Shown: positions 1-64,000 of the stretch, one piece after another
Position numbering within the stretch: the stretch's first letter is position 1
Layout of the letters: each line of letters starts with the position of its first letter
Source: a virus
Virus record (IMG/VR): IMGVR_UViG_3300024503_000332
DNA length: 64,000 nt
Direction: 5' to 3' (one strand)
Translations under genes and position numbers: made by a program
Notes under the pieces: model-generated
What the model saw: the letters and a program-made list of their open reading frames with translations, nothing else
What the model was told of the DNA's origin: nothing
Database searches by the model: none

Positions 1-128
1 CACTTTCTACGTGCTTCTGCTAGTTGCGTCTCAGTAAGTGAATGCCAACCAACACACACACCAGTGGGAGAACGGCCGCAGCCACACTTTCCAAAAACAT
101 CATCACCTTCTGTTGCTCTTATCTGCAT
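1..128 (-). CDS. Small CDGSH-like Cys/His metal-binding protein (partial, runs off window; not in ORF track)
   Basis: Hand translation MQIRATEGDDVFGKCGCGRSPTGVCVGWHSLTE...; C-x-C-GRS-x4-C-x-G-x-H resembles the CDGSH motif; ATG overlaps the stop of the upstream HIT gene. Confidence 0.6.
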   Translation of the reverse strand, partial: MQIRATEGDDVFGKCGCGRSPTGVCVGWHSLTETQLAEARRK

Positions 129-526
129 TATTTTTCCTTTTTGTAGTTACCTTTTTCTGGAATGACATGTCTCACACCTCCGGTGGGGTCATCCATATCT
201 CCTGTACGTCTTGGAATAAGATGTACATGTGGCCAGCCAACAGTTTGGCCTGCAGACTTGCCGTAGTTAAATCCAACATTGAACCCATCGCACTCGCCTC
301 TTTCGATCATACGCATACCATCGGCTACGGCACTTTCAAACGCATCCATAAGCACATGTATGGTGTTGTATTTAGGCACGAATAACAAATGACCTTCAGT
401 CACTGGATATTTGTCATAGAAAACTTTTATATGGAAATCTTCTTCTAAGAGATTATCCCAAGGTGCCGTGCTTTCTTCTATAAACATCGGCTGACCTTTC
501 ATCAGTTCTTCTTTATATTCTTTCAT
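128..526 (-). CDS. HIT family nucleotide hydrolase
   Basis: DKYPVTEGHLLFVPK and AGQTVGWPHVHLIPR (histidine triad). Confidence 0.92.
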   Translation of the reverse strand: MKEYKEELMKGQPMFIEESTAPWDNLLEEDFHIKVFYDKYPVTEGHLLFVPKYNTIHVLMDAFESAVADGMRMIERGECDGFNVGFNYGKSAGQTVGWPHVHLIPRRTGDMDDPTGGVRHVIPEKGNYKKEK

Positions 527-762
527 CGAGTAAACTCCCTCCTTTCCTGAGGCAACGCATCTTCTTTGATAGTGAACTCTCGTCCCCCGACACTACCAAC
601 AAACACCTTGGTCCTATCTTGATAGGCCATGCGGATCTTTAGTGTTTGCACCGCTACTTCTAAAATAGCCTTAGGTTTATAGTTCAGTACATGACCTTCG
701 AAGTCTTTTCCGTTGTCTGTACAATGTATTTTTATTTTAGAATCGATCATTTTGACCACCAA
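523..762 (-). CDS. Hypothetical protein
   Basis: 79 aa ORF overlapping both neighbours in the operon. Confidence 0.65.
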   Translation of the reverse strand: MVVKMIDSKIKIHCTDNGKDFEGHVLNYKPKAILEVAVQTLKIRMAYQDRTKVFVGSVGGREFTIKEDALPQERREFTR

Positions 763-1259
763 TCTTCCCAGGGGAAATCAACCCAGACATCATCTTCGGC
801 TTTGTTGATTTCCATGCCAACGTAGTCCATTTTTACATTACACTTGCTGGCTAGATTATCTACTAGAACAGCAAACTTAACATTCTTATTCCACACATAG
901 TTCCAGTGATCGTCATTAGGAAAACATCCACTAGGCCAGTCTTCCATGATCCAGTTAAAGGTAGCACCAGTGTCATTAATATCATCTACGATGAGTATGT
1001 TTTTAGGAAACTCTTGATTGTGCCCAAATGCATCTTCAGCCATCCATAGATTACTATCGCATTCGCCACCGTCTCTAAGACTTACATTCAATGTATTCAA
1101 CGGTACATTAAGATAATGACTGAGCATAACAGCGGGAACAAGCCCACCTCTAGTGAGCCCTACGATATAATCAGGACGCCAACCTCCGGTAGCAATATTC
1201 CTACCGATTTTGCTGACTAGACCAGTCATGTTATGCTGGTCGATTATGAGCTTGTTCAT
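747..1259 (-). CDS. Purine phosphoribosyltransferase (xanthine-guanine PRT-like)
   Basis: IVGLTRGGLVPA, PRPP-binding ILIVDDINDTGAT, C-terminal WVDFPWE. Confidence 0.88.
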   Translation of the reverse strand: MNKLIIDQHNMTGLVSKIGRNIATGGWRPDYIVGLTRGGLVPAVMLSHYLNVPLNTLNVSLRDGGECDSNLWMAEDAFGHNQEFPKNILIVDDINDTGATFNWIMEDWPSGCFPNDDHWNYVWNKNVKFAVLVDNLASKCNVKMDYVGMEINKAEDDVWVDFPWEDWWSK

Positions 1260-1701
1260 ATCTCTCCTTAAGATATTGTTCGTGTTGAATCCATTTGTTC
1301 TTAACTAAGAATCCCCATTCACGCTTATGAGGTCCTGGCATAAACAATGTCCAGGCAGTAACACCTTCTTTCAGTTCGATCCTATGATAAGAATTAGGAC
1401 TACAGATCCTAAAGTGACCAGGGCCACGCCAATGACGGCGCTGACCCAACATAGTACCGTTACTATCAAACTCAGGTACCCATTCATAGTAGCCACCTTT
1501 CAAGATTAGCGTAGCATAAGGCCATGGGTGATCATGCACATCGTCTGGATCACCTTTCAAGAACTTGTGCAAGAATACATTAAAGGGAAAACGATCTCTA
1601 TCTTTTAAGAAAAGATAGTATCGTTCGAGATACGGTTCGTTGTGTACGCGATCATAAATGATGCGTTTTCTTCCTAGCTTATCAAGCAGTTTCAGGAACA
1701 T
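1231..1701 (-). CDS. Cupin-fold protein
   Basis: HDHPW...ILKGGYYE...YHRIEL cupin metal motifs. Confidence 0.7.
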   Translation of the reverse strand: MFLKLLDKLGRKRIIYDRVHNEPYLERYYLFLKDRDRFPFNVFLHKFLKGDPDDVHDHPWPYATLILKGGYYEWVPEFDSNGTMLGQRRHWRGPGHFRICSPNSYHRIELKEGVTAWTLFMPGPHKREWGFLVKNKWIQHEQYLKERYEQAHNRPA

Positions 1702-2116
1702 TCACTTCTTCCTTTAGATATCTAATCAACTCTTTGTCTTTAGGTTGTACGGTATAGTTTTTCTTAAAAAAGATTTCATAACTATCGCTACCATATTTTC
1801 CTATTCCATATAACATTGTAGCATCATTTCCGTCCCAAGTCAAGAAATCAGCAGTCATAAGTTTGAGTCTTTGGAAACGAATATTGTACATTCCTAATGG
1901 CCAAATAACCTCCTTGACTTCGTCTATCGGAGCCCATAAGAACTTTTTGGGAGTAGGCCATTTTTGTAAGAATAACGGCAGTACATATTTTACTGGTTTG
2001 CGTCCAGTTTGGTTCAGCATGATCACACCGACCATATGTTGCCAAGCTCGATTTCTTTTGTTCTTTGCAGGCAACTGTTGTTGAACCATTAGTTCATCTT
2101 TAAGTGGTTGTATCAT
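1682..2116 (-). CDS. HhH-GPD DNA glycosylase, MBD4-like catalytic domain
   Basis: [29 protein letters not shown] and PKDKEL resemble the MBD4 glycosylase domain; start set at the ATG overlapping the guaC stop. Confidence 0.8.
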
Positions 2117-3132
2117 TTTAAGAACACATCGTTGATCTGTCTGTTGACACGGATAAATGTGGTACACTTACTCAACTGCTTAAGACTAGGAGCACCAACA
2201 TACGTGCAGGTGCTACGCAAGCCGCCTAGTATATCTTGTACAGTTTTCTGTACAGGACCACGATAGGGGATTTCTACAGTACGACCTTCTGAGCTTCGAT
2301 ATTCTGCAACACCGCCGCTATGCTTATTCATAGCAGTCTCTGAACTCATTCCGTAAAATATAACCTTATCATTATCGATATGGCCTCCGCCTTCATCGTG
2401 TCCTGCTAGCATACCGCCTAGCATAACGAAGTCAGCACCAGCGCCAAAGGCTTTTGCCACGTCACCTGGACAGGTACAACCGCCGTCTGCGATGATATGA
2501 GCGCCAAGACCATGAGCAGCATCAGCGCACTCCATAATAGCACTAAGCTGAGGATAACCAACGCCAGTTTGTACACGAGTAGTGCAAACGCTCCCAGGAC
2601 CGATGCCCACTTTAATAATATCTGCTCCACGTAAAACTAACTCCTGTGTCATGTCTGCGGTTACAACATTACCGGCAATGATCGTGCATTTAGGAAATGT
2701 CTTACGGACTTTAGAAATAAAATCACCAAAGTGTTCACTATACCCGTTAGCAACATCTACACAGATAAAATGAATTTCTGGATAGCTGTTTATAATCCTA
2801 GTAAGTCTTTGAAAATCAGCATCACTAGTTCCTGTGCTAACTGCAAAATAGTTTCCGCCGACATTAGCAACAAGATCTTCAAACTGATCTTCGGTATAAG
2901 ATTTTACAAGGCACGTAAACATTCTCTGAGAGTATAGTGCATCGGCCATTTCCATAGTTCCGACACCATCCATGTTTGATGCCATAATGGGAATACCTGA
3001 CCATTCCCATCCGCTGTATTTGAACTTATAAGTTCTATTCAGGTCTACTTCTTTTCTGCTAGAAAGTGTAGATCTTTTAGGCCTTATAAGAACATCTTTG
3101 AAGTCAAGTTTGATTTCGTCTTCGATTCTCAT
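2113..3132 (-). CDS. guaC: GMP reductase
   Basis: [40 protein letters not shown]-like motif, YRSSEGRTV. Confidence 0.95.
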
Positions 3133-3872
3133 CGAGGTGCAAACTCCTGTTGCATTTTGATGTTGTCAAAGAATTCTTTCTTCGTTCCAGCATCATCTTT
3201 AAAGGCGCCCTTTAAGACAGTAGTCTGTGTAAGACTAGAGTGTGCCATGATGCCACGATTCTCACAGCAACCATGTGTAGCCTGGATGTAAACTCCTAGG
3301 TCTTTGGCTCCGGTTGCTTTCTGGATTTCCCTAGCAATGTCATTAGCAAGTTCCTCCTGGAGAGTTCCACGTCGGGCACACCACTGGGCGATGCGGGTGT
3401 ACTTTGAGAGTCCAATGAGCTTCTCGGCAGCAATAAGACCAATATAAGCAACACCAACCACAGGTTGGTGATGATGGCTACACATACTGCGAAGCTCACT
3501 GCGAACAACCAGCATACCTTCGTAACGATCCTGCGTGTCATTTGGGAAAGCTGTTGCGTCTGGTGCTGGGTCATATCTTCCTGCCATTATTTCGTTAAAA
3601 TACATTTTAGCTAGTCGGCGAGCGGTGCCCTTGCTGTTAGGATCGCTTTCACGATCGATCAGTAAACGGTCAAGCACTAGTTCAAATGCTTCTGTCGCTT
3701 CGTCGATTAGTTGTTCTTTATCGCCTTCGTGTAAGTAGTCGCTGATGTTGTCACCGGCCCAAAAGCGTTTGCCTTCACGCTTCATCTTAAAGCGAATATG
3801 ATCGCCAAGATAAGCTTCTTCATATCCGCCGTCGCCGAACATGACGTCTAATGCTGTTTCTTTATTTTCCAA
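3129..3872 (-). CDS. folE: GTP cyclohydrolase I
   Basis: [31 protein letters not shown]; TTG start with GGAG SD. Confidence 0.93.
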
Positions 3873-3881
3873 GTTGATTTT

Positions 3882-3907
3882 CTCCGAGTTAATGTCGTGG
3901 ATGACAT
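3882..3907 (-). promoter_or_regulatory. folE 5' leader hairpin (candidate cis-regulatory RNA)
   Basis: AUGUC-AUCCAC-GACAU followed by UAACUC-GGAG; the loop UCC can pair with GGA of the SD. Confidence 0.35.
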
Positions 3908-3915
3908 AATGTATA

Positions 3916-5013
3916 TTATTTTAACTTCTCTAGTAACTTATTGCAACTAAAAAAGTTTTCTGTTAATCGATCTACCTGTTTATTTAGGCGGGGGAGGTAA
4001 GATTTATAATTTTCCATGTAGTGTTGGACTCTGTCTACGACTGCGTTTCTATGCTTGGTATAGGCATCAAACGACTCAGTCCATTCACTAGGATATTTGA
4101 AATCTTCCATTGCCATTTCGCTGTAGCTTAAACGATCTGGAACCATAGGAATAGCATCTACGATAGCACCTTCGTACCAACTAATACCCAATGTTTCTTG
4201 CAGGTTTGCACTAAACACTAGTTTGGCCTCTCCGAGCATGTTATGATATTCTCTTTTAGTGAGCTGTTGTTCTTGACAGACTACAAACTCGTATTGAGGA
4301 AGATGTTCTTTTAGATCTTGAAATATCTCTATCTGTTTCTCCGGAGCGATACGATGTGGAAATAAGATAAGATCGCGCTTTGGCATATTCTTATACATGA
4401 CCAAAGTATCTTTCATATATTCCATGGGCCATCCAGAGCGAACGATTTTACCGCTATCGTAACGCTCTTCCCAGTCTTCGTAGTACCAAGGATTCTCGCT
4501 AGGGATTCCTCCATGTAAGAGTTCATCGAAGAACAGTCTTACATGGAACTCTGTGGCAAAGTAGTTATAATCGATTGAATGATAGAAACTCTTCTCAGCG
4601 TTTCTAACCCAAGGAGCATTACCAATAAGGCGTCCTAAGAAGTCTTGAGGATCATAACTGCCAGCATGCCATAGAGCATGAATCTTGACAGGAATGCCAA
4701 GAAGTTCGCTCATGTATTTGAGGTTAATGATCCCAGGATGCCAAGCATCTGCAAAAATAAAATGATCACCAGGGCCCACTGATCCGGAGCAAAATAGTCT
4801 GCCAATTTTCTCAACTTGACTAGACTTGTATATATTGGTGCCACCAAAATTAAGAAAAGCACCAGGAGTAGTGGCCGCAGGAATATCCGTAGGGCCATCG
4901 ATAACTTGAACATCATGCCCCTCCTTTTTGAGAAGTGCAGGGAAATGGGTTTTCCATTCGCAAGTGTAACGAGTTTCAACTGATTCCAAATCTACTAGGA
5001 AAACCCTTGCCAT
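3916..5013 (-). CDS. GT-B fold (GT4-like) glycosyltransferase
   Basis: LILFPHRIAPEKQ and SANLQETLGISWYEG (E-x7-E), PDRLSYSE. Confidence 0.8.
   Translation of the reverse strand: MARVFLVDLESVETRYTCEWKTHFPALLKKEGHDVQVIDGPTDIPAATTPGAFLNFGGTNIYKSSQVEKIGRLFCSGSVGPGDHFIFADAWHPGIINLKYMSELLGIPVKIHALWHAGSYDPQDFLGRLIGNAPWVRNAEKSFYHSIDYNYFATEFHVRLFFDELLHGGIPSENPWYYEDWEERYDSGKIVRSGWPMEYMKDTLVMYKNMPKRDLILFPHRIAPEKQIEIFQDLKEHLPQYEFVVCQEQQLTKREYHNMLGEAKLVFSANLQETLGISWYEGAIVDAIPMVPDRLSYSEMAMEDFKYPSEWTESFDAYTKHRNAVVDRVQHYMENYKSYLPRLNKQVDRLTENFFSCNKLLEKLK
3918..3946 (-). promoter_or_regulatory. Sigma70-type promoter for folE
   Basis: TTGCAA-17 nt-TAAAAT. Confidence 0.55.
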
Positions 5014-5270
5014 TAGTTGCCCCTGCGGTTGTAATGTGGTCTTTGACCATTATGAGAACGTTCACCACGATCGACCCAAGGTCTACGTGGACGCTTACTT
5101 GCTAGATAAGCCTGATAGTTTGCAGAATCTTTCTTGTAAAGATCTGCGGGATTGAACTCACGTAACTCAAACCTGCAGAAGTCGAGGTACGCATCTAGAT
5201 CGTCAAAGATTTTGACGATGTCAGGACGTCTTTCAAAATATTTGAAATCCTTGTAGTTTTTACTCATCAT
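5013..5270 (-). CDS. Hypothetical protein
   Basis: 85 aa ORF, translationally coupled. Confidence 0.65.
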   Translation of the reverse strand: MMSKNYKDFKYFERRPDIVKIFDDLDAYLDFCRFELREFNPADLYKKDSANYQAYLASKRPRRPWVDRGERSHNGQRPHYNRRGN

Positions 5271-5276
5271 TGTTCC

Positions 5277-5672
5277 TTAGTATTTGATGAATGAACCATT
5301 TTCTCCGTCTTCGGAGACCTCAATCCAAATCTCACGATTTGGATACTTTTGTGAAATCATGTCATATAAATCATCTGACATCATTTCGCAACTCTTGTAG
5401 TCAAGCTTCAAAACGGAATCTTGACCATTATACAACGACTCGAGCCATCGTTTGAACTGGATGAACTCGATGTCCCTGTCATTGTGCTGCACACTGATCC
5501 ACACCCTGAAGTGAAAGATATGGCGATGAGGAGTGGCAAGAAACGATACATCGTATTCATCTCCTGTAGCTAGGTTAGGATCTGTGGCCGCCGCCGGAAA
5601 GCAGTGAATACCTTCTTTACGGAAAGTGACCCAGATCATTTTGTTAGGACGAATGTCCTGTCGGATAATCAT
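5277..5672 (-). CDS. QueD/6-pyruvoyl-tetrahydropterin synthase-like T-fold protein
   Basis: EGIHC, PHRHIFHF, SCEMM and C-terminal IEVSEDGENG match the QueD-like metal/T-fold pattern. Confidence 0.65.
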   Translation of the reverse strand: MIIRQDIRPNKMIWVTFRKEGIHCFPAAATDPNLATGDEYDVSFLATPHRHIFHFRVWISVQHNDRDIEFIQFKRWLESLYNGQDSVLKLDYKSCEMMSDDLYDMISQKYPNREIWIEVSEDGENGSFIKY

Positions 5673-5881
5673 ATCTGTTGTAGTCCTTCTACTAGATCGT
5701 TGATTTCTTCTTTGGTCATAAAGAAGTTATAAGTGCTAGAATCTACTACCTTGCCTTTATTTAGGCTTTCTTGGATAAAATCTAGTGCGATTAGTTCTTT
5801 AGGAGAAAGACAAGGCACAGCTTTTACACGAACTCGAAAACCTTCGTTTTCTTTTACTATAAACTCTTTAGTTACTCTCAT
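5669..5881 (-). CDS. Hypothetical protein
   Basis: 70 aa ORF with ATGA overlaps. Confidence 0.6.
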   Translation of the reverse strand: MRVTKEFIVKENEGFRVRVKAVPCLSPKELIALDFIQESLNKGKVVDSSTYNFFMTKEEINDLVEGLQQI

Positions 5882-6213
5882 GCTTTAAGTCCTTCCATAG
5901 TAATGATCTTACCTATTTCTTCCCCAAGGTCTTTATCATCGGTAACAATGTAAAGCCCGTTGCTACTCGTATCACGCTTATTATCATACTTTCGTGTTTC
6001 GATAATCGTTCCGCCGTTTGCTTTGTAGACTTTTAAGTTAAATCCGTTTGCATCGACAGACCTGCCAACTTCTACCATCGCTTGTGCGCCAATCATACCA
6101 GTGCCCATTTTTATGTTCCTTGATTCTTTATAGTTGACAGCTTCTTCGTACCTATCCTTATTTTCCCACATGTCACGGACTTTGCCGTACAACCATTTAT
6201 CAAAAATATTCAT
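5878..6213 (-). CDS. Hypothetical protein
   Basis: Start at an ATGA overlap with the upstream gene. Confidence 0.6.
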   Translation of the reverse strand: MNIFDKWLYGKVRDMWENKDRYEEAVNYKESRNIKMGTGMIGAQAMVEVGRSVDANGFNLKVYKANGGTIIETRKYDNKRDTSSNGLYIVTDDKDLGEEIGKIITMEGLKA

Positions 6214-6761
6214 TTGATTATTTCGTCTTTGCCATATTGATCCCAACTTGTGAAGCGATCTCTTCCGAGTAGGTCATGCAGGTTATGGCACCAAACCCCA
6301 TGATTAGTTGCATCAAAATCCTTGTCGTCAATCTTTAGTGTAGCATTATATCCTAGCTGTGAGAGATAGGGAATCTTTACACTGATCTGAGGAATAAACT
6401 TTCTATTCTCAACAAGGCCGCTTTCTAATAGACCTTCGACCTGAGCAACGTCTAAGTCTAAGGTACACCAGTAACCTGCATCGAGGCATTCTTCGATCAT
6501 GTATTCCCATTCACCCCAACCGTCAGCATCGTTGACAGCTAACTTAGGAAAACTCTGGTTAGCACCGAAATAGATATGTTTAATGCGCCTAGACTCGTCG
6601 AGAAGGGGTTGTGTGTCGTTAGCGATGTGCAAAATAATCGCTGGATCTTGAACTCCTACTACAAACAGAGTCTTCATTTTATATGCAGGAGTATGTTCTA
6701 CTTCTACACCTACAAAGAAGGAGGCGGTGTCAGTGATACCTGTTGAGTAATCGCGCTTCAT
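6210..6761 (-). CDS. Hypothetical protein in the deazaguanine cluster
   Basis: 183 aa; enzyme-like motifs GVEVEHTPA, HIYFGANQSF, ATNHGVWCH. Confidence 0.7.
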   Translation of the reverse strand: MKRDYSTGITDTASFFVGVEVEHTPAYKMKTLFVVGVQDPAIILHIANDTQPLLDESRRIKHIYFGANQSFPKLAVNDADGWGEWEYMIEECLDAGYWCTLDLDVAQVEGLLESGLVENRKFIPQISVKIPYLSQLGYNATLKIDDKDFDATNHGVWCHNLHDLLGRDRFTSWDQYGKDEIIK

Positions 6762-7312
6762 AGTTCGAATCCGTTTTCTCTGGCTAGTTGATTTTCGGTT
6801 TGAATAGGAAGTCCTGAGTCAGCTGACGCAAAAACTTTCTGTTCTTCGTATATTTTATTGATTTCTTCTCTAGAACGCAAGACCACTTCTCGAATAAAAT
6901 CACCATTTTCGCTGCAGAGGGTAACTTCAAACGGTGCGTAAATATGGACGGCACTATCTTCTTCTTGCCAATCGTGTTCACCATCAAACAACCATCCAGC
7001 ACCACCGTTATAGTATTCTTCTCGGATAGCTTCTTGTTCTTCAACGGTGATATCTTCGCTGAACTCAAAATCTATGCTGATACTGTCATCGAACTCGCAG
7101 CCCCATCCTGGTTGTGTTTTGGCATATGCAACCGGATCATCAGATCGGGGAAGATTGACGTCCATGTCTCCCTCGACGAATCCTTGCCCCCAACGGAAAG
7201 TTTCGTCCATATTGAACCAGCTTATAGTTCCATCTGAGTTTTCACGAAACATCTCGACGTGATAGACAATGCTTTTCTTTTCGAGTGGTTTGATCAGATA
7301 TACTTGATCCAT
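6758..7312 (-). CDS. Hypothetical acidic protein
   Basis: 184 aa ORF in operon. Confidence 0.65.
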   Translation of the reverse strand: MDQVYLIKPLEKKSIVYHVEMFRENSDGTISWFNMDETFRWGQGFVEGDMDVNLPRSDDPVAYAKTQPGWGCEFDDSISIDFEFSEDITVEEQEAIREEYYNGGAGWLFDGEHDWQEEDSAVHIYAPFEVTLCSENGDFIREVVLRSREEINKIYEEQKVFASADSGLPIQTENQLARENGFEL

Positions 7313-7313
7313 T

Positions 7314-7469
7314 TTAGTCTTTCTTAAAGAGATTTTTGATTGATTTTAGAAGATTATAGAATCGCAATGAATGTGGATTGAAATAAGGTGGATGGTTTGG
7401 ACAGCGTCCTTGATTCCAATCACAAGTTATGCTGTATGTTTTACCGCAGGTTGTGCATTTGTCAGTCAT
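7314..7469 (-). CDS. Small Cys-rich putative zinc-binding protein (not in ORF track)
   Basis: MTDKCTTCGKTYSITCDWNQGRCPNHPP...KKD, 51 aa, fills the gap exactly. Confidence 0.6.
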   Translation of the reverse strand: MTDKCTTCGKTYSITCDWNQGRCPNHPPYFNPHSLRFYNLLKSIKNLFKKD

Positions 7470-7653
7470 TATCTTCCTGATAACGTTTTTGCTTATCTTT
7501 CATTATAGAGATTTCATCCTTTAAATGCAACCTCTGTTTCTTCAAAGTTTCAAGTTCTAGGTCGTTAAAGACGCCTGTTCTTTCCAAATTGTCGATCTTT
7601 TTGTTGAGCATACTGTGTGTTTCTTCGAGATGTTTGATTCTGAGTTCATACAT
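7462..7653 (-). CDS. DUF465/YdcH-like coiled-coil protein
   Basis: LEETHSMLNKKI...LKKQRLHLKDEI. Confidence 0.7.
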   Translation of the reverse strand: MYELRIKHLEETHSMLNKKIDNLERTGVFNDLELETLKKQRLHLKDEISIMKDKQKRYQEDND

Positions 7654-7656
7654 GTG

Positions 7657-9198
7657 TTACTCCTGTGTAAGTTCGGTTTCTAAAGCACGTAAATCGTCAT
7701 CATCCTGTTGATCAAAGTTTTCAGGATCAGTTTTTTTGGCATCACCCCAATCAAACAAGTTATTAAACTCGTTATCAGCAGGACCACCTTGTAGTCGAGC
7801 ACCTTCGAGACTCTTTAAGAATCCACCGGCATTATTGATAAGATCAAATGCTTCTGTTTTATCTTTAGTATTAAACAGTTCTTCGATGAATGTGCCGAAA
7901 TAAAGGATCTTTCTAGGAACCCATTCGCTTAACTCGATCTCTTTCTTGCCTTCGAGACCCCAGTTACGCCAATCTGGTTTGAATCTAGTGCATTCGATAT
8001 CCATTAACTGTTGAGCACGTTGTACTGCCTTGATATGACATTCTACATTATGACCCATCATTAGAGCATATGCAAAACTATCCCAACTAGTCTTACCTTC
8101 TTTGCCAAGTTTGTTTAGCATACCGGGAGCCATATAGCAGATATCCCCCATTGTTAATCTGCTACCAAACTCGCTTTCAAAAGGAAACGGAATATCGCTG
8201 CCTGCTAGTGCCTTATTATCAGGAGCCTTGTCCATGATTACTGACCAACGCTTGTTAAGATGTTGTGCATTAGTGTAAACAAGGCCGTGAGCTGTAGCAA
8301 TAAATGGACTAGCGCAGTCAAAGCTAATAGTCAGTTCTGGATTGATGTGCTTACGGATTTGACGTTGGATCTGTGTTAGGTAACAACTCCAGTCTAACTG
8401 TGCTGTACCCAGGAAGTGGATCCAGTTCTTACCGGTTAACATTCCTTCGTCACGCATCACCATCAAACGTTTGAGGGTAATGTCCATCTTGCACATGTTG
8501 GCACCACCAAAGGCCCATCCTTCTGCTTCTTTACCAGCATAGGGGCCATTAGGATCGCTAAACTCTTTAACACCTTCGTACCATTGTTGTGCAGTATCCC
8601 AGTCACCACCTTGAAGCACATTAAGCCATTTAGTTTGCCCTAGGCGATTATCAAGGAAATATTTGTTATTGAAGCGAGTCTTTTCTAGACAGTCTTCAAA
8701 AGTCTTTAGCCCAGTCTTTGGACTGTGAATGTGGTCACACGCCCAAGTCGGAACGTCCAGCATCATAGACCAGTCAGCAGTTAGTTCTAACCACTCAAGA
8801 ATCTTTTTACGAGTCTTGTTAGCTTCTGCACCTTCGAAGTTCAACCAATCAAACTTAAGAACACCTTTACCAATCTGATATCCGCCGGAATCTCCTACGA
8901 TAACGGTACGACCTCTATTACGTTGCTGTATCATTGATTCTTGCTCAAGGCTTTTCTGGAGATCTAACTGAGCATGTCCTGCAGAATACAGCGCATAGGT
9001 ATAGGTAAAGTAACCTTCTTCTTCGTTAAGAAAGTTCATTCCTTCGATACCTCGATCCATTCCTTTAGGAATACGGTCGTTAGGCACAAACTCTTCGAGT
9101 CGTTGTTTAGCTACATAGGTGCTGTAAAAACTACTGATAGCAGGTAGATATACAGCATAATCTTTCTGCAATGGTGTAAGGTGTATTTGTCTTTTCAT
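7657..9198 (-). CDS. TGT/DpdA-like guanine transglycosylase (7-deazaguanine insertion)
   Basis: VGDSGGYQ, MMLDVP, VLQGG, WAFGG, IHFLG and SFDCAS follow the TGT TIM-barrel motif order. Confidence 0.8.
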   Translation of the reverse strand: MKRQIHLTPLQKDYAVYLPAISSFYSTYVAKQRLEEFVPNDRIPKGMDRGIEGMNFLNEEEGYFTYTYALYSAGHAQLDLQKSLEQESMIQQRNRGRTVIVGDSGGYQIGKGVLKFDWLNFEGAEANKTRKKILEWLELTADWSMMLDVPTWACDHIHSPKTGLKTFEDCLEKTRFNNKYFLDNRLGQTKWLNVLQGGDWDTAQQWYEGVKEFSDPNGPYAGKEAEGWAFGGANMCKMDITLKRLMVMRDEGMLTGKNWIHFLGTAQLDWSCYLTQIQRQIRKHINPELTISFDCASPFIATAHGLVYTNAQHLNKRWSVIMDKAPDNKALAGSDIPFPFESEFGSRLTMGDICYMAPGMLNKLGKEGKTSWDSFAYALMMGHNVECHIKAVQRAQQLMDIECTRFKPDWRNWGLEGKKEIELSEWVPRKILYFGTFIEELFNTKDKTEAFDLINNAGGFLKSLEGARLQGGPADNEFNNLFDWGDAKKTDPENFDQQDDDDLRALETELTQE

Positions 9199-9199
9199 A

Positions 9200-9598
9200 T
9201 TATGGGCTTGCCTGTTCCATAACTTCTCCATAGTCACGTGATGTTTCTTGTGCCAATGTCGCAGTTATTTTTAGTTGTTGTTTTGCTTTTTCTAGATTTT
9301 CTAATGCTATTTTAACAGCGGAGTTAGTTTCAGCCAATGATTTCCACTGTAGTTCTTCGGCACGTTTATCACGGGCCCAGTCTAGCAATGACTCTGCTTC
9401 GTGATTTAGGCCAACTGAAGCGGTTGCCATGTTTATCTTTTGCCAGTTCTGACCGTCAAAGACTTCCATGCATTGCATACTGGTATTGTATCGCATGTTG
9501 CCGACACCCTGTGAACCAGAATAGTTATTGACGTATGTGCTGGCGCCGCCTCCTGACACCTGCACATATCTACCTGTGGGCATAATAGTACTAATCAT
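9200..9598 (-). CDS. Hypothetical protein
   Basis: 132 aa ORF between clamp and TGT-like genes. Confidence 0.7.
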   Translation of the reverse strand: MISTIMPTGRYVQVSGGGASTYVNNYSGSQGVGNMRYNTSMQCMEVFDGQNWQKINMATASVGLNHEAESLLDWARDKRAEELQWKSLAETNSAVKIALENLEKAKQQLKITATLAQETSRDYGEVMEQASP

Positions 9599-10335
9599 TA
9601 GGCCGCCTGTGCTGGAATAATGTATTTGTAAGTTGCCAATCCGCTGTCTAGCGTGATCTGGATAGCGCCTTCATTGCTCAATGACATCTTGGTGTTGTTG
9701 ACATCTGAAATCTTAAGAATACTCAAGATAGGCAACACAGGCCAAGTCCAACCACGATCAAGTTTACCTGGTACATTCTGTGCAAAGATAAACTCTCCGC
9801 CGTGTGTTGATGCATCACCGAAGATAAACTTTAGATTTCCACCTTCTGTCTTGGCAAGGAATGTTGGATGCTCGTTGTTAGCACCTGCTTGGAAGTTAAA
9901 ACGCTGTACAGCAGCAACAGTAGGTTCTACTTCTACGTCCCACTTAACACCACGGAACTTGACAGTCTTCATCTTTTCGTTGATGATTTCTGAGTTCATA
10001 AAACGATAGTCGTTCTTGAAGTCACCGTCTTTGTTTTCAAAGTGGATGCCTACAGGAATAGTTTCGCCATTGCGTTCTGCTGTAGTGATAGTGATTTTAG
10101 CATCATCTTTGTATTCTGCACCATCTAGCAGATACTTTAGCTTTTGCAGTTGCGGCATACCGAATACGCCAATCATGTCTGCATATGGAGCAGAAGTTTC
10201 AGCTTCCATGATAACTGAACGGTCATCTGCCATTGAGTTAATAGTTGTCTTTTCTTCTGTACCTGTTACCTTGACGGTAGTTAGAAAACCGAGGTTCTGT
10301 GTATGACCCACGATATCTTGTAAAATGTCTTTCAT
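9598..10335 (-). CDS. DNA polymerase sliding clamp (gp45/PCNA-like)
   Basis: 245 aa two-domain alpha/beta size, C-terminal YKYIIPA, directly downstream of polB; a clamp loader is present in the window. Confidence 0.65.
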   Translation of the reverse strand: MKDILQDIVGHTQNLGFLTTVKVTGTEEKTTINSMADDRSVIMEAETSAPYADMIGVFGMPQLQKLKYLLDGAEYKDDAKITITTAERNGETIPVGIHFENKDGDFKNDYRFMNSEIINEKMKTVKFRGVKWDVEVEPTVAAVQRFNFQAGANNEHPTFLAKTEGGNLKFIFGDASTHGGEFIFAQNVPGKLDRGWTWPVLPILSILKISDVNNTKMSLSNEGAIQITLDSGLATYKYIIPAQAA

Positions 10336-10395
10336 TAGAGTTCTCCAGTTATAATCTGATTATATTTAGATCTTGAGAAAAAAACAAGTGTCAAA

Positions 10396-13065
10396 TCACT
10401 CAAAATCAAATAACTTGTTAAAGGTATTATCGCTTCTAGTTTGACTGATGTCCCATTCAAGGACCCCGATCAAGTTTTCTAGCTTTTCATCGATAACGGT
10501 ATTTTCCATCTGATGATCGTCAAATGGAAGATCTTTAAACCACTGCGGCAATCTCAGTTCGTCGACTGGGTAAGCCACAGATGTATAGCCCATAGGATTT
10601 TCTTTGAGCTTGCAGACGATGACCTTGGCACCGTCTACGATAGTCATAGAATACTTGTCGTCAAACATACGTTTCAAAGTATTCCAGTTTAAGGAAGCTC
10701 TAACATGACCTGGCATATTGGCCTTGCCTGCTTTCTTTTCTTTGGCTGCATACTCTGTAATGTTGTTGGCACGTTTAGGTGAACCTTTTTCCCAACCTGG
10801 TCTAGTTTTAAAATCGGTTCGGAAGTCAGTGATATATTCTAACACTTCTTCTTTAGGTACGCCATTTAGTACTCGGGTCAAGACTTCACTGAGAAAGTCT
10901 TGGATAACAACCGGGGTATCTGACCGCTTGAGGTCGAGCCCCATGGCTTTAATCTTGCCTGGTTTGCCGTCGACGTCTGATCGCTTGCCTTCTTTGTCGT
11001 AGTAGAGGACTGCATATCGTTTCTTTGTAATAAAGAGTCCTTTGCTTGCAACAATCTCGCGACCTGCCTTGATGACCTCTCCTCTAGATTTTGGCACGTG
11101 GAAAGCGTCTGACATGAACTTGACGAAGGTTCCATTTACAGTTTCTCCTATGGTGTCATAAAGTTCTACGACTGATTCTCTAGTCCAAGGAATCAATCCT
11201 TTCTCAATGTCCTTCTTTAGCGTAGTATACGCAGAGAAGTAACAAGAGTCTGTGTCACCGTAGATGATAGCTCGACCGATATGGTCATACTCTCCGGTAA
11301 TGATTTCGTTTACTTTACTGGCCATATGTTTTGCAATAGCTCTGCCCGTAAGCGTGGTAGATTGCCCGATCCTATTATCGAAAAAGCGACAACCAGGATT
11401 AAGGATTGCACCATAAAGGCTATTAAGATTAATCTTTTTAACCAGTTGACGCTTGTCCCAATATTCTTCTTCAATCTTGTTACCTGCCGCGATAGATTCT
11501 TTAAGTTTGGCCTGCATCTCTTTACGCTCTTTATACCAACGAGCTAGCAGACCAGGAATGATTCCTTCAGTTTCATATGTGAAGATAGTACCGTTGGCAC
11601 TGATCATCCATGGTTGATTACTTTCAAATATAAGATCATAAACTTGAGCGGCACTAAGGGTATCGCTGCCGCCACCTTCCCAGTCGATAGTTATGTCTCG
11701 TCCTACTTCTCTTTCCATCACTGAAGTGTATTCTAGACTTCCAAAGATGCCTTCCCAAGCGGCCGCAAAACTCTTACCTTTGGCCATTTCAGCTTCGAGG
11801 TGTGCTTTGGTCCCATCTTGGCGCAGTTGTCCTACGATAGTTTCGGGCCCCATGTTTAATGCACGAATGGCACTAGGATACAATGAGTTAATATCTAAAG
11901 AACCAATCCACTCGTGGATGCCTTTCTTAGGATATGCAACATACGCACCTGCGGCCTGTGTATCACCGTGTTCTTCCATCTTCTTACGATTAGGAACGAT
12001 CATACCTCTGCGATGTGCTTCATTGATAATAGCCTGTTCAGTAACAGCTACCGCACCCATAGTTGTCTGTAGCAATACAGTATTTTCGTGTGCGATCTTG
12101 TTTGACAGATCTAAGAACTTTAGTTTTTTATCTAACTTATCAAGTAGGCTTGTATCTTGTCTGTTGTATTCAATAAACTTTTTAAAGTCATTGTTATACA
12201 ACGCATCGAGTGTGCCTTCGTAGACTGTTTTGTTTTCGCCAATCTCCATCTCACCGATCGCATCTAGTCGATAAGTGTGACGCTCTTCATAGGTATATTT
12301 GCGATATAGCTCAAGACTATCTAAGTGAACACGACCGATTAGATCATATGTGACCGCTGTCTTACCAAACTTTTCATACTCTCTTTTCTTAGGATATTGG
12401 TTCCAAAGGCAGAAACGACGTGTATCTTCTTTGCTTAGGACTTTGGTAACACGATTGACCGTATAGGGAATATCAAACCCTTCACTGTTCCACCCGCTTA
12501 AAACATCAGCATCTTGTATCAGATCTAGAAAAGCATCTAACATATCTGCTTCGTTGTCGAATAGCATGGTATTAGGAAAATCTTCTACAGCCTTGGTTGC
12601 TTCAGCCATAGATAGCGTCTTAGGTGGCATAGCTAAACAAACTAATGTGTCAACCCATTGTAGATGCACAGCGATAGATGTGATAGGCATAAATGCATCG
12701 TCTGGGCTAGCATATCCTCTAGCAGGGTCGAAATCGACCTCAATATCGAAAAATGCTACATTTAGTTTTGGAGCGTCAATGTTGATATAATGGTCTTCTA
12801 GACATCTAAAGATAGGATTGATGTCTGATTCGTATAGCTTTTTGTTTGAATGTATAGCAAGTTCTTTTCGTAGTTCTTTGATATTTTTACAGACTACACG
12901 GGTGAGTGGTTCACCTTTGATACTTTGATACTTGCCCTTGGGATCGTAATAATAGAAAAGATGCTTGGCAGGATAATCTTTAAAATGCCTTTCACCTTTT
13001 TCATTGCGCTCAACGACACGAATAATGTCGTCTTCGCGATCATAGAATGCGTCAACGTAACTCAT
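10396..13065 (-). CDS. Family B DNA polymerase with 3'-5' exonuclease
   Basis: DIEVD, GWNSEGFDIPY, YNRQD, DINSLYPS, KINLNSLYG, YGDTDS, KKRY; AAGGAG SD before the ATG at 13065. Confidence 0.97.
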   Translation of the reverse strand: MSYVDAFYDREDDIIRVVERNEKGERHFKDYPAKHLFYYYDPKGKYQSIKGEPLTRVVCKNIKELRKELAIHSNKKLYESDINPIFRCLEDHYINIDAPKLNVAFFDIEVDFDPARGYASPDDAFMPITSIAVHLQWVDTLVCLAMPPKTLSMAEATKAVEDFPNTMLFDNEADMLDAFLDLIQDADVLSGWNSEGFDIPYTVNRVTKVLSKEDTRRFCLWNQYPKKREYEKFGKTAVTYDLIGRVHLDSLELYRKYTYEERHTYRLDAIGEMEIGENKTVYEGTLDALYNNDFKKFIEYNRQDTSLLDKLDKKLKFLDLSNKIAHENTVLLQTTMGAVAVTEQAIINEAHRRGMIVPNRKKMEEHGDTQAAGAYVAYPKKGIHEWIGSLDINSLYPSAIRALNMGPETIVGQLRQDGTKAHLEAEMAKGKSFAAAWEGIFGSLEYTSVMEREVGRDITIDWEGGGSDTLSAAQVYDLIFESNQPWMISANGTIFTYETEGIIPGLLARWYKERKEMQAKLKESIAAGNKIEEEYWDKRQLVKKINLNSLYGAILNPGCRFFDNRIGQSTTLTGRAIAKHMASKVNEIITGEYDHIGRAIIYGDTDSCYFSAYTTLKKDIEKGLIPWTRESVVELYDTIGETVNGTFVKFMSDAFHVPKSRGEVIKAGREIVASKGLFITKKRYAVLYYDKEGKRSDVDGKPGKIKAMGLDLKRSDTPVVIQDFLSEVLTRVLNGVPKEEVLEYITDFRTDFKTRPGWEKGSPKRANNITEYAAKEKKAGKANMPGHVRASLNWNTLKRMFDDKYSMTIVDGAKVIVCKLKENPMGYTSVAYPVDELRLPQWFKDLPFDDHQMENTVIDEKLENLIGVLEWDISQTRSDNTFNKLFDFE

Positions 13066-13075
13066 ATTTTTCTCC

Positions 13076-13123
13076 TTGCGATTTTCGGCTCGCAAATACC
13101 CAACTGATCATTTATGGCTGATC
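13076..13123 (-). promoter_or_regulatory. Tandem hairpins in the polB leader (candidate translational operator)
   Basis: GAUCA-GCCAUAAA-UGAUC and UUGCGA-GCCGAAAA-UCGCAA; the second abuts the AAGGAG SD. Confidence 0.5.
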
Positions 13124-13133
13124 GAACCTTATA

Positions 13134-13424
13134 TTAATTAGTTAGCATTCTTATCAGACCGTATGTATCAATACTGGTCAACAAGATGTAGTTAGCCAAC
13201 ATGCCAAATGATTTCCTAGTATAAGCAGCCCAAGCATACATGGCGCAGCCAGAGATCCAAACAGGATAAAGAGCGAGAAGTGGTGGGTTGGGGACAGTAA
13301 CAGCCATAGTAATACTGCACCCAATACTGACAGCCCAAGCGACAAGCTCAACAATAAAACGGAAAGGATTACTGTTCCAGTCATCTCGTATCCAATCAAA
13401 GGTTGGTTTTAATAAGTCTATCAT
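13134..13424 (-). CDS. Small membrane protein (about 3 TM helices)
   Basis: Three hydrophobic segments. Confidence 0.7.
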   Translation of the reverse strand: MIDLLKPTFDWIRDDWNSNPFRFIVELVAWAVSIGCSITMAVTVPNPPLLALYPVWISGCAMYAWAAYTRKSFGMLANYILLTSIDTYGLIRMLTN

Positions 13425-13681
13425 TCTGGTAAGCGTTTAGTAACACCAAGAATACCTTCGATTTCTTCCCATTCGTTTTCGTGATCTTTCCAGTTGTCTT
13501 TATGTGCGATGCGAATAGCTTTATTGATAATACTTGGTTTAAGTTGTAGTTCTTCTGCTACTGCCTTGACTGTTTCTTTAAGACCTTCTTGCAGATCTTC
13601 TACTTCGCGTAGGACATTTGATCCTTCGTTGATCAATCTTTCTAGTTTTGCTTTTTCTTCCGGACCATAGATTTTTGCCAT
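13421..13681 (-). CDS. dsDNA-binding protein (T4 DsbA/GapR-like)
   Basis: LERLINEGSNVLREVEDLQEGLKETVKAVAEELQLKPSIINKAIRIAHK helical pattern. Confidence 0.6.
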   Translation of the reverse strand: MAKIYGPEEKAKLERLINEGSNVLREVEDLQEGLKETVKAVAEELQLKPSIINKAIRIAHKDNWKDHENEWEEIEGILGVTKRLPE

Positions 13682-13704
13682 TAGTTTCTCCTGACTATAA
13701 GACA

Positions 13705-13733
13705 AGTATATAGTCATAAAAAAAGCCAGTCAA
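13705..13733 (-). promoter_or_regulatory. Sigma70-type promoter overlapping a terminator
   Basis: TTGACT-17 nt-TATACT. Confidence 0.6.
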
Positions 13734-13748
13734 CCTATGACTGGCTTT
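13718..13748 (-). terminator. Intrinsic terminator
   Basis: GCCAGTCA-TAGGT-TGACTGGC followed by T7. Confidence 0.8.
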
Positions 13749-13767
13749 ATATTACCAAAAACAAAAA

Positions 13768-14610
13768 TTATTTTTGTGCTTCGGATAGAACGTCGTACAT
13801 TTCAAATACACCGCCCATACGCTCGTATACTAAACCAGCATAAACTTCTTGTTTGGCTGATTCGTTAAACTTTCTTTGAGCGATTCTAGTTGCCCAAGCA
13901 AACAGTTCACGATCAACTGGATCGATTTGTTGTTGGCCACCGCTTTCACGGACTAGTTGGATCATTTGTTTGAAAGTTAGTTTTTGTTCTATGCTTTCTT
14001 TAACTGCTTTCTTTTTACCGAAGAACTTGGCTTGTTTAGCACTCATGCCCTTTTTATCGTCCTTCTTGTCTCCGCCCTTGGATTTAGCAGCACTCTTCAT
14101 TGGTTCTTTCTTGTTGCCGTCTTTGTCTAGATCTAGGAAATCTGGCTTAGAACCTTCTTCCATCTTTTCCTTCTTGGCTTTCTTCTTGTCGTCAGCTTTC
14201 TTGGCTTCTACCATCTTGCTGAACTTAGATTTAAATGCCACTGGATCGATGGATTCTTTCTTAGCTTTCTTCTTTGGTGCGTCTTCGTCGTCACTAACAT
14301 TAGGAGCTTTATCACCGCCGTAGTTCTTGCCTGCGTGGTGTTTGATACCTGTTTTAGTCTTTTCGATAGTTCCGCCAGTTGAGCTTGGCTTCTTATCGCC
14401 GACTTTCATTTCTTCTTTGACTTCTTCTTTATCTTCTTTCTTTTCTTCAGCTTTTTTCTTAGCTTCTGAAATATATGAAGAAGTGCCAGCTAGTACACGA
14501 AGCTGGGCGTCTTCGTTTAGCTGTACAGCTTTAGGTAGCTGTGGTGCAGGAACTGAGCTGATCTTGTCATCTAGTTCTCCGATCTTGTTAATGAGTGCTT
14601 TAAAATCCAT
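13768..14610 (-). CDS. Lys/Glu-rich probable internal head/core protein
   Basis: KPDFLDLDKDGNKKEPMK motif; many hydrophobic-x-E sites; TAAATA upstream. Confidence 0.6.
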   Translation of the reverse strand: MDFKALINKIGELDDKISSVPAPQLPKAVQLNEDAQLRVLAGTSSYISEAKKKAEEKKEDKEEVKEEMKVGDKKPSSTGGTIEKTKTGIKHHAGKNYGGDKAPNVSDDEDAPKKKAKKESIDPVAFKSKFSKMVEAKKADDKKKAKKEKMEEGSKPDFLDLDKDGNKKEPMKSAAKSKGGDKKDDKKGMSAKQAKFFGKKKAVKESIEQKLTFKQMIQLVRESGGQQQIDPVDRELFAWATRIAQRKFNESAKQEVYAGLVYERMGGVFEMYDVLSEAQK

Positions 14611-14642
14611 GTTAGTGTCCTTGCGTTTTAAGGTTCATAATG

Positions 14643-14648
14643 TATTTA
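14643..14648 (-). promoter_or_regulatory. Late promoter-like TAAATA
   Basis: GATAAATACA about 30 nt upstream of the ORF; motif recurs before structural genes. Confidence 0.5.
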
Positions 14649-14831
14649 TCTTTTGATAATAGATTCGCTTTTCTTCTTGCTCTTACGTTTCTGCCCGTAA
14701 CTGCCCCCAAACAGCGTTCCTACATTAGGGCCTGCTCCTGTAGCAGATGTACTAGCTATAGCTCCTGCGCCTGTAGCACCCGCTGAAGCGGACTCTTTTA
14801 CAGGTTTCCTTAATATTTCTGCTAGTCTCAT
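14646..14831 (-). CDS. Small probable internal head protein
   Basis: MRLAEILRKPVKE-SASAGATGAGAIAS, basic C-terminus. Confidence 0.6.
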   Translation of the reverse strand: MRLAEILRKPVKESASAGATGAGAIASTSATGAGPNVGTLFGGSYGQKRKSKKKSESIIKR

Positions 14832-16000
14832 TTTTTATGCCCTCTACGCATATTTATCTGCCAGCGGGCCAGTTGTCCTTTACGCCCTTTTGCATGTGAA
14901 GCCTTTTCTAGTTCAGCCATAGTAGCTTTTTTGGGTATTCCGTGACGTTGGCTATCACCCGGACGACCAGGACCTTTACCGTCCGCGAAGTTTTCTTTAG
15001 TTAACGAACCGTCGATTATTTCAGGATGCGACTTGGTATAAAGTTTCATCAGATATCCTGCTTTGGAATCTGCATCCATTTCATTGGGACTCCCGGGAGG
15101 ACTATGTCCATGTATACGACCCTCTTCACCCTGTTTTTCATGAGTCATTTCATGCGCTAGGGTTCTAAAGATATCTACTAGATTTCTATGTCCTGTATAG
15201 ACATATATTACATTTTTCTCTTTATTAAAATAACCAGTTCTATGTTTGCTTTTTGCTAACTTAGTATTGTTACTAAAAATAATCTCTGGTAGGGGATCGT
15301 GTAGGTTTAGCTTTTTGTAAACCCATTTTATAAAGTGTTCTACTTTTTTCTGATGTGGATGATAGTCTTCTCTGATGCTTTCATCTTTTGCTGTAGCAAT
15401 AGCGTTACTACCACCTCTATCTTTGCTAACAAGTTGTTGAGGCTCGTGATCTTGTTCGCCTTTGGCTACACGTCTGGCACGTTTAAGCCCGTCTAAGATA
15501 ACTCTAAGACTGTCTTCGTCTGCTTGATATTTGATACCGATGCCGCCAGCAGCTTCCCATGATGTTATATTGCTTCCTCGATCGTCGATTAATACGTTAG
15601 GAAGTCCATTGGGACTTTTAGCATATTTGGCCTTGTTAGGAGTTATAATGATTTCTTTAGGTTGTACATGTAGATTCTTTTGAATCCATCTACGCTTTTG
15701 TACACCTGAGTTCTCGTGATCTCCTCTAAGAGGACTTGAACAGATCTTATAACTTCCGGCAGCATCGACTACTATATCTAAAAGTTTATCTGCTGTTGGA
15801 AACTTAGGAAGCCTAAAAAAGAAATCAGTACCGACCATCTTATCTAATGTAGGATCTGCCTTGGCGGGAGGAATGTCTCTGTAGTTACCGCTTTTTACTC
15901 CTGCAAGTTTAGCATATTCTGTAAAGAAGTCCGCGATCACACCGTCCATGTCTACATAGACTTCCATTCCTTCTGGTAAGTGTAGATCTGCTGCTTTCAT
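14828..16000 (-). CDS. Fusion of HAD 5'(3')-deoxyribonucleotidase, zincin HExxH domain and basic C-terminal module
   Basis: VYVDMDGVIADF...LIDDRGSNI; TLAHEMTHEKQ...NEMDA; ENFADGKGPGRPG. Confidence 0.78.
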   Translation of the reverse strand: MKAADLHLPEGMEVYVDMDGVIADFFTEYAKLAGVKSGNYRDIPPAKADPTLDKMVGTDFFFRLPKFPTADKLLDIVVDAAGSYKICSSPLRGDHENSGVQKRRWIQKNLHVQPKEIIITPNKAKYAKSPNGLPNVLIDDRGSNITSWEAAGGIGIKYQADEDSLRVILDGLKRARRVAKGEQDHEPQQLVSKDRGGSNAIATAKDESIREDYHPHQKKVEHFIKWVYKKLNLHDPLPEIIFSNNTKLAKSKHRTGYFNKEKNVIYVYTGHRNLVDIFRTLAHEMTHEKQGEEGRIHGHSPPGSPNEMDADSKAGYLMKLYTKSHPEIIDGSLTKENFADGKGPGRPGDSQRHGIPKKATMAELEKASHAKGRKGQLARWQINMRRGHKK

Positions 16001-16146
16001 TAGTGTTGTCCGTAAGGATTTTTAGGAGTATCTTCTTCGTTATTATTTTCTGGGTATACCGGATATTGTTGAGGCTCCGGTGACTTATTTTCTTCTTCTA
16101 GACGTTTTGTCGTTCTTTCGATATAGTCTTTAAGAGTTTTGTCCAT
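16000..16146 (-). CDS. Small hypothetical protein (48 aa, not in ORF track)
   Basis: MDKTLKDYIERTTKRLEEENKSPEPQQYPVYPENN...; TAATG coupling at both ends. Confidence 0.6.
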   Translation of the reverse strand: MDKTLKDYIERTTKRLEEENKSPEPQQYPVYPENNNEEDTPKNPYGQH

Positions 16147-16481
16147 TAGTCTGTGGCCTTTTCACCTGTACGAGATACTTCCCATTTTTTACCAGTCTGC
16201 TCAGTTTTTCTGCGGCACATGTCTTGTAAACGACGAAGCTGGGCCATTTCTCTGTGATCGTCAGCGTATGTTCCTTGACCGTGTAATACCTTCCATTTCC
16301 TACCATTGATATAGATGGCAAAGTTATTTGGTGGTTCAGTATTACCCTCGTCCCAATCGTCAGCTCTATTTCTGCGACCGAACCCGCTTACGCTACTATT
16401 GTAATCTCTATCGTAGCTTCCGCCACCACCGAAGTAGCCTGCCTCATCTAAATCACTTTTTATAATATCTTTGTATCTCAT
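16146..16481 (-). CDS. Hypothetical probable internal head protein
   Basis: Starts MRYKDIIKSDLDE-AG. Confidence 0.65.
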   Translation of the reverse strand: MRYKDIIKSDLDEAGYFGGGGSYDRDYNSSVSGFGRRNRADDWDEGNTEPPNNFAIYINGRKWKVLHGQGTYADDHREMAQLRRLQDMCRRKTEQTGKKWEVSRTGEKATD

Positions 16482-16482
16482 T

Positions 16483-16806
16483 TTAAACTCCAAAGCTACT
16501 GCCACAGCCACATGTAGTAGTGGCATTAGGATTTTTTATAGTAAACTGACTGCCCATCAAATCTTCTTTATAATCAATAACAGCACCAGTCATATAGGTC
16601 ATACTCATCGAATCTATAAGTATTTTCCAACGTCCTACTGATATTTCAAAATCATCTTCATTCTGCTCGTCATCAAAGGTAAAACCGTATTGGAATCCAG
16701 AACATCCACCGCCTTGTACAAAGGTGCGCAACTTTAGATTAGGATTGTTTTCCTCATCTAAAAGATCTTGTATCTTTACTTTAGCCGATGGAGTAACTTC
16801 TACCAT
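16483..16806 (-). CDS. erpA: A-type Fe-S cluster carrier ErpA/IscA
   Basis: [11 protein letters not shown] and [14 protein letters not shown]. Confidence 0.93.
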
Positions 16807-17468
16807 TATAGTCCTGCACCTCCAACTAGATCACCTCTCTTCGCTGGACGATTTTTTTTAGAACCGCGGTTACTCCATTGTCCTGCAGGGCCTTGCTTGT
16901 ATGATCCTGCCATTGGAAACTTCATACCTTCTGTGGTTTCTTCTTTATTGCCGTAGCGTCTTTCCCATTCTTCACTGTCGACTATATCGTCGATCTCGTC
17001 GTTGGCATATTTGATAAGACTCTTTATTGTTTTTTCTAGATTATATACGCTACCGTTAGCCTGGCGTATAGCCTGTACTGACTCGTCAATAGCATCTTCT
17101 AGATCTAATACACTGTTTTGATCGAAGCCTTCTAGAGATTGTTTTAGCCCCATAATCTGGCTTTCTATTTCTTCAAACACATAATGGTTGTCGCTGCTGA
17201 TTTTTAGAACCGAAGGAAGTATTTTTTCTAAGCTAGAGATATGTGCTTCAATCTTTGCTATTTTAGCATCAGCGTCTGGATTGCCAGTTGCTTCATCTAC
17301 TTCGATGGGTTTCTTGTGTTTAACTTCGCCCTGTTTTTGAGATTTCTTTTTATCTTTATGGGGACCAGCACCTGTCTGTGTAGGAGCATGACCTGTTCTT
17401 GGCTTAATATTAAACTTCTTAGCCTTACGATCTTTTTTATTTTCTAATAGTAGGTCTTTGATTTTCAT
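16806..17468 (-). CDS. Hypothetical probable internal head protein
   Basis: [10 protein letters not shown]-terminus; basic, coiled-coil and basic modules. Confidence 0.65.
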
Positions 17469-18055
17469 TGTTTTATTCCCATACCTTTTCTGACCAATGC
17501 AAACATTTCTTCAGCTAGTTCACCTGCTCCCGTTGCTTCTGCAAATCCTTGAAGATCATTGTTTGCAGCCGCAGCTCTTGCTTTACTTGCGCTCACTCCT
17601 TCGACACCGGGACTATCTGGATCTCTAGCACCACTTGATTTTAAATCAATAGTTTCAAAATCATAAAACCCGTGTGCTTTCCCTTCGATACCGTTGTAGT
17701 CTTTTATTAACTTTCCCATAACTGGTAGTCGATCATCACCAGCTACAAATGTTACATGTTTATAACCTTGATCGTATAGATAAGAGCAAACTTTTCCTAT
17801 AGTATTAAGATTAGCATCATCAACTACCTTTCCTGCATGTTGCGGAAATAGTTGTTTGATAAATCTTACTTTATCCTCTGGACTTAAAGGATTTTCTTTT
17901 TTATCCTGTGTCCTGCTAGGAAATATACGATAATCGCCGCCGACTGAAGCAACAGTGTCCATTAACTTTTCGTGGCCCAATGTGGGAGGATTCATCCTGC
18001 CAAAGCAGAAAGAAACGTGTTTAGACCCGTCTTCGAAAAGTTCTCTGAATCTCAC
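17465..18055 (-). CDS. Cytidylyltransferase-like (HxGH) nucleotidyltransferase
   Basis: FGRMNPPTLGHEKL, KENPL, VAGDDR, VSASKAR. Confidence 0.8.
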   Translation of the reverse strand: MRFRELFEDGSKHVSFCFGRMNPPTLGHEKLMDTVASVGGDYRIFPSRTQDKKENPLSPEDKVRFIKQLFPQHAGKVVDDANLNTIGKVCSYLYDQGYKHVTFVAGDDRLPVMGKLIKDYNGIEGKAHGFYDFETIDLKSSGARDPDSPGVEGVSASKARAAAANNDLQGFAEATGAGELAEEMFALVRKGMGIKQ

Positions 18056-18390
18056 TTATACTGCCCTTCTTCAATATGTTTGTGTTGTTCTTCTGCTATT
18101 TTTTTAGCAAGGTCGATAATAACTTCTGGAGTAAACTTCTTATTCTTATCATTAATATCAAATTTTGCACAGTAATCCTCGCAGCAATGTTCTAACGGTT
18201 TGATATAAAACTTGTAAGCATCGGGCCTTCCGTGAAACTGTTGATGTTTCATTATAGCAGGAAATAGATGATTTGCCAATAGGTCAGAATCATTATCGAT
18301 ATAAAACTTCAAATCATCTCCCCAATCGATTTCGGGCTCTTCGGTTTTTTTCGGTCCGCCGATTGGACTAAACATTTCTCTCAGTAACAT
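18052..18390 (-). CDS. Hypothetical protein
   Basis: MLLREMF N-terminus; 112 aa. Confidence 0.7.
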   Translation of the reverse strand: MLLREMFSPIGGPKKTEEPEIDWGDDLKFYIDNDSDLLANHLFPAIMKHQQFHGRPDAYKFYIKPLEHCCEDYCAKFDINDKNKKFTPEVIIDLAKKIAEEQHKHIEEGQYK

Positions 18391-19382
18391 TACCAGCTCC
18401 TACACGACCAGTAACGTGCTTTCCAACGTGGTCCTGGATTCTTACAGTTGTGACGTGCTCTAAATGATTTACGTCTCTTAGGGTTTGATTTTTTGATACG
18501 CATCTTCTTATCGCCGAAGTTTACCTTGACGATATTGCCGTTTGGCTTGCGTACATATACTTTTGATTTCTTAACGTCGCCTGGCAGTTTCTTACCTAGC
18601 GGTACATTCTTACCGTGATACTCTGCTTCGTTCTCGATGCCTTCTGTCTGCTCTTCTGACTGCATGTAATCCCATACAGCGACTAGCATACTCTTTGCTA
18701 CAGCTATTTTTTCTTGGCACCATTCTGGTAGATTATCACCTGCGTGTATAAGATCGTCTAGACCTTGTACAGCACGTTTCATAGTTTCGAGATTATTGTC
18801 GGCCATACCGGCTTCATCATCATATTCAGCATCGGAACCCTCGTGTTTAGGAGTTTTGTGATGCTTCTTCATGTTGATAGCTATAGCTGCCTGCTGTGCA
18901 GGATTAGCGGCTTCTGGTACACAGTTAGGTACGGTTTTGCCGCCCTTCTTCTTTGTACCCACTGGATGGTATCCTTTCCAACATGGATTATCTTTGGGAT
19001 CTTTGAGGCCTTCTTCTAGGAATCCTTCTAGGAAGTGTATACCGTTTCTTGATAAGTGCTCAAGTGCTGTATCATCAAGATCGATAACGATGCCATCTTC
19101 AGTAAATCCTACGATTTCAGTGGCTATTTCTAAATCTTCATTAAAGCTAATACCAAAATCGTCGCCTATCTGGAATGCAGATTCTCCAAAACCTTTGGCT
19201 TTGGCTTCACGTTCTAGATCGTTCTTTCGTTGTATAATAGCTTGGCGGATTTCTGGATCTTTGCTAGCGATAGGATCCATCTGTAGATCCTGCAGGGCCT
19301 TGCGTTTTGCCTGCAGATCTTCTGGGCTCTTAAGCTCTGTTTCTGCTATAATATTATCTATTTTAGATAAAAGGTCTCTCAT
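18390..19382 (-). CDS. Modular probable internal head polyprotein
   Basis: Modules PCWKGY...PNCVP, AANPAQQAAIAINMKK, LPEWCQEKIA, AEYHG...SFRARHNC...ARYWSCRSW. Confidence 0.7.
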   Translation of the reverse strand: MRDLLSKIDNIIAETELKSPEDLQAKRKALQDLQMDPIASKDPEIRQAIIQRKNDLEREAKAKGFGESAFQIGDDFGISFNEDLEIATEIVGFTEDGIVIDLDDTALEHLSRNGIHFLEGFLEEGLKDPKDNPCWKGYHPVGTKKKGGKTVPNCVPEAANPAQQAAIAINMKKHHKTPKHEGSDAEYDDEAGMADNNLETMKRAVQGLDDLIHAGDNLPEWCQEKIAVAKSMLVAVWDYMQSEEQTEGIENEAEYHGKNVPLGKKLPGDVKKSKVYVRKPNGNIVKVNFGDKKMRIKKSNPKRRKSFRARHNCKNPGPRWKARYWSCRSW

Positions 19383-19427
19383 AGTACTCCCTCACGAGGT
19401 CATACTATATTTATCGTTTAGTGCCGG

Positions 19428-19784
19428 TTAGTAATTATAACGGATCTCGGTGATTTCACCGCTGTTAATGGTACCTATAGCACGAAGCCATACGAATCTA
19501 CCCTTAACATTTATAGTATACGAGTCATCGTAGTCAGTAGACCCGTCACCTAGCATAGCATCATTATCGTCAGTATCTTTGAGGTCAAACCAATCATCAT
19601 CGCCCGGATACAGTGCTAGAGTAGCTTGTATTTTCACCTCACCAGACCAGTTTTTAAAGTAAAAAACGATAGTATGTAGGCTATCATACCCAGTCTGATA
19701 CCCGGCACCTTTTTGCTGTGTGCCGGTAAAGTTTCCTGGAGTTGATGTAGCGGGCAGTAGAGTTTTGATTTCGTTGGTCATCAA
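19428..19784 (-). CDS. Hypothetical beta-rich protein, possibly virion
   Basis: 118 aa; TAAATA immediately upstream. Confidence 0.65.
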   Translation of the reverse strand: MMTNEIKTLLPATSTPGNFTGTQQKGAGYQTGYDSLHTIVFYFKNWSGEVKIQATLALYPGDDDWFDLKDTDDNDAMLGDGSTDYDDSYTINVKGRFVWLRAIGTINSGEITEIRYNY

Positions 19785-20459
19785 TTATTTATCGGAGATA
19801 ATGTATTTGTAAACTCGGCCTACTACTTCGGAGTTTCTAAGTTTTAACATCAGCAGAGTCTGCTCAGAGTCCACTAGCACGTATCTACGATCCCAGTTCC
19901 AGTCAGTATACATGAACCACTTGTTCACAGCTTCTGTACAGCGGATCTTAGGAGCCTGAGAGTTCACCCATTTAAGATACTGCTCCTTAGCTAGTTTATC
20001 GTTTTTCAACTTATGTGGAAGCAGATAGACACGATACTGATAGATATCGTGCGGGTATTTTTTAGAAACTATTACGTAGTCATCTAGTAAATCTTCGTCT
20101 GAACCTGGCTGGAACCTATGAGTCAGTTTATCTTTAAACTTTAGGGATAGATCATCATAAATGTCTCTATCATTGGTATAGATGTCTAGTTTTTCACCTT
20201 CAATACGCTTAAACCATTTTGTGCTGTCAATCTTTTCAAGGATATCAATCATGCCAAAAAGGTCATCTTTATTGACAAAGATTTTATTAAGACGGTTGTT
20301 GCTCTTGTAAGGATGTTCACTGGGAGTCGCGCTATCGCAGATAACGCGAGCCTGATCTAGAGAATACCTAAAGACATGAGCCCCAGGTTGATAAACCGTT
20401 ATCTTATAGTTCCACTTATTGTAGAACTTCCGATTGGTTGTCTTGGTCAGATGTTCCAT
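19785..20459 (-). CDS. Hypothetical protein
   Basis: 224 aa ORF. Confidence 0.7.
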   Translation of the reverse strand: MEHLTKTTNRKFYNKWNYKITVYQPGAHVFRYSLDQARVICDSATPSEHPYKSNNRLNKIFVNKDDLFGMIDILEKIDSTKWFKRIEGEKLDIYTNDRDIYDDLSLKFKDKLTHRFQPGSDEDLLDDYVIVSKKYPHDIYQYRVYLLPHKLKNDKLAKEQYLKWVNSQAPKIRCTEAVNKWFMYTDWNWDRRYVLVDSEQTLLMLKLRNSEVVGRVYKYIISDK

Positions 20460-22761
20460 TTTCTAATGCCAGTAGTTTAGCAGCTTTTCTCTGCTCTTTG
20501 GTTAAAGGTTTAACTAGTTCGCTCACTGTAAACTCGAGTTTATTATCATTTACTGAAACAGTCACTCGTCCACCGTTGACAAGATCACCAAACAGCACAC
20601 GACGACTCAATGGACTCTTGATTTCGTTATCGATCAATCTGGCCAACGGTCTAGCACCCATCTTTTTATTGTAACCTTTTTCGGCCAACCATTTAGCAGC
20701 TTCATTGTTGATAACGATTTCGATGCCTTTATCTTTAAGCTGATCGTTGAGTTCTTTTCCAAACTTTTTAACGATCTGAATAACCACTTCTGGCTCAAGG
20801 CTCTTGAACTTAACAATAGCATCTAAACGATTTCTGAACTCTGGTGCGAAGTACTTCTTGACCGCTTTATCATCTTCACCATCTTTGGCCAAATCGCCAA
20901 ACCCGATAGTGTTGCGTTCATTATCTGCTGCACCTAAGTTTGACGTCATGATAAGGATAGTGTTTCGGCCATCTGCGGTTTTACCGTTGCTGCCTGTAAC
21001 AAATCCATTATCCATGAATGCCAATAGGATATTGCTTACATCTTGATGTGCTTTTTCGATTTCGTCGAGCAACAGAATAGCATTAGGATGTTCTTGTAGT
21101 TTGGTAATAAGCATACCTGCGTTATCTTCGTAACCTACATATCCAGGAGGTGCACCGATCAGACGTGCAACTGAATGCTTTTCTTGATATTCGCCCATAT
21201 CAAACCTAATAAGTTCCATGCCCATTTTGTCGGCTAGAGTCTTAGCTGTTTCTGTTTTACCAGTACCTGTGGGACCTAGGAATAAGAAACTGCCAATAGG
21301 CTTGTTTGGTGCTTTCATACCTGCTTGCGAAACAAAGATCTTATCAAGCAGAATCTGAACAGCATCTTCTTGACCGAACACAGAAGCCTTCAACCCATCT
21401 TCGAGGTCAGCAAGGTTCTTTGATTCTTTCTGCGCTACTGTTTCTAGCGGCATACTGATCATTTTACTAAGCTCATAGGTTACCTGTTCTAGATCAACAA
21501 TCTGCTCGACGCCTTCCATTGTCTCATCATCCTTGATCTTGTAACGAGCGCAGGCACAGTCAATAATATCAATGGCCTTGTCTGGCAACTTCTTATCTGC
21601 CATATATTTGATCGATAGTTTTACTGCCTGTTCGATAGCAGCATCAGTGATTTTGACGTTATGGTGCTTTTCGTAATACTTACGGATTCCTTTGATGATC
21701 TTAACAGTCAACTCTGGAGTTGGCTCATCAATAGTAATACGTTGGAATCGACGCATCAGCGCACGATCCTTTTCAAAGTACTTGCGATATTCTTCCCAAG
21801 TAGTTGAAGCAATGAGTTTAATGATACCTTTAGTCAATACAGGCTTAAGAATGTTAGCAAGGTCGTTGCTGTTCTGGCTAGCAGAACCTGCACCGTTCAT
21901 CATATGTGCTTCATCGATGAATAAAATAATCTTGCCTTTGCGTTCGAGTGCAGTTAGCACAGCCTTAATGCGTTCTTCAAAGTCACCACGATACTTGCTG
22001 CCTGCGAGTAACGCAGGGATGTCTAATGCATAGACTGTGTGATCTTGAATAAACTTCGGTACTTTCTTTTCAAAGATTTTACGTGCAAGACCTTCTGCAA
22101 TAGCAGTCTTACCTACGCCAGGATCTCCTACCATTAATACATTACACTTGTTCCTACGTGCTAGAACGAGTTGTGTTTTTTCTAGTTCCTCGTCTCTTCC
22201 GATAACAGGATCAATAGCTTTTTGTTTTGCTCGCAAGCTAAGGTTCGTGCAGTATTGATTCAAGATTCTATCCGCTCCTGAGGTAGTTGTTATTTGTTGT
22301 GGTGATTCTTCTTCGTCTTCGTGTACAGCTACATTTTCTTGGAAGTACTTGACAAACTTTTCTTTAGTGACCCCGCCCTTCTGCAGGAAGTAAAATGCGA
22401 AACTATTCTTTTCACTAAGGATACTGATGATAACATCAGCTACTTCCATACGCTGACGGCCGCTGAACAGTACCTGTGTAAAACAACGATTTAAAACACG
22501 CTCTACACTATTGGTTTTTCTAGGACGAGTATTAGGATCAGTTGTTTTGATATCATTAAGATTGTTCTTTATATAATGCTCGATGTTGGTTTTTATAAAC
22601 AGAGCATCAGCACCAAACCCTTCGAGCAGTTTAAATGAATCCTCGTCGCTGACGATGCCAAACAATAGATGCTCGATAGTCACATATTCGTGATTGAGCT
22701 GCTTGGCAACAGAAACGGAGTTTTCAAAAATAAGTTGTAGTTGTTGGCTGGGTTCGATCAT
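20416..22761 (-). CDS. clpA: ATP-dependent Clp protease ATP-binding subunit
   Basis: Clp N-domain HEYVTIEHLL; two Walker A motifs GDPGVGKT and GPTGTGKT; IGF ClpP-docking loop; no ClpB middle domain. Confidence 0.93.
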   Translation of the reverse strand: MIEPSQQLQLIFENSVSVAKQLNHEYVTIEHLLFGIVSDEDSFKLLEGFGADALFIKTNIEHYIKNNLNDIKTTDPNTRPRKTNSVERVLNRCFTQVLFSGRQRMEVADVIISILSEKNSFAFYFLQKGGVTKEKFVKYFQENVAVHEDEEESPQQITTTSGADRILNQYCTNLSLRAKQKAIDPVIGRDEELEKTQLVLARRNKCNVLMVGDPGVGKTAIAEGLARKIFEKKVPKFIQDHTVYALDIPALLAGSKYRGDFEERIKAVLTALERKGKIILFIDEAHMMNGAGSASQNSNDLANILKPVLTKGIIKLIASTTWEEYRKYFEKDRALMRRFQRITIDEPTPELTVKIIKGIRKYYEKHHNVKITDAAIEQAVKLSIKYMADKKLPDKAIDIIDCACARYKIKDDETMEGVEQIVDLEQVTYELSKMISMPLETVAQKESKNLADLEDGLKASVFGQEDAVQILLDKIFVSQAGMKAPNKPIGSFLFLGPTGTGKTETAKTLADKMGMELIRFDMGEYQEKHSVARLIGAPPGYVGYEDNAGMLITKLQEHPNAILLLDEIEKAHQDVSNILLAFMDNGFVTGSNGKTADGRNTILIMTSNLGAADNERNTIGFGDLAKDGEDDKAVKKYFAPEFRNRLDAIVKFKSLEPEVVIQIVKKFGKELNDQLKDKGIEIVINNEAAKWLAEKGYNKKMGARPLARLIDNEIKSPLSRRVLFGDLVNGGRVTVSVNDNKLEFTVSELVKPLTKEQRKAAKLLALENGTSDQDNQSEVLQ

Positions 22762-23255
22762 TTTTTTATTTTCCTTACCTTCTTCATAGCTAAGTCTAAC
22801 TTCATTCTACTTACTTTGTCAACAAAACAAATGCCCTCTAAATGATCGTATTCATGTTGAAAACATTTAGAGAGATATCCATCTACTTTGATTTCTTTAA
22901 GGTTTCCTTCACTGTCTTGATATTCGGCTACGATCCATGCTGGACGTTTAACCTTAAGATATAGACCGGGATAACTTAGACAGCCTTCTTGATCTAGGAC
23001 CTGTTCTTCACTTACTTCTTTAATAACAGGATTAAACACAGCAAACGGTGCAGGAAAGTCTTTAATACTATTACTACCCATAACAAAAACTCGCTTGGTC
23101 AATCCTATTTGATTAGCAGCGAGACCAATGCCGTTGCTGGCGATCATGAAATCAATCATGTCTTTTTCTAACTGTTTAGCATCACCGTCGGATGAAAAAT
23201 CCCATGGTGTGCTTTTTTCTACGAGACTGTCGTGTGGTCCTAGTTCAAAGTTCAT
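22758..23255 (-). CDS. def: Peptide deformylase
   Basis: GIGLAANQIG, EGCLS, QHEYDHLEG. Confidence 0.95.
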   Translation of the reverse strand: MNFELGPHDSLVEKSTPWDFSSDGDAKQLEKDMIDFMIASNGIGLAANQIGLTKRVFVMGSNSIKDFPAPFAVFNPVIKEVSEEQVLDQEGCLSYPGLYLKVKRPAWIVAEYQDSEGNLKEIKVDGYLSKCFQHEYDHLEGICFVDKVSRMKLDLAMKKVRKIKK

Positions 23256-24102
23256 TTTTAAGTTGTTCTATTCTAGCTATCTGTAATGGTGAAAGATTTC
23301 TTGGGATTTCTATATTGATATGTATCAACAGATTTCCACGTTGTCTAGTTCTTATATCTGGCAGCCCCTCACCTCTGCAGCTCAATGTAGTATCGGGCTG
23401 TGTTCCCGGAGGAACATTTATACTAAGTTGTTTTCCATCTAGAGTTCTTATATCAACTTTAGATCCTATGATAGCATCCCACACGCTAACTCTATGCTCT
23501 ACTATCAATGAACTGCCATCTCTCCTAAATACAGGATGCGGTCTTACAAAAACATTTACTAATAGGTCGCCGGCTCTAAGATGAGGGATGCTGTTATCGC
23601 CCATCCCTTCGAAGCGTATCTGCTGGCCGTGTTCTATTCCTGCAGGAATAGAAATATTAATCATTTTGCTCTTTCCGCCAGGGACACCTACTTCGGCATT
23701 AAGCTCTTTGCCTTTTAGAACTTCTTCTAGAGTAACTTCGATGTTAATGCTGAAACTCTTATTCTTTGGTTGTGGCCTCGCACCGAAACCTTGCCCAAAG
23801 CCAAAGTTACCAAAAATATCATCAAAAGGAGTACCTGTGTTGAAATGGAACTCGAATGGGTTCCCCTGTCCTTGATGGAAGTGGAAACCTCCCGGGTTAG
23901 GCTGATTAGGATCGATACCCGAATCGATCATTCGTTTCTTCTCAGGGTCGCTTAGAAACTCATAAGCCTGAGAGACTTCTTTAAACTTATTTTGGTCCCC
24001 ACCGCGATCAGGATGATATTTCATAGCCATTTTTCTATAGGCTTTTTTTATCTCCTCGTCGGAAGCACCTCTTTGCAATCCTAGTGTTGAATAATAATCC
24101 AT
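23245..24102 (-). CDS. DnaJ-class chaperone (class B/CbpA-like, no zinc finger)
   Basis: J domain with HPD, G/F-rich linker, C-terminal domain. Confidence 0.92.
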   Translation of the reverse strand: MDYYSTLGLQRGASDEEIKKAYRKMAMKYHPDRGGDQNKFKEVSQAYEFLSDPEKKRMIDSGIDPNQPNPGGFHFHQGQGNPFEFHFNTGTPFDDIFGNFGFGQGFGARPQPKNKSFSINIEVTLEEVLKGKELNAEVGVPGGKSKMINISIPAGIEHGQQIRFEGMGDNSIPHLRAGDLLVNVFVRPHPVFRRDGSSLIVEHRVSVWDAIIGSKVDIRTLDGKQLSINVPPGTQPDTTLSCRGEGLPDIRTRQRGNLLIHINIEIPRNLSPLQIARIEQLKNEL

Positions 24103-24111
24103 GGTTCTCAC

Positions 24112-24140
24112 ATTATACGAAAAAAATAGGACTACGTCAA
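24112..24140 (-). promoter_or_regulatory. Sigma70-type promoter for dnaJ-def-clpA, overlapping a terminator
   Basis: TTGACG-17 nt-TATAAT. Confidence 0.65.
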
Positions 24141-24151
24141 GTAGTCCTATT
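24120..24151 (-). terminator. Intrinsic terminator after the lysis cassette
   Basis: AATAGGACTAC-TTGAC-GTAGTCCTATT followed by a T run. Confidence 0.8.
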
Positions 24152-24176
24152 ATTTAATGGAGATTTACTGAGCTCG

Positions 24177-24368
24177 TTATTTTTTCTTACCGTCGGGAAC
24201 TTTTTCGCCATCTACTTTTTTATGTACTTTGACTTTTTTACATTCCTGGACTTTTTTGCCCTTCTTTTCGACTTCTTTACAGACTTCTTTAACTTCGCCG
24301 CCTGCATACGCTGTTGTTGTACCAGCTAGTAAGCCCAACGAGATCATTAGTGCTAAAATGTATTTCAT
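24177..24368 (-). CDS. Small secreted Lys-rich protein
   Basis: Signal peptide MKYILALMISLGLLAGTTTAYA; two Cys. Confidence 0.7.
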   Translation of the reverse strand: MKYILALMISLGLLAGTTTAYAGGEVKEVCKEVEKKGKKVQECKKVKVHKKVDGEKVPDGKKK

Positions 24369-24379
24369 GATATTTTCCT

Positions 24380-24436
24380 TTATTTTTTTGGATGCTTGCC
24401 GCCACATACTGGACAGCCTTCGTCTGTGTTAAACAT
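24380..24436 (-). CDS. Putative 18 aa micropeptide (not in ORF track)
   Basis: MFNTDEGCPVCGGKHPKK with an AAGGA SD; fills the intergenic gap. Confidence 0.4.
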   Translation of the reverse strand: MFNTDEGCPVCGGKHPKK

Positions 24437-24445
24437 AGTGTTTCC

Positions 24446-24997
24446 TTATAGAACTGGATCGTCTGTTGGAACGATCTTTTTACCACTTGCTGTTACGGCC
24501 GGAGTCGCTGGCGCTCCAAATCCTGTACTGCTACCAAAGCCTGTTGTTGGTGTTGGACTAGGTGTGCTTCCAAAGCCGCCTGAGCTAAAGCCTCCTGGGG
24601 CGCCTGTTGCTCCGAAACCTGTCGAAGCTGGTGCCTGGAAACCGCTTGGTGCTGCTGGAGGTACGCTAAAGCCTGTTGGTGCTGGTGTTGCTGCTCCGCC
24701 ATTGTTTGCTCCTGCTAGTTTTTCTTGTGTGCGACCCAATGCCGCTATACCTAGAACGGCACCCATCGCGATGTGGAATAAACCCGCACCTTGTAAAGTC
24801 AATGGTTGCCATTGGGTAATGGTGCCTACTTTCATTATTGCCTGTAGTAGACTCCACATGATAGGAAATAGCACGAAGTCAAAGGCGCAAACACCCATGT
24901 ACAACCATCCCATCATTGGACGCCATTTACTGTTCATCCAATCTTCTTTTTTCTTTTCTGCATCACTCATATTTGCGTACTCTTCTTGCGTTGCCAT
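24446..24997 (-). CDS. Holin-like membrane protein (3TM holin family) with Gly/Pro-rich tail
   Basis: KWRPMMGWLY...GAVLGIAALGRTQEK; lies in the lysis cassette. Confidence 0.7.
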   Translation of the reverse strand: MATQEEYANMSDAEKKKEDWMNSKWRPMMGWLYMGVCAFDFVLFPIMWSLLQAIMKVGTITQWQPLTLQGAGLFHIAMGAVLGIAALGRTQEKLAGANNGGAATPAPTGFSVPPAAPSGFQAPASTGFGATGAPGGFSSGGFGSTPSPTPTTGFGSSTGFGAPATPAVTASGKKIVPTDDPVL

Positions 24998-25016
24998 TAT
25001 TCGCTCCTTTTTAAGT

Positions 25017-25130
25017 TTATTTTTTGAATATGCCTAGAACTTTAGCCTGGATAGTTTTTGCAAACTCTGGCTGAGGAAAGTTCCAACCTATAAAAGCACC
25101 TAGTGCTAACCAAAAAATAGTTTCTAACAT
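25017..25130 (-). CDS. Small single-TM protein (37 aa, not in ORF track)
   Basis: MLETIFWLALGAFIGWNFPQPEFAKTIQAKVLGIFKK with GGAG SD. Confidence 0.65.
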   Translation of the reverse strand: MLETIFWLALGAFIGWNFPQPEFAKTIQAKVLGIFKK

Positions 25131-25140
25131 AATCTTCTCC

Positions 25141-25731
25141 TTATAGCCAGAGTAGAACACCCTGACTGCTTAATAACAAACCTATTGCTGCTACTCCGAA
25201 GCTACCCCAGAACAGCGGCATACTCACAGCAAGAATACTTGCTGACAACAACACGATCGCTAGTTGATATGCAGTATTAGCATAGCCAATCCATGGACTA
25301 CGTAGTTTTGCTTCATCGCGCTCGTGTTCTAGTTTTTGTGCTTTAGCGAGAAGATCAGTCATACCTTCTTTAGGTTCGTTCTGATAACGGTCTGCCTTGG
25401 CACGTAGTTCATCTGCTCTTTTCTTATCGCTGCGAGCAGCAGCATCGTCGGCAGCATATTCTGCCATAGTCTTCTTCAAGCTCTTTGCTTGATAGAAAGC
25501 ATAGGTATCATTCGCTGCAATCGTATTGTTGAGTATGGTAGAACTTAATTTTCCACCGTACCATGTATTAACTGCTAATAGTAGAGCGAAAACGTTAATA
25601 ACTAAACCAGCCTTGTCTTTGATTTTTGCTTCGCGCTCGCTGCGTGAGCTAGGTTTAAGTTGCTCGTAACTTGAGCCGCCGTCCTTAGACTGCTTTGTAA
25701 AGATATTTAAAACTGAGTCGACTAATGCCAT
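25141..25731 (-). CDS. DUF4337-like membrane protein
   Basis: ANDTYAFYQAKSLK, coiled coil, QLAIVLLSASIL. Confidence 0.7.
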   Translation of the reverse strand: MALVDSVLNIFTKQSKDGGSSYEQLKPSSRSEREAKIKDKAGLVINVFALLLAVNTWYGGKLSSTILNNTIAANDTYAFYQAKSLKKTMAEYAADDAAARSDKKRADELRAKADRYQNEPKEGMTDLLAKAQKLEHERDEAKLRSPWIGYANTAYQLAIVLLSASILAVSMPLFWGSFGVAAIGLLLSSQGVLLWL

Positions 25732-25748
25732 TCTCGCTCCTTAATGTA

Positions 25749-26003
25749 TTAATATAGTGCTGCTAAACTTATCAGCGCATTCATAGCTGTATTTATCTGC
25801 TCTTTTAATCTTAGATCTTGTACAGCTTCGTTGATATTCTTTTCGTGGTACAGATCGTTAACGAGTTCTGTAAACTCGCTCTTGCTGATCTGCCCTTGCT
25901 CTAGCATGGTCTTGAGACCCAAAGCTCTGTTTGCTAGATCTTGAAGATTAGGGTCGCCGGTATTGTAGATTGATTCTAGTTGTTGGTGTACTTCTTGACT
26001 CAT
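25749..26003 (-). CDS. Hypothetical protein
   Basis: 84 aa ORF. Confidence 0.65.
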   Translation of the reverse strand: MSQEVHQQLESIYNTGDPNLQDLANRALGLKTMLEQGQISKSEFTELVNDLYHEKNINEAVQDLRLKEQINTAMNALISLAALY

Positions 26004-26404
26004 CTTGGTTTCGCTCCTACGACGTTTTGGATGTTAACAGCATTACGTTCGATACTACTAAACTTGGTAGTACAATACATCATACTAACTGGCTCTTTGC
26101 CATGATATCTTTCGCTGAGCCCTTTTACTATCTCAGCTAGCTCATTGCCCATTTTTGTTGTTTCTTCGTTATGCGGAATAGATTGACTGTAGTTTCTAAA
26201 CTCAACTGCGGTGTACCACATACGATCTACTACTTCGACAACTTCGGGCTTGCCGCATTTGGCAGCACCTAGGTTGGCTTCTGTGCGTATTCTGTTGATC
26301 AATGAATATTCGTTATTATCAAATCTGGCCATGAAGTACGCATCATACAACGCACAGCCTGTTAGTGCCTGTGTTAGTAAGAATATTGCTAATAATCTTT
26401 TCAT
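26000..26404 (-). CDS. Lipoprotein
   Basis: Lipobox LTGC. Confidence 0.75.
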   Translation of the reverse strand: MKRLLAIFLLTQALTGCALYDAYFMARFDNNEYSLINRIRTEANLGAAKCGKPEVVEVVDRMWYTAVEFRNYSQSIPHNEETTKMGNELAEIVKGLSERYHGKEPVSMMYCTTKFSSIERNAVNIQNVVGAKPR

Positions 26405-26670
26405 TTGATATCCTCAAATATCTTCTTCTGTGTTCTGAACCATTGTGCCCACGCATCTGACTTGGCTTTACAATCGTGGTACTGACCGTAGTTCTGCGTG
26501 ACAGTAGATAAGACATCACTGAGTTTGTCTGTTTTGGTGTCAACTTTTTTAAGATCAGGACAGGGCTGCATCAGGTCTTCTGGGACCTGTGGAAAGCTCA
26601 TGTGTACAGGAACAGTGGTTGCACAACCTGTTAAAAATAACATAGGAAGTATTAAAAATATCTTTTTCAT
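26401..26670 (-). CDS. Outer-membrane spanin (Rz1-like)
   Basis: Lipobox LTGC, Pro-rich FPQVPEDLMQPCP, second Cys; follows the i-spanin. Confidence 0.8.
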   Translation of the reverse strand: MKKIFLILPMLFLTGCATTVPVHMSFPQVPEDLMQPCPDLKKVDTKTDKLSDVLSTVTQNYGQYHDCKAKSDAWAQWFRTQKKIFEDIK

Positions 26671-27131
26671 TTTTTCTTACCTCCTTGGTTGCTGGCAGCA
26701 TCGTTTAGAATACTGATCGCTTCTGGATCTACTTTGCATTCTGCATCGATGCGCTTTTCAACTTCTCTTATTCTTTCTTGGATAACGATCTGTACTTCTC
26801 TGTTGTTATTCTTTTTTGCTTTTAGTGCTTTGTCTAGTTCTTCATTAGCAGCTTCGCTTTTTTGTACAGCCTCGTCAATCTTAGATTGCATCTCTGCTAT
26901 GCGAGCTCGGTAGCTCATTTCTACTCCATACCCACCGAATAGATATCCGCCACCTAATAAAAAGATTATTCCGACTATTTCTGCAGGTAGCTTGTATTGC
27001 CCCATGAGAGGAATCCAAGCTACTAGTTTACTGGCAATATACAATGCTAGACCCACACCTATCATAGCATAGGTGACCCAGATAAACAGACTATCTGGTA
27101 TAAGGCTCAGCATCCATTGGAACTGCCACAT
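26667..27131 (-). CDS. Inner-membrane spanin (Rz-like)
   Basis: N-terminal TM segments, coiled coil, C-terminal Cys; follows the endolysin. Confidence 0.75.
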   Translation of the reverse strand: MWQFQWMLSLIPDSLFIWVTYAMIGVGLALYIASKLVAWIPLMGQYKLPAEIVGIIFLLGGGYLFGGYGVEMSYRARIAEMQSKIDEAVQKSEAANEELDKALKAKKNNNREVQIVIQERIREVEKRIDAECKVDPEAISILNDAASNQGGKKK

Positions 27132-27132
27132 A

Positions 27133-27762
27133 TCAACCGCCTAGGACTTGAAGTGCGTGTTTGTAATGCTTAGTTCTGTCTTCTAGTCCGAGTGTACCAC
27201 CATTAATACGCTTGGTCATTGTAAGGATGTCACCGTTGTCGGCATATTGGTTTAGGTTGTTTGCTTCCCAGAACCAAGCCGCGCTCTGTACACAACCTTC
27301 AAATGTTGTTAGGTGTTCGCTGGCTTCGTCTAGACTAATCTCTAGACTTTCAGCGTAACGTTGATAGTTTGTTTTACCAGTCAACTGGATCAAGCCACGA
27401 CCGCAGAACTTCCAACCGTCACCACTTGCTTCGTCACCGTTGCCCATACGATTAGCATAAGCACGATTAGCGATTGCCTGTTGGTTGTGAGCATATTGCT
27501 TGGCAATATCTAAACTTGGGAAATAGCGTGGCCAAACTTTAACTAGGCTTTCTGCTTTGTAGTTTAGATTTTCCTTGATAGCACGATACCCGCCGCTCTC
27601 GTGTGCTGTCTGTGCTAGAAAAGCAGCCACACGTGGCACAGTGTTAATATCGTAGTCTGGAAGTATCTGACACAATGCTTCGTGCCAATGATCTGCGTAT
27701 GGAGGATTTCCTACACATTCCTTGAACTTAGCTAGTGTAAAATCAAAATCAAAGTCGCTCAT
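27133..27762 (-). CDS. Endolysin, glycoside hydrolase family 19
   Basis: FLAQTAHESGG, ENLNY, GRGLIQLTGKTNY, SAAWFW, TKRINGG. Confidence 0.93.
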   Translation of the reverse strand: MSDFDFDFTLAKFKECVGNPPYADHWHEALCQILPDYDINTVPRVAAFLAQTAHESGGYRAIKENLNYKAESLVKVWPRYFPSLDIAKQYAHNQQAIANRAYANRMGNGDEASGDGWKFCGRGLIQLTGKTNYQRYAESLEISLDEASEHLTTFEGCVQSAAWFWEANNLNQYADNGDILTMTKRINGGTLGLEDRTKHYKHALQVLGG

Positions 27763-28523
27763 TATTTTATCCTTTGCAGTAACATGGCTCTACGGCCATT
27801 TTCAAAAACAAAGCTGTCTCCAACTTTGTTAATATTGTAATCCCCTAATACTTTAGTAAGCCAAAAAATCTCGCTTGTGGATTCTTGATCTATAGTAAAT
27901 GGATCTGTGATACCTTCTAGAACTGCTTCAGGGTCACCGTCCTTGACCATACGAAGTTGTATTTTTTGATCCCATGGTTTGTGGATAGTAATGATGTCAC
28001 CATCTAATGTTAGGTCATCCATCAAAGTCTTAGTAAAGAATCTGCGAACATCTTCGGTCTTTACTTTGTTGACCATCATTTCATAAGTTGATGCAGACTC
28101 TGGGATTATATGTTTTAGTGTTTCTTCTGTTACTTCGTGTTCGGTATTATCTTTATAATATTGGAATTTAAATTTATCAATGCCTGTTAGTTTCTTAACA
28201 CTATAAACAAGCTCGTCGATATTTTCTGCTAGTTTGGGAGATCTAGAAAGTTCTACGAATACATAGTAGGTTCCATCTTCATTCTCGCCCGAGCTAACAT
28301 CAGAGTCGAGAACAAATGAAAATCCTTTTTCTACAAACTCCATTAGATCTTTAGCAGGTGAACGATCTTTAACTTCAAAAGTTAAAACGCAAACATCTTT
28401 ATCTTCGCCCATCTTCGAGGCATAGGTATCAACCTTGAAGGTTTCCTTGACCATTTCTTTTAGGTCTTCAGCTCTTAGGCCTTCATTAAGCTGCTGGTGC
28501 TGCTGCTGGTGCTGCTGTCGCAT
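27762..28523 (-). CDS. Hypothetical protein, late/virion-associated candidate
   Basis: About 253 aa; Gln-rich start then LNE-GL. Confidence 0.7.
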   Translation of the reverse strand: MRQQHQQQHQQLNEGLRAEDLKEMVKETFKVDTYASKMGEDKDVCVLTFEVKDRSPAKDLMEFVEKGFSFVLDSDVSSGENEDGTYYVFVELSRSPKLAENIDELVYSVKKLTGIDKFKFQYYKDNTEHEVTEETLKHIIPESASTYEMMVNKVKTEDVRRFFTKTLMDDLTLDGDIITIHKPWDQKIQLRMVKDGDPEAVLEGITDPFTIDQESTSEIFWLTKVLGDYNINKVGDSFVFENGRRAMLLQRIK

Positions 28524-29034
28524 TAGCCATCTCCTGTGCTTGTTGATCTGCTGGATCGATATGTGCATTCACACCACCACCTTGTGTAAGGATGTCTTCT
28601 ATCTTATTCTTATCTAGTTCTGTGTATCCGCGATCGATGTCGTGCATTAGTTTCTTGGGCATAGTGATCTTGACCAACCATACAGGTTTATGATCTATCT
28701 TGCCTTTCTTGGTGCCCGGTCTGATGTCATCCGGTTTCTTGATTCTGCGAACGGACGAAATCATGCTTTCAGCATATTGTACCTTGCATCCGTATTCTAG
28801 GAGTTTCATACCACCCTTGGGTTCGGGCATATTATCTTTTGGCCACATAAAAGTACACTCTACAAAATAGCGTGATTCTTTAGGACCCTGTACAAGCTCT
28901 CCGTCGAGCCAGTTTTCATAAACATAGGTATCTAGCTCATCAATAACACGCTCGAAATCTTTGAGTAAATTCAAGCTATTATTGGAGCCGTAAACCTGTT
29001 CAATGTTCTTTAAAATGTCTTTAGTTGTAGCCAT
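28486..29034 (-). CDS. Hypothetical protein, late
   Basis: TAAATA and AAGGAG upstream of the ATG at 29034. Confidence 0.75.
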   Translation of the reverse strand: MATTKDILKNIEQVYGSNNSLNLLKDFERVIDELDTYVYENWLDGELVQGPKESRYFVECTFMWPKDNMPEPKGGMKLLEYGCKVQYAESMISSVRRIKKPDDIRPGTKKGKIDHKPVWLVKITMPKKLMHDIDRGYTELDKNKIEDILTQGGGVNAHIDPADQQAQEMANATAAPAAAPAA

Positions 29035-29174
29035 AGTATCTCCTTTTGTATTTATCGTCAAAAAAGAATCATTACATATTACTTTCTACGCCCAAAGTTA
29101 AATACTTTTGTGTCCGGTACGGGCACTACGGTCTAGGTCCGTGCCTAACACAATCAAGGAGGGCTAACCTACAT

Positions 29175-29894
29175 ATGAAGCGAAAAAGAGCGCAAGCAGC
29201 ATATCTGCAAGAGAATGTAATAAACATCAATCAACGCATTGAACAGAAACGCAAGCGAGTTCAAATATACCCCAAAAACCTCAGTCAAGAGACTTATCTT
29301 TTAAAGCTCAACGATCAACAAAAAATTATTGTTTTTGCTATCGGTCCAGCCGGAACGGGTAAGACCATGTTGGCTGTGCAATGGGCTATAGACCAGCTCA
29401 AATACGGTGAAGTTGATAAGATTATTATTACAAGACCAGCTGTATCAGTAGATGAAGAGCATGGGTTTTTACCAGGCACCCTACAAGAAAAAATGGAGCC
29501 GTGGACTAAGCCTATAATGGATGTTTTCGCAGAAAACTTTAATCAACGCGAAATCGAAGGATTTGTTAGAGAGGGGGTGATTGAAACAAGTCCACTAGCG
29601 TACATGCGAGGACGTACATTTAAGAACGCTGTGATCATTGCTGATGAGATGCAGAATGCTACACCTAGTCAGATGAAGATGCTGTTAACTAGGTTAGGTC
29701 AGGGGTCAAGAATGGTCGTTACAGGAGATCTACAACAAGCAGATCGACCCAGTAATAACGGCCTTTTAGAGTTTTTAAATCTGTATAATAACTTCGACAA
29801 TCACAGATACGTAGACGTATGTCATTTCACTATCTCTGATGTCGAGAGACATGAAGCTGTAAAGGAGATACTAGCGATATACGGTGATCAATAA
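29175..29894 (+). CDS. phoH: PhoH-like ATPase
   Basis: GPAGTGKT, ITRPAV, GFLPG, AYMRGRTF, DEMQN, TGDLQQ. Confidence 0.94.
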   Translation: MKRKRAQAAYLQENVININQRIEQKRKRVQIYPKNLSQETYLLKLNDQQKIIVFAIGPAGTGKTMLAVQWAIDQLKYGEVDKIIITRPAVSVDEEHGFLPGTLQEKMEPWTKPIMDVFAENFNQREIEGFVREGVIETSPLAYMRGRTFKNAVIIADEMQNATPSQMKMLLTRLGQGSRMVVTGDLQQADRPSNNGLLEFLNLYNNFDNHRYVDVCHFTISDVERHEAVKEILAIYGDQ

Positions 29895-29916
29895 GATAGG
29901 GGGGTAACCCCCTATC
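29895..29916. terminator. Hairpin between convergent phoH and clamp loader genes
   Basis: GATAGGGGG-GTAA-CCCCCTATC. Confidence 0.65.
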
Positions 29917-30829
29917 ACAGATTAGCCAGCTTTGCTAATGTTGCGCTAAGATTAATCTCTGGATCGATGCATGATGTGTGATCCACAAGTCCTGCCTTGA
30001 TGATGAAAATAGCTCTGTCTTGTGTTTTTTCATCACCGAACAGCTCTAGATTATCATAAAGCCATCTGTAAACATGCACCATCTCATCTGCTTGTAGTTT
30101 TCCGCAGAGCAGTTTTCTTGCTTCGGTGATCTTTTTAGCCTTGAAAAGTTCAACCATCTCAAACTTCCATTCGAGCGATCCAGCATCTTCTTTGGCAGGA
30201 CTGTGTAGTTTGCCCTCGCTACAGTTCTGTTGAAGAAGATTCAAACATTTGCGGAGATCAGGATATGTTGTTGAGACATATAAGTCTAATGTTTCTAGAT
30301 CAAAATCAATCGCTTCTTCAACTAGAACAGTGGCTGCGCGAGCAGTAAACTCTGTCTGATCTAGTTTAGTAAAATGCCACTGCTGGCAGCGACTATGTAG
30401 TGCTGGTACTACCATATTAGGATTATTGCAGGTTAGGATAAATCTAGCAAAGTTGCTATATTCTTCGATGATACCTTTAAGTGAATCCTGTGCATGTGGA
30501 CTTAACCGATCTGCTTCGTCGAGTAATACAACCTTAAATGGCCCCCACGCAATGCTACTGATAAACGGAACGATTTTATTACGGATAAAATCGATACCAG
30601 TTTCTCGACTGGCGTTAACTTCTAATACATCGGCATCTTCGATACCGATCTCATTAACCAGCATCTTGGCCATGGTAGTCTTACCGATACCTGGAGGACC
30701 GCTTAGAAGTAAGTGTGGAATACTTTTTTCCTTGACCCAAGTCTCAACCTGTCTGCGTTGCGCATTGTCTCGCCACACATATCCGTCCATCTTTTTAGGA
30801 CGGTACTTCTCAACCCATAGTTCTTTCAT
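29915..30829 (-). CDS. Clamp loader ATPase (gp44/RFC small subunit)
   Basis: LWVEKYRP, GPPGIGKTT, NASRETG, LLDEAD, SRC. Confidence 0.93.
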   Translation of the reverse strand: MKELWVEKYRPKKMDGYVWRDNAQRRQVETWVKEKSIPHLLLSGPPGIGKTTMAKMLVNEIGIEDADVLEVNASRETGIDFIRNKIVPFISSIAWGPFKVVLLDEADRLSPHAQDSLKGIIEEYSNFARFILTCNNPNMVVPALHSRCQQWHFTKLDQTEFTARAATVLVEEAIDFDLETLDLYVSTTYPDLRKCLNLLQQNCSEGKLHSPAKEDAGSLEWKFEMVELFKAKKITEARKLLCGKLQADEMVHVYRWLYDNLELFGDEKTQDRAIFIIKAGLVDHTSCIDPEINLSATLAKLANL

Positions 30830-31260
30830 TGTCTTAGTCCTTTTTCTACTTCAGCGGCTATCACACGGCTGCGTAGTTCGCTAGTCGAAAAGTTATGTTC
30901 ACGTTTGTTAAAATAAAATTCTATACCACGATTAATACATTCATATCTACCGGTGAAGTCTCTATCTTCGTATTCTTGTCCTAGTATTCTAACATTTATA
31001 GGATAAGAAAGCAAGATGTTTACAAGATCAGCTTCGGTTTCGTAGACTAGGATTTCGTCAATATATTTGCAGGCTTTGAGCTGTTCGTATCGTTCGAACA
31101 CGCTTTGAACAGGTTTATTTTTGGTGTCCGGACGATCAATAGTAGGATCTGTTTGTAATCCTACGATTAAATGATCACAGACTGTTTTTGCTTCTTTAAG
31201 CATCATGATATGACCTGCATGAAACAGATCGAAGGTACTACAAGTAAAACCGATTTTCAT
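30826..31260 (-). CDS. Glycerol-3-phosphate cytidylyltransferase-like (TagD family)
   Basis: STFDLFHAGH, LIVGLQTD, FSTSELR. Confidence 0.85.
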   Translation of the reverse strand: MKIGFTCSTFDLFHAGHIMMLKEAKTVCDHLIVGLQTDPTIDRPDTKNKPVQSVFERYEQLKACKYIDEILVYETEADLVNILLSYPINVRILGQEYEDRDFTGRYECINRGIEFYFNKREHNFSTSELRSRVIAAEVEKGLRQ

Positions 31261-32033
31261 TCAAAATCCTTTTCAACTTGTTGTATTGTAACATAGTTAT
31301 TGATCAGTTGTCTAGCCCGTTCTTCTCGTTCCCTGGGAGTTTTTTCTCCAAGAATCACAATAGCATATCGCTTGCCGTTCTTCTCTGTTAGAAGGGCTAG
31401 ACATCGACCAGCAGGATTCGTAAAACCAGTTTTGCTCAATATGATTTGATCAAACTCGAAAAGAAGACCTTTATTGGTATTGTTTAATAATACCGATTTA
31501 ACTTTCTTCCCAATCTTTTCTTCAATCTTGAGATATTTAGAACTTGAAGTATGTCTTATGATATCATACTTTGAAGCTTCGGCTATCAGCCTGTTCAGGT
31601 CTTCTGCGGTGCTGACATTATTTCTACTTAGACCGCTAGGATCATCGAAATAAGTTTCAGTCATGCCTAGTCGAGAAGCTGTTTCGTTCATTACTTTAAT
31701 AAACGCATTATACCCTCCGGGCCATGCGTCTGCAAATGCATCTGCGGCTTTATTGTCGCTACGTATCAAGAGAGATTCAAATAGTTCTCTCTTGCTAATC
31801 TGTTTGTTAAAAAATATATGACCCTTATATTTTATTTTCTCATCCCAGTTAGGTGATGATTCAACGACGACCAGTGCCGTCATTAGTTTAGACACTGATG
31901 CTATGGGTCTTTTTAAACTAGCATTGTACGAATGTACTACCTTTTTGTCCGTTTGATTAAAGACATAATAGGTAGCGTTTTCTGCATGAGCTAGATTAGT
32001 TAATATTAAGAATAGTAAAATCCATAATCTCAT
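31257..32033 (-). CDS. Peptidase S11 D-Ala-D-Ala carboxy/endopeptidase (PBP7-like)
   Basis: Signal peptide; SxxK (ASVSK), SDN, KTG. Confidence 0.9.
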   Translation of the reverse strand: MRLWILLFLILTNLAHAENATYYVFNQTDKKVVHSYNASLKRPIASVSKLMTALVVVESSPNWDEKIKYKGHIFFNKQISKRELFESLLIRSDNKAADAFADAWPGGYNAFIKVMNETASRLGMTETYFDDPSGLSRNNVSTAEDLNRLIAEASKYDIIRHTSSSKYLKIEEKIGKKVKSVLLNNTNKGLLFEFDQIILSKTGFTNPAGRCLALLTEKNGKRYAIVILGEKTPREREERARQLINNYVTIQQVEKDFE

Positions 32034-32401
32034 GACGTCTTTACAAAAGGTTTGAGATCGGGAGGAGTCCAGCCCAGAGGTTTAAGTACTTTGCCGTCCT
32101 CACGCTTGCGTACTTTACCAGTTTCAGAATCGATCTTAGCAAAGTTAGTACGCATGACTTCTTTCCAAGCACCTTCTGCATCGGCGCCCATGCTGTGTAG
32201 AGCGCCGATAGTAACGACTAGAATGTCAACTAGCGCATCTGCTACTTCTACTTTATCAACATTATCGATCGCGACATTAAGCTCTTTCCATTCTTCTTCT
32301 ATGAGCTTAACGTAAAGATTGAACTGATCAACGTTCCAGGTATCTACAGTCTGATCACAGGCCCGCATAAACTTTTCTTGATCACGAAATGGATTAGTCA
32401 T
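32030..32401 (-). CDS. MazG-like nucleotide pyrophosphohydrolase
   Basis: EEWKEL, EVADALVD, NFAK, REDGKVLKP. Confidence 0.85.
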   Translation of the reverse strand: MTNPFRDQEKFMRACDQTVDTWNVDQFNLYVKLIEEEWKELNVAIDNVDKVEVADALVDILVVTIGALHSMGADAEGAWKEVMRTNFAKIDSETGKVRKREDGKVLKPLGWTPPDLKPFVKTS

Positions 32402-33194
32402 TGGTTATTTTCCTATGTTTTTTATTGATATCTTCTACTCTGCCGAGTAGTTCCATGTCTACACCTAGATCAATAGCTTCTTCTTGTATGGCAGCTATGT
32501 CTTTAGGAAAGCACATTCCTCCCCAGCCAAACTCACCGTCGGGCCCAGGAACATCTAGGTGTGTACGACCTATTCGGTCATCCCAGATTGTCAACTCTTT
32601 GAGTTGATTAAAATCGATATCAGATGCTTGAGATAACTTATAAAACTCGTTCATAAAAGTTACCTTGGTAGCCAAATATGTATTCATCATGTACTTATAC
32701 ATGGCAGCGGTCTTGATATCTGTGATCAAAAACTTTTCATGAACTAACGGAACACCTGTTCGTATAATCTCACGTGCTTGCTCGCACCATGCCTTACCGC
32801 CACCTAATACAAAGTAGTCGCTATTTTGGTAGTCAGTGTTTGCATCAGCCGCAGTAATAAACTCTGGGCAGTGTACGATATTAGGATATTGTTTCCACAA
32901 CTTTTCGTATACACTAGGCGGAGCAGTAGATTTACAAATGATAGGGATTTGTTTGTTGATAGTAACAAACAATAGTTCTTTGAGAGTCTGTTCTAGAATA
33001 GTCGAGTCACAGTGACCATCATCAGTGCTAGGTGTAGGCACACAGACATAGACCGCATCGCAGGTATTAAACTGGTCCATGCTGGCGCTATTTTCTAGTT
33101 TTGGATCTCTAATAATGAGGTCTTGACTGCGGTGTGCCCATGTAATGGCACCACCAACATGTCCAAAACCTATGATACCGATACGCAAAATCAA
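32394..33194 (-). CDS. UDP-glucose/GDP-mannose dehydrogenase family (lacks C-terminal domain)
   Basis: GFGHVG, VCVPTP, KST, PEF, GWGGMCFPKD. Confidence 0.85.
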   Translation of the reverse strand: MILRIGIIGFGHVGGAITWAHRSQDLIIRDPKLENSASMDQFNTCDAVYVCVPTPSTDDGHCDSTILEQTLKELLFVTINKQIPIICKSTAPPSVYEKLWKQYPNIVHCPEFITAADANTDYQNSDYFVLGGGKAWCEQAREIIRTGVPLVHEKFLITDIKTAAMYKYMMNTYLATKVTFMNEFYKLSQASDIDFNQLKELTIWDDRIGRTHLDVPGPDGEFGWGGMCFPKDIAAIQEEAIDLGVDMELLGRVEDINKKHRKITND

Positions 33195-33203
33195 ACCTTT
33201 CTA

Positions 33204-33443
33204 TTATGATTTTAGTATCTTTATTATACGCTTTTTTTCTTGTTCTGTCAACCAAGTCTGCTCTTGTTGTCCAAAATCTGGAGCATCATTGAGTGCTTGG
33301 TCTACTATGTGCTTGATTAGATAGAGTTCTTTTTTACATTCAAAAGCGGCAAAACCATCATTATATGGACTGGCGCATTCTCTTGCGAGAGAATGTAACT
33401 GACTAGATATGTCAGCTACATCCCAAGATTTTTTGAAACCCAT
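33204..33443 (-). CDS. Hypothetical protein
   Basis: 79 aa ORF. Confidence 0.65.
   Translation of the reverse strand: MGFKKSWDVADISSQLHSLARECASPYNDGFAAFECKKELYLIKHIVDQALNDAPDFGQQEQTWLTEQEKKRIIKILKS
33223..33251 (-). promoter_or_regulatory. Consensus sigma70 promoter for the ugd-to-clamp loader operon
   Basis: TTGACA-17 nt-TATAAT inside the upstream CDS. Confidence 0.7.
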
Positions 33444-33844
33444 TACCTAATAAAGTCTTCTGGACGTATAGTCGCAGTGGATCCGTGTCCAAACTCTTGT
33501 CCGATATAAAAATCATTTGGACGTTCGTTGGCAACAGCGATGATGCTGTCAACTTCAACTTTCTGAAACTCTTTAACACCCTCGCCGTCATCGATCTTAA
33601 TCTTTCGAGTCCATCGACCGTGCTCGATAAGAATCCATTGTCCCACTTCTACATCAAGGTCGACCTTATCGCCTTTCTTGTAGACCTGAGCCCAACGAGG
33701 TTTAACACCGTGTGCCTTACCGTCATCACTTTGGATGATAAGACCACCTGCGGTTTTCATCTCTCCCATATCCATATTAATGACTAATATGTCTTTTGGT
33801 AATGGACGTACTTTTATGTTCTTAACGCCGAATGCGCCACTCAT
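33443..33844 (-). CDS. GroES-like co-chaperonin
   Basis: VRPL, mobile loop KTAGGLII, VEVGQWIL. Confidence 0.8.
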   Translation of the reverse strand: MSGAFGVKNIKVRPLPKDILVINMDMGEMKTAGGLIIQSDDGKAHGVKPRWAQVYKKGDKVDLDVEVGQWILIEHGRWTRKIKIDDGEGVKEFQKVEVDSIIAVANERPNDFYIGQEFGHGSTATIRPEDFIR

Positions 33845-33845
33845 A

Positions 33846-34070
33846 TTAGGCCCTTCTGCTAATAGATTTCTCGTCTACAGATTTTTGATTATTGGCATAA
33901 TAATCCTGTAGAACCTGTTCGCGGGTGCGTACAACTTTGCCCCCGGGTCCTAGTTCATCGCCTCGAGCATTAACCTTGGCATTTCCTACAGCAGGTACAG
34001 TTTCGTTCTGGAGAGATAGTTTCTCCATGTCGATTTCTGAACCTCTGATACTGGTATAAGTTTTACCCAT
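33846..34070 (-). CDS. Hypothetical protein
   Basis: AVGNAKVNARGDELGPGG. Confidence 0.7.
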   Translation of the reverse strand: MGKTYTSIRGSEIDMEKLSLQNETVPAVGNAKVNARGDELGPGGKVVRTREQVLQDYYANNQKSVDEKSISRRA

Positions 34071-34171
34071 TATTTTCTCCTTTTGAGATTTGTTTTTGGA
34101 GTCTTGCGACCCGCAAGAATTCTTTTTGCATTTCTGCTTGCAACACTTTTTGGACTTCTTCGTTTAGACAT
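34070..34171 (-). CDS. Highly basic 33 aa peptide (not in ORF track)
   Basis: MSKRRSPKSVASRNAKRILAGRKTPKTNLKRRK; fills the gap, coupled to both neighbours. Confidence 0.5.
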   Translation of the reverse strand: MSKRRSPKSVASRNAKRILAGRKTPKTNLKRRK

Positions 34172-34639
34172 TTATACCCCCTTAAAGAACTCTTCTATTG
34201 GTAAGTTGTATTTAATACTATCTATCTTATGTATCCCTATCAAATAGAGTACATAACTGGCCACGGAACTACCTCGTCCTACACCCCAAACAATGTTGTT
34301 TTCTCTTAAAGTATCTACTATATATTTTATGACATGAAGTATATCATACATTCCGTTCTTGATAAACAGTTCTAGTTCTTGGCTTACTCTATTCCGCTGT
34401 TCTTCGGTTTCACACATTCCATACAACATTTCCACTAGATTTGGACAATAGTCTTTGGGTATAAACCAATGACCTGTGTCTATAGTTTTTGGAGGGATTG
34501 GATAATCTAGATACTCGGATTGTAGACGAGAAAGGTATTGATTCAGATCATCGGAGCAATAGCAATGTTCCAGAATATCTGGACCATATTTCATGATTCC
34601 TTTGATAAGTTGTTCTTGGGTGTTATTTTCAGTCCACAT
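34172..34639 (-). CDS. DnaE (Pol III alpha) palm N-terminal fragment-like protein
   Basis: RVSQELELF...GVGRGSSVASYVLYLIGIHKIDSIKYNL; ends before the catalytic PDID motif. Confidence 0.75.
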   Translation of the reverse strand: MWTENNTQEQLIKGIMKYGPDILEHCYCSDDLNQYLSRLQSEYLDYPIPPKTIDTGHWFIPKDYCPNLVEMLYGMCETEEQRNRVSQELELFIKNGMYDILHVIKYIVDTLRENNIVWGVGRGSSVASYVLYLIGIHKIDSIKYNLPIEEFFKGV

Positions 34640-34859
34640 TGATCAGTTGATCCAAATCGCCATCAAGTTGTTGTTTGTTACGTGCATATCTAAGAGCGAG
34701 CTCATCTTTATATATTGTAACAAAAGTAGCGATCTGTGTCAAGAGTTCAAGTTTACCTAACCGTGCCGCAGCATAGTATTTTTTATTGAGCTCTATGACC
34801 TTGTCTTCGATTTCTTGATCTTTGAGCTCTGAAAGATCTTTTGAAAGAGGATGGAACAT
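34629..34859 (-). CDS. Hypothetical protein
   Basis: 76 aa helical ORF. Confidence 0.65.
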   Translation of the reverse strand: MFHPLSKDLSELKDQEIEDKVIELNKKYYAAARLGKLELLTQIATFVTIYKDELALRYARNKQQLDGDLDQLINVD

Positions 34860-35485
34860 TAACTGAATTGGCCCACGTATCTCATGAAGAACTCGGACTC
34901 TCTCCTACGCCAAATTTCTACGATAGTTGCTGTAGATGTAGATGTTGGTAGAGCGACTGGCTGTTGGCTGTTTCCGATCTTAGAAAGAGGAAACCCATTG
35001 GCCTTAATAACTGCTATTCCTGAAGTTTGGAATGTAGCTGTCCTTGCCGATCCATCGCTGTAGAGTTCTAAGGTAACTTTGCCCATACCACCGGCGGTAT
35101 CGGATAGTCCTGGGTCACCTGGAAACGAGCTAAAGGTAAAAGTAATATCCGCGCCGAGTCTAATAACCTGATAGTTTCCTTGGATGTAATCGATCGATTG
35201 GGGTGTAGCTGTTAGAGGGTTACTAAAATCCCAAACAACATTTCTATTATTCTGCAACATAGCTTTAGTGATGTAGGAAAACCCTAGATCGTTCGTTGCT
35301 GGCGTTGTGCCTCCTAGTGCAGAGTTTAAAACAGACTTGCTTTGTAGTGCTGTTATTTCGCTGGCTGCGGCCTGGAAGTTTGTTTTGATACTAGAAAAGT
35401 TATCTCTAAAAGTCTGTGTATCATTATCCTGCCCTGCTACAGGATAGTTTTCGTTTATTGTTAGATAGTTTATATTGCTCGTCAC
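34859..35485 (-). CDS. Virion structural protein
   Basis: YPVAGQDNDTQTFRDNF N-terminus; TAAATA upstream; structural context. Confidence 0.65.
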   Translation of the reverse strand: MTSNINYLTINENYPVAGQDNDTQTFRDNFSSIKTNFQAAASEITALQSKSVLNSALGGTTPATNDLGFSYITKAMLQNNRNVVWDFSNPLTATPQSIDYIQGNYQVIRLGADITFTFSSFPGDPGLSDTAGGMGKVTLELYSDGSARTATFQTSGIAVIKANGFPLSKIGNSQQPVALPTSTSTATIVEIWRRRESEFFMRYVGQFS

Positions 35486-38079
35486 GGTAATTTTTCTCCA
35501 CGTTGCGGAAATGCTAGATATTTATCCTCTATAGTTCCGTCGATAATATCTATGATGTAGCGATCTGCTACGAAGTCAAATACTTTGAAATCGAAGTTTT
35601 CATCGCGGATTTTGGCTTTGATTCTAGAAATGATGTATTGAGCTTTGTCTGGTTTTGCATAGCATAACACTAATGCTTTGATATATCCGGGCTCATAGTT
35701 CTGTTCGTCTTGTATGCTTCTCATCCATAAAGGCAGGAACTCGCGATCTCTTTCGCCTACAGTGGATATCCTTTTCCTCATATTTTTTATGCTGTTAGGA
35801 AATATTCTTTGATGATCTGCATCACTGACTAAGGGAATATCACTGTCTATTTTTATAGAATCGTAGCTTATCAACACTTTGCTATTGATCTTGTCTGGTA
35901 GCTGCACAGTTTGACTGATACTTTTACCGTTCTTTTCTAGGTCATCTTTTATTTCTACGTATACTACTTCGTAGACGGTGTTCTGTGTTAACGGATCTTT
36001 AGCTTTGGCATATTTTAAATCACCAAACTTTAATCTCTTATTATAGTGATTCCTGCTCATAGCCTGGACATATTTTATAGCTTCAGTGCTTTCTATTCCT
36101 GCAAAGACTAGCATCTTTAGCTCAGTCTGAACACTGAAGTTAACGTCACCGTATCTATAAAGATCGTCTGCTCGGAATATGTTAGCATCGGTAATAAAGT
36201 TAAACCATTCTAATCTCTTGTTTTTGCTCTGGAAGGCTTTTACATAGAGGTTGGCAAAAGTTTTAGTAGTTTCAGCAACTACAGTAATGCTAAAGTCCTT
36301 GAAGCTTTCAGTAAAGTTTACAGAATCTCTGGCCTTAACTGTAAAGGTATACTTTTTATCAAAGCTGGTAGTTTCACCATCAAATGTTATATTAAACTCT
36401 CGAGTACTACCGTTTAGATCAAAAAATCTTGTTAATCCGGGAGAGTTTACATCAGCAAACTGTTTGACCTTTCCAATAATATTACCATTGCTGGTAAAAC
36501 TGAGTCCTGGAGGCAAGTTGCCATTGACCAGTTCGTAGATCACACTTCCGCCATAGAGTAAACTCTTGGCTTCTACTGATTTAGTACTTGGTTGATTGGG
36601 TTTGATAGATCCTAGATCAGATCCGCTAATCCAAGAGATACCACTTTCTATCTCTCCGATGATATCTATGGTAAAGGTTTTTTCAGTATCTGAAACTGTG
36701 CTATACCAATAGGTAGTATCGATAGGTAATATATTTTTACAGATTTTAATACAGATATAGATAGTATTATCGTATCTAACTGCATCGCCGACCTGATATA
36801 TAGTTGTTGATGACCAGTCTCCTCTCAACGTGTAATCGGTTGTATAAGGGTTATCATCAAAACTTACCGCGTCAATAGTGAACTTGAAGTTTCTTGTCAC
36901 TCTTGCCTGGTACGGAATGCGGCCAGCTATCTCACCAGTGATCTGATCTAGTTCAAGCCCTGGCGGCAGGTCGGATGCTGTTTCGGGAGTTATAACATCC
37001 CAATCGCCTGCTTGTGTGAGTCTATTAAGTTGTTTTTCTGCTAAAGGAAAACGTGGCATATTGCCTGATATTTCCCATCGTCCGAAATAATAATATTCGT
37101 CAGTGTACTTAGATTTATAAGTTCCTGGATTAGTTTTTAGGAAGTAACTGATATAACCGTTTAATGAACTAGGGTGATATACTTCTAAAAATATAGTAAG
37201 GTAGTTGTTGGCTCTATGTCGTCCCAGATAGCTTTCAGTGATCCATATAGGAAATCTACGTCCGTCTGAGCTAGCTTGGAAAAGATTAGTGTCAACCTGT
37301 AGGAGTGTGTTGTCTGCTTTTAAGAACTCTTCGGATACTACATATATCTTGAAAACTCTGGTAACAGTATTGATACCATCAGTGACTGCAATAGCAAAGG
37401 TATAGATTCTACTTAGTTTCTTAGGATCTCTGCTAACAAGACTATAATCGTAGATAGTATCGTCGTAGAGATAAGAATCGTAGCCTCTTGACTTAGCATC
37501 GCTAAAATCTAAAGGAATATTGTCATAGGGATATGTGTCGTATGCTCCCGAAGTTAACGCATTGTATTCTACAGAAAATACTGGATCAGTGAATCCAAAT
37601 ATACGTCCATCTTCACTTAGAGATAGGCCGGGAGGCAGAGAACCGCCTGTAGGCACGAGATAATATTTCAACACATCACCAGCTATAGTATCTGGGTCAG
37701 TTACTTCGAGTTGAAAATCTACTTTAGCATTATCTAAAATAAAGTAAGCATTATCGGGACCTACATTTAAGAATCCTTCTTTGGTTACCCATGACGGTAC
37801 ATCTGATCCGTCAATGCTTAAACTGAATGTTCTATCTTCAAGGTCTACCCCGTCAGAAGCACGTATAACAAATCTACTGATCGCTAACTTGTTAACTTCA
37901 GAAGGACTACCTACTATGAGATTATTTTTTAATCTAAGACCTCTGGGAAGTTTTCCAGAAATAAGACTAAAGGTTACAGGATTAGAAGTCGTAGAAGAAG
38001 CTAGCAAAGGAATACTGATGGTTATCCTTTCTGTTAGTAGTCCTAAACTTCCTGCCGGTGTGGCCCAAGTTAATGCCAT
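35482..38079 (-). CDS. Baseplate-type structural protein with repeated Ig-like domains
   Basis: Repeated SGxLPPGLxL...I.G motifs. Confidence 0.7.
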   Translation of the reverse strand: MALTWATPAGSLGLLTERITISIPLLASSTTSNPVTFSLISGKLPRGLRLKNNLIVGSPSEVNKLAISRFVIRASDGVDLEDRTFSLSIDGSDVPSWVTKEGFLNVGPDNAYFILDNAKVDFQLEVTDPDTIAGDVLKYYLVPTGGSLPPGLSLSEDGRIFGFTDPVFSVEYNALTSGAYDTYPYDNIPLDFSDAKSRGYDSYLYDDTIYDYSLVSRDPKKLSRIYTFAIAVTDGINTVTRVFKIYVVSEEFLKADNTLLQVDTNLFQASSDGRRFPIWITESYLGRHRANNYLTIFLEVYHPSSLNGYISYFLKTNPGTYKSKYTDEYYYFGRWEISGNMPRFPLAEKQLNRLTQAGDWDVITPETASDLPPGLELDQITGEIAGRIPYQARVTRNFKFTIDAVSFDDNPYTTDYTLRGDWSSTTIYQVGDAVRYDNTIYICIKICKNILPIDTTYWYSTVSDTEKTFTIDIIGEIESGISWISGSDLGSIKPNQPSTKSVEAKSLLYGGSVIYELVNGNLPPGLSFTSNGNIIGKVKQFADVNSPGLTRFFDLNGSTREFNITFDGETTSFDKKYTFTVKARDSVNFTESFKDFSITVVAETTKTFANLYVKAFQSKNKRLEWFNFITDANIFRADDLYRYGDVNFSVQTELKMLVFAGIESTEAIKYVQAMSRNHYNKRLKFGDLKYAKAKDPLTQNTVYEVVYVEIKDDLEKNGKSISQTVQLPDKINSKVLISYDSIKIDSDIPLVSDADHQRIFPNSIKNMRKRISTVGERDREFLPLWMRSIQDEQNYEPGYIKALVLCYAKPDKAQYIISRIKAKIRDENFDFKVFDFVADRYIIDIIDGTIEDKYLAFPQRGEKLP

Positions 38080-38088
38080 GCCTACTCC

Positions 38089-38643
38089 TTATTGGATCGA
38101 ACCAAGGTCTAGACTTACAGAGGATGGGTTAGTTATAGTACCAAAGTCGATGTTTGTAAACGCTAATGCTAACTGTTCAGTGTACTGGAATGAAGAACCT
38201 ATAGGACCGAAATCAAACGTAGTCATGATCTTTGTAACAGGTAGTATGGTGTTGACCGTAATAACAGTACCTAGAGAAGTGACATCAACATCATCACCGC
38301 CTTGTAGTGTGATACGACCGTTGTTTCCATCAGTGGCCTGTACATAACCTGAGTTAGTTTCGATCCTTGTCAGAGCAGCGTCGGCATCGTTGTTGATTAC
38401 TACAGAAGTTAGTGTATCATCTAATGATACTTTTCTTCCAGCTACTATATTTTTAAACTCTAGATTAGATCCATTTTTTTGCTTAAACAACCCTACTCCA
38501 GTAGTTCCTATGTTTAGGCCAGTAACCGCTAGCTCGGAGTTTAATGCAGTAAAGTTAGAGTTGACTTTTTGGAAGGCAGTGCGTAGATCATCACCTAGAC
38601 CATCATTGACTACATTACCGATATTGATTGTTTGTATAGACAT
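38089..38643 (-). CDS. Baseplate/tail protein with gp9/gp10-like N-terminus
   Basis: INIGNVVNDGLGDDLRTAFQKVNSNF. Confidence 0.7.
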   Translation of the reverse strand: MSIQTINIGNVVNDGLGDDLRTAFQKVNSNFTALNSELAVTGLNIGTTGVGLFKQKNGSNLEFKNIVAGRKVSLDDTLTSVVINNDADAALTRIETNSGYVQATDGNNGRITLQGGDDVDVTSLGTVITVNTILPVTKIMTTFDFGPIGSSFQYTEQLALAFTNIDFGTITNPSSVSLDLGSIQ

Positions 38644-38666
38644 AGTTTGCGCTCTCTTTTACATAT

Positions 38667-41600
38667 TTACCAGGAGCCGTTACTCCAAGCCACACGCTTC
38701 CAGATATCACCGCCCGGACTGACGAATGTAAAGGTGTTGGTTAAAGTGAAAGTTACGTTGTTGCTAAAATTCAGTCCTGTTTGTGTTCCGTTGTTTAGGT
38801 TTTGGTCCACATTTGTCACTGTTACTGATGCGCTCTGACCTGGAACCACCAAAGTCCACCCTAGGATGTCAGTGTTGATTTTGTTGAAACCATAGTTGAC
38901 GCCGAAATCAAAGTGGTCGTGGTTGCTGCCAGTAGTGCCTACCACATTAAGCATTTCAAAGTTCTGTACGCAGTAATAGATGTAATCACCGTCGAAGGCC
39001 ATCATACCAATGCGGTCTCCCTCGGCACCATAGCTGTGTGCGGGCGGAATGGCCTTGACATTTAGATAGCCACCGCCGGGGAATCTCAGCATACCATAGT
39101 TTTTAAACTCCCAGGTGTGGGTATAGATATTTGAGTAATCATAGGTTCCTGTAGGTGCTATACTGCCCAATGGTGGGTTGGTGTCCCACTGTTCATATGG
39201 TGTGTTCAACGGTCCTGTGTTGACATACAGTGCTTGATTAAATCCAGGAACCCAAATCCCATATCCGTTATCGTACTGTATGTACGGATCGGTAGCAGGG
39301 TTATAACCAGCGGGAATCCAAGCATTAGGATCGCTGATAGATTGAGTGTAGGTTAGATTCACCGCGACGAAGTCAGCGCCGAGGATGGTTATGTGTGTGG
39401 GAGGCGCAGTTGGATTTTCGTTCGTCTCTATCGCGAGGCCGTGTGTGTTGTCGGACTTGATCTTGTCATCAGGGAACTTGGTCCTGCCATCGCTGGTAAA
39501 GGTCCAGTTGTAGTGATTGTTTCTAAGCAAATCGTGTGTGTAGAAATCTACCACTCCAGTGAGATCATTCTGGCCACTGCCATAGACCATTATAGAAGAT
39601 AACTCTGTGCCTCTATTGCTGACATTGCTGGAAACGCTGGCTATCGAGATCGGACTTTGTTGATCTGTGGTGTTAGTGATGCCAGTCCAGCCCATACCAT
39701 AGGTGCCTATCTTGGTATGGTTAGGCAACAGCAAGCTGCCGTCGTTGCCAAAGACCCATTCTGCGCTACGATTACTATTGGCATCAGGAATGTTTACCTG
39801 CCAGATGCTGGCATAGTCTGCGGGGACTTGATTATTGACCCTTCCAGATATCCTAGCTCTAGATGGATTTTCTGGATCGCCTTGTGCTATGGTCTGGAAT
39901 GCTTGGCTGACATAACCTATGATATCTGCTCGTCCTGCACCTACCTTGTTGTAGGTGAACTCGATCTTGGCGCCTATTGATAGGCCTAACAGCGTACCTC
40001 CCAGTTCACCATTAGGATCTGTGAAGATGTTGACTTCTATCTCACTCTGATTTCTCTGTGATAGACCCGGTATCAGCACGTTAGGGCTGGTCAAGGTCAC
40101 TTCATTGCTGAAATCCTGTCCATTGGTATAAACGTGTGATACCTGTTCTCTGGATGAGTAGATGACCACGCGGTCTCCGCTGTTGGGTTGACCTTGTTGT
40201 CCTTCGCTGCCTTCTACTCTTATGTGCGATCCATAGCTGCCGTAACCAAAGCCCAAGGCCGCACCTTTCTTCCTGCTTAGGGGTCTTAGATGCGTGTCGT
40301 TGTCAAAGCTGTAGTACAGCTCTAATCCATAATCCTCACTCCAGGCAAAGTCTTGATCTGCTTTAAGGATGAGGCTGTTTTCTACGCCATAGATCCTGCC
40401 TGTGTTGTTGGATATCTCTATGCGATTGTCTACTAGTCTTAGCTGTATGTTATCGCCGTTTGTGATCTGCGATTTATTTAGGTATCTACACACAGTGGTT
40501 ATGTAGGAACCCACATAGTTTATGTCAGCGATATCTGCTAGATTGATCCTAGTCGTGTTATATGTGGTAGTGGTATCTAAGGATCCTGATATAGCTCTGT
40601 AGACACCTGGAGCGTCCTGTAACAGTCTGACCATCACCGTGACATTAGGACCTGCGAGACCGTCGACTTCATTGAAGAAATCTAAGCCGCGTACTTCTAC
40701 CCAGTATTCTTCCGTTTCAGTGTCACGATGATAAGCAGTGATCACATATCTGCTGGGGTTGGTATTATAGATATAAGATAGGCCACCGCCACCGCCACCT
40801 AGCACACTTGTGCCATCGCTATTGACGATATCTCCACCTGAGGGTAGCTGTAGCTTACCGTCATTCTTAAACTGCCATTGACTGGCTCCAGCATTTATCA
40901 AAACTTTGCCATAATAGCTGAGCCCTCCAGCCGATTGTCCGCCTGTGATAGTGACATCGCCGCCTGGTCCGTCTGTGCCATAGCCGCCAGCGAGGCTGAT
41001 ATAACCTCCAGTTGTTCCCTGGCCACCTTGACTTTGAATATATCCGCCGGTGCCGATGTTGACATCGCCGCCCTTTTGATAAATGTAGCCTGGTGTTCCT
41101 GAACCTTGCACATCACCGGCTTCTACTCGAATATAGCCACCCTGCCCATCGCCAGGGCCATAGCCGCCACGTATCTTGATATCGCCACCATTGCCGTTGG
41201 TATCACCGCCGCGGCCTGCCCATAAGTAGATGTCGCCACCTTCACCGCCGGTGCCGTCTTGGCCTTTACCAGGATTGATTACCAGTCGTTGTGCATTGTA
41301 ACTGGTGGCGTCGGGTGTGGTGATAATAGCTTCTTGTTGGCCGTCACCTATGTTTAGAGTATATCCTGTGATTGTACCGTTGGCAGTGTCACCGCGAGCC
41401 ACTGAAATGAAAGGCAACACAGTCTGGCCATTGGCTTTGAAAAGCCAGTTGTTGCCAGTGTAAAGTCCTATACCGCTGCCAGCTGTGCTGTAGATCTGCA
41501 CAGGCTGTGTGGACGCATTGGCTGAACCAGGTAGAGTTATACCAGTAGAGCCTTCTATGGCAGGATCGATGCGTATGCCCACTGTGCCGCCGACGCCGTT

Positions 41601-42386
41601 GCCACTGAACTCACCTATGGTCCATTCGCCGTCTAACCAGGCACCTATATTGCCCATACCAAAACGCTGTTCGTTTATAGGCCAACCATCTCCGCTGTTA
41701 TCTGGGAATGTCAATGTTCCGTCTGTGCCAAATGTCCAAGTATTGATTCCTGGTCCAAATGTCGCTGTCTTAGGTCCATCGGAAAATCCAGTGATTACAT
41801 TTTGATTAAAAGTGAACACCCAATAGCCAGCGCCAGTGTCGTGTATGACAGTCTGTACTGTGGCAGTGACTGGTGTACCCCACGCTGTCCTCACCGTAGC
41901 ACCTGCTGTAACAGTCGTGCCCAATGTTGGGTAATCGCTGTCTAACACAAACAGGCGCCAAACGCCAGGACCAAAAGTGTCTGCAGCAAATATTGTAACA
42001 CTCTGTACCAGTGGATGAGATCCCACGGTAATGTCTATGGCAGAGTTACTTTGTAAGTTGCTGCCGCTGCCACCTTGTACTGGATCGCCATCTACTGTAA
42101 GATTGCCATTACCATCTAAGCTGATAGGAACATTGTTGATGTAGAGTGTGTTAAGACCCACGTACATGCTACGCCATTGGCGTGTAGGACTTCCAATATC
42201 ATAGGTATTGTTAGTCTTAGGTAAAAGATGTGTATCTACGTTTGATGGATCAAATATTGTTCCATCAGCTGCCAATGTGCTGTACAGTTCATTAAAGTTT
42301 GAGTTGACTTTGTTAAAGGCCGTCCTTAGGTTATCGCCTGTGCGATCGTTAGCGGTTTGTCCTATGTTGATTGTTTGTTTTGCCAT
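38667..42386 (-). CDS. Tail fibre / receptor-binding protein
   Basis: gp9/gp10-like N-terminus, Gly-rich repeats, recurring WxFxxDG motifs, C-terminal WKRVAW. Confidence 0.78.
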   Translation of the reverse strand: MAKQTINIGQTANDRTGDNLRTAFNKVNSNFNELYSTLAADGTIFDPSNVDTHLLPKTNNTYDIGSPTRQWRSMYVGLNTLYINNVPISLDGNGNLTVDGDPVQGGSGSNLQSNSAIDITVGSHPLVQSVTIFAADTFGPGVWRLFVLDSDYPTLGTTVTAGATVRTAWGTPVTATVQTVIHDTGAGYWVFTFNQNVITGFSDGPKTATFGPGINTWTFGTDGTLTFPDNSGDGWPINEQRFGMGNIGAWLDGEWTIGEFSGNGVGGTVGIRIDPAIEGSTGITLPGSANASTQPVQIYSTAGSGIGLYTGNNWLFKANGQTVLPFISVARGDTANGTITGYTLNIGDGQQEAIITTPDATSYNAQRLVINPGKGQDGTGGEGGDIYLWAGRGGDTNGNGGDIKIRGGYGPGDGQGGYIRVEAGDVQGSGTPGYIYQKGGDVNIGTGGYIQSQGGQGTTGGYISLAGGYGTDGPGGDVTITGGQSAGGLSYYGKVLINAGASQWQFKNDGKLQLPSGGDIVNSDGTSVLGGGGGGLSYIYNTNPSRYVITAYHRDTETEEYWVEVRGLDFFNEVDGLAGPNVTVMVRLLQDAPGVYRAISGSLDTTTTYNTTRINLADIADINYVGSYITTVCRYLNKSQITNGDNIQLRLVDNRIEISNNTGRIYGVENSLILKADQDFAWSEDYGLELYYSFDNDTHLRPLSRKKGAALGFGYGSYGSHIRVEGSEGQQGQPNSGDRVVIYSSREQVSHVYTNGQDFSNEVTLTSPNVLIPGLSQRNQSEIEVNIFTDPNGELGGTLLGLSIGAKIEFTYNKVGAGRADIIGYVSQAFQTIAQGDPENPSRARISGRVNNQVPADYASIWQVNIPDANSNRSAEWVFGNDGSLLLPNHTKIGTYGMGWTGITNTTDQQSPISIASVSSNVSNRGTELSSIMVYGSGQNDLTGVVDFYTHDLLRNNHYNWTFTSDGRTKFPDDKIKSDNTHGLAIETNENPTAPPTHITILGADFVAVNLTYTQSISDPNAWIPAGYNPATDPYIQYDNGYGIWVPGFNQALYVNTGPLNTPYEQWDTNPPLGSIAPTGTYDYSNIYTHTWEFKNYGMLRFPGGGYLNVKAIPPAHSYGAEGDRIGMMAFDGDYIYYCVQNFEMLNVVGTTGSNHDHFDFGVNYGFNKINTDILGWTLVVPGQSASVTVTNVDQNLNNGTQTGLNFSNNVTFTLTNTFTFVSPGGDIWKRVAWSNGSW

Positions 42387-42398
42387 TTATCGCTCCGA

Positions 42399-44375
42399 TT
42401 AACCAAATGTCTCTAACTTACCATGCACACTGATAACACCGCTTGCATTATAGAAAGTAAATGTAACTATGTCTCGTTTGTTAGCATTGCCTGTGGGTGG
42501 CGATCCACCTTGCCAGTACAGTGTAACACCAGTGTTACTACCATCTAGTAGAACGGCGTTTGGTATTCTTCCAGTAGCACCTTGTACTAAGATAAGAGTT
42601 ACCACGGTATATTGTCCATCTAGCAGGTTCATATTAGTGAAGTCTGCGTTGAAGTTACCTTGTAGACTAGTATGTACGAATGTATCACTTAATCTATAAT
42701 CATGTTCTACTGTAGCTGTAGCACCAGCTATTGGTGCGTATACTCTTTTTACACCTTTAGCTATAGTAGTGTTTCTGATTGTCGTTGTTCCAACACCATT
42801 TGCACCCATGGTCAGTGCTGTGGCAGCACCACCTAAGGTCAATGTGGTTGGAGTACCCAATGCTGCAAATGTTGCGGCATTAGAATCTAGAGAACTGGTG
42901 CCCCAGTTAGCATTGGTTGGAATGACACTATGTAGGTCCCATGACCCATTGCTAGTACCGTTGTTATAAAGTACAGCTCTTTTATTACCGCCTGCTATGA
43001 CACTGCCCACCTGTGTGGCATCATTGTACTGTATAGTCAGTGTACCTGTGGAGTTGTTATTGAATACAAACAATGTTCCTGTAGGTAATGTAGTAGCATC
43101 TGGCAGCTTAAATGTATGATTGCTACTTCCAGAAAGTAGCTGCTGTTGATTTGAAGTTGATGTTAGTGTGGTAGTACCACCTGAACTGGTTGTTGCTGTA
43201 ACTCCATTGACGAAGTTTTTAGCACTACCCCAGTTAGAGATTGTCAAGCTACCTAGTGTACCAACTGATGTTAGGCTTGAACTAACAACATTTGATGCTA
43301 GAGTAGTTCCGGTCAACAATCCGGCAGGAGCAGTTCCTGAAACGTTACCAGTTACGTTACCAGTTACATTACCAGTAACGTTTGCAAATACAGGACCGAC
43401 GATACGTCCCATTACAGCATCTACTAGCAGTGTTGAATCGTCGGCAAAGATACTGCCATTGAGGTCTATCTTGTTGTTCAATGAAAGTACCATTGAACGT
43501 CCACTAGCATTAGTACTGATGTTTATTCCATAGCCAGGAGTAATGCTTAGTGTATCTGTATTATTAGTAGCAGCGATCAGCGGTTGTCCTGGAACTGATA
43601 CGTTTCTAAATGTAAACAGTCCGCTGGCAGGTGATGTATTATTAAGTGTAGCTATCTTTGTAGTAGGATCAACGCTGACACTTAAACCTGTGATAACGCT
43701 TATACCTCTAATACCACTGTTGGTGATAGTTACATTACCTGTTGAGCCGCTAACTGTAATACCACTGCCAGCAGTGATCTGAGTCACTCCAGTGTTAGTA
43801 AAAATCACATTGCCGGTAGACGAGCTAACTCCAATACCGGTTCCTGCTACAGCACCAGTGACTCCACTGTTACTAACAGTTAGAGTCTTAGTTGTTGGAT
43901 TTGCTGTCAGTGTTATAGCTGTTCCTGACAACAGTTTTAAGGTATCATTGAACTGTCCTGCAACGATATTGCTGCTGTTATCGACATTAAAAGTCTTGAA
44001 AAATGTTTTAGATGGATCAATGATCAGTTCACCGCCTAAGGTAGTCGATGCTGGAAGTTCTACAGTACCGTTACTGCTCTTGATCTGCGCAGACCCTAGC
44101 CATATACCATTGTTTTCAGAACCAGGTGTTAGACTTTGATCCTCTATGTACAATGATTTAAACGCTTTTCCACTATCACCTAACTGTAATGTGTTAGTTG
44201 CTGTTGGTATGATTGAACTATTAAAGTTGGTAAAATCAGCCAGAGAAACATTATTTTCTGATAATGCTGTGCTGATCAGTGTGAAGTTTTGGCTGACTGC
44301 TTTTAGAGCATCGTCGACGTTGCTCCAAAGTAAGGGAGGACTTCCTGCGGTGATGTTTGTGTTTATTCCTGACAT
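42399..44375 (-). CDS. Tail fibre protein
   Basis: VTGN repeats, AGxGI repeats, SSLTSVGTL, Ser/Thr/Gly-rich. Confidence 0.75.
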   Translation of the reverse strand: MSGINTNITAGSPPLLWSNVDDALKAVSQNFTLISTALSENNVSLADFTNFNSSIIPTATNTLQLGDSGKAFKSLYIEDQSLTPGSENNGIWLGSAQIKSSNGTVELPASTTLGGELIIDPSKTFFKTFNVDNSSNIVAGQFNDTLKLLSGTAITLTANPTTKTLTVSNSGVTGAVAGTGIGVSSSTGNVIFTNTGVTQITAGSGITVSGSTGNVTITNSGIRGISVITGLSVSVDPTTKIATLNNTSPASGLFTFRNVSVPGQPLIAATNNTDTLSITPGYGINISTNASGRSMVLSLNNKIDLNGSIFADDSTLLVDAVMGRIVGPVFANVTGNVTGNVTGNVSGTAPAGLLTGTTLASNVVSSSLTSVGTLGSLTISNWGSAKNFVNGVTATTSSGGTTTLTSTSNQQQLLSGSSNHTFKLPDATTLPTGTLFVFNNNSTGTLTIQYNDATQVGSVIAGGNKRAVLYNNGTSNGSWDLHSVIPTNANWGTSSLDSNAATFAALGTPTTLTLGGAATALTMGANGVGTTTIRNTTIAKGVKRVYAPIAGATATVEHDYRLSDTFVHTSLQGNFNADFTNMNLLDGQYTVVTLILVQGATGRIPNAVLLDGSNTGVTLYWQGGSPPTGNANKRDIVTFTFYNASGVISVHGKLETFG

Positions 44376-47300
44376 TATGTTCTCCCTACCGCTATTTCAA
44401 CAGTGCCAATATGATCACTGTCATAATCTTTTAGAGCCTTACCTACTACAGTTCCGACTTTAACATCGCCTGTGGCAGCTACAGCTACTCCTGGAATTCC
44501 TGATGTAATCAAGATGTCTCCTTTTTTAATCTTTCCAACTACTTTGCATGGAACACGACCTTGCAGCGCGACCAAGTTTTTAAATCCTGGACATGCTTCA
44601 TACATGGTATAAGCAGCAGTATTAGATACAACACCTGCTACTCTTGTATCTCCTTTGATATTAGAAGTTGTAACTTCTTTTTCACCACCAAACACAAGAA
44701 CTGTACCTACTTCATATTCTTTATCACCTTCATAGTTTTCTGCAAGGTCAGCGGAATATGTTGCCTGCAATCTTGATTCGTTCGGTGAAGTGCCAGTCAA
44801 TGTCCAACGTCCTGTTATAGTACCACTATTAGTATTACCACCTGTGGTGATCGCGGTTACTTGGATGCTCGATGCTGTTATAGGAGCATCGGTACCACCG
44901 TCTTTGGTCTTAAACTGGTGTGTATCATTCCAATACAATGATTTGTTATCAGTAGATACTGTACCAGATTGTACTAGTATACCACCTACGCTGTTCCAGC
45001 CATAGTATCTAATATAGCCACCACTACCTGCTGTGGCAGTATCAATACTGGTATTGTTATCAACGTTGACCTTGCTGACGTTAATCTCATTGGCAGAGAA
45101 GTTACCGCTCGAGTCTCTGTTAATAAGTTTGTTGTTATCGGAGGATCCTGTATAGGCCGCTGACATTTCAACAACGGTATAATCACCGTCGCCGGTTCCG
45201 GTACCACCTGTCCTTCTCAAGAAACCTGTAGTTGAATATTGAGATTTCTTAATGGATCCGCCACTGTCAACTACAGTGGTAAAGTTTACCGCAGTAATAT
45301 TGCCTGTGCTGATACTAGAGTTACCTAGTACAGTGTTAGACGCTATCTGTGAAATAGATGTCAACGGCAATGAGTTAGTTTTGATAGTGATCCAACCGTT
45401 GGTTGAAACAAACAGTGCATCATCGAAACTAGCAAGTCCTAGAGCTGCTTGGTTTATACCAGTAGCATTTGTTCTGGTAGTGGCAGCATTCATGTTTAAC
45501 TTGCTTTGATCGATAGCTGCCGATCCTGAAACTTTACTGTTTGTGATAGTTCCTGCACCTACTGATGCAGTGATTAATCTAGTTGTAGGATTCAACGATA
45601 GTGTGATATCGCCAGTTACTGTGGCGTTAACAGCACCAAAGCCTGTTCCTGTGAAACTTAACAGTTGACCGCTTGCGATGCTAGCACCAGAGAAGTCTTG
45701 GAAGTTGGCAAAGGTCATGCTCTGTAAGTTTACTGCGTCTAACGGGTTGACTGGGTTAGCGATATTGATAACCTTTTGGTTACCCATATCTAAGTTGGCC
45801 TTCATCTTCAAGGCGCCGTTAAGTGGTAGGAAACCGCCTGTGTTGATCGGAATAACCTGGCTAGGATCAACCACCGCACCGTTGTGTGTTAGGCCCAATC
45901 TACGTTCGAGATAGATACGTGTCGCGTTTTGTGTTGGAACGGTATCTGTAGCGTTGTTGGCAAATGATGAGTCTGTTGAGAACTCACTGATTGGAACACC
46001 ACGTTTAAATCCTAGACCGTCTAGGTTACTCAACGCAATAGCAGCTGAGAACGACACCTTACCAGTACCTTGGTCAACGCTAAAGTATGGACCGACTCTA
46101 AAGTTACCATATTGGTCTGTGGTCACATAGAACACACGACCTACTGTTTTTTCAATAACTTCCCCTGCTGCGTTTCTGGCGTTTACGGCTGGACCATAGA
46201 TTTCGTTTGGATAGTTAGTATCTGCGTATGAACCAGTACCAATGTCCAGCAAATCGTGTCCTGTAACACGGGTCAACGCAATACGAATGGTCAGTGTACC
46301 GTTGGCGTTGGTAGTTCCTCTACGCACACCTGCTTTGAGAGTGATAGCTGAAGTATAAGATATTACACTGTCATTCAAACCAACTCCAGACTGCACACCA
46401 GTGACTAGATTGATCTGGCTAACATATACGCGACCAAATGCTGTGTTAGTAACAGTTTCTGGATCGTACTTGGTGATTACATAGTTTACACCTTTCCAGT
46501 TAAACACAGAACCAGCTGCTCTTGATCGATCATATGGACCTAGAGCGACCACAGCAAACCACGTATCTCCCACTCTGCCTCGTACTTTACTGACAGAGTG
46601 TGTACCTGCATTTAGTAAAGATGTCTGGATCGCAGTACCGCCTGGAGTTAGAGAAAGAGTAAAAGAAGTAGTAGTTAATCCTGATGCCAATACAAAGTAA
46701 TGGGTTGTCGCGAGCAGTCCTGTAGGCAATGTTCCAGATGTTTCTAACTTGACTACATCACCGGCTGATAGTCCGTGTGCATAGGTTGATGTCAAGACGG
46801 CAGGTGAAGCTACACTTATAGTAACCGGAGTACCTCCTCCGAACACGGTATTAATAGTCCCAGATGCTGATGATACTGTAACAGGGTTATGTTTCGCTAT
46901 ACCTGGGATAGATCCTGAAGCATTAGATATCTGGAATATCGAAGTTAGTGCAGATGTGGCACTCAATGCTAGAGATGTGCTGCTTGGTATAGCCGCGATA
47001 TAGTATTGTGTACCACTGGCTATGTTACCAAAGCCTGTACCAGTAAATGCTATAGGCTGTCCAATGCTCATTAGCCCACTGTTGGTTACAGTGACCGTAT
47101 AAGCGGTAGCACTCATACTAGTTGATGCAACAGTCTGTGCGGTGTTAACGATCCACGATGCACCCGATCCGCTGACTATGTATGTGTTAGCTGCGATGCC
47201 GCTGCCACTCAATACCATACCTGCTATAATAGTACCTGATGCAAGATTGGTAACTGTTAAAATGCTACTGCTGATACTACCTGTAAATGAAGCAGTAGTG

Positions 47301-50300
47301 ATAGTAGTGGCGGTTGCAGTAGTAGTTACATGCGGAGTCGTTGATAATGTTATCTTACCACTAGATGGAATCGATCCAACATAATATTGTTGACCTGCTG
47401 TGATACCACCAAACGCACCGGTGGTCAACACGTTCATCAACCCTGCGCTAGTAGTGACAGAAAGTACTGATCCTCCGTTAGTAGCACTAATAGTTAACTG
47501 GGTACCGCTAATAATAGAGCTAACGTAGTAAGTAGTTCCAGAAGTCAGCCCACCGATCGGTGACGAACCCTGGGCTGTAGTGAACGATACTGGCATGTTT
47601 ACAACCATACCTAGTGTACTAGTCACTGTGATATAGTTTGTTAGTGCATCTGAGTTAGTTGCTTGAGTACTAATACCAAACTTGATCGGTGTGTTTACAG
47701 TCATGCCTGTAGTTGAACTTAATGTCACTTGGTTGCTAGTACCAGTGATAGTTGTCGAACTTACAGTTTGACTGATGCTGACGGTCCATGTTGAGCCGTT
47801 GCCGCTACCGCTGATATTGGAAACGATATATGTTCCAGAAGCAGTAGTTCCTCCACTTAATACCATTCCTGCTGAGATAGTACCTGACGATAGAGTTCCG
47901 ACAGTTAATGTTGTGCCACTAATACTAGAACCAGTCATAGTCGCTGTGGTCTGTGCTGTGGCAGTGGCTGTTGTTTCTACAGTAGCGTAATCATTTGGCT
48001 GATACACTGTCATAGAAATATATTGATAGTTTTCTCTTAGTAGAGTGGTTGTTAACCCAGTTGGAGTATAAGAGAATGTTCCAGAGCCTGCTGAAGTCGT
48101 GGTAACTGCTCCACCGCCTTTAACTGTAGATATCTGGAAGGTATTTGATGTAGGGTTAATAACATAATACACCTGCCCTGCAGTAATACCAGTAGGTAAT
48201 GTAGCTGTGCTACTAAAAGTCAACGAATAGTTTGTTAATAAACCGTGGTTATTTCTTGTAACGACTGCAGGACTTGCATTGCTAATAGTACAAGTAAACG
48301 GTGCATTAGGATCGTTATAGTCTGTGAACTGTAGAACACGATAAACGTTATTAGCAGCTTCAGTTAACACAAGACCAGTCGATGGTCGAACACTAACTCC
48401 AGACAGTGTACCAGTCAACATCAGTGCTTGGTTCTGTCTCACCGTCATTAATGTGCCATCATTGATCTGTGCATACAGACCAGATAGACCGCTGGCACCT
48501 GTAGTAGAGCCTAGCGTTAGACGTGCAACACCGGAAGGTAAGTCAGCACCTGTGTAGGCACTATTGATCGGATAACGATACAATATACCACTGCCATGAT
48601 CGACTTCTAGTTCTGAGTTTGGAAGTGGAACATATGTATAGTTGTTAATATAGACAATAACGCCTTGTGCAGAGTTTGCATAGTTTCCGCTAGGATAATA
48701 ACAGGTCACTGATTGTGCTAGGTCATAGTATAAATCTGTGGGTGTTGGAACTTCTAATGGATCGCTGCCTTCTGCGACAAGAGCATATACACCGTGCGCA
48801 CTTGAACCTGCGATAGAACGTATCTGACCACCGTTGATAGAATAGTAAGATACTTGACAGTAGTAGGTAAACATTGACACAGCTTCTGTCAAACCGCCGT
48901 TGGTTACCATCACACCGTAGCCTAGGTCAGCGACTTGTGTAAAGTCGTTTGACAGCATACTACGGTTACCCGGCATCAATAGTTCATAGACACGATTATA
49001 GGTATGTGTTCCTGAACCTGCCGAAGTTGTTGCTACAGGAGTGATACTTCCTAATGTATCAGTGACCTGGAAAGAGTTCGCTCCAAGTCCGATTAAAAGC
49101 ACATAATATCTCTTGCCCACAGACAGACCGGTTGGTAATGAACCTGTGGTTGTAAAGGTAATAGTGGCGCCGGCCTGAAGACCGTGATCGACTTTGGTAA
49201 TGACCGCAGGGCTGCCGTTGCTGATGGTACAGGTCTGTACACCAACGTCTTTGGTATAAGGTGTTCCTGGATCAAACACGAATGTAGCCGTAGAACCGTT
49301 TACATTGTAGACCCAATCTCTAACGTAGTTTATTCTGTAAACACTGCCAGTGATAATAACTGAAGCAGGTAAGTTAGGGAATCTCTGAAGACCAGTAACA
49401 ACGATTCTAGTTGAACTGATCTTGCTGACCATGGTAAATTCTAGGTTGCCTGCGAAGCCGTCGACAAACATACCGCCGGCAAACTGCTTGCGTCCAGTGG
49501 ATCCGATAAATGAAGCACTTTCTTGACAGTATGGAGATTTAGCAAGGATTTGACCTGCAGGATCAAGAATCATCATGAACCCGCCTTGTCCTTGTGCTGT
49601 CATTCGACGTAGCATCGTAGCGTCGTTCATCATGAACACGTCAATCTTGTTATTATCTTTTGGAAGATTAACTAATGTTGATCCACTGACAATATCGATA
49701 ATAGCATTAACTAAGTTAGTTACGATGGCTCTAGTACCACCTTCTGCTATGTAAGCATTATCGATGATCTGGGGTACTAGTTCTTGTGTGCTGTTGGTAT
49801 AGAGAATGTTCTGTAGAACATAGTCAGTCAAGACGATTAAATGATTCCACGCTGCCACGGTTTGATCTAACTGATCAGTGATGGCTTTTAGAGCACTAGC
49901 ACTTTGGAAGTACTTTAACGCTGCTGAAATAGTTCTATTATACCCACCGTATCTAAGATCAAATATTAATGCTTCAACAATCAGACCCACGTCTCTCTTA
50001 CATAGTTTTCTGTTGTAGGTAAATGTACCTGGACTGTATGTTGCATTAAGATAAGAAATAACTTGATTTTGTATACTAACTGAAGCTGCTAAAGTAACAG
50101 TTCTATCGTTGGCCGCTACAATATTAGCGGCGTTAGCATCAATGGTTGGATCTACAGGAGAAGCTGCTGATGCTGCACCAACACCGTTGATAATGATATC
50201 TTTGATGATGTCAAACGCACTAGTAAGTGTGGTAGCTGATACACCGCTAGATGAAGCCGCAGGTAGAGTGGTCGTCTGTGAAGTAGTGTTAGAAGCTGAT

Positions 50301-52945
50301 TTACCAGTCCATGATGTTTGATTTGATATTACAGCAGGAAGAATTATCTTTAACTGATTAAGTACACTAGTAAATGCACTGGTTTCTCCGCCGACGGTTG
50401 TTGCATTGAGCGCATCATAGTAAGCAAGTCCTGCTTTAATAGTCTGACTGGTGCCGCCATAGATTAGGTCATAGACCATGGCATCAATGATAAATCCTAC
50501 ATCTCTTCCACACTTGTCTGCGTCATATCCAGGAATGCTTCCAGGATTGAGTTGATCGGTGATATAGCCTAAGACTTCATTTTGTATAAATGTCCTATTG
50601 GCAATGATGATATCTTTAGCATATGATTTATCAGTTACCAACCCTCCTGGATTAGTATAGGTAATAACAGTCGACGGCGTACCTGATTCTATGATATAAA
50701 CGATCTTGTTGAACAGTGTGGTCACAGTCGCAGCACTGGCCACATAGGTAGTGCTACCATAGATAGTATTCAAGACAAGGTCTCTTACTTTCTTGATAGC
50801 AGCAAGTGTCTGACCTTTCTGATAGCTAGTTACCACTCCTGAGTAAGATCTTAGATATGCATTGGCTGCGGTCACGGTTCGATATGTAGATCCTAGTACT
50901 AGGTCATCCATGACCGCATTAATCATGAGATCCACGTCTCTCTTACATTTTACTGTATCAAATGTAAAGTTTCCATCGAATGGTTCTATGTCTGCGGCTA
51001 TCTGCGCATCGATCCAACCGACGATTTCTTCTTGGAACCATTGTTTGTTTAGATATAGTAACTGTGCTGCTGCCTTGTAGTTTCCAGCGTTAGAAATAGC
51101 AGGATATACTCTATTGGCAGGATCTGTTAGATAATGTCTTGCAAATAGTTGTGTTGACGTAGTGATGCTGTCAATAGTAGAATCTCTACGGAATATATCA
51201 AATGCCCAAGGACTTGAACTAGGTCCTGATCTAGGCTTAACTAAGACACGTCTGAACTCGTCACCGATCAATGAAACGTTCTGTGATACTTTCAAAGGAA
51301 AGTTTTCTTCGTAGATACCACTTTCGATAAAAATAGTGATCTGTATATTTTTAGTAATGTCACCATAGCTTATAGCTTCACCAATCTGGAAAGACCCATA
51401 TTTGATGTCAACGTCAAACAGTTCATTTCCCTGATTATCCATAGCACCAGTATGTGTTAGAATCTGTGCTAATGCTCCCGAGGTTTCGCCTCGCATGTAT
51501 AATCCAGGTCTAATATCTCTAGTTGCTAGAGCAGTAGGCGTATCTACCGAATAGTTTCCAGTAAAGTCTGTGAGCTTACCTGCTGTATAGATAGCGAACG
51601 TTGGAAGGTTAGCCACGACACTAGGAACGCTGGTAAAACCAGAACCTGGATCAGTGATCGTAACGCTTTGGATAACTCCGCCGACTACGTTTGCAGTACC
51701 AAATGCGCCAGATCCTCCACCGCCAGTAATACGTACAGAAACAAGTCCAAACCCACTACCACCATTGGAAATAGCGATGTTGTTGACCTTATAGGTTACA
51801 TCAAATGTTGCGCCTGCGCCGAATGTTACTTTGGTTGTGTTTGAGGCAGTACTAGCTACTGATAAGTTACCTGGAATCGCACTATAAACACCTGAACTTA
51901 GTATCTTAAATGTTATTAGAGAACCCGGAGTGGATGCTGTACTGAGCACCTGTATCTTACAAGGCTGGCCACCGGAGGCGACTGTACCACCATCTAGGGT
52001 AATAATATCGCCAACCCAATAGTTTGAACCAGGAGCGTTGATCGTTATCTTATCAACGCTCATTAGGGCAGCGCCAACGAAGCCCGAACCGGAATCGTTT
52101 GAAATACTGATATTGCTTAGAGTACAGGTTCCTGCGCCATTATTATAAGTTAATAGCTTTTTGTATGGTCCTATCTCTACTCTAGATTCGTTTACTAGTT
52201 CTTCTGCACGTTTTAATGCAGCTTCTATTGTGCGATAGGCATAGGCAAGAGCTCTACCTTGTAGTTCGTCGCTGACTCCAGGACGTGCATCAGCACCGCT
52301 AGTTGCGACATATAAGTTTGCGACAGAACCAAAAGCACTGCTGTCTACGTAGGATTTTGTTGCTGCGATCAATCCATCATAGGTTTGATCATCTTCAGGC
52401 TGTGGGTTTCTTGACAAAATCAACGGACCAGTCATTCTTCCGAATGCTTCGTTGACTTCACCTGTGGCAGGATCTATAGCATTAATACCTGCTCTAGCGA
52501 TCTTGCTGTCTACGTATCCTTTGTTTGCTGCTTCGCCAGATGCAACAGGAGTTGTAAGATCAACGATTCTGTATTGATTACCACCTGATGTTGCGCTAAG
52601 ATTTCCACCTAGCTGTGGATATCTATCTGCTGAAATCGCAGAGAAAATAGCGTTAAGTCTGATTTCATTAGGATTAGATGTTTGATCTACGCTAATGCCA
52701 ACGCCCGGAACTAGCTGTTTAAACTTTAAACCTGTAGTAGTTTGGTTAACAGTTACTAGCGCACCTTCTTGACCTACATAGGAAGTAGGAGCGTCTGATA
52801 GTCCTGTAAACTTTAGTCTTTCACCGAGACCTAAAGAACTGTATAGTTCGAGAAAGTTGTCGTTGACTTTACTAAAGGAGTCGCGAATACTATCGCCTGT
52901 GCCGTCATTACCAACCGCACCAATATCAATGATTTTTCTTGCCAT
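44375..52945 (-). CDS. Giant tail fibre/structural protein with C-terminal intramolecular-chaperone domain
   Basis: 2856 aa; NDGTGDSIRDSF N-terminus, CxRDV repeats, SPAV..HGL..LPTG..YYV repeats, ADLAENY...GRVPCKV C-terminus. Confidence 0.8.
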   Translation of the reverse strand: MARKIIDIGAVGNDGTGDSIRDSFSKVNDNFLELYSSLGLGERLKFTGLSDAPTSYVGQEGALVTVNQTTTGLKFKQLVPGVGISVDQTSNPNEIRLNAIFSAISADRYPQLGGNLSATSGGNQYRIVDLTTPVASGEAANKGYVDSKIARAGINAIDPATGEVNEAFGRMTGPLILSRNPQPEDDQTYDGLIAATKSYVDSSAFGSVANLYVATSGADARPGVSDELQGRALAYAYRTIEAALKRAEELVNESRVEIGPYKKLLTYNNGAGTCTLSNISISNDSGSGFVGAALMSVDKITINAPGSNYWVGDIITLDGGTVASGGQPCKIQVLSTASTPGSLITFKILSSGVYSAIPGNLSVASTASNTTKVTFGAGATFDVTYKVNNIAISNGGSGFGLVSVRITGGGGSGAFGTANVVGGVIQSVTITDPGSGFTSVPSVVANLPTFAIYTAGKLTDFTGNYSVDTPTALATRDIRPGLYMRGETSGALAQILTHTGAMDNQGNELFDVDIKYGSFQIGEAISYGDITKNIQITIFIESGIYEENFPLKVSQNVSLIGDEFRRVLVKPRSGPSSSPWAFDIFRRDSTIDSITTSTQLFARHYLTDPANRVYPAISNAGNYKAAAQLLYLNKQWFQEEIVGWIDAQIAADIEPFDGNFTFDTVKCKRDVDLMINAVMDDLVLGSTYRTVTAANAYLRSYSGVVTSYQKGQTLAAIKKVRDLVLNTIYGSTTYVASAATVTTLFNKIVYIIESGTPSTVITYTNPGGLVTDKSYAKDIIIANRTFIQNEVLGYITDQLNPGSIPGYDADKCGRDVGFIIDAMVYDLIYGGTSQTIKAGLAYYDALNATTVGGETSAFTSVLNQLKIILPAVISNQTSWTGKSASNTTSQTTTLPAASSSGVSATTLTSAFDIIKDIIINGVGAASAASPVDPTIDANAANIVAANDRTVTLAASVSIQNQVISYLNATYSPGTFTYNRKLCKRDVGLIVEALIFDLRYGGYNRTISAALKYFQSASALKAITDQLDQTVAAWNHLIVLTDYVLQNILYTNSTQELVPQIIDNAYIAEGGTRAIVTNLVNAIIDIVSGSTLVNLPKDNNKIDVFMMNDATMLRRMTAQGQGGFMMILDPAGQILAKSPYCQESASFIGSTGRKQFAGGMFVDGFAGNLEFTMVSKISSTRIVVTGLQRFPNLPASVIITGSVYRINYVRDWVYNVNGSTATFVFDPGTPYTKDVGVQTCTISNGSPAVITKVDHGLQAGATITFTTTGSLPTGLSVGKRYYVLLIGLGANSFQVTDTLGSITPVATTSAGSGTHTYNRVYELLMPGNRSMLSNDFTQVADLGYGVMVTNGGLTEAVSMFTYYCQVSYYSINGGQIRSIAGSSAHGVYALVAEGSDPLEVPTPTDLYYDLAQSVTCYYPSGNYANSAQGVIVYINNYTYVPLPNSELEVDHGSGILYRYPINSAYTGADLPSGVARLTLGSTTGASGLSGLYAQINDGTLMTVRQNQALMLTGTLSGVSVRPSTGLVLTEAANNVYRVLQFTDYNDPNAPFTCTISNASPAVVTRNNHGLLTNYSLTFSSTATLPTGITAGQVYYVINPTSNTFQISTVKGGGAVTTTSAGSGTFSYTPTGLTTTLLRENYQYISMTVYQPNDYATVETTATATAQTTATMTGSSISGTTLTVGTLSSGTISAGMVLSGGTTASGTYIVSNISGSGNGSTWTVSISQTVSSTTITGTSNQVTLSSTTGMTVNTPIKFGISTQATNSDALTNYITVTSTLGMVVNMPVSFTTAQGSSPIGGLTSGTTYYVSSIISGTQLTISATNGGSVLSVTTSAGLMNVLTTGAFGGITAGQQYYVGSIPSSGKITLSTTPHVTTTATATTITTASFTGSISSSILTVTNLASGTIIAGMVLSGSGIAANTYIVSGSGASWIVNTAQTVASTSMSATAYTVTVTNSGLMSIGQPIAFTGTGFGNIASGTQYYIAAIPSSTSLALSATSALTSIFQISNASGSIPGIAKHNPVTVSSASGTINTVFGGGTPVTISVASPAVLTSTYAHGLSAGDVVKLETSGTLPTGLLATTHYFVLASGLTTTSFTLSLTPGGTAIQTSLLNAGTHSVSKVRGRVGDTWFAVVALGPYDRSRAAGSVFNWKGVNYVITKYDPETVTNTAFGRVYVSQINLVTGVQSGVGLNDSVISYTSAITLKAGVRRGTTNANGTLTIRIALTRVTGHDLLDIGTGSYADTNYPNEIYGPAVNARNAAGEVIEKTVGRVFYVTTDQYGNFRVGPYFSVDQGTGKVSFSAAIALSNLDGLGFKRGVPISEFSTDSSFANNATDTVPTQNATRIYLERRLGLTHNGAVVDPSQVIPINTGGFLPLNGALKMKANLDMGNQKVINIANPVNPLDAVNLQSMTFANFQDFSGASIASGQLLSFTGTGFGAVNATVTGDITLSLNPTTRLITASVGAGTITNSKVSGSAAIDQSKLNMNAATTRTNATGINQAALGLASFDDALFVSTNGWITIKTNSLPLTSISQIASNTVLGNSSISTGNITAVNFTTVVDSGGSIKKSQYSTTGFLRRTGGTGTGDGDYTVVEMSAAYTGSSDNNKLINRDSSGNFSANEINVSKVNVDNNTSIDTATAGSGGYIRYYGWNSVGGILVQSGTVSTDNKSLYWNDTHQFKTKDGGTDAPITASSIQVTAITTGGNTNSGTITGRWTLTGTSPNESRLQATYSADLAENYEGDKEYEVGTVLVFGGEKEVTTSNIKGDTRVAGVVSNTAAYTMYEACPGFKNLVALQGRVPCKVVGKIKKGDILITSGIPGVAVAATGDVKVGTVVGKALKDYDSDHIGTVEIAVGRT

Positions 52946-52974
52946 GGTTTATCCCAAGAATAGCTTATATCCAT

Positions 52975-53010
52975 TATTTAGCCTAAACTTTTATAAGCCT
53001 AATGTAAATA
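52975..53010. promoter_or_regulatory. Divergent TAAATA late-promoter-like pair
   Basis: TAAATA on minus at 52975-52980 and on plus at 53005-53010, each just upstream of a gene. Confidence 0.5.
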
Positions 53011-53014
53011 CCAT

Positions 53015-53302
53015 ATGTACTTGGGAAAAGAAACAGAATTAAATCAATATGTAAGAACCAGCAAGCTCGGTAATGAGCATGTTTATTATCGTCGAAAGAC
53101 TCTGGCTATCTTCCGTTGTGATAACTGTGACGAAATCTTTAAAAGAGATCTAAAAAAGATGCATAAGAAAAGATTGAGCAACAATTTTTTCCATTGCTGT
53201 TCGAAGTGTGACTCTAAACGTTTTGCGCAGAAAAAAGGAGTAGAACAGAAAAAGATATGGGATATGCCTGCCAGTACAGAACTTCCTGTGGCCAAGTATT
53301 GA
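53015..53302 (+). CDS. Cys-rich putative zinc-binding protein
   Basis: CDNC...CCSKC. Confidence 0.7.
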   Translation: MYLGKETELNQYVRTSKLGNEHVYYRRKTLAIFRCDNCDEIFKRDLKKMHKKRLSNNFFHCCSKCDSKRFAQKKGVEQKKIWDMPASTELPVAKY

Positions 53303-53331
53303 CAACTAAATAAAGCACAAGGAGATTTACT

Positions 53332-53571
53332 ATGTTAAAGCTATTAGCCAAACTTTTTGGAGCCAAGAATACAGCACCAGCTGAGCCAGAGGCACCCTAT
53401 AAAGTAGAAGCACCTGCTCCAGCACCAACGCCGGTCGCAGAACAGGCAGCTCAGGCTGTGGTAGAAAGCATTGCACCTGCCAAAAAGAAAGCACCTGCCA
53501 AAAAGACTGGTGCTCCTAAGCAAGGTGCTGCTAAAAAACCACGTAAGCCTAAATCAAAGCCCCAAGCGTAA
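53332..53571 (+). CDS. Lys/Ala/Pro-rich small protein
   Basis: EAPYKVEAP, histone-like basic tail; AAGGAG SD and TAAATA upstream. Confidence 0.75.
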   Translation: MLKLLAKLFGAKNTAPAEPEAPYKVEAPAPAPTPVAEQAAQAVVESIAPAKKKAPAKKTGAPKQGAAKKPRKPKSKPQA

Positions 53572-54579
53572 GGCTTGCTGATGTAGAGCAAAACTAGCTA
53601 GATTTTTAGCTTTGCTCTCACACATAATATCAAAGCTGTCTCGGAAACTCAGAGCCCATTCATTAACTGCTGTATTCCAGTAGAAGTTAGAGTGAGCTCT
53701 GAGTTTCGCTTTTTTGTAACCTTCGGAAAGTAGTTTGTGATAGTCGGGCAATGTTTGATCGCAATGATCTACGAGAACATCTTCACGACTAATAGAATAA
53801 TGCATGACAGGCCTAACACCCCGCCAGCTCTCAACCACCATTTGAACACGCGAGTCCATGGGTTGTATATATTCCCCGCTATGTACCCAATGGTGATGTA
53901 CATCCATAACCACAGGAACGATATCGCTAATACTAAGGCAAGTTTCAAGTCCATGCGTCATTTCCTCATTTTCGATAGTGATAGTGTTACGTGCTTCGGG
54001 TGTTAAGCGGCCCAATACAGCACGTATTCCATCGGGGCCTCGTCGACCCGCGATATGAACGTTGATTTTAAAGTCCTGAAACGTTTGGCCAAATCCCATC
54101 CAGCGAGCCATGTCCACATGATATTCAAACTCCTCTATAGATCGGCTGACAATATCATCGTTATCACTTGCCAGCACAGTAAACTGACCAGGATGAAAAC
54201 TGAGCCTAACACGATTCTTGCGAGCCAAATCACCGACGGCTCTGAAATGTCTTTCGGCGTAATCTCGCACATCGGGAGTCCGCCAAAACCAAGACCAGCT
54301 TGGCTCAGTGTACACAGGAAGTATATCGCTGCTGAGTCGTACCATTCTAAGATCTTCATCAAGTGCTCCTACACGTTCTACAAGAAGACGTGTGGACTCA
54401 ATGTTTTGTTTCATGAGAGACCATAGTTTATCTACAGCCACGTCCTTGGTTTGTCTATTTAACCAAGCTACGGTAGTAGTTCCGGTGTTGTAGATCTTGC
54501 ACTCATCTTTAGGCTTAATGCCATCTACCTGATGAGGGTGATCGATCCATTTGCAAGCGAAGCCAATACGTTTAGTCAT
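53554..54579 (-). CDS. uvsE: UV-damage endonuclease
   Basis: RIGFAC, RLSSDILP, HPGQF, IENEE, DVHHH, AHS, MCESKAK. Confidence 0.92.
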   Translation of the reverse strand: MTKRIGFACKWIDHPHQVDGIKPKDECKIYNTGTTTVAWLNRQTKDVAVDKLWSLMKQNIESTRLLVERVGALDEDLRMVRLSSDILPVYTEPSWSWFWRTPDVRDYAERHFRAVGDLARKNRVRLSFHPGQFTVLASDNDDIVSRSIEEFEYHVDMARWMGFGQTFQDFKINVHIAGRRGPDGIRAVLGRLTPEARNTITIENEEMTHGLETCLSISDIVPVVMDVHHHWVHSGEYIQPMDSRVQMVVESWRGVRPVMHYSISREDVLVDHCDQTLPDYHKLLSEGYKKAKLRAHSNFYWNTAVNEWALSFRDSFDIMCESKAKNLASFALHQQALRLGL

Positions 54580-54585
54580 AGTATT

Positions 54586-54615
54586 ATTATACAATAAATC
54601 AACGCCAGTTGTCAA
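54586..54615 (-). promoter_or_regulatory. Sigma70 promoter; predicted leaderless uvsE mRNA
   Basis: TTGACA-18 nt-TATAAT, 6 nt before the ATG. Confidence 0.55.
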
Positions 54616-55285
54616 TGATGAAAGGATCCATTACATCTTCTGGTTTTGGATCTCCGTGGAATACTAATACGCTACATTGTGCAGGTATAGCGATGTCTTT
54701 TACTTCTTTGAATACACGTTTGGCGTTTATATAGACTAGCTCTTCTTTGGTTCTTATTTCCCATTTATAGCTCATGATCCATTCTAATGGCCAATATTTG
54801 ATATAAGACTTAGATATGCTGTAGATCCAATCTTGATCCCCGGGCATAGACAATGCTTCTCCGGGATTTTCTTTAAACTTTGCCCATATGATAGACTGTG
54901 ATCCTTTAGTCCAACTCATTACTGAACTGTTTAACACACACCAGTCCTTATGGAATGCTCGGTTGAAGTCTCTTATTCCATAAAAATCTTCGCCGCCAAG
55001 TAACTTTTCTATGTTACCACAGACTACAACATCGAGATCAAAATAAAGTATGCGGCCTTGTATGTCCAACGACGGATCGAACATATGAACTTTATGCCAC
55101 CAACCTTTGGCATATCCGGCATTTGATTGCACTATCAGTCTTACACCTTCGATGGGTTCGGGATCGTCCGTTAGGCAAACAAAATCGTAAGGTATCGTAA
55201 TATGTCGAGAGACCATATTTCTCAATCTCTCGACATATTCTTTTCCGTATTTGTTTCCAAATCTAACGCAGAGTATAGTTACCAA
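54599..55285 (-). CDS. GT-A fold glycosyltransferase (GT8-like)
   Basis: FVCLTD, WWHKV, YFDLD, NSSVM, GDQD, FHGDPKP. Confidence 0.8.
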   Translation of the reverse strand: MVTILCVRFGNKYGKEYVERLRNMVSRHITIPYDFVCLTDDPEPIEGVRLIVQSNAGYAKGWWHKVHMFDPSLDIQGRILYFDLDVVVCGNIEKLLGGEDFYGIRDFNRAFHKDWCVLNSSVMSWTKGSQSIIWAKFKENPGEALSMPGDQDWIYSISKSYIKYWPLEWIMSYKWEIRTKEELVYINAKRVFKEVKDIAIPAQCSVLVFHGDPKPEDVMDPFIIDNWR

Positions 55286-55437
55286 TGTCGTATCACTCCT
55301 GCTACAATAAAAATATTAGTGATAATGTAGATCAGGATGATTACAGTACGGACAAGTGCTATTTTATCAGCTTCCTGATCATTAGCACCTGCCTTTTCAC
55401 CTAGGGCCTTTGCCCATAGTCTCCATATGTTACGCAT
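55279..55437 (-). CDS. Small single-TM phage protein (52 aa, not in ORF track)
   Basis: MRNIWRLWAKALGEKAGANDQEADKIALVRT...AGVIRHW. Confidence 0.7.
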   Translation of the reverse strand: MRNIWRLWAKALGEKAGANDQEADKIALVRTVIILIYIITNIFIVAGVIRHW

Positions 55438-55972
55438 CACCCTCATAGATCGCTGAGTTTCCTGCGTGTTCGAAAACTTCTACACTTCTCAGTTTTACAC
55501 CTTGTCCAACCGGATATCTGGCAGTGAAAGTATTTTTAGGTCCTTGAGTACCGTGCAGTATCCAATGATCACCTCTCTGAAAGGTCTTAAGAATATCATC
55601 CATGGTCTTGTATGCGAGTTCTGCAAACTTTTCACAACCTACAGCTTCGACAACTCGTAGGTCACACATACCTCCTTGGTCCTGCAATCCATATGCCGCC
55701 ATGCCTCGGAAAATATCTAGATAAGGGTCGTCTTGTGCGATAATCAGAGTATGATCAAACATATGTTCTGACCATTCTTTAAATGCTTTAAGACCGCCGA
55801 AGTCCATTACCCAGTTACGATCATCTAGTGTTTCTGATTCAAATATTAGTTTGATACCGATAGAATAACCGTGGAGCAATGAACAATGACTATGGGTGCT
55901 ACGCCATTGTCTGAAACAACAACTGAGCCCTCTGTCGTTGCCGTATGTTTTAGTTGAAATATATTTCGCCAT
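55430..55972 (-). CDS. queD: 6-carboxytetrahydropterin synthase (QueD/PTPS)
   Basis: HCSLLHGY, WVMDFGGLK, FDHTL, GCEKFA, VEVFEH; AGGAGG SD. Confidence 0.85.
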   Translation of the reverse strand: MAKYISTKTYGNDRGLSCCFRQWRSTHSHCSLLHGYSIGIKLIFESETLDDRNWVMDFGGLKAFKEWSEHMFDHTLIIAQDDPYLDIFRGMAAYGLQDQGGMCDLRVVEAVGCEKFAELAYKTMDDILKTFQRGDHWILHGTQGPKNTFTARYPVGQGVKLRSVEVFEHAGNSAIYEGDA

Positions 55973-56007
55973 CTCTTGCCTCCTGTAAAAATAAGCGAGT
56001 AAGTTTG

Positions 56008-56055
56008 ATGACACGCAGAGTATTTAGAGAGGGGTGAGCGTCATTCGAGTCCTCT
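56008..56055 (-). ncRNA. Candidate H-type pseudoknot / riboswitch-like leader of queD
   Basis: P1 AGAGG/CCUCU; loop AUGACGC pairs with downstream GUGUCAU; lies between the promoter and SD. Confidence 0.45.
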
Positions 56056-56074
56056 TTGTGTATGTGTGTTTATT

Positions 56075-56103
56075 AATATACTATTTTTAGTTACCTTTGT
56101 CAA
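56075..56103 (-). promoter_or_regulatory. Sigma70 promoter for queD
   Basis: TTGACA-17 nt-TATATT. Confidence 0.65.
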
Positions 56104-56698
56104 CCACAAAATCATTTATGTTCTGGAAATGTACATGGTCATGTCGCCATTCTTCTGGTATTTTCCAACCTTCATTATTCAGTACTGTGAACTCTACGAA
56201 CGGATTGATTTTGAAGATCATTCCTATTTGATAAATCCAATATGCTGGATCGACTGCATCGGCAGTCTCTGGAAGATAATGTTGTGTGCCTTTGTAGATG
56301 TTATTGATTTTTCCATTAGATGGATACAAGTCAAAACCTGCTAATACTATTTTTGGAAATCCAAGTTCAGTAGCCAACAATACAGCATAAGGACCACTAC
56401 CCCAATGCTCGGCACGATCTTGTTTTTGTGTGCCTACATATGGAATATTCGGAAGAGGTTTGAATATTTCAACACGATTGAGCGCGACCATGTTTTGTGG
56501 TCTAACAAATATCCCTACTCGATGTTGATTAATGCGACTAGCTTCTTGTGCCATACGGACATCGCAGCATACAACATAGTCCATTGGATGGTCGCGGACG
56601 ATGGCATTACAACCGATCGTAGTGAAATGGTTTGAAAGATTTTCAATGTCAAGGCTTTTACGGCTCTCACCGTTGCCTAATACCAATGCTTGCAACAC
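56087..56698 (-). CDS. Hypothetical Rossmann-like protein (DUF115/sialyltransferase-like)
   Basis: LVLGNGESR, IGCNA, WGSG, LAGFD. Confidence 0.6.
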   Translation of the reverse strand: MLQALVLGNGESRKSLDIENLSNHFTTIGCNAIVRDHPMDYVVCCDVRMAQEASRINQHRVGIFVRPQNMVALNRVEIFKPLPNIPYVGTQKQDRAEHWGSGPYAVLLATELGFPKIVLAGFDLYPSNGKINNIYKGTQHYLPETADAVDPAYWIYQIGMIFKINPFVEFTVLNNEGWKIPEEWRHDHVHFQNINDFVVDKGN

Positions 56699-57526
56699 TT
56701 ATTTTATTTCGCCGAATGGTTTCCATTGTCCCGGAGTTCCGCCTTGCACACAGACCCAACCCATATAGGATCCTGTTGCAGGTTCCGAGTTCCATACGAC
56801 ATCTCCTCTATTGTATGTACCATCAATAGGGAAAGTGTTATCTTTAAAGTGAGCGACACCGTTGAATTTGATTGGCCCTGCAGCATCGAGGCTCATACGA
56901 GAATCGATATTATTAACACCGATACCTACAGCACCATGTACTTTGACTTTTATAGGACCACTTTGTTTGTTTCCTAGATCGATATTTCCATTAGCACCAA
57001 CAGTGATTCTTGTTTTGTTATCAGTGACTATGCTAAGATCACTGCTGTTATATGTTCCGATAAGGCCGTTAACAAAGTCTTGGCTTCCAATAACGATTTC
57101 TGTTTGACCGTCAGCTACTGTAAATGTAGCGTGGGGAGTTTCTGTTCCGATGCTAAGACTGTCTAGTCCTGCATTATAGAACATGTATTGGTTGACACTA
57201 AACGAACCGTCAACATCGAGATTTTTTAATCTACCAACTTCTCGAAGATTACTCTTAACGACATTTTTACCTAGTCCGTTTTGATTTATAACTTCAATGC
57301 CGTTTATGTTTAGACTTTTACCTTCTGCTAGTTCTAGAGTTTCTGATAAAAATATTCTATCGGGATTGCTTCTAAACACTAACTGCTTATTGTAATCGTC
57401 TCTTAGCCAAAGTATACCTTTGTTTTCGATATCCTCAAACTCTATGAAGTCGTTGACTATTGTGGCCTTTGTCGAAACAAGGTCCTTGATTTGTTGTACT
57501 ACTGAATCTACTTTATCGTTGGCCAT
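56699..57526 (-). CDS. Probable virion protein (paralog of the adjacent gene)
   Basis: VVKSNLREVGRL; C-terminal GDVVWNSEP...GWVC...PGQWKPFG. Confidence 0.7.
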   Translation of the reverse strand: MANDKVDSVVQQIKDLVSTKATIVNDFIEFEDIENKGILWLRDDYNKQLVFRSNPDRIFLSETLELAEGKSLNINGIEVINQNGLGKNVVKSNLREVGRLKNLDVDGSFSVNQYMFYNAGLDSLSIGTETPHATFTVADGQTEIVIGSQDFVNGLIGTYNSSDLSIVTDNKTRITVGANGNIDLGNKQSGPIKVKVHGAVGIGVNNIDSRMSLDAAGPIKFNGVAHFKDNTFPIDGTYNRGDVVWNSEPATGSYMGWVCVQGGTPGQWKPFGEIK

Positions 57527-57527
57527 A

Positions 57528-58322
57528 TTATTGATTTCCAATCTTACCAAATGGTTCCCAACGTCCGGGATTTCCTGAGGTAATACATACCCAACCGACG
57601 TATGAACCTTCTCTAGGTTGTGTATTCCATATTACATCACCTACACCATGTATACCTGACGTAGGCGGAGCATTATTATATCGATGTACTCTGCCTTCGT
57701 ATTTTATAGCACCGGCAACATGAAGATCAACATCTGTATCCGGATTAGCGACTCCAACAGCTAGTTTTCCATTTACTATTACTTGTACTGGTTCTTCGTT
57801 TGGGCTACCGAAAGAGACGTTTCCTTTTTCATCTATCAGTATTCGTGTTGTCGACAAAGTACCAATAGAAAGGGGACCTGAGCTCGTTCCAATGCGTCCA
57901 GGGTTTAAGTTTAGGTCTGCTCCTGATTCTTCTAAGGTTATGAATCCTTTAGGATCACTGGTTCCTAGACCTACTTTTTTATTAACATTATCAAAGTAAA
58001 CAAACTGATCCAACACTACTGGACCGTCAACTATTAGTCCAGTTAATCTTCCTAGCTGTTCTAGATTGCTTTTAACTACGTTATCGCCCAGCGAATCTGC
58101 AGATAACACTGGAGTGCCATTTATTGAGAAAACTTTATCTTTTCCTAGATCAAGGCTTTCTGTAGACAGAAAACGATCTGGGTTTACTGTGAATAAGAAC
58201 TGTTTTGTAGGTCCGTCGCCGGCCCAAACAAAACCTTTTCCGACGATATCTCCGTCGAAAGTTTTATGGTCAGTTAATAGCTCACGCAACGACTTCGCTA
58301 GGTCTTCCATTTGTTTAGACAT
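57528..58322 (-). CDS. Probable virion protein (paralog of the adjacent gene)
   Basis: VVKSNLEQLGRL; GDVIWNTQP...GWVC...PGRWEPFG; TAAATA upstream. Confidence 0.7.
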   Translation of the reverse strand: MSKQMEDLAKSLRELLTDHKTFDGDIVGKGFVWAGDGPTKQFLFTVNPDRFLSTESLDLGKDKVFSINGTPVLSADSLGDNVVKSNLEQLGRLTGLIVDGPVVLDQFVYFDNVNKKVGLGTSDPKGFITLEESGADLNLNPGRIGTSSGPLSIGTLSTTRILIDEKGNVSFGSPNEEPVQVIVNGKLAVGVANPDTDVDLHVAGAIKYEGRVHRYNNAPPTSGIHGVGDVIWNTQPREGSYVGWVCITSGNPGRWEPFGKIGNQ

Positions 58323-58362
58323 ATTGGGTTCCAAATACTTATTAGATATTTATCCCCAAAAG

Positions 58363-58388
58363 AAAAAGCAGGCCGAAGCCTGCTTTTT
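58363..58388 (-). terminator. Intrinsic terminator, potentially bidirectional
   Basis: AAAAAGCAGGC-TTCG-GCCTGCTTTTT. Confidence 0.85.
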
Positions 58389-58405
58389 ACTGAGCCATTA
58401 CTTTG

Positions 58406-59617
58406 TTATTGTACTTTAAGCAATACAGTATCTTCATTAATGCGCCCGTTGAGCTTGATATCTACTGCTTTAATGTCTTCTAAGAACTTACGCAGAGCTA
58501 CTTTTCCTGAACTCTTAAACTCTTTAAGTTGTTCATCGGGCTTGCGCAGAGTTTTTTGTACGCTCTTGTTCTCGTCAAACCCAATCAATGTAGTTCCTTT
58601 TACACGGATATCGTTGTAGGCAGCAGCCACATACTTTCCTAGCTTACGAGTTTTGGTGTTATAGACCCACACTTCTTGTGATCCAATGATGTCCGCAGGA
58701 TTGATAGACACTAGTTTGAGCTGGTCGTCGGTCTTTTTGTACTTCAACTTAGCAACAAGTTTGTCTTTGCTAACAGCTTTCTTAGCACGTGGTTTGCGAT
58801 TGACTTTACCTTCTTGCTGTAGCATTTCGCAGGCACTAAGGATTTCATGATAGAAATCGTAGAGCTTCTTGAGATTCTTTTTACCTAGCCAAGCATAACC
58901 TTCTTTAAGCTGATCGTCTTTGCCCTCGATAGCTTCTGCTACTTCGTCATGAGCACGTTGATACAAATCCTTAATAACTCGAGCATGTGCCCCTTTGCAT
59001 TCGCGACCTTTGAGCAGATTAACGATCTTGATGGCTTTAGGATCAAAGCTATCCGGATCTAGTAAGAAGCTTTCGTGAGCATCTTCGATTTCTGTAGTCA
59101 TAGCGTAGGCAGCTTCACGAAGTCGATCTTGGATAGAAAGCACAACTCCAGTATCTTTTTTCTCAGTAACTTCTTCCTCTTCTTTGATAGTCTTACCACG
59201 TTCGATGGCGTCAGCGATACGTTCACGGAGAAATATAGTTACAGGTTTGAGCTCGCCCATGGTTCCGGGAAGTTCTTCCCAATGTTTGGCTTCTTTTTCG
59301 TTAAGATCGGGCATACCGGTGCGCAGACAACGAGCGATGATAGCAGCCTGCGTGAGGTTGAATCCGCCTGATTGTTTGATATATTTGATATCTTCTGCGC
59401 TATACTTGTTTTCTTTCATCCAAGCATAGACATCTGGCAGGAGATCTGCTGTTTTGTATTCAGCATAGTAATAGGCTACAGCATTACGACGGAAGCGATG
59501 ATACTCCTCACCGGTCATCTTTTCCCAATCAGCCCACTTCGGATCAGGATTCGCACCGCGGCGAGTACCTGCCGAAACAGAAACTTTCTTGGGTTTTGCT
59601 TTAGTCACAGCCATCAC
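58406..59617 (-). CDS. Hypothetical protein with its own promoter and terminator
   Basis: 403 aa; basic C-terminal domain (KTLRKP...NGRINE). Confidence 0.8.
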   Translation of the reverse strand: MMAVTKAKPKKVSVSAGTRRGANPDPKWADWEKMTGEEYHRFRRNAVAYYYAEYKTADLLPDVYAWMKENKYSAEDIKYIKQSGGFNLTQAAIIARCLRTGMPDLNEKEAKHWEELPGTMGELKPVTIFLRERIADAIERGKTIKEEEEVTEKKDTGVVLSIQDRLREAAYAMTTEIEDAHESFLLDPDSFDPKAIKIVNLLKGRECKGAHARVIKDLYQRAHDEVAEAIEGKDDQLKEGYAWLGKKNLKKLYDFYHEILSACEMLQQEGKVNRKPRAKKAVSKDKLVAKLKYKKTDDQLKLVSINPADIIGSQEVWVYNTKTRKLGKYVAAAYNDIRVKGTTLIGFDENKSVQKTLRKPDEQLKEFKSSGKVALRKFLEDIKAVDIKLNGRINEDTVLLKVQ

Positions 59618-59647
59618 ATGCTCCTATGTAAGTTAAACAATACATAT

Positions 59648-59676
59648 ATTATACGGCCAAAAAAGAGATTTGTCAA
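59648..59676 (-). promoter_or_regulatory. Consensus sigma70 promoter
   Basis: TTGACA-17 nt-TATAAT. Confidence 0.8.
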
Positions 59677-59678
59677 CC

Positions 59679-59867
59679 TTATTCAAATCGTTCTACTTCG
59701 TCCAAATCGCCGTCTTCATTTTCTTTATATATGATAGTTTGGATATAATCGGTTCCAATACTATCTTCGGCTAACTTAACCGCTTCTTTTCTACTGCTAG
59801 TCGTTTCGATCAACTCTTCGTGACCCCGTTCGTCGACTCCCCAAACTTCATAGAGTTCGAAGTTCAT
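59679..59867 (-). CDS. Hypothetical protein
   Basis: 62 aa acidic ORF. Confidence 0.6.
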   Translation of the reverse strand: MNFELYEVWGVDERGHEELIETTSSRKEAVKLAEDSIGTDYIQTIIYKENEDGDLDEVERFE

Positions 59868-59891
59868 TTTATTGCCATTTCTCCTATTAGG

Positions 59892-60440
59892 TTAAACAAA
59901 CTTTTTCCAATCTCCATCAGGCGCAACTGCCCAACCAAGACGTTGGAGATCATTCCGGATCTCGTCGGTTATGCACCCTTCTGCAACATAGTTTCTACCA
60001 TCCCAAAGTTTGTTCTCTTCTTCATCATGTGATACATCACGAATACCAGAACAATACCAATCGATATAATCACCTTTCTGTTGCATGTCGGCGATTATGC
60101 CACCAGCATATCGCCAAGAGCAACTCCATTCTTCTTGTTTGAGCACAGGTATAACTTCCAAACGGATAAAGCCATTGTTGCACATTGCCGCATATAAGTT
60201 TTGAGCGTAGGCATCATTGTTTCGAGCTTTCTCCAAAATCCAATCAGTAGTCACAAGATCGTACTCCAAATTGTTAATACGAGATTCTGGATCGTCAAAC
60301 TTGCGGTTGTCATCATCTAGGATTTTTTGAAAGTAATCTAGATACGCTTCGTTAGGCTCTTCGCCTTTTTCTTCCATGCGTTTGATATAACCTTCTTTTT
60401 GGAAAGTATGTCTTTCAGGGCTTTTTGAAACCTTTGACAT
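59892..60440 (-). CDS. Hypothetical protein
   Basis: YAQNLYAAMCNN, SCSWRYAGG, DYIDWYCSG. Confidence 0.75.
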   Translation of the reverse strand: MSKVSKSPERHTFQKEGYIKRMEEKGEEPNEAYLDYFQKILDDDNRKFDDPESRINNLEYDLVTTDWILEKARNNDAYAQNLYAAMCNNGFIRLEVIPVLKQEEWSCSWRYAGGIIADMQQKGDYIDWYCSGIRDVSHDEEENKLWDGRNYVAEGCITDEIRNDLQRLGWAVAPDGDWKKFV

Positions 60441-60828
60441 CTTCTACGGCTTTCTTAAGAGTTTCTGCATAGTTAAGAGCTTGTTGCTCAGTCATAGCGA
60501 TAGTAGTTTCACACTGCACGTATCCTTTAGTCCAGATTCTCCATGTAAGGCGAAGTCTAGTTACAAGGCCATTCCAGAGATCTTTCCAGAACCAATCAAA
60601 CTCTTGTTGCCAAGGACTATCGATATCATAACGCTTTTTAACTGATTCAGTCCAATAATCAGTCTTAGCGGTAACATAGGTGTTGACATTGACACCGGTT
60701 TCGTCTGCTTCTACTTCTACAGTTAGAGAATGATCGGGCTGACCACAGCCACAGACGACGCTGTACCATTTTGAATCACCCCAATCGTGGGTTTTCAAGA
60801 TTCCTTCTGCTGGTTCTTGTGCTTTCAT
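60415..60828 (-). CDS. Hypothetical protein
   Basis: CGCGQPDH motif. Confidence 0.7.
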   Translation of the reverse strand: MKAQEPAEGILKTHDWGDSKWYSVVCGCGQPDHSLTVEVEADETGVNVNTYVTAKTDYWTESVKKRYDIDSPWQQEFDWFWKDLWNGLVTRLRLTWRIWTKGYVQCETTIAMTEQQALNYAETLKKAVEDVKGFKKP

Positions 60829-61073
60829 TGTAGTGTCCTATCGTTGCCTTTACCAAAGGCACGAACTAATCTTTCTCTATCATCGTCATCCATCTCGTCG
60901 AAATCTTCTTCGGTTAAAGGACGACCGATGCTTTCTAGTTCTTCTTTGGTCTTACCTTCAAACATATTTTTGATTTCGTTTATGAACTCATCGAGTTCTT
61001 CTTGTGTCCCCTCGAATCCGTCGAAAGCACCTGGTGCAAACTCGACTTTCAGGATTTTCTTTTCTTCAGTCAT
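60825..61073 (-). CDS. Hypothetical acidic protein
   Basis: 82 aa, very Asp/Glu-rich. Confidence 0.65.
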   Translation of the reverse strand: MTEEKKILKVEFAPGAFDGFEGTQEELDEFINEIKNMFEGKTKEELESIGRPLTEEDFDEMDDDDRERLVRAFGKGNDRTLQ

Positions 61074-61292
61074 TTATGCTTCTATCCTTTTAACTTTGTC
61101 ACGCGAGTCGTAGATTGATTTAACCATGCGTTGGTATTCATCTTCGTCCAAGATTGTCCGGTAGTATGTAAGTCCTTGCGTAACCATAATGGCTGCTACT
61201 TCTAATGGGCTATGATCTTCCATCATGAGAGTATTAAAAGACATAAACTTCTCATAAAGACTTTCTAGACTACCATCGCGTTCTGTCAGCAT
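61074..61292 (-). CDS. Hypothetical protein
   Basis: Start MLTERDG after an AAAGGA SD. Confidence 0.6.
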   Translation of the reverse strand: MLTERDGSLESLYEKFMSFNTLMMEDHSPLEVAAIMVTQGLTYYRTILDEDEYQRMVKSIYDSRDKVKRIEA

Positions 61293-61455
61293 TGTTGTTC
61301 CTTTGATGTTTGTATTCTCTCTTGAGCCACCATTTAAACTTCTGGAAATATTCTTCATATGTGTATTTAGGTATCCTGGATTCAAAATGCTCGTCGCAGT
61401 TATCTAACCAAAGGTTTCTAACCCAGTTCCTAAATGGTGAAGATTTCATGTCCAT
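61270..61455 (-). CDS. Hypothetical protein
   Basis: 61 aa, Trp-rich. Confidence 0.6.
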   Translation of the reverse strand: MDMKSSPFRNWVRNLWLDNCDEHFESRIPKYTYEEYFQKFKWWLKREYKHQRNNNADRTRW

Positions 61456-62261
61456 AGTGATTGACGTATTTTAATAAGACGAATCATCATTTCTTCGTCT
61501 TCGTTCTCATATTGTAGTTCCAGTTTGTTGATTGTGTCAAGAGCTTTTCGTGATTCGGTTTTTTCTTTTTTAGTTTCGTCTTCTGGAAATATTTCGTCTG
61601 GATACTGTTTACGGCGACGTTCGCAGATATCATGCCAACCAGAAACTTCATAAGGATCCGGACGCTTTGGGCGTTCGTACTTCCACCACTTATAAAGGAT
61701 TTCGATTTCCTTAGCAGCTTCTGCCTGTGCAGTAGGTACAGCTTCGTGCTTCTTATCCTCGTCCAAAAACTCTGCATTGGTCAGGGTTTTAGCCCAAGCA
61801 CAGTAGGCCATAGCGGCTTCTTCCGAACGCCAGTTACGATACCATCGGCGCCACCAAGGATAGCTATACTTCTTGCGAGCTTCGCTGTCCCATACACAGT
61901 AGTTCCATGCTAGTTCCACTTCAACAAAATCAACCAGCTCATTGAATAAGCAAGGCAAAAAGCGGTTCCCCACGTCTTGCCAGCTGCCAGGTTTAATATC
62001 CCTGGGATGAGCGGTAAGAGCATGAGTGCGAGTAACAAAGCGGTTGTTAATGTAGTATCGAACATCGTTAATCCTATCAGGAATCCACATCCAAACGTCC
62101 TGGATGTAGTCAAGCCCTTCCTCTGCTAACCAATAGCGGAAAGGGTGTTTTTCTTTGGAGGCACGTTTCCACTGAGCCCATCCTTTAGATGTCTCAGCTG
62201 TAGGTTTATTTGAACCACGCAACCAATCTGCGAATCGTGAACAAGTCCAATAGTTTCTCAT
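61446..62261 (-). CDS. Hypothetical Trp-rich protein
   Basis: 271 aa; first gene after a consensus promoter. Confidence 0.75.
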   Translation of the reverse strand: MRNYWTCSRFADWLRGSNKPTAETSKGWAQWKRASKEKHPFRYWLAEEGLDYIQDVWMWIPDRINDVRYYINNRFVTRTHALTAHPRDIKPGSWQDVGNRFLPCLFNELVDFVEVELAWNYCVWDSEARKKYSYPWWRRWYRNWRSEEAAMAYCAWAKTLTNAEFLDEDKKHEAVPTAQAEAAKEIEILYKWWKYERPKRPDPYEVSGWHDICERRRKQYPDEIFPEDETKKEKTESRKALDTINKLELQYENEDEEMMIRLIKIRQSLWT

Positions 62262-62288
62262 AGTCTTTTCTCTTAGCTGAACAACTTA

Positions 62289-62317
62289 ATTATATGATAA
62301 AACAAAAAACTTGTCAA
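62289..62317 (-). promoter_or_regulatory. Consensus sigma70 promoter
   Basis: TTGACA-17 nt-TATAAT. Confidence 0.8.
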
Positions 62318-62334
62318 GATGGTTCAAAAACGAA

Positions 62335-62721
62335 TCAAAACTTTTTTTGGTATCCTGCTAGATTGAGCATGATAGAATACTGTTCATAGGCTTTTTGGAC
62401 TGCGGCATTTTGATGTCTGATAGTAGCTTCTTCCCGTTCTTTGCTCATTAGCATATCAAAGAAGTCAACTTCATGTTTAGTGTGCTGTTGCCATTTAAAA
62501 AACCTCTTCTCGAGTTCTATCAAGGTTCTTAAACGACTTTCAGGTATTTCTAGTGTGAACACACGTTCAGTTTCGTATTCCACTACATCATTTCTAATAA
62601 TACTGGCGTTCTCAGGTTCAGTAAAAAACCGGGGAGGATGGTACCTCGCCCGGCGCTTAGTGTCATTGAGAACCCTAACTTCGTAGTTCTTGCAGAACTC
62701 GTCTAGGTGTTCTTTTTCCAC
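62335..62721 (-). CDS. Hypothetical protein
   Basis: 128 aa ORF. Confidence 0.7.
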   Translation of the reverse strand: MEKEHLDEFCKNYEVRVLNDTKRRARYHPPRFFTEPENASIIRNDVVEYETERVFTLEIPESRLRTLIELEKRFFKWQQHTKHEVDFFDMLMSKEREEATIRHQNAAVQKAYEQYSIMLNLAGYQKKF

Positions 62722-62722
62722 A

Positions 62723-63400
62723 TCAGTCCCTTTTGACTCCGATAATCTGTAGTAGATTGATAAAGAGGTTGATGAAATCCATATAAAGAGTCAATGCTCC
62801 TAAGACTTCTTCACGGCCTGTATCTGAGTCTACACTGACCATTTCGCGGATTTGTTGTGTATCGTAGGCAGTTAAGCCTAAGAAGATCACGATGGCCAAT
62901 GCGGAGATCACCATCTGCATCACGGTGCTACCAATAAAGATGTTAACAATACTGGCAATACAAATGGCGATCAAACCAATAAACATAAACTGACCGACAC
63001 TTTCAAGGCTACGTTTAGTAAAATATCCATACCCGCTCATAGTTACGAATAAGATACTAGCACCAAAGAAAGCCGATACTACAGAACCTAGCGTGAATAC
63101 TGCGAAGAAGGCGCTGATACTCAGCCCCATCAACGCGGCAAACGCCATTAGGAATAACTGTAGCTGTGTCTTATTAAAGTTTTCCTGTGCAAAGGCAAAC
63201 GCTAGAATAGCGACCAGTGGCAGGAAAATAGTTACATACTGCATAAAACCTGTGAAAAAGAATGATAACAGTGCAGGTGAGCTTGCGACTCCTGCAGCGG
63301 TCAACATACTGATAATCACAGCAGTGAGCATATTATTATAGACACGCAACATAGCTGAGTTAACGGCTGCTGCATCTCTATATGTACTTGTTGCAAACAT
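62723..63400 (-). CDS. Bax inhibitor-1/YccA family membrane protein
   Basis: About 7 TM; LTAYDTQQI, GALTLYMDFINLF. Confidence 0.9.
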   Translation of the reverse strand: MFATSTYRDAAAVNSAMLRVYNNMLTAVIISMLTAAGVASSPALLSFFFTGFMQYVTIFLPLVAILAFAFAQENFNKTQLQLFLMAFAALMGLSISAFFAVFTLGSVVSAFFGASILFVTMSGYGYFTKRSLESVGQFMFIGLIAICIASIVNIFIGSTVMQMVISALAIVIFLGLTAYDTQQIREMVSVDSDTGREEVLGALTLYMDFINLFINLLQIIGVKRD

Positions 63401-63414
63401 GATATCTCCTTAAG

Positions 63415-64000
63415 TTAATCACTAATAAAGTCTACACTCATTGGGAACACTTGGGCAATGACCTGAGCACACATTTGGGCGATTTCCCTGTGTTCTTTTT
63501 GGGTTCCATTGCCCGAACGCAGTTCGATGAAGTGTACCCAACTGCGAAGAGTCCCATTCATATATAGTCTGCTTTCGATCAAACCCTCTGGTAATACAGC
63601 GCGAGCTTGTTCTTTGGCTATGCCATTAGCGATAGCCCACTCGTATTCTCGTTTGGCTGCATAGATGACTCGTTGCTGAGCTCGGTACCATTCGTTTTGT
63701 AACAGTTGATCATCCACTTCGACGCTATTCTGTCTGTTTTTGTCGTCTTGAAGTCGTGCTTCTCTTGTAACAAAGTTAAGGTCTTTAGTTGGGTCAGCAT
63801 AGCGTTGACTGAACTCTTGGAAGCTAAAGCTTCTGTGTCGCAGGATTTGTCTTGCGATGTCTCTGGTTGTTGTGATTTCGACACAGGCTGAGACCATTTC
63901 GAGTGGTGACCAGTGTTTGTGTTTGACCAAGTATCTGATGAGTTTTTCTGATGTCTCGGTGTTAAACTGATTGCTGGGATTGCTGACACGGGCGCAATAC
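63415..64000 (-). CDS. thyX: Flavin-dependent thymidylate synthase (5' end outside window)
   Basis: HWSPLE, RHRSFSFQEFSQRY, EQARAVLP, TQKEH; the frame stays open to the window edge (YCARVSNP). Confidence 0.93.
   Translation of the reverse strand, partial: YCARVSNPSNQFNTETSEKLIRYLVKHKHWSPLEMVSACVEITTTRDIARQILRHRSFSFQEFSQRYADPTKDLNFVTREARLQDDKNRQNSVEVDDQLLQNEWYRAQQRVIYAAKREYEWAIANGIAKEQARAVLPEGLIESRLYMNGTLRSWVHFIELRSGNGTQKEHREIAQMCAQVIAQVFPMSVDFISD

Follow-up and report, generated by a model that had tools for sequence, protein, structure and literature searches.

A conserved pseudoknot in the leaders of phage queD genes, a probable cis-regulatory RNA of a new consensus type

The preQ1-I riboswitch is an H-type pseudoknot of about 34 nt in which helix P1 is closed by the pair between G5 and a C, loop L1 carries U6, and a specificity cytosine immediately precedes the P1 3′ strand, as part of UC in type I and of AC in the other two types (PMC11625349). 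Examples are those of B. subtilis queC, T. tengcongensis, and E. coli. Its L3 is A-rich, with A30 contacting the ligand, its short P2 buries Shine-Dalgarno (SD) nucleotides or favors a terminator, and all described members repress expression (PMC11625349). The preQ1-II (RF01054) and preQ1-III (RF02680) riboswitches are, like the phage RNA described here, pseudoknotted translational elements of the queuosine pathway, but they adopt HLout-type folds of 80–100 nt with other conserved nucleotides. In the add adenine riboswitch of Vibrio vulnificus, the default structure sequesters the SD sequence or the AUG, and the ligand-stabilized aptamer captures the strand that masks the ribosome binding site (RBS). 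The ON wiring proposed below for the phage RNA is the same, although the add aptamer is a three-way junction and the phage one a pseudoknot. RNA operators are widely used by T4-like phages, and gp32 recognizes a pseudoknot in the leader of the T4 gene 32. Like the phage RNA, the gene 32 leader begins its mRNA with a translation-controlling pseudoknot of H-type; unlike it, this leader binds its own gene product, a single-stranded DNA-binding protein, and it has neither a conserved junction pocket nor an alternative anti-RBS pairing.

The window, that is, the whole stretch of 64,000 nucleotides analyzed (IMG/VR record IMGVR_UViG_3300024503_000332), derives from a T4-like genome and includes a queD-like gene. 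The gene product matched Pfam PF01242 (PTPS, E = 1.6e-13) and PHROG 2389 (QueD-like, E = 7e-33), and its score against the NCBIfam QueD model was below the cut-off. It shares 46% identity with the QueD of Pseudomonas phage Iggy, the gene of which sits within a queE-queC-queD-folE-dpdA cluster. A sigma-70-type promoter was found where the initial annotation had put it and, if transcription starts about 7 nt after its −10 box, it produces a leader of about 95 nt. The 114-nt gap between queD and the upstream ORF had been considered unusual for a tightly packed genome, a description that is only partly right since the ORF list of the window has several other gaps of 200–670 nt. All features of the locus are on the minus strand. 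They are as follows.

56087-56089 (−), stop codon of the upstream 203-aa ORF
56103-56098 and 56080-56075 (−), sigma-70-type promoter, TTGACA and TATATT separated by a 17-nt spacer (11/12 match, the best of the region)
near 56068 (−), predicted transcription start, about 7 nt past the −10 box
56051-56055 (−), P1 5′ strand AGAGG, pairs with 56028-56032
56045-56050 (−), L1, ACUCGA; a variable base, then an invariant CU, then a spacer that differs in length among loci
56038-56044 (−), P2 5′ strand AUGACGC, pairs with 56008-56014
56033-56037 (−), L2, UCACC; the family consensus is UCA-N-C and its final C is invariant
56028-56032 (−), P1 3′ strand CCUCU, pairs with 56051-56055
56015-56027 (−), L3, CUAAAUACUCUGC, 13 nt; consensus N-U-A-N-A-N-A-Y-U-C-U-G-C
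56007-56014 (−), P2 3′ strand GUGUCAU(C), which doubles as the anti-start-codon strand
55973-56006 (−), remaining expression platform, with the conserved CAAACUUACUCGCUU segment and the SD sequence AGGAGG at 55984-55979
55430-55972 (−), queD-like gene, 180 aa, ATG at 55972-55970 (Pfam PF01242 and PHROG 2389)

Promoters with a match of at least 10/12 were present in 51 of 160 distinct upstream regions of related loci, and their commonest end was 7 nt before P1, which places the start of the aptamer at the 5′ end of the mRNA. A terminator search detected no terminator-like site in the queD leader. Control would therefore be translational, and a transcription attenuator was rejected for the same reason.

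The pseudoknot described in the initial annotation was recovered in full, and every coordinate proved correct. P1 is formed by AGAGG (56055-56051) and CCUCU (56032-56028), its 18-nt loop (56050-56033) includes AUGACGC (56044-56038), and this segment forms seven pairs, one of them G-U, with 56014-56008, a 13-nt linker lying in between. The covariance model R1 produced exactly one match in the window, at 56005-56058, with 60.3 bits. The minimum free energy (MFE) of the single-sequence fold, −14.7 kcal/mol, was not beyond chance, but its z value of 0.39 is uninformative because the fold program cannot model pseudoknots and nearest-neighbor models cannot score the knot. The unconstrained MFE structure included P1 as well as a helix joining the start codon to the P2 3′ strand. 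That the pseudoknot exceeds chance is indicated by comparison among loci and not by energy. The AUG within the aptamer loop opens a frame of six codons (MTLTPL, 56024-56044, minus strand) with its stop in L3. An upstream ORF or leader peptide was rejected, as most homologs have no AUG at this point and no SD sequence precedes the frame, which is probably incidental.

A protein search of IMG/VR with QueD identified 520 relatives. The best 80 of the 520 were examined, and the motif was found just upstream of queD in 71 of them. A MAFFT alignment of 50 distinct aptamers derived from this search (A1) showed 16 invariant columns and variation in both helices. P1 was 99.6% paired in A1 and 98.9% in A2, the alignment from the pattern scan described below. 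While its two closing G-C pairs were invariant in 50 of 50 and 73 of 73 sequences, two other positions covaried, producing the variants AGAGG/CCUCU, AGCGG/CCGCU, AGUGG/CCACU, and UGCGG/CCGCA. The pair formed by A1 columns 4 and 32 was AU in 43 sequences and UA in 6, and that of columns 6 and 30 was CG in 29, AU in 12, and UA in 9. The covariation score of the whole structure was 0.296 in A1 against 0.137 in shuffled alignments (0 of 500 reached the observed value) and 0.359 against 0.142 in A2; with slid partners it fell to 0.04–0.11. The 76% pairing of P2 in the MAFFT and Infernal alignments is an underestimate, as both misplace a one-base gap in this helix. P2 was therefore recounted relative to L2 and UCUGC as anchors. 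In this count, which comprised 135 distinct aptamers, the five core pairs were 81–92% paired, 87% overall, compared to 57% on average and at most 64% over 500 trials in which the tails were swapped and to 26–49% after sliding. Between four and six kinds of pair occurred at each P2 position (pair 1, for instance, was UA in 68, CG in 21, AU in 20, and GC in 9), and there are lineages in which one base has been lost from both strands and others with a bulge. Homologous leaders keep both helices that had been proposed for the window, with covariation in A1, A2, and the anchor-based count, and a covariance model was built from phage queD leaders. By these sequence comparisons, the queD leader holds a real and conserved H-type pseudoknot.

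The consensus of the P1 strands is (A/U)G(C/A/U)GG on the 5′ side and CC(G/U/A)C(U/A) on the 3′ side. L1 is N-C-U plus 0–7 nt, with CU invariant, and the position that follows the P1 5′ strand is A, C, or U in roughly equal shares of the distinct aptamers. L2 is UCAUC in 98, UCACC in 21, UCAAC in 15, and UAAUC in 1 of the 135. L3 measured 13 nt in every instance found, the search itself having used a 13-nt linker as an anchor. The first half of L3 is rich in A, which occupies positions 3, 5, and 7, and its second half is the invariant Y-U-C-U-G-C that provides the UCUGC end. At least 13 loop positions are invariant or nearly so over more than 130 distinct sequences in which the helices vary freely. 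For L2 and L3, the search pattern itself contributes to this conservation in the half of the data obtained with it, but not in A1.

The pattern used to scan IMG/VR was composed only of L2, the P1 3′ strand, and L3, and it matched at least 119 stretches. Among the 80 loci listed, R1 confirmed 79, at 38–69 bits, and the remaining one was a chance match. The queD start codon was located 22–40 nt past UCUGC in 78 of the 79 confirmed listed loci, a nearly exclusive association. The sole confirmed listed motif without an adjacent queD (L158, 6776-6830, minus strand) is followed by an unrelated 113-aa ORF; after this ORF comes a gene of the DAHP/KDO8P-synthase family (Pfam PF00793, 6.6e-70). The QueD proteins of the carriers are often just 32–45% identical to that of the window and, since the motif persists at this distance, the RNA is far better conserved than QueD. 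Five large carrier contigs (207–344 kb, one of them rated 99% complete) have one copy each, always before queD and, in these five, never before folE or the queE-like gene. One contig, IMGVR_UViG_3300024346_007619, includes tandem queD paralogs that are 40% and 77% identical to the window QueD. Its motif, at about 2428-2466, precedes only the first and more distant copy, and it is additional to the 71 of 80 mentioned above.

In a scan of prokaryotes with one genome per species, real motifs were recognized in 3 of the 80 loci examined with R1. The three are on short or phage-like MAG contigs, two with queD downstream and one (L250) at a contig end. Full-length matches of 30 bits in Photobacterium and Vibrio were discarded as chance; they are inside coding sequence and have no P1. 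Among cultured phages, a nucleotide search with 1.3 kb gave no match, and an aptamer search at E ≤ 10 returned nothing or short chance matches. R1 did not match the queD regions of Synechococcus phage BUCT-ZZ01, Pseudanabaena phage Pan1, Chryseobacterium phage MA9V-3, Erwinia phage Ep032, or Pseudomonas phage Iggy. Judging from these searches, the pseudoknot is real, widespread, and tied to queD. It occurs almost exclusively on contigs of uncultured phages, of which well over a hundred have it. Full-text searches of the literature outside subscription journals found no description of a phage queD leader RNA.

The distribution of the motif bears on whether the RNA could be a protein-binding translational operator, in which a phage protein or QueD itself would shift the balance between the knot and the helix that covers the RBS. 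The carrier genome analyzed here is T4-like, 71 of the 160 distinct upstream regions place the leader behind a TAAATA box within 25 nt, which resembles a late promoter, and the conserved loop nucleotides could equally be protein contacts. However, the motif spans QueD proteins of 32–45% identity on contigs of very different size and gene order; such diversity of lineages leaves no obvious protein partner, QueD apart, that all carriers would share. One neighbor alone is frequent, a small ORF of 55–63 aa after queD, and it occurs in 41 of 161 distinct carrier loci. In addition, small-molecule aptamers typically have this kind of build, a compact knot whose junction is strictly conserved. We consider an operator of this kind decidedly unlikely.

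The sequence downstream of the knot indicated how the RNA could act on translation. In the unconstrained MFE structure of the window leader, UGUCAUC (56013-56007) forms an alternative helix with GAUGGCG (55973-55967), and in this free state 4/4 SD and 3/3 AUG nucleotides are paired. The segment that begins with the P2 3′ strand and extends as far as the start codon was then folded by MFE for 138 distinct platforms. The SD sequence or the AUG was paired in all 138, and in 99% its partner was the P2 3′ strand, which lies 22–40 nt upstream of the AUG. This alternative helix takes different shapes. In type a, to which the window belongs, the arrangement is GUCAUC-CAAACUU...GGAG...GAUGGC; type b is a CCUAUG...CAUAGG hairpin over the SD sequence, type c pairs CAUUGUU...AACAAUG over the AUG, and type d pairs GUCUU...GGAGAC over the SD sequence. 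In at least four platform architectures, the P2 3′ strand is thus the shared and mutually exclusive anti-RBS strand that joins a conserved aptamer to a variable platform, an arrangement expected of riboswitches in general. The second codon of queD (GCA, GCG, ACU, or GUA) changes in step with this strand, as seen in the combinations of AAGUCAUC with GAUGACUU, UACCAU with AUGGUA, and UUGCUAUC with GAUGGCAA. GCG is found as the second codon together with the CUUACUCGCUU platform subtype, and GCA together with CUUGCU. The P2 5′ strand, AUGACGC, imitates the start codon region, AUGGCGA; the P2 3′ strand complements both the loop and the RBS region, and thus the P2 5′ strand is an RBS decoy.

Since the knot and the RBS mask share nucleotides, formation of the knot should free the RBS. 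In partition function calculations of 152 leaders, blocking the P2 strands, a crude intervention of 6 nt per strand, raised the mean unpaired probability of the SD sequence from 0.43 to 0.63 and that of the AUG from 0.21 to 0.41, and RBS accessibility increased in 84% of the leaders. In the window leader, the MFE was −10.8 kcal/mol with P2 blocked and −14.1 kcal/mol when free, and a second helix, UCGCU.UAUUUU with AGAGAU.GGCGA (55967-55999, minus strand), still covered the AUG in the blocked state. The predicted release of the RBS is therefore partial in this leader, and the folding model hints at a third conformer in type a platforms.

In the mechanism that we propose, the more stable RBS-sequestering helix would form by default, leaving queD untranslated. 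A small ligand would stabilize the pseudoknot so that P2 captures the anti-RBS strand, and the RBS would then be released and queD translated, that is, the element would be an ON switch. The initial annotation had missed that the P2 3′ strand is the anti-RBS strand, the property that suggests the ON logic. Because the P2 block is crude and a second helix lies over the AUG of the window, the ON direction is something that we infer; it appears quite likely, provided that the RNA functions as a switch in the first place. We also infer the binding of a small molecule and that this binding favors the knot. On balance, we think it probable that the queD leader is a cis-regulatory RNA with a new type of consensus that is specific to phages, a pseudoknot of about 49–55 nt that works as a ligand-stabilized ON switch, and the most likely assignment is a new riboswitch class that activates queD translation.

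Two competing helices could by themselves give a temperature-dependent or kinetic switch, and the unremarkable MFE agrees with a ligand-independent element such as a co-transcriptional folding timer, a thermosensor, or an mRNA stability element that fixes queD translation at a low level. A simple thermometer or timer would not need the near-invariant loop positions, at least 13 in number, and the strict tie to one enzyme gene points to a pathway signal instead. An element of this type is very improbable in our estimation.

A ligand-stabilized switch in front of a que gene calls for comparison with preQ1-I, and the likenesses are several. Both RNAs have H-type topology and a P1 of 5 bp with an invariant G-C floor, and the phage P1 is often AGAGG/CCUCU, as in Bacillus preQ1-I. 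An invariant C is located directly 5′ of the P1 3′ strand, at the position of the specificity cytosine; the base before it is U in 98, C in 21, and A in 15 of the UCA-N-C aptamers, which are 134 of the 135. The first half of L3 is A-rich and could lie in the P1 minor groove, and in both cases the RNA belongs to the leader of a que gene, with an effect on translation initiation that is predicted for the phage RNA. The differences begin with the length of the aptamer, 49–55 nt in phages and about 34 nt in preQ1-I. L1 is N-C-U-(N) in the phage RNA and U(U/C) in preQ1-I, the U that contacts the ligand not being conserved in phages. L3 has 13 nt and ends in the invariant UCUGC, for which the preQ1-I loop of about 6–8 nt has no counterpart. 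P2 has 4–7 freely covarying pairs, compared to 3–4 bp in preQ1-I. The P2 3′ strand of the phage RNA is an anti-RBS strand distant from the SD sequence with a predicted ON outcome, while that of preQ1-I buries the SD sequence or favors a terminator and turns expression OFF. Unlike preQ1-I, the phage motif is found only on phage-like contigs.

Model searches in both directions separated the two RNAs. The scan with the Rfam preQ1 models, RF00522, RF01054, and RF02680, that the initial annotation had proposed gave no preQ1-I, preQ1-II, or preQ1-III match in the window, either along its full length with gathering thresholds or, with E ≤ 10, in segments of 501 nt and 71 nt; a search of 71 nt of a second locus (L003) with E ≤ 10 gave none either. 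The motif is absent from Rfam, the only hits, mir-241, CC0196, cow-rumen-1, and CRISPR-DR48, being discarded as chance matches. Conversely, R1 run with filters off did not match the aptamers of three preQ1-I loci from Listeria and Bacillus, and its best unrelated match scored 9.8 bits. These loci had been found with RF00522, two above the gathering score and the third just below it, at 36.4 bits. Because the consensus differs and the models do not match either way, the RNA was not filed as a member of preQ1-I. The initial annotation had left the choice between a preQ1-I variant and a new class that senses a deazaguanine or pterin intermediate; of the two, the new class fits better.

A divergent true member of preQ1-I would hold preQ1 or preQ0 in the canonical pocket, with P2 and L3 enlarged and rewired in phages. 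Such a relationship would account for the common topology, the 5-bp P1 that is often AGAGG/CCUCU, the invariant closing G-C pair with a C at the specificity position, the A-rich first half of L3, and the control of a que gene. It is at odds with the blank results of the Rfam models and of R1 on the three preQ1-I loci, with the variable base after P1, with the UCUGC segment, and with a logic that is ON and not OFF. The gene content of the carriers, described next, also speaks against it, and we regard this membership as unlikely.

One enzyme of the pathway was detected elsewhere in the window.

3129-3872 (−), FolE (GTP cyclohydrolase I) (tblastn; NCBIfam FolE, 1.6e-38)

This folE is 52 kb from queD and has no copy of the leader motif. 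Pathway content was read from the five related large carrier contigs of 207–344 kb. FolE (about 135 bits) and a radical-SAM protein of about 300 aa were present in 5/5. When a relative of the radical-SAM protein was compared to NCBIfam, the best matches were all QueE models, below their cut-offs. QueC above the cut-off was found in 0/5 and so was a TGT/DpdA homolog, the 344-kb genome rated 99% complete being included in both counts. With FolE, QueD, and a QueE-like enzyme but neither QueC nor DpdA, the phage branch appears to stop at CPH4 or CDG. In the sampled genomes, no phage-encoded path to preQ0 or preQ1 is apparent, the point that weighs against a preQ1-I member.

QueD catalyzes the step by which dihydroneopterin triphosphate is committed to 7-deazapurine synthesis. 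If a biosynthetic gene is to be switched ON, the ligand has to be a feed-forward molecule or a signal and not the end product, an arrangement less usual than feedback repression. The predicted ON direction could, speculatively, suit feed-forward control by the substrate or a pterin, or a signal of the infection state, better than feedback by preQ1. Since the invariant C adjoins the invariant G-C floor, the junction suggests, again as speculation, a guanine-faced heterocycle of the GTP→H2NTP→CPH4→CDG branch, or a 7-deazaguanine. A tentative but reasonable possibility is a phage-only class that senses a ligand other than preQ1 (for example, the QueD substrate dihydroneopterin triphosphate, a related pterin, or an early 7-deazapurine such as CDG) and switches on translation of the committed enzyme of the truncated FolE-QueD-QueE branch.

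To our knowledge, riboswitch classes carried mainly by viruses are very rare and all known preQ1-family switches repress expression. If our reading is true, the queD leader would give the queuosine/7-deazaguanine pathway its first natural ON switch, and it would point to an unrecognized use of the FolE-QueD-QueE branch in large freshwater phages. A phage RNA with a preQ1-I-like junction that turns queD on would add an aptamer consensus for structural and ligand work, and it would show a phage timing a nucleotide-derived pathway without proteins. It would also raise the question of which product FolE, QueD, and the QueE-like enzyme yield in phages without a recognizable QueC or DpdA. Its hundreds of natural variants with several platforms would constitute an unusually well-sampled system for the study of switch design.

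The two ORFs that follow queD in the window overlap in series on the minus strand. A 55-aa ORF (55279-55446, PHROG 1679) overlaps the queD stop by 17 nt, and it is in turn overlapped by a 228-aa ORF (54599-55285) that belongs to PHROG 1962, labeled glycosyltransferase, and has no Pfam or NCBIfam match. The 228-aa family is found in 39 of the 161 distinct carrier loci, and the products of both ORFs may share the pathway of queD. The UvdE gene of the window is at 53554-54615. Beyond queD, the genes vary among loci L081 to L199 and include those of a SAM methyltransferase, an NAD-dependent epimerase/dehydratase, a DAHP-synthase-family enzyme, and a UvdE endonuclease. These neighborhoods are of sugar and nucleotide chemistry and not a classical que operon. 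Just past the queD block of the window, 44375-52945 (minus strand) is occupied by a single ORF of 2856 aa.
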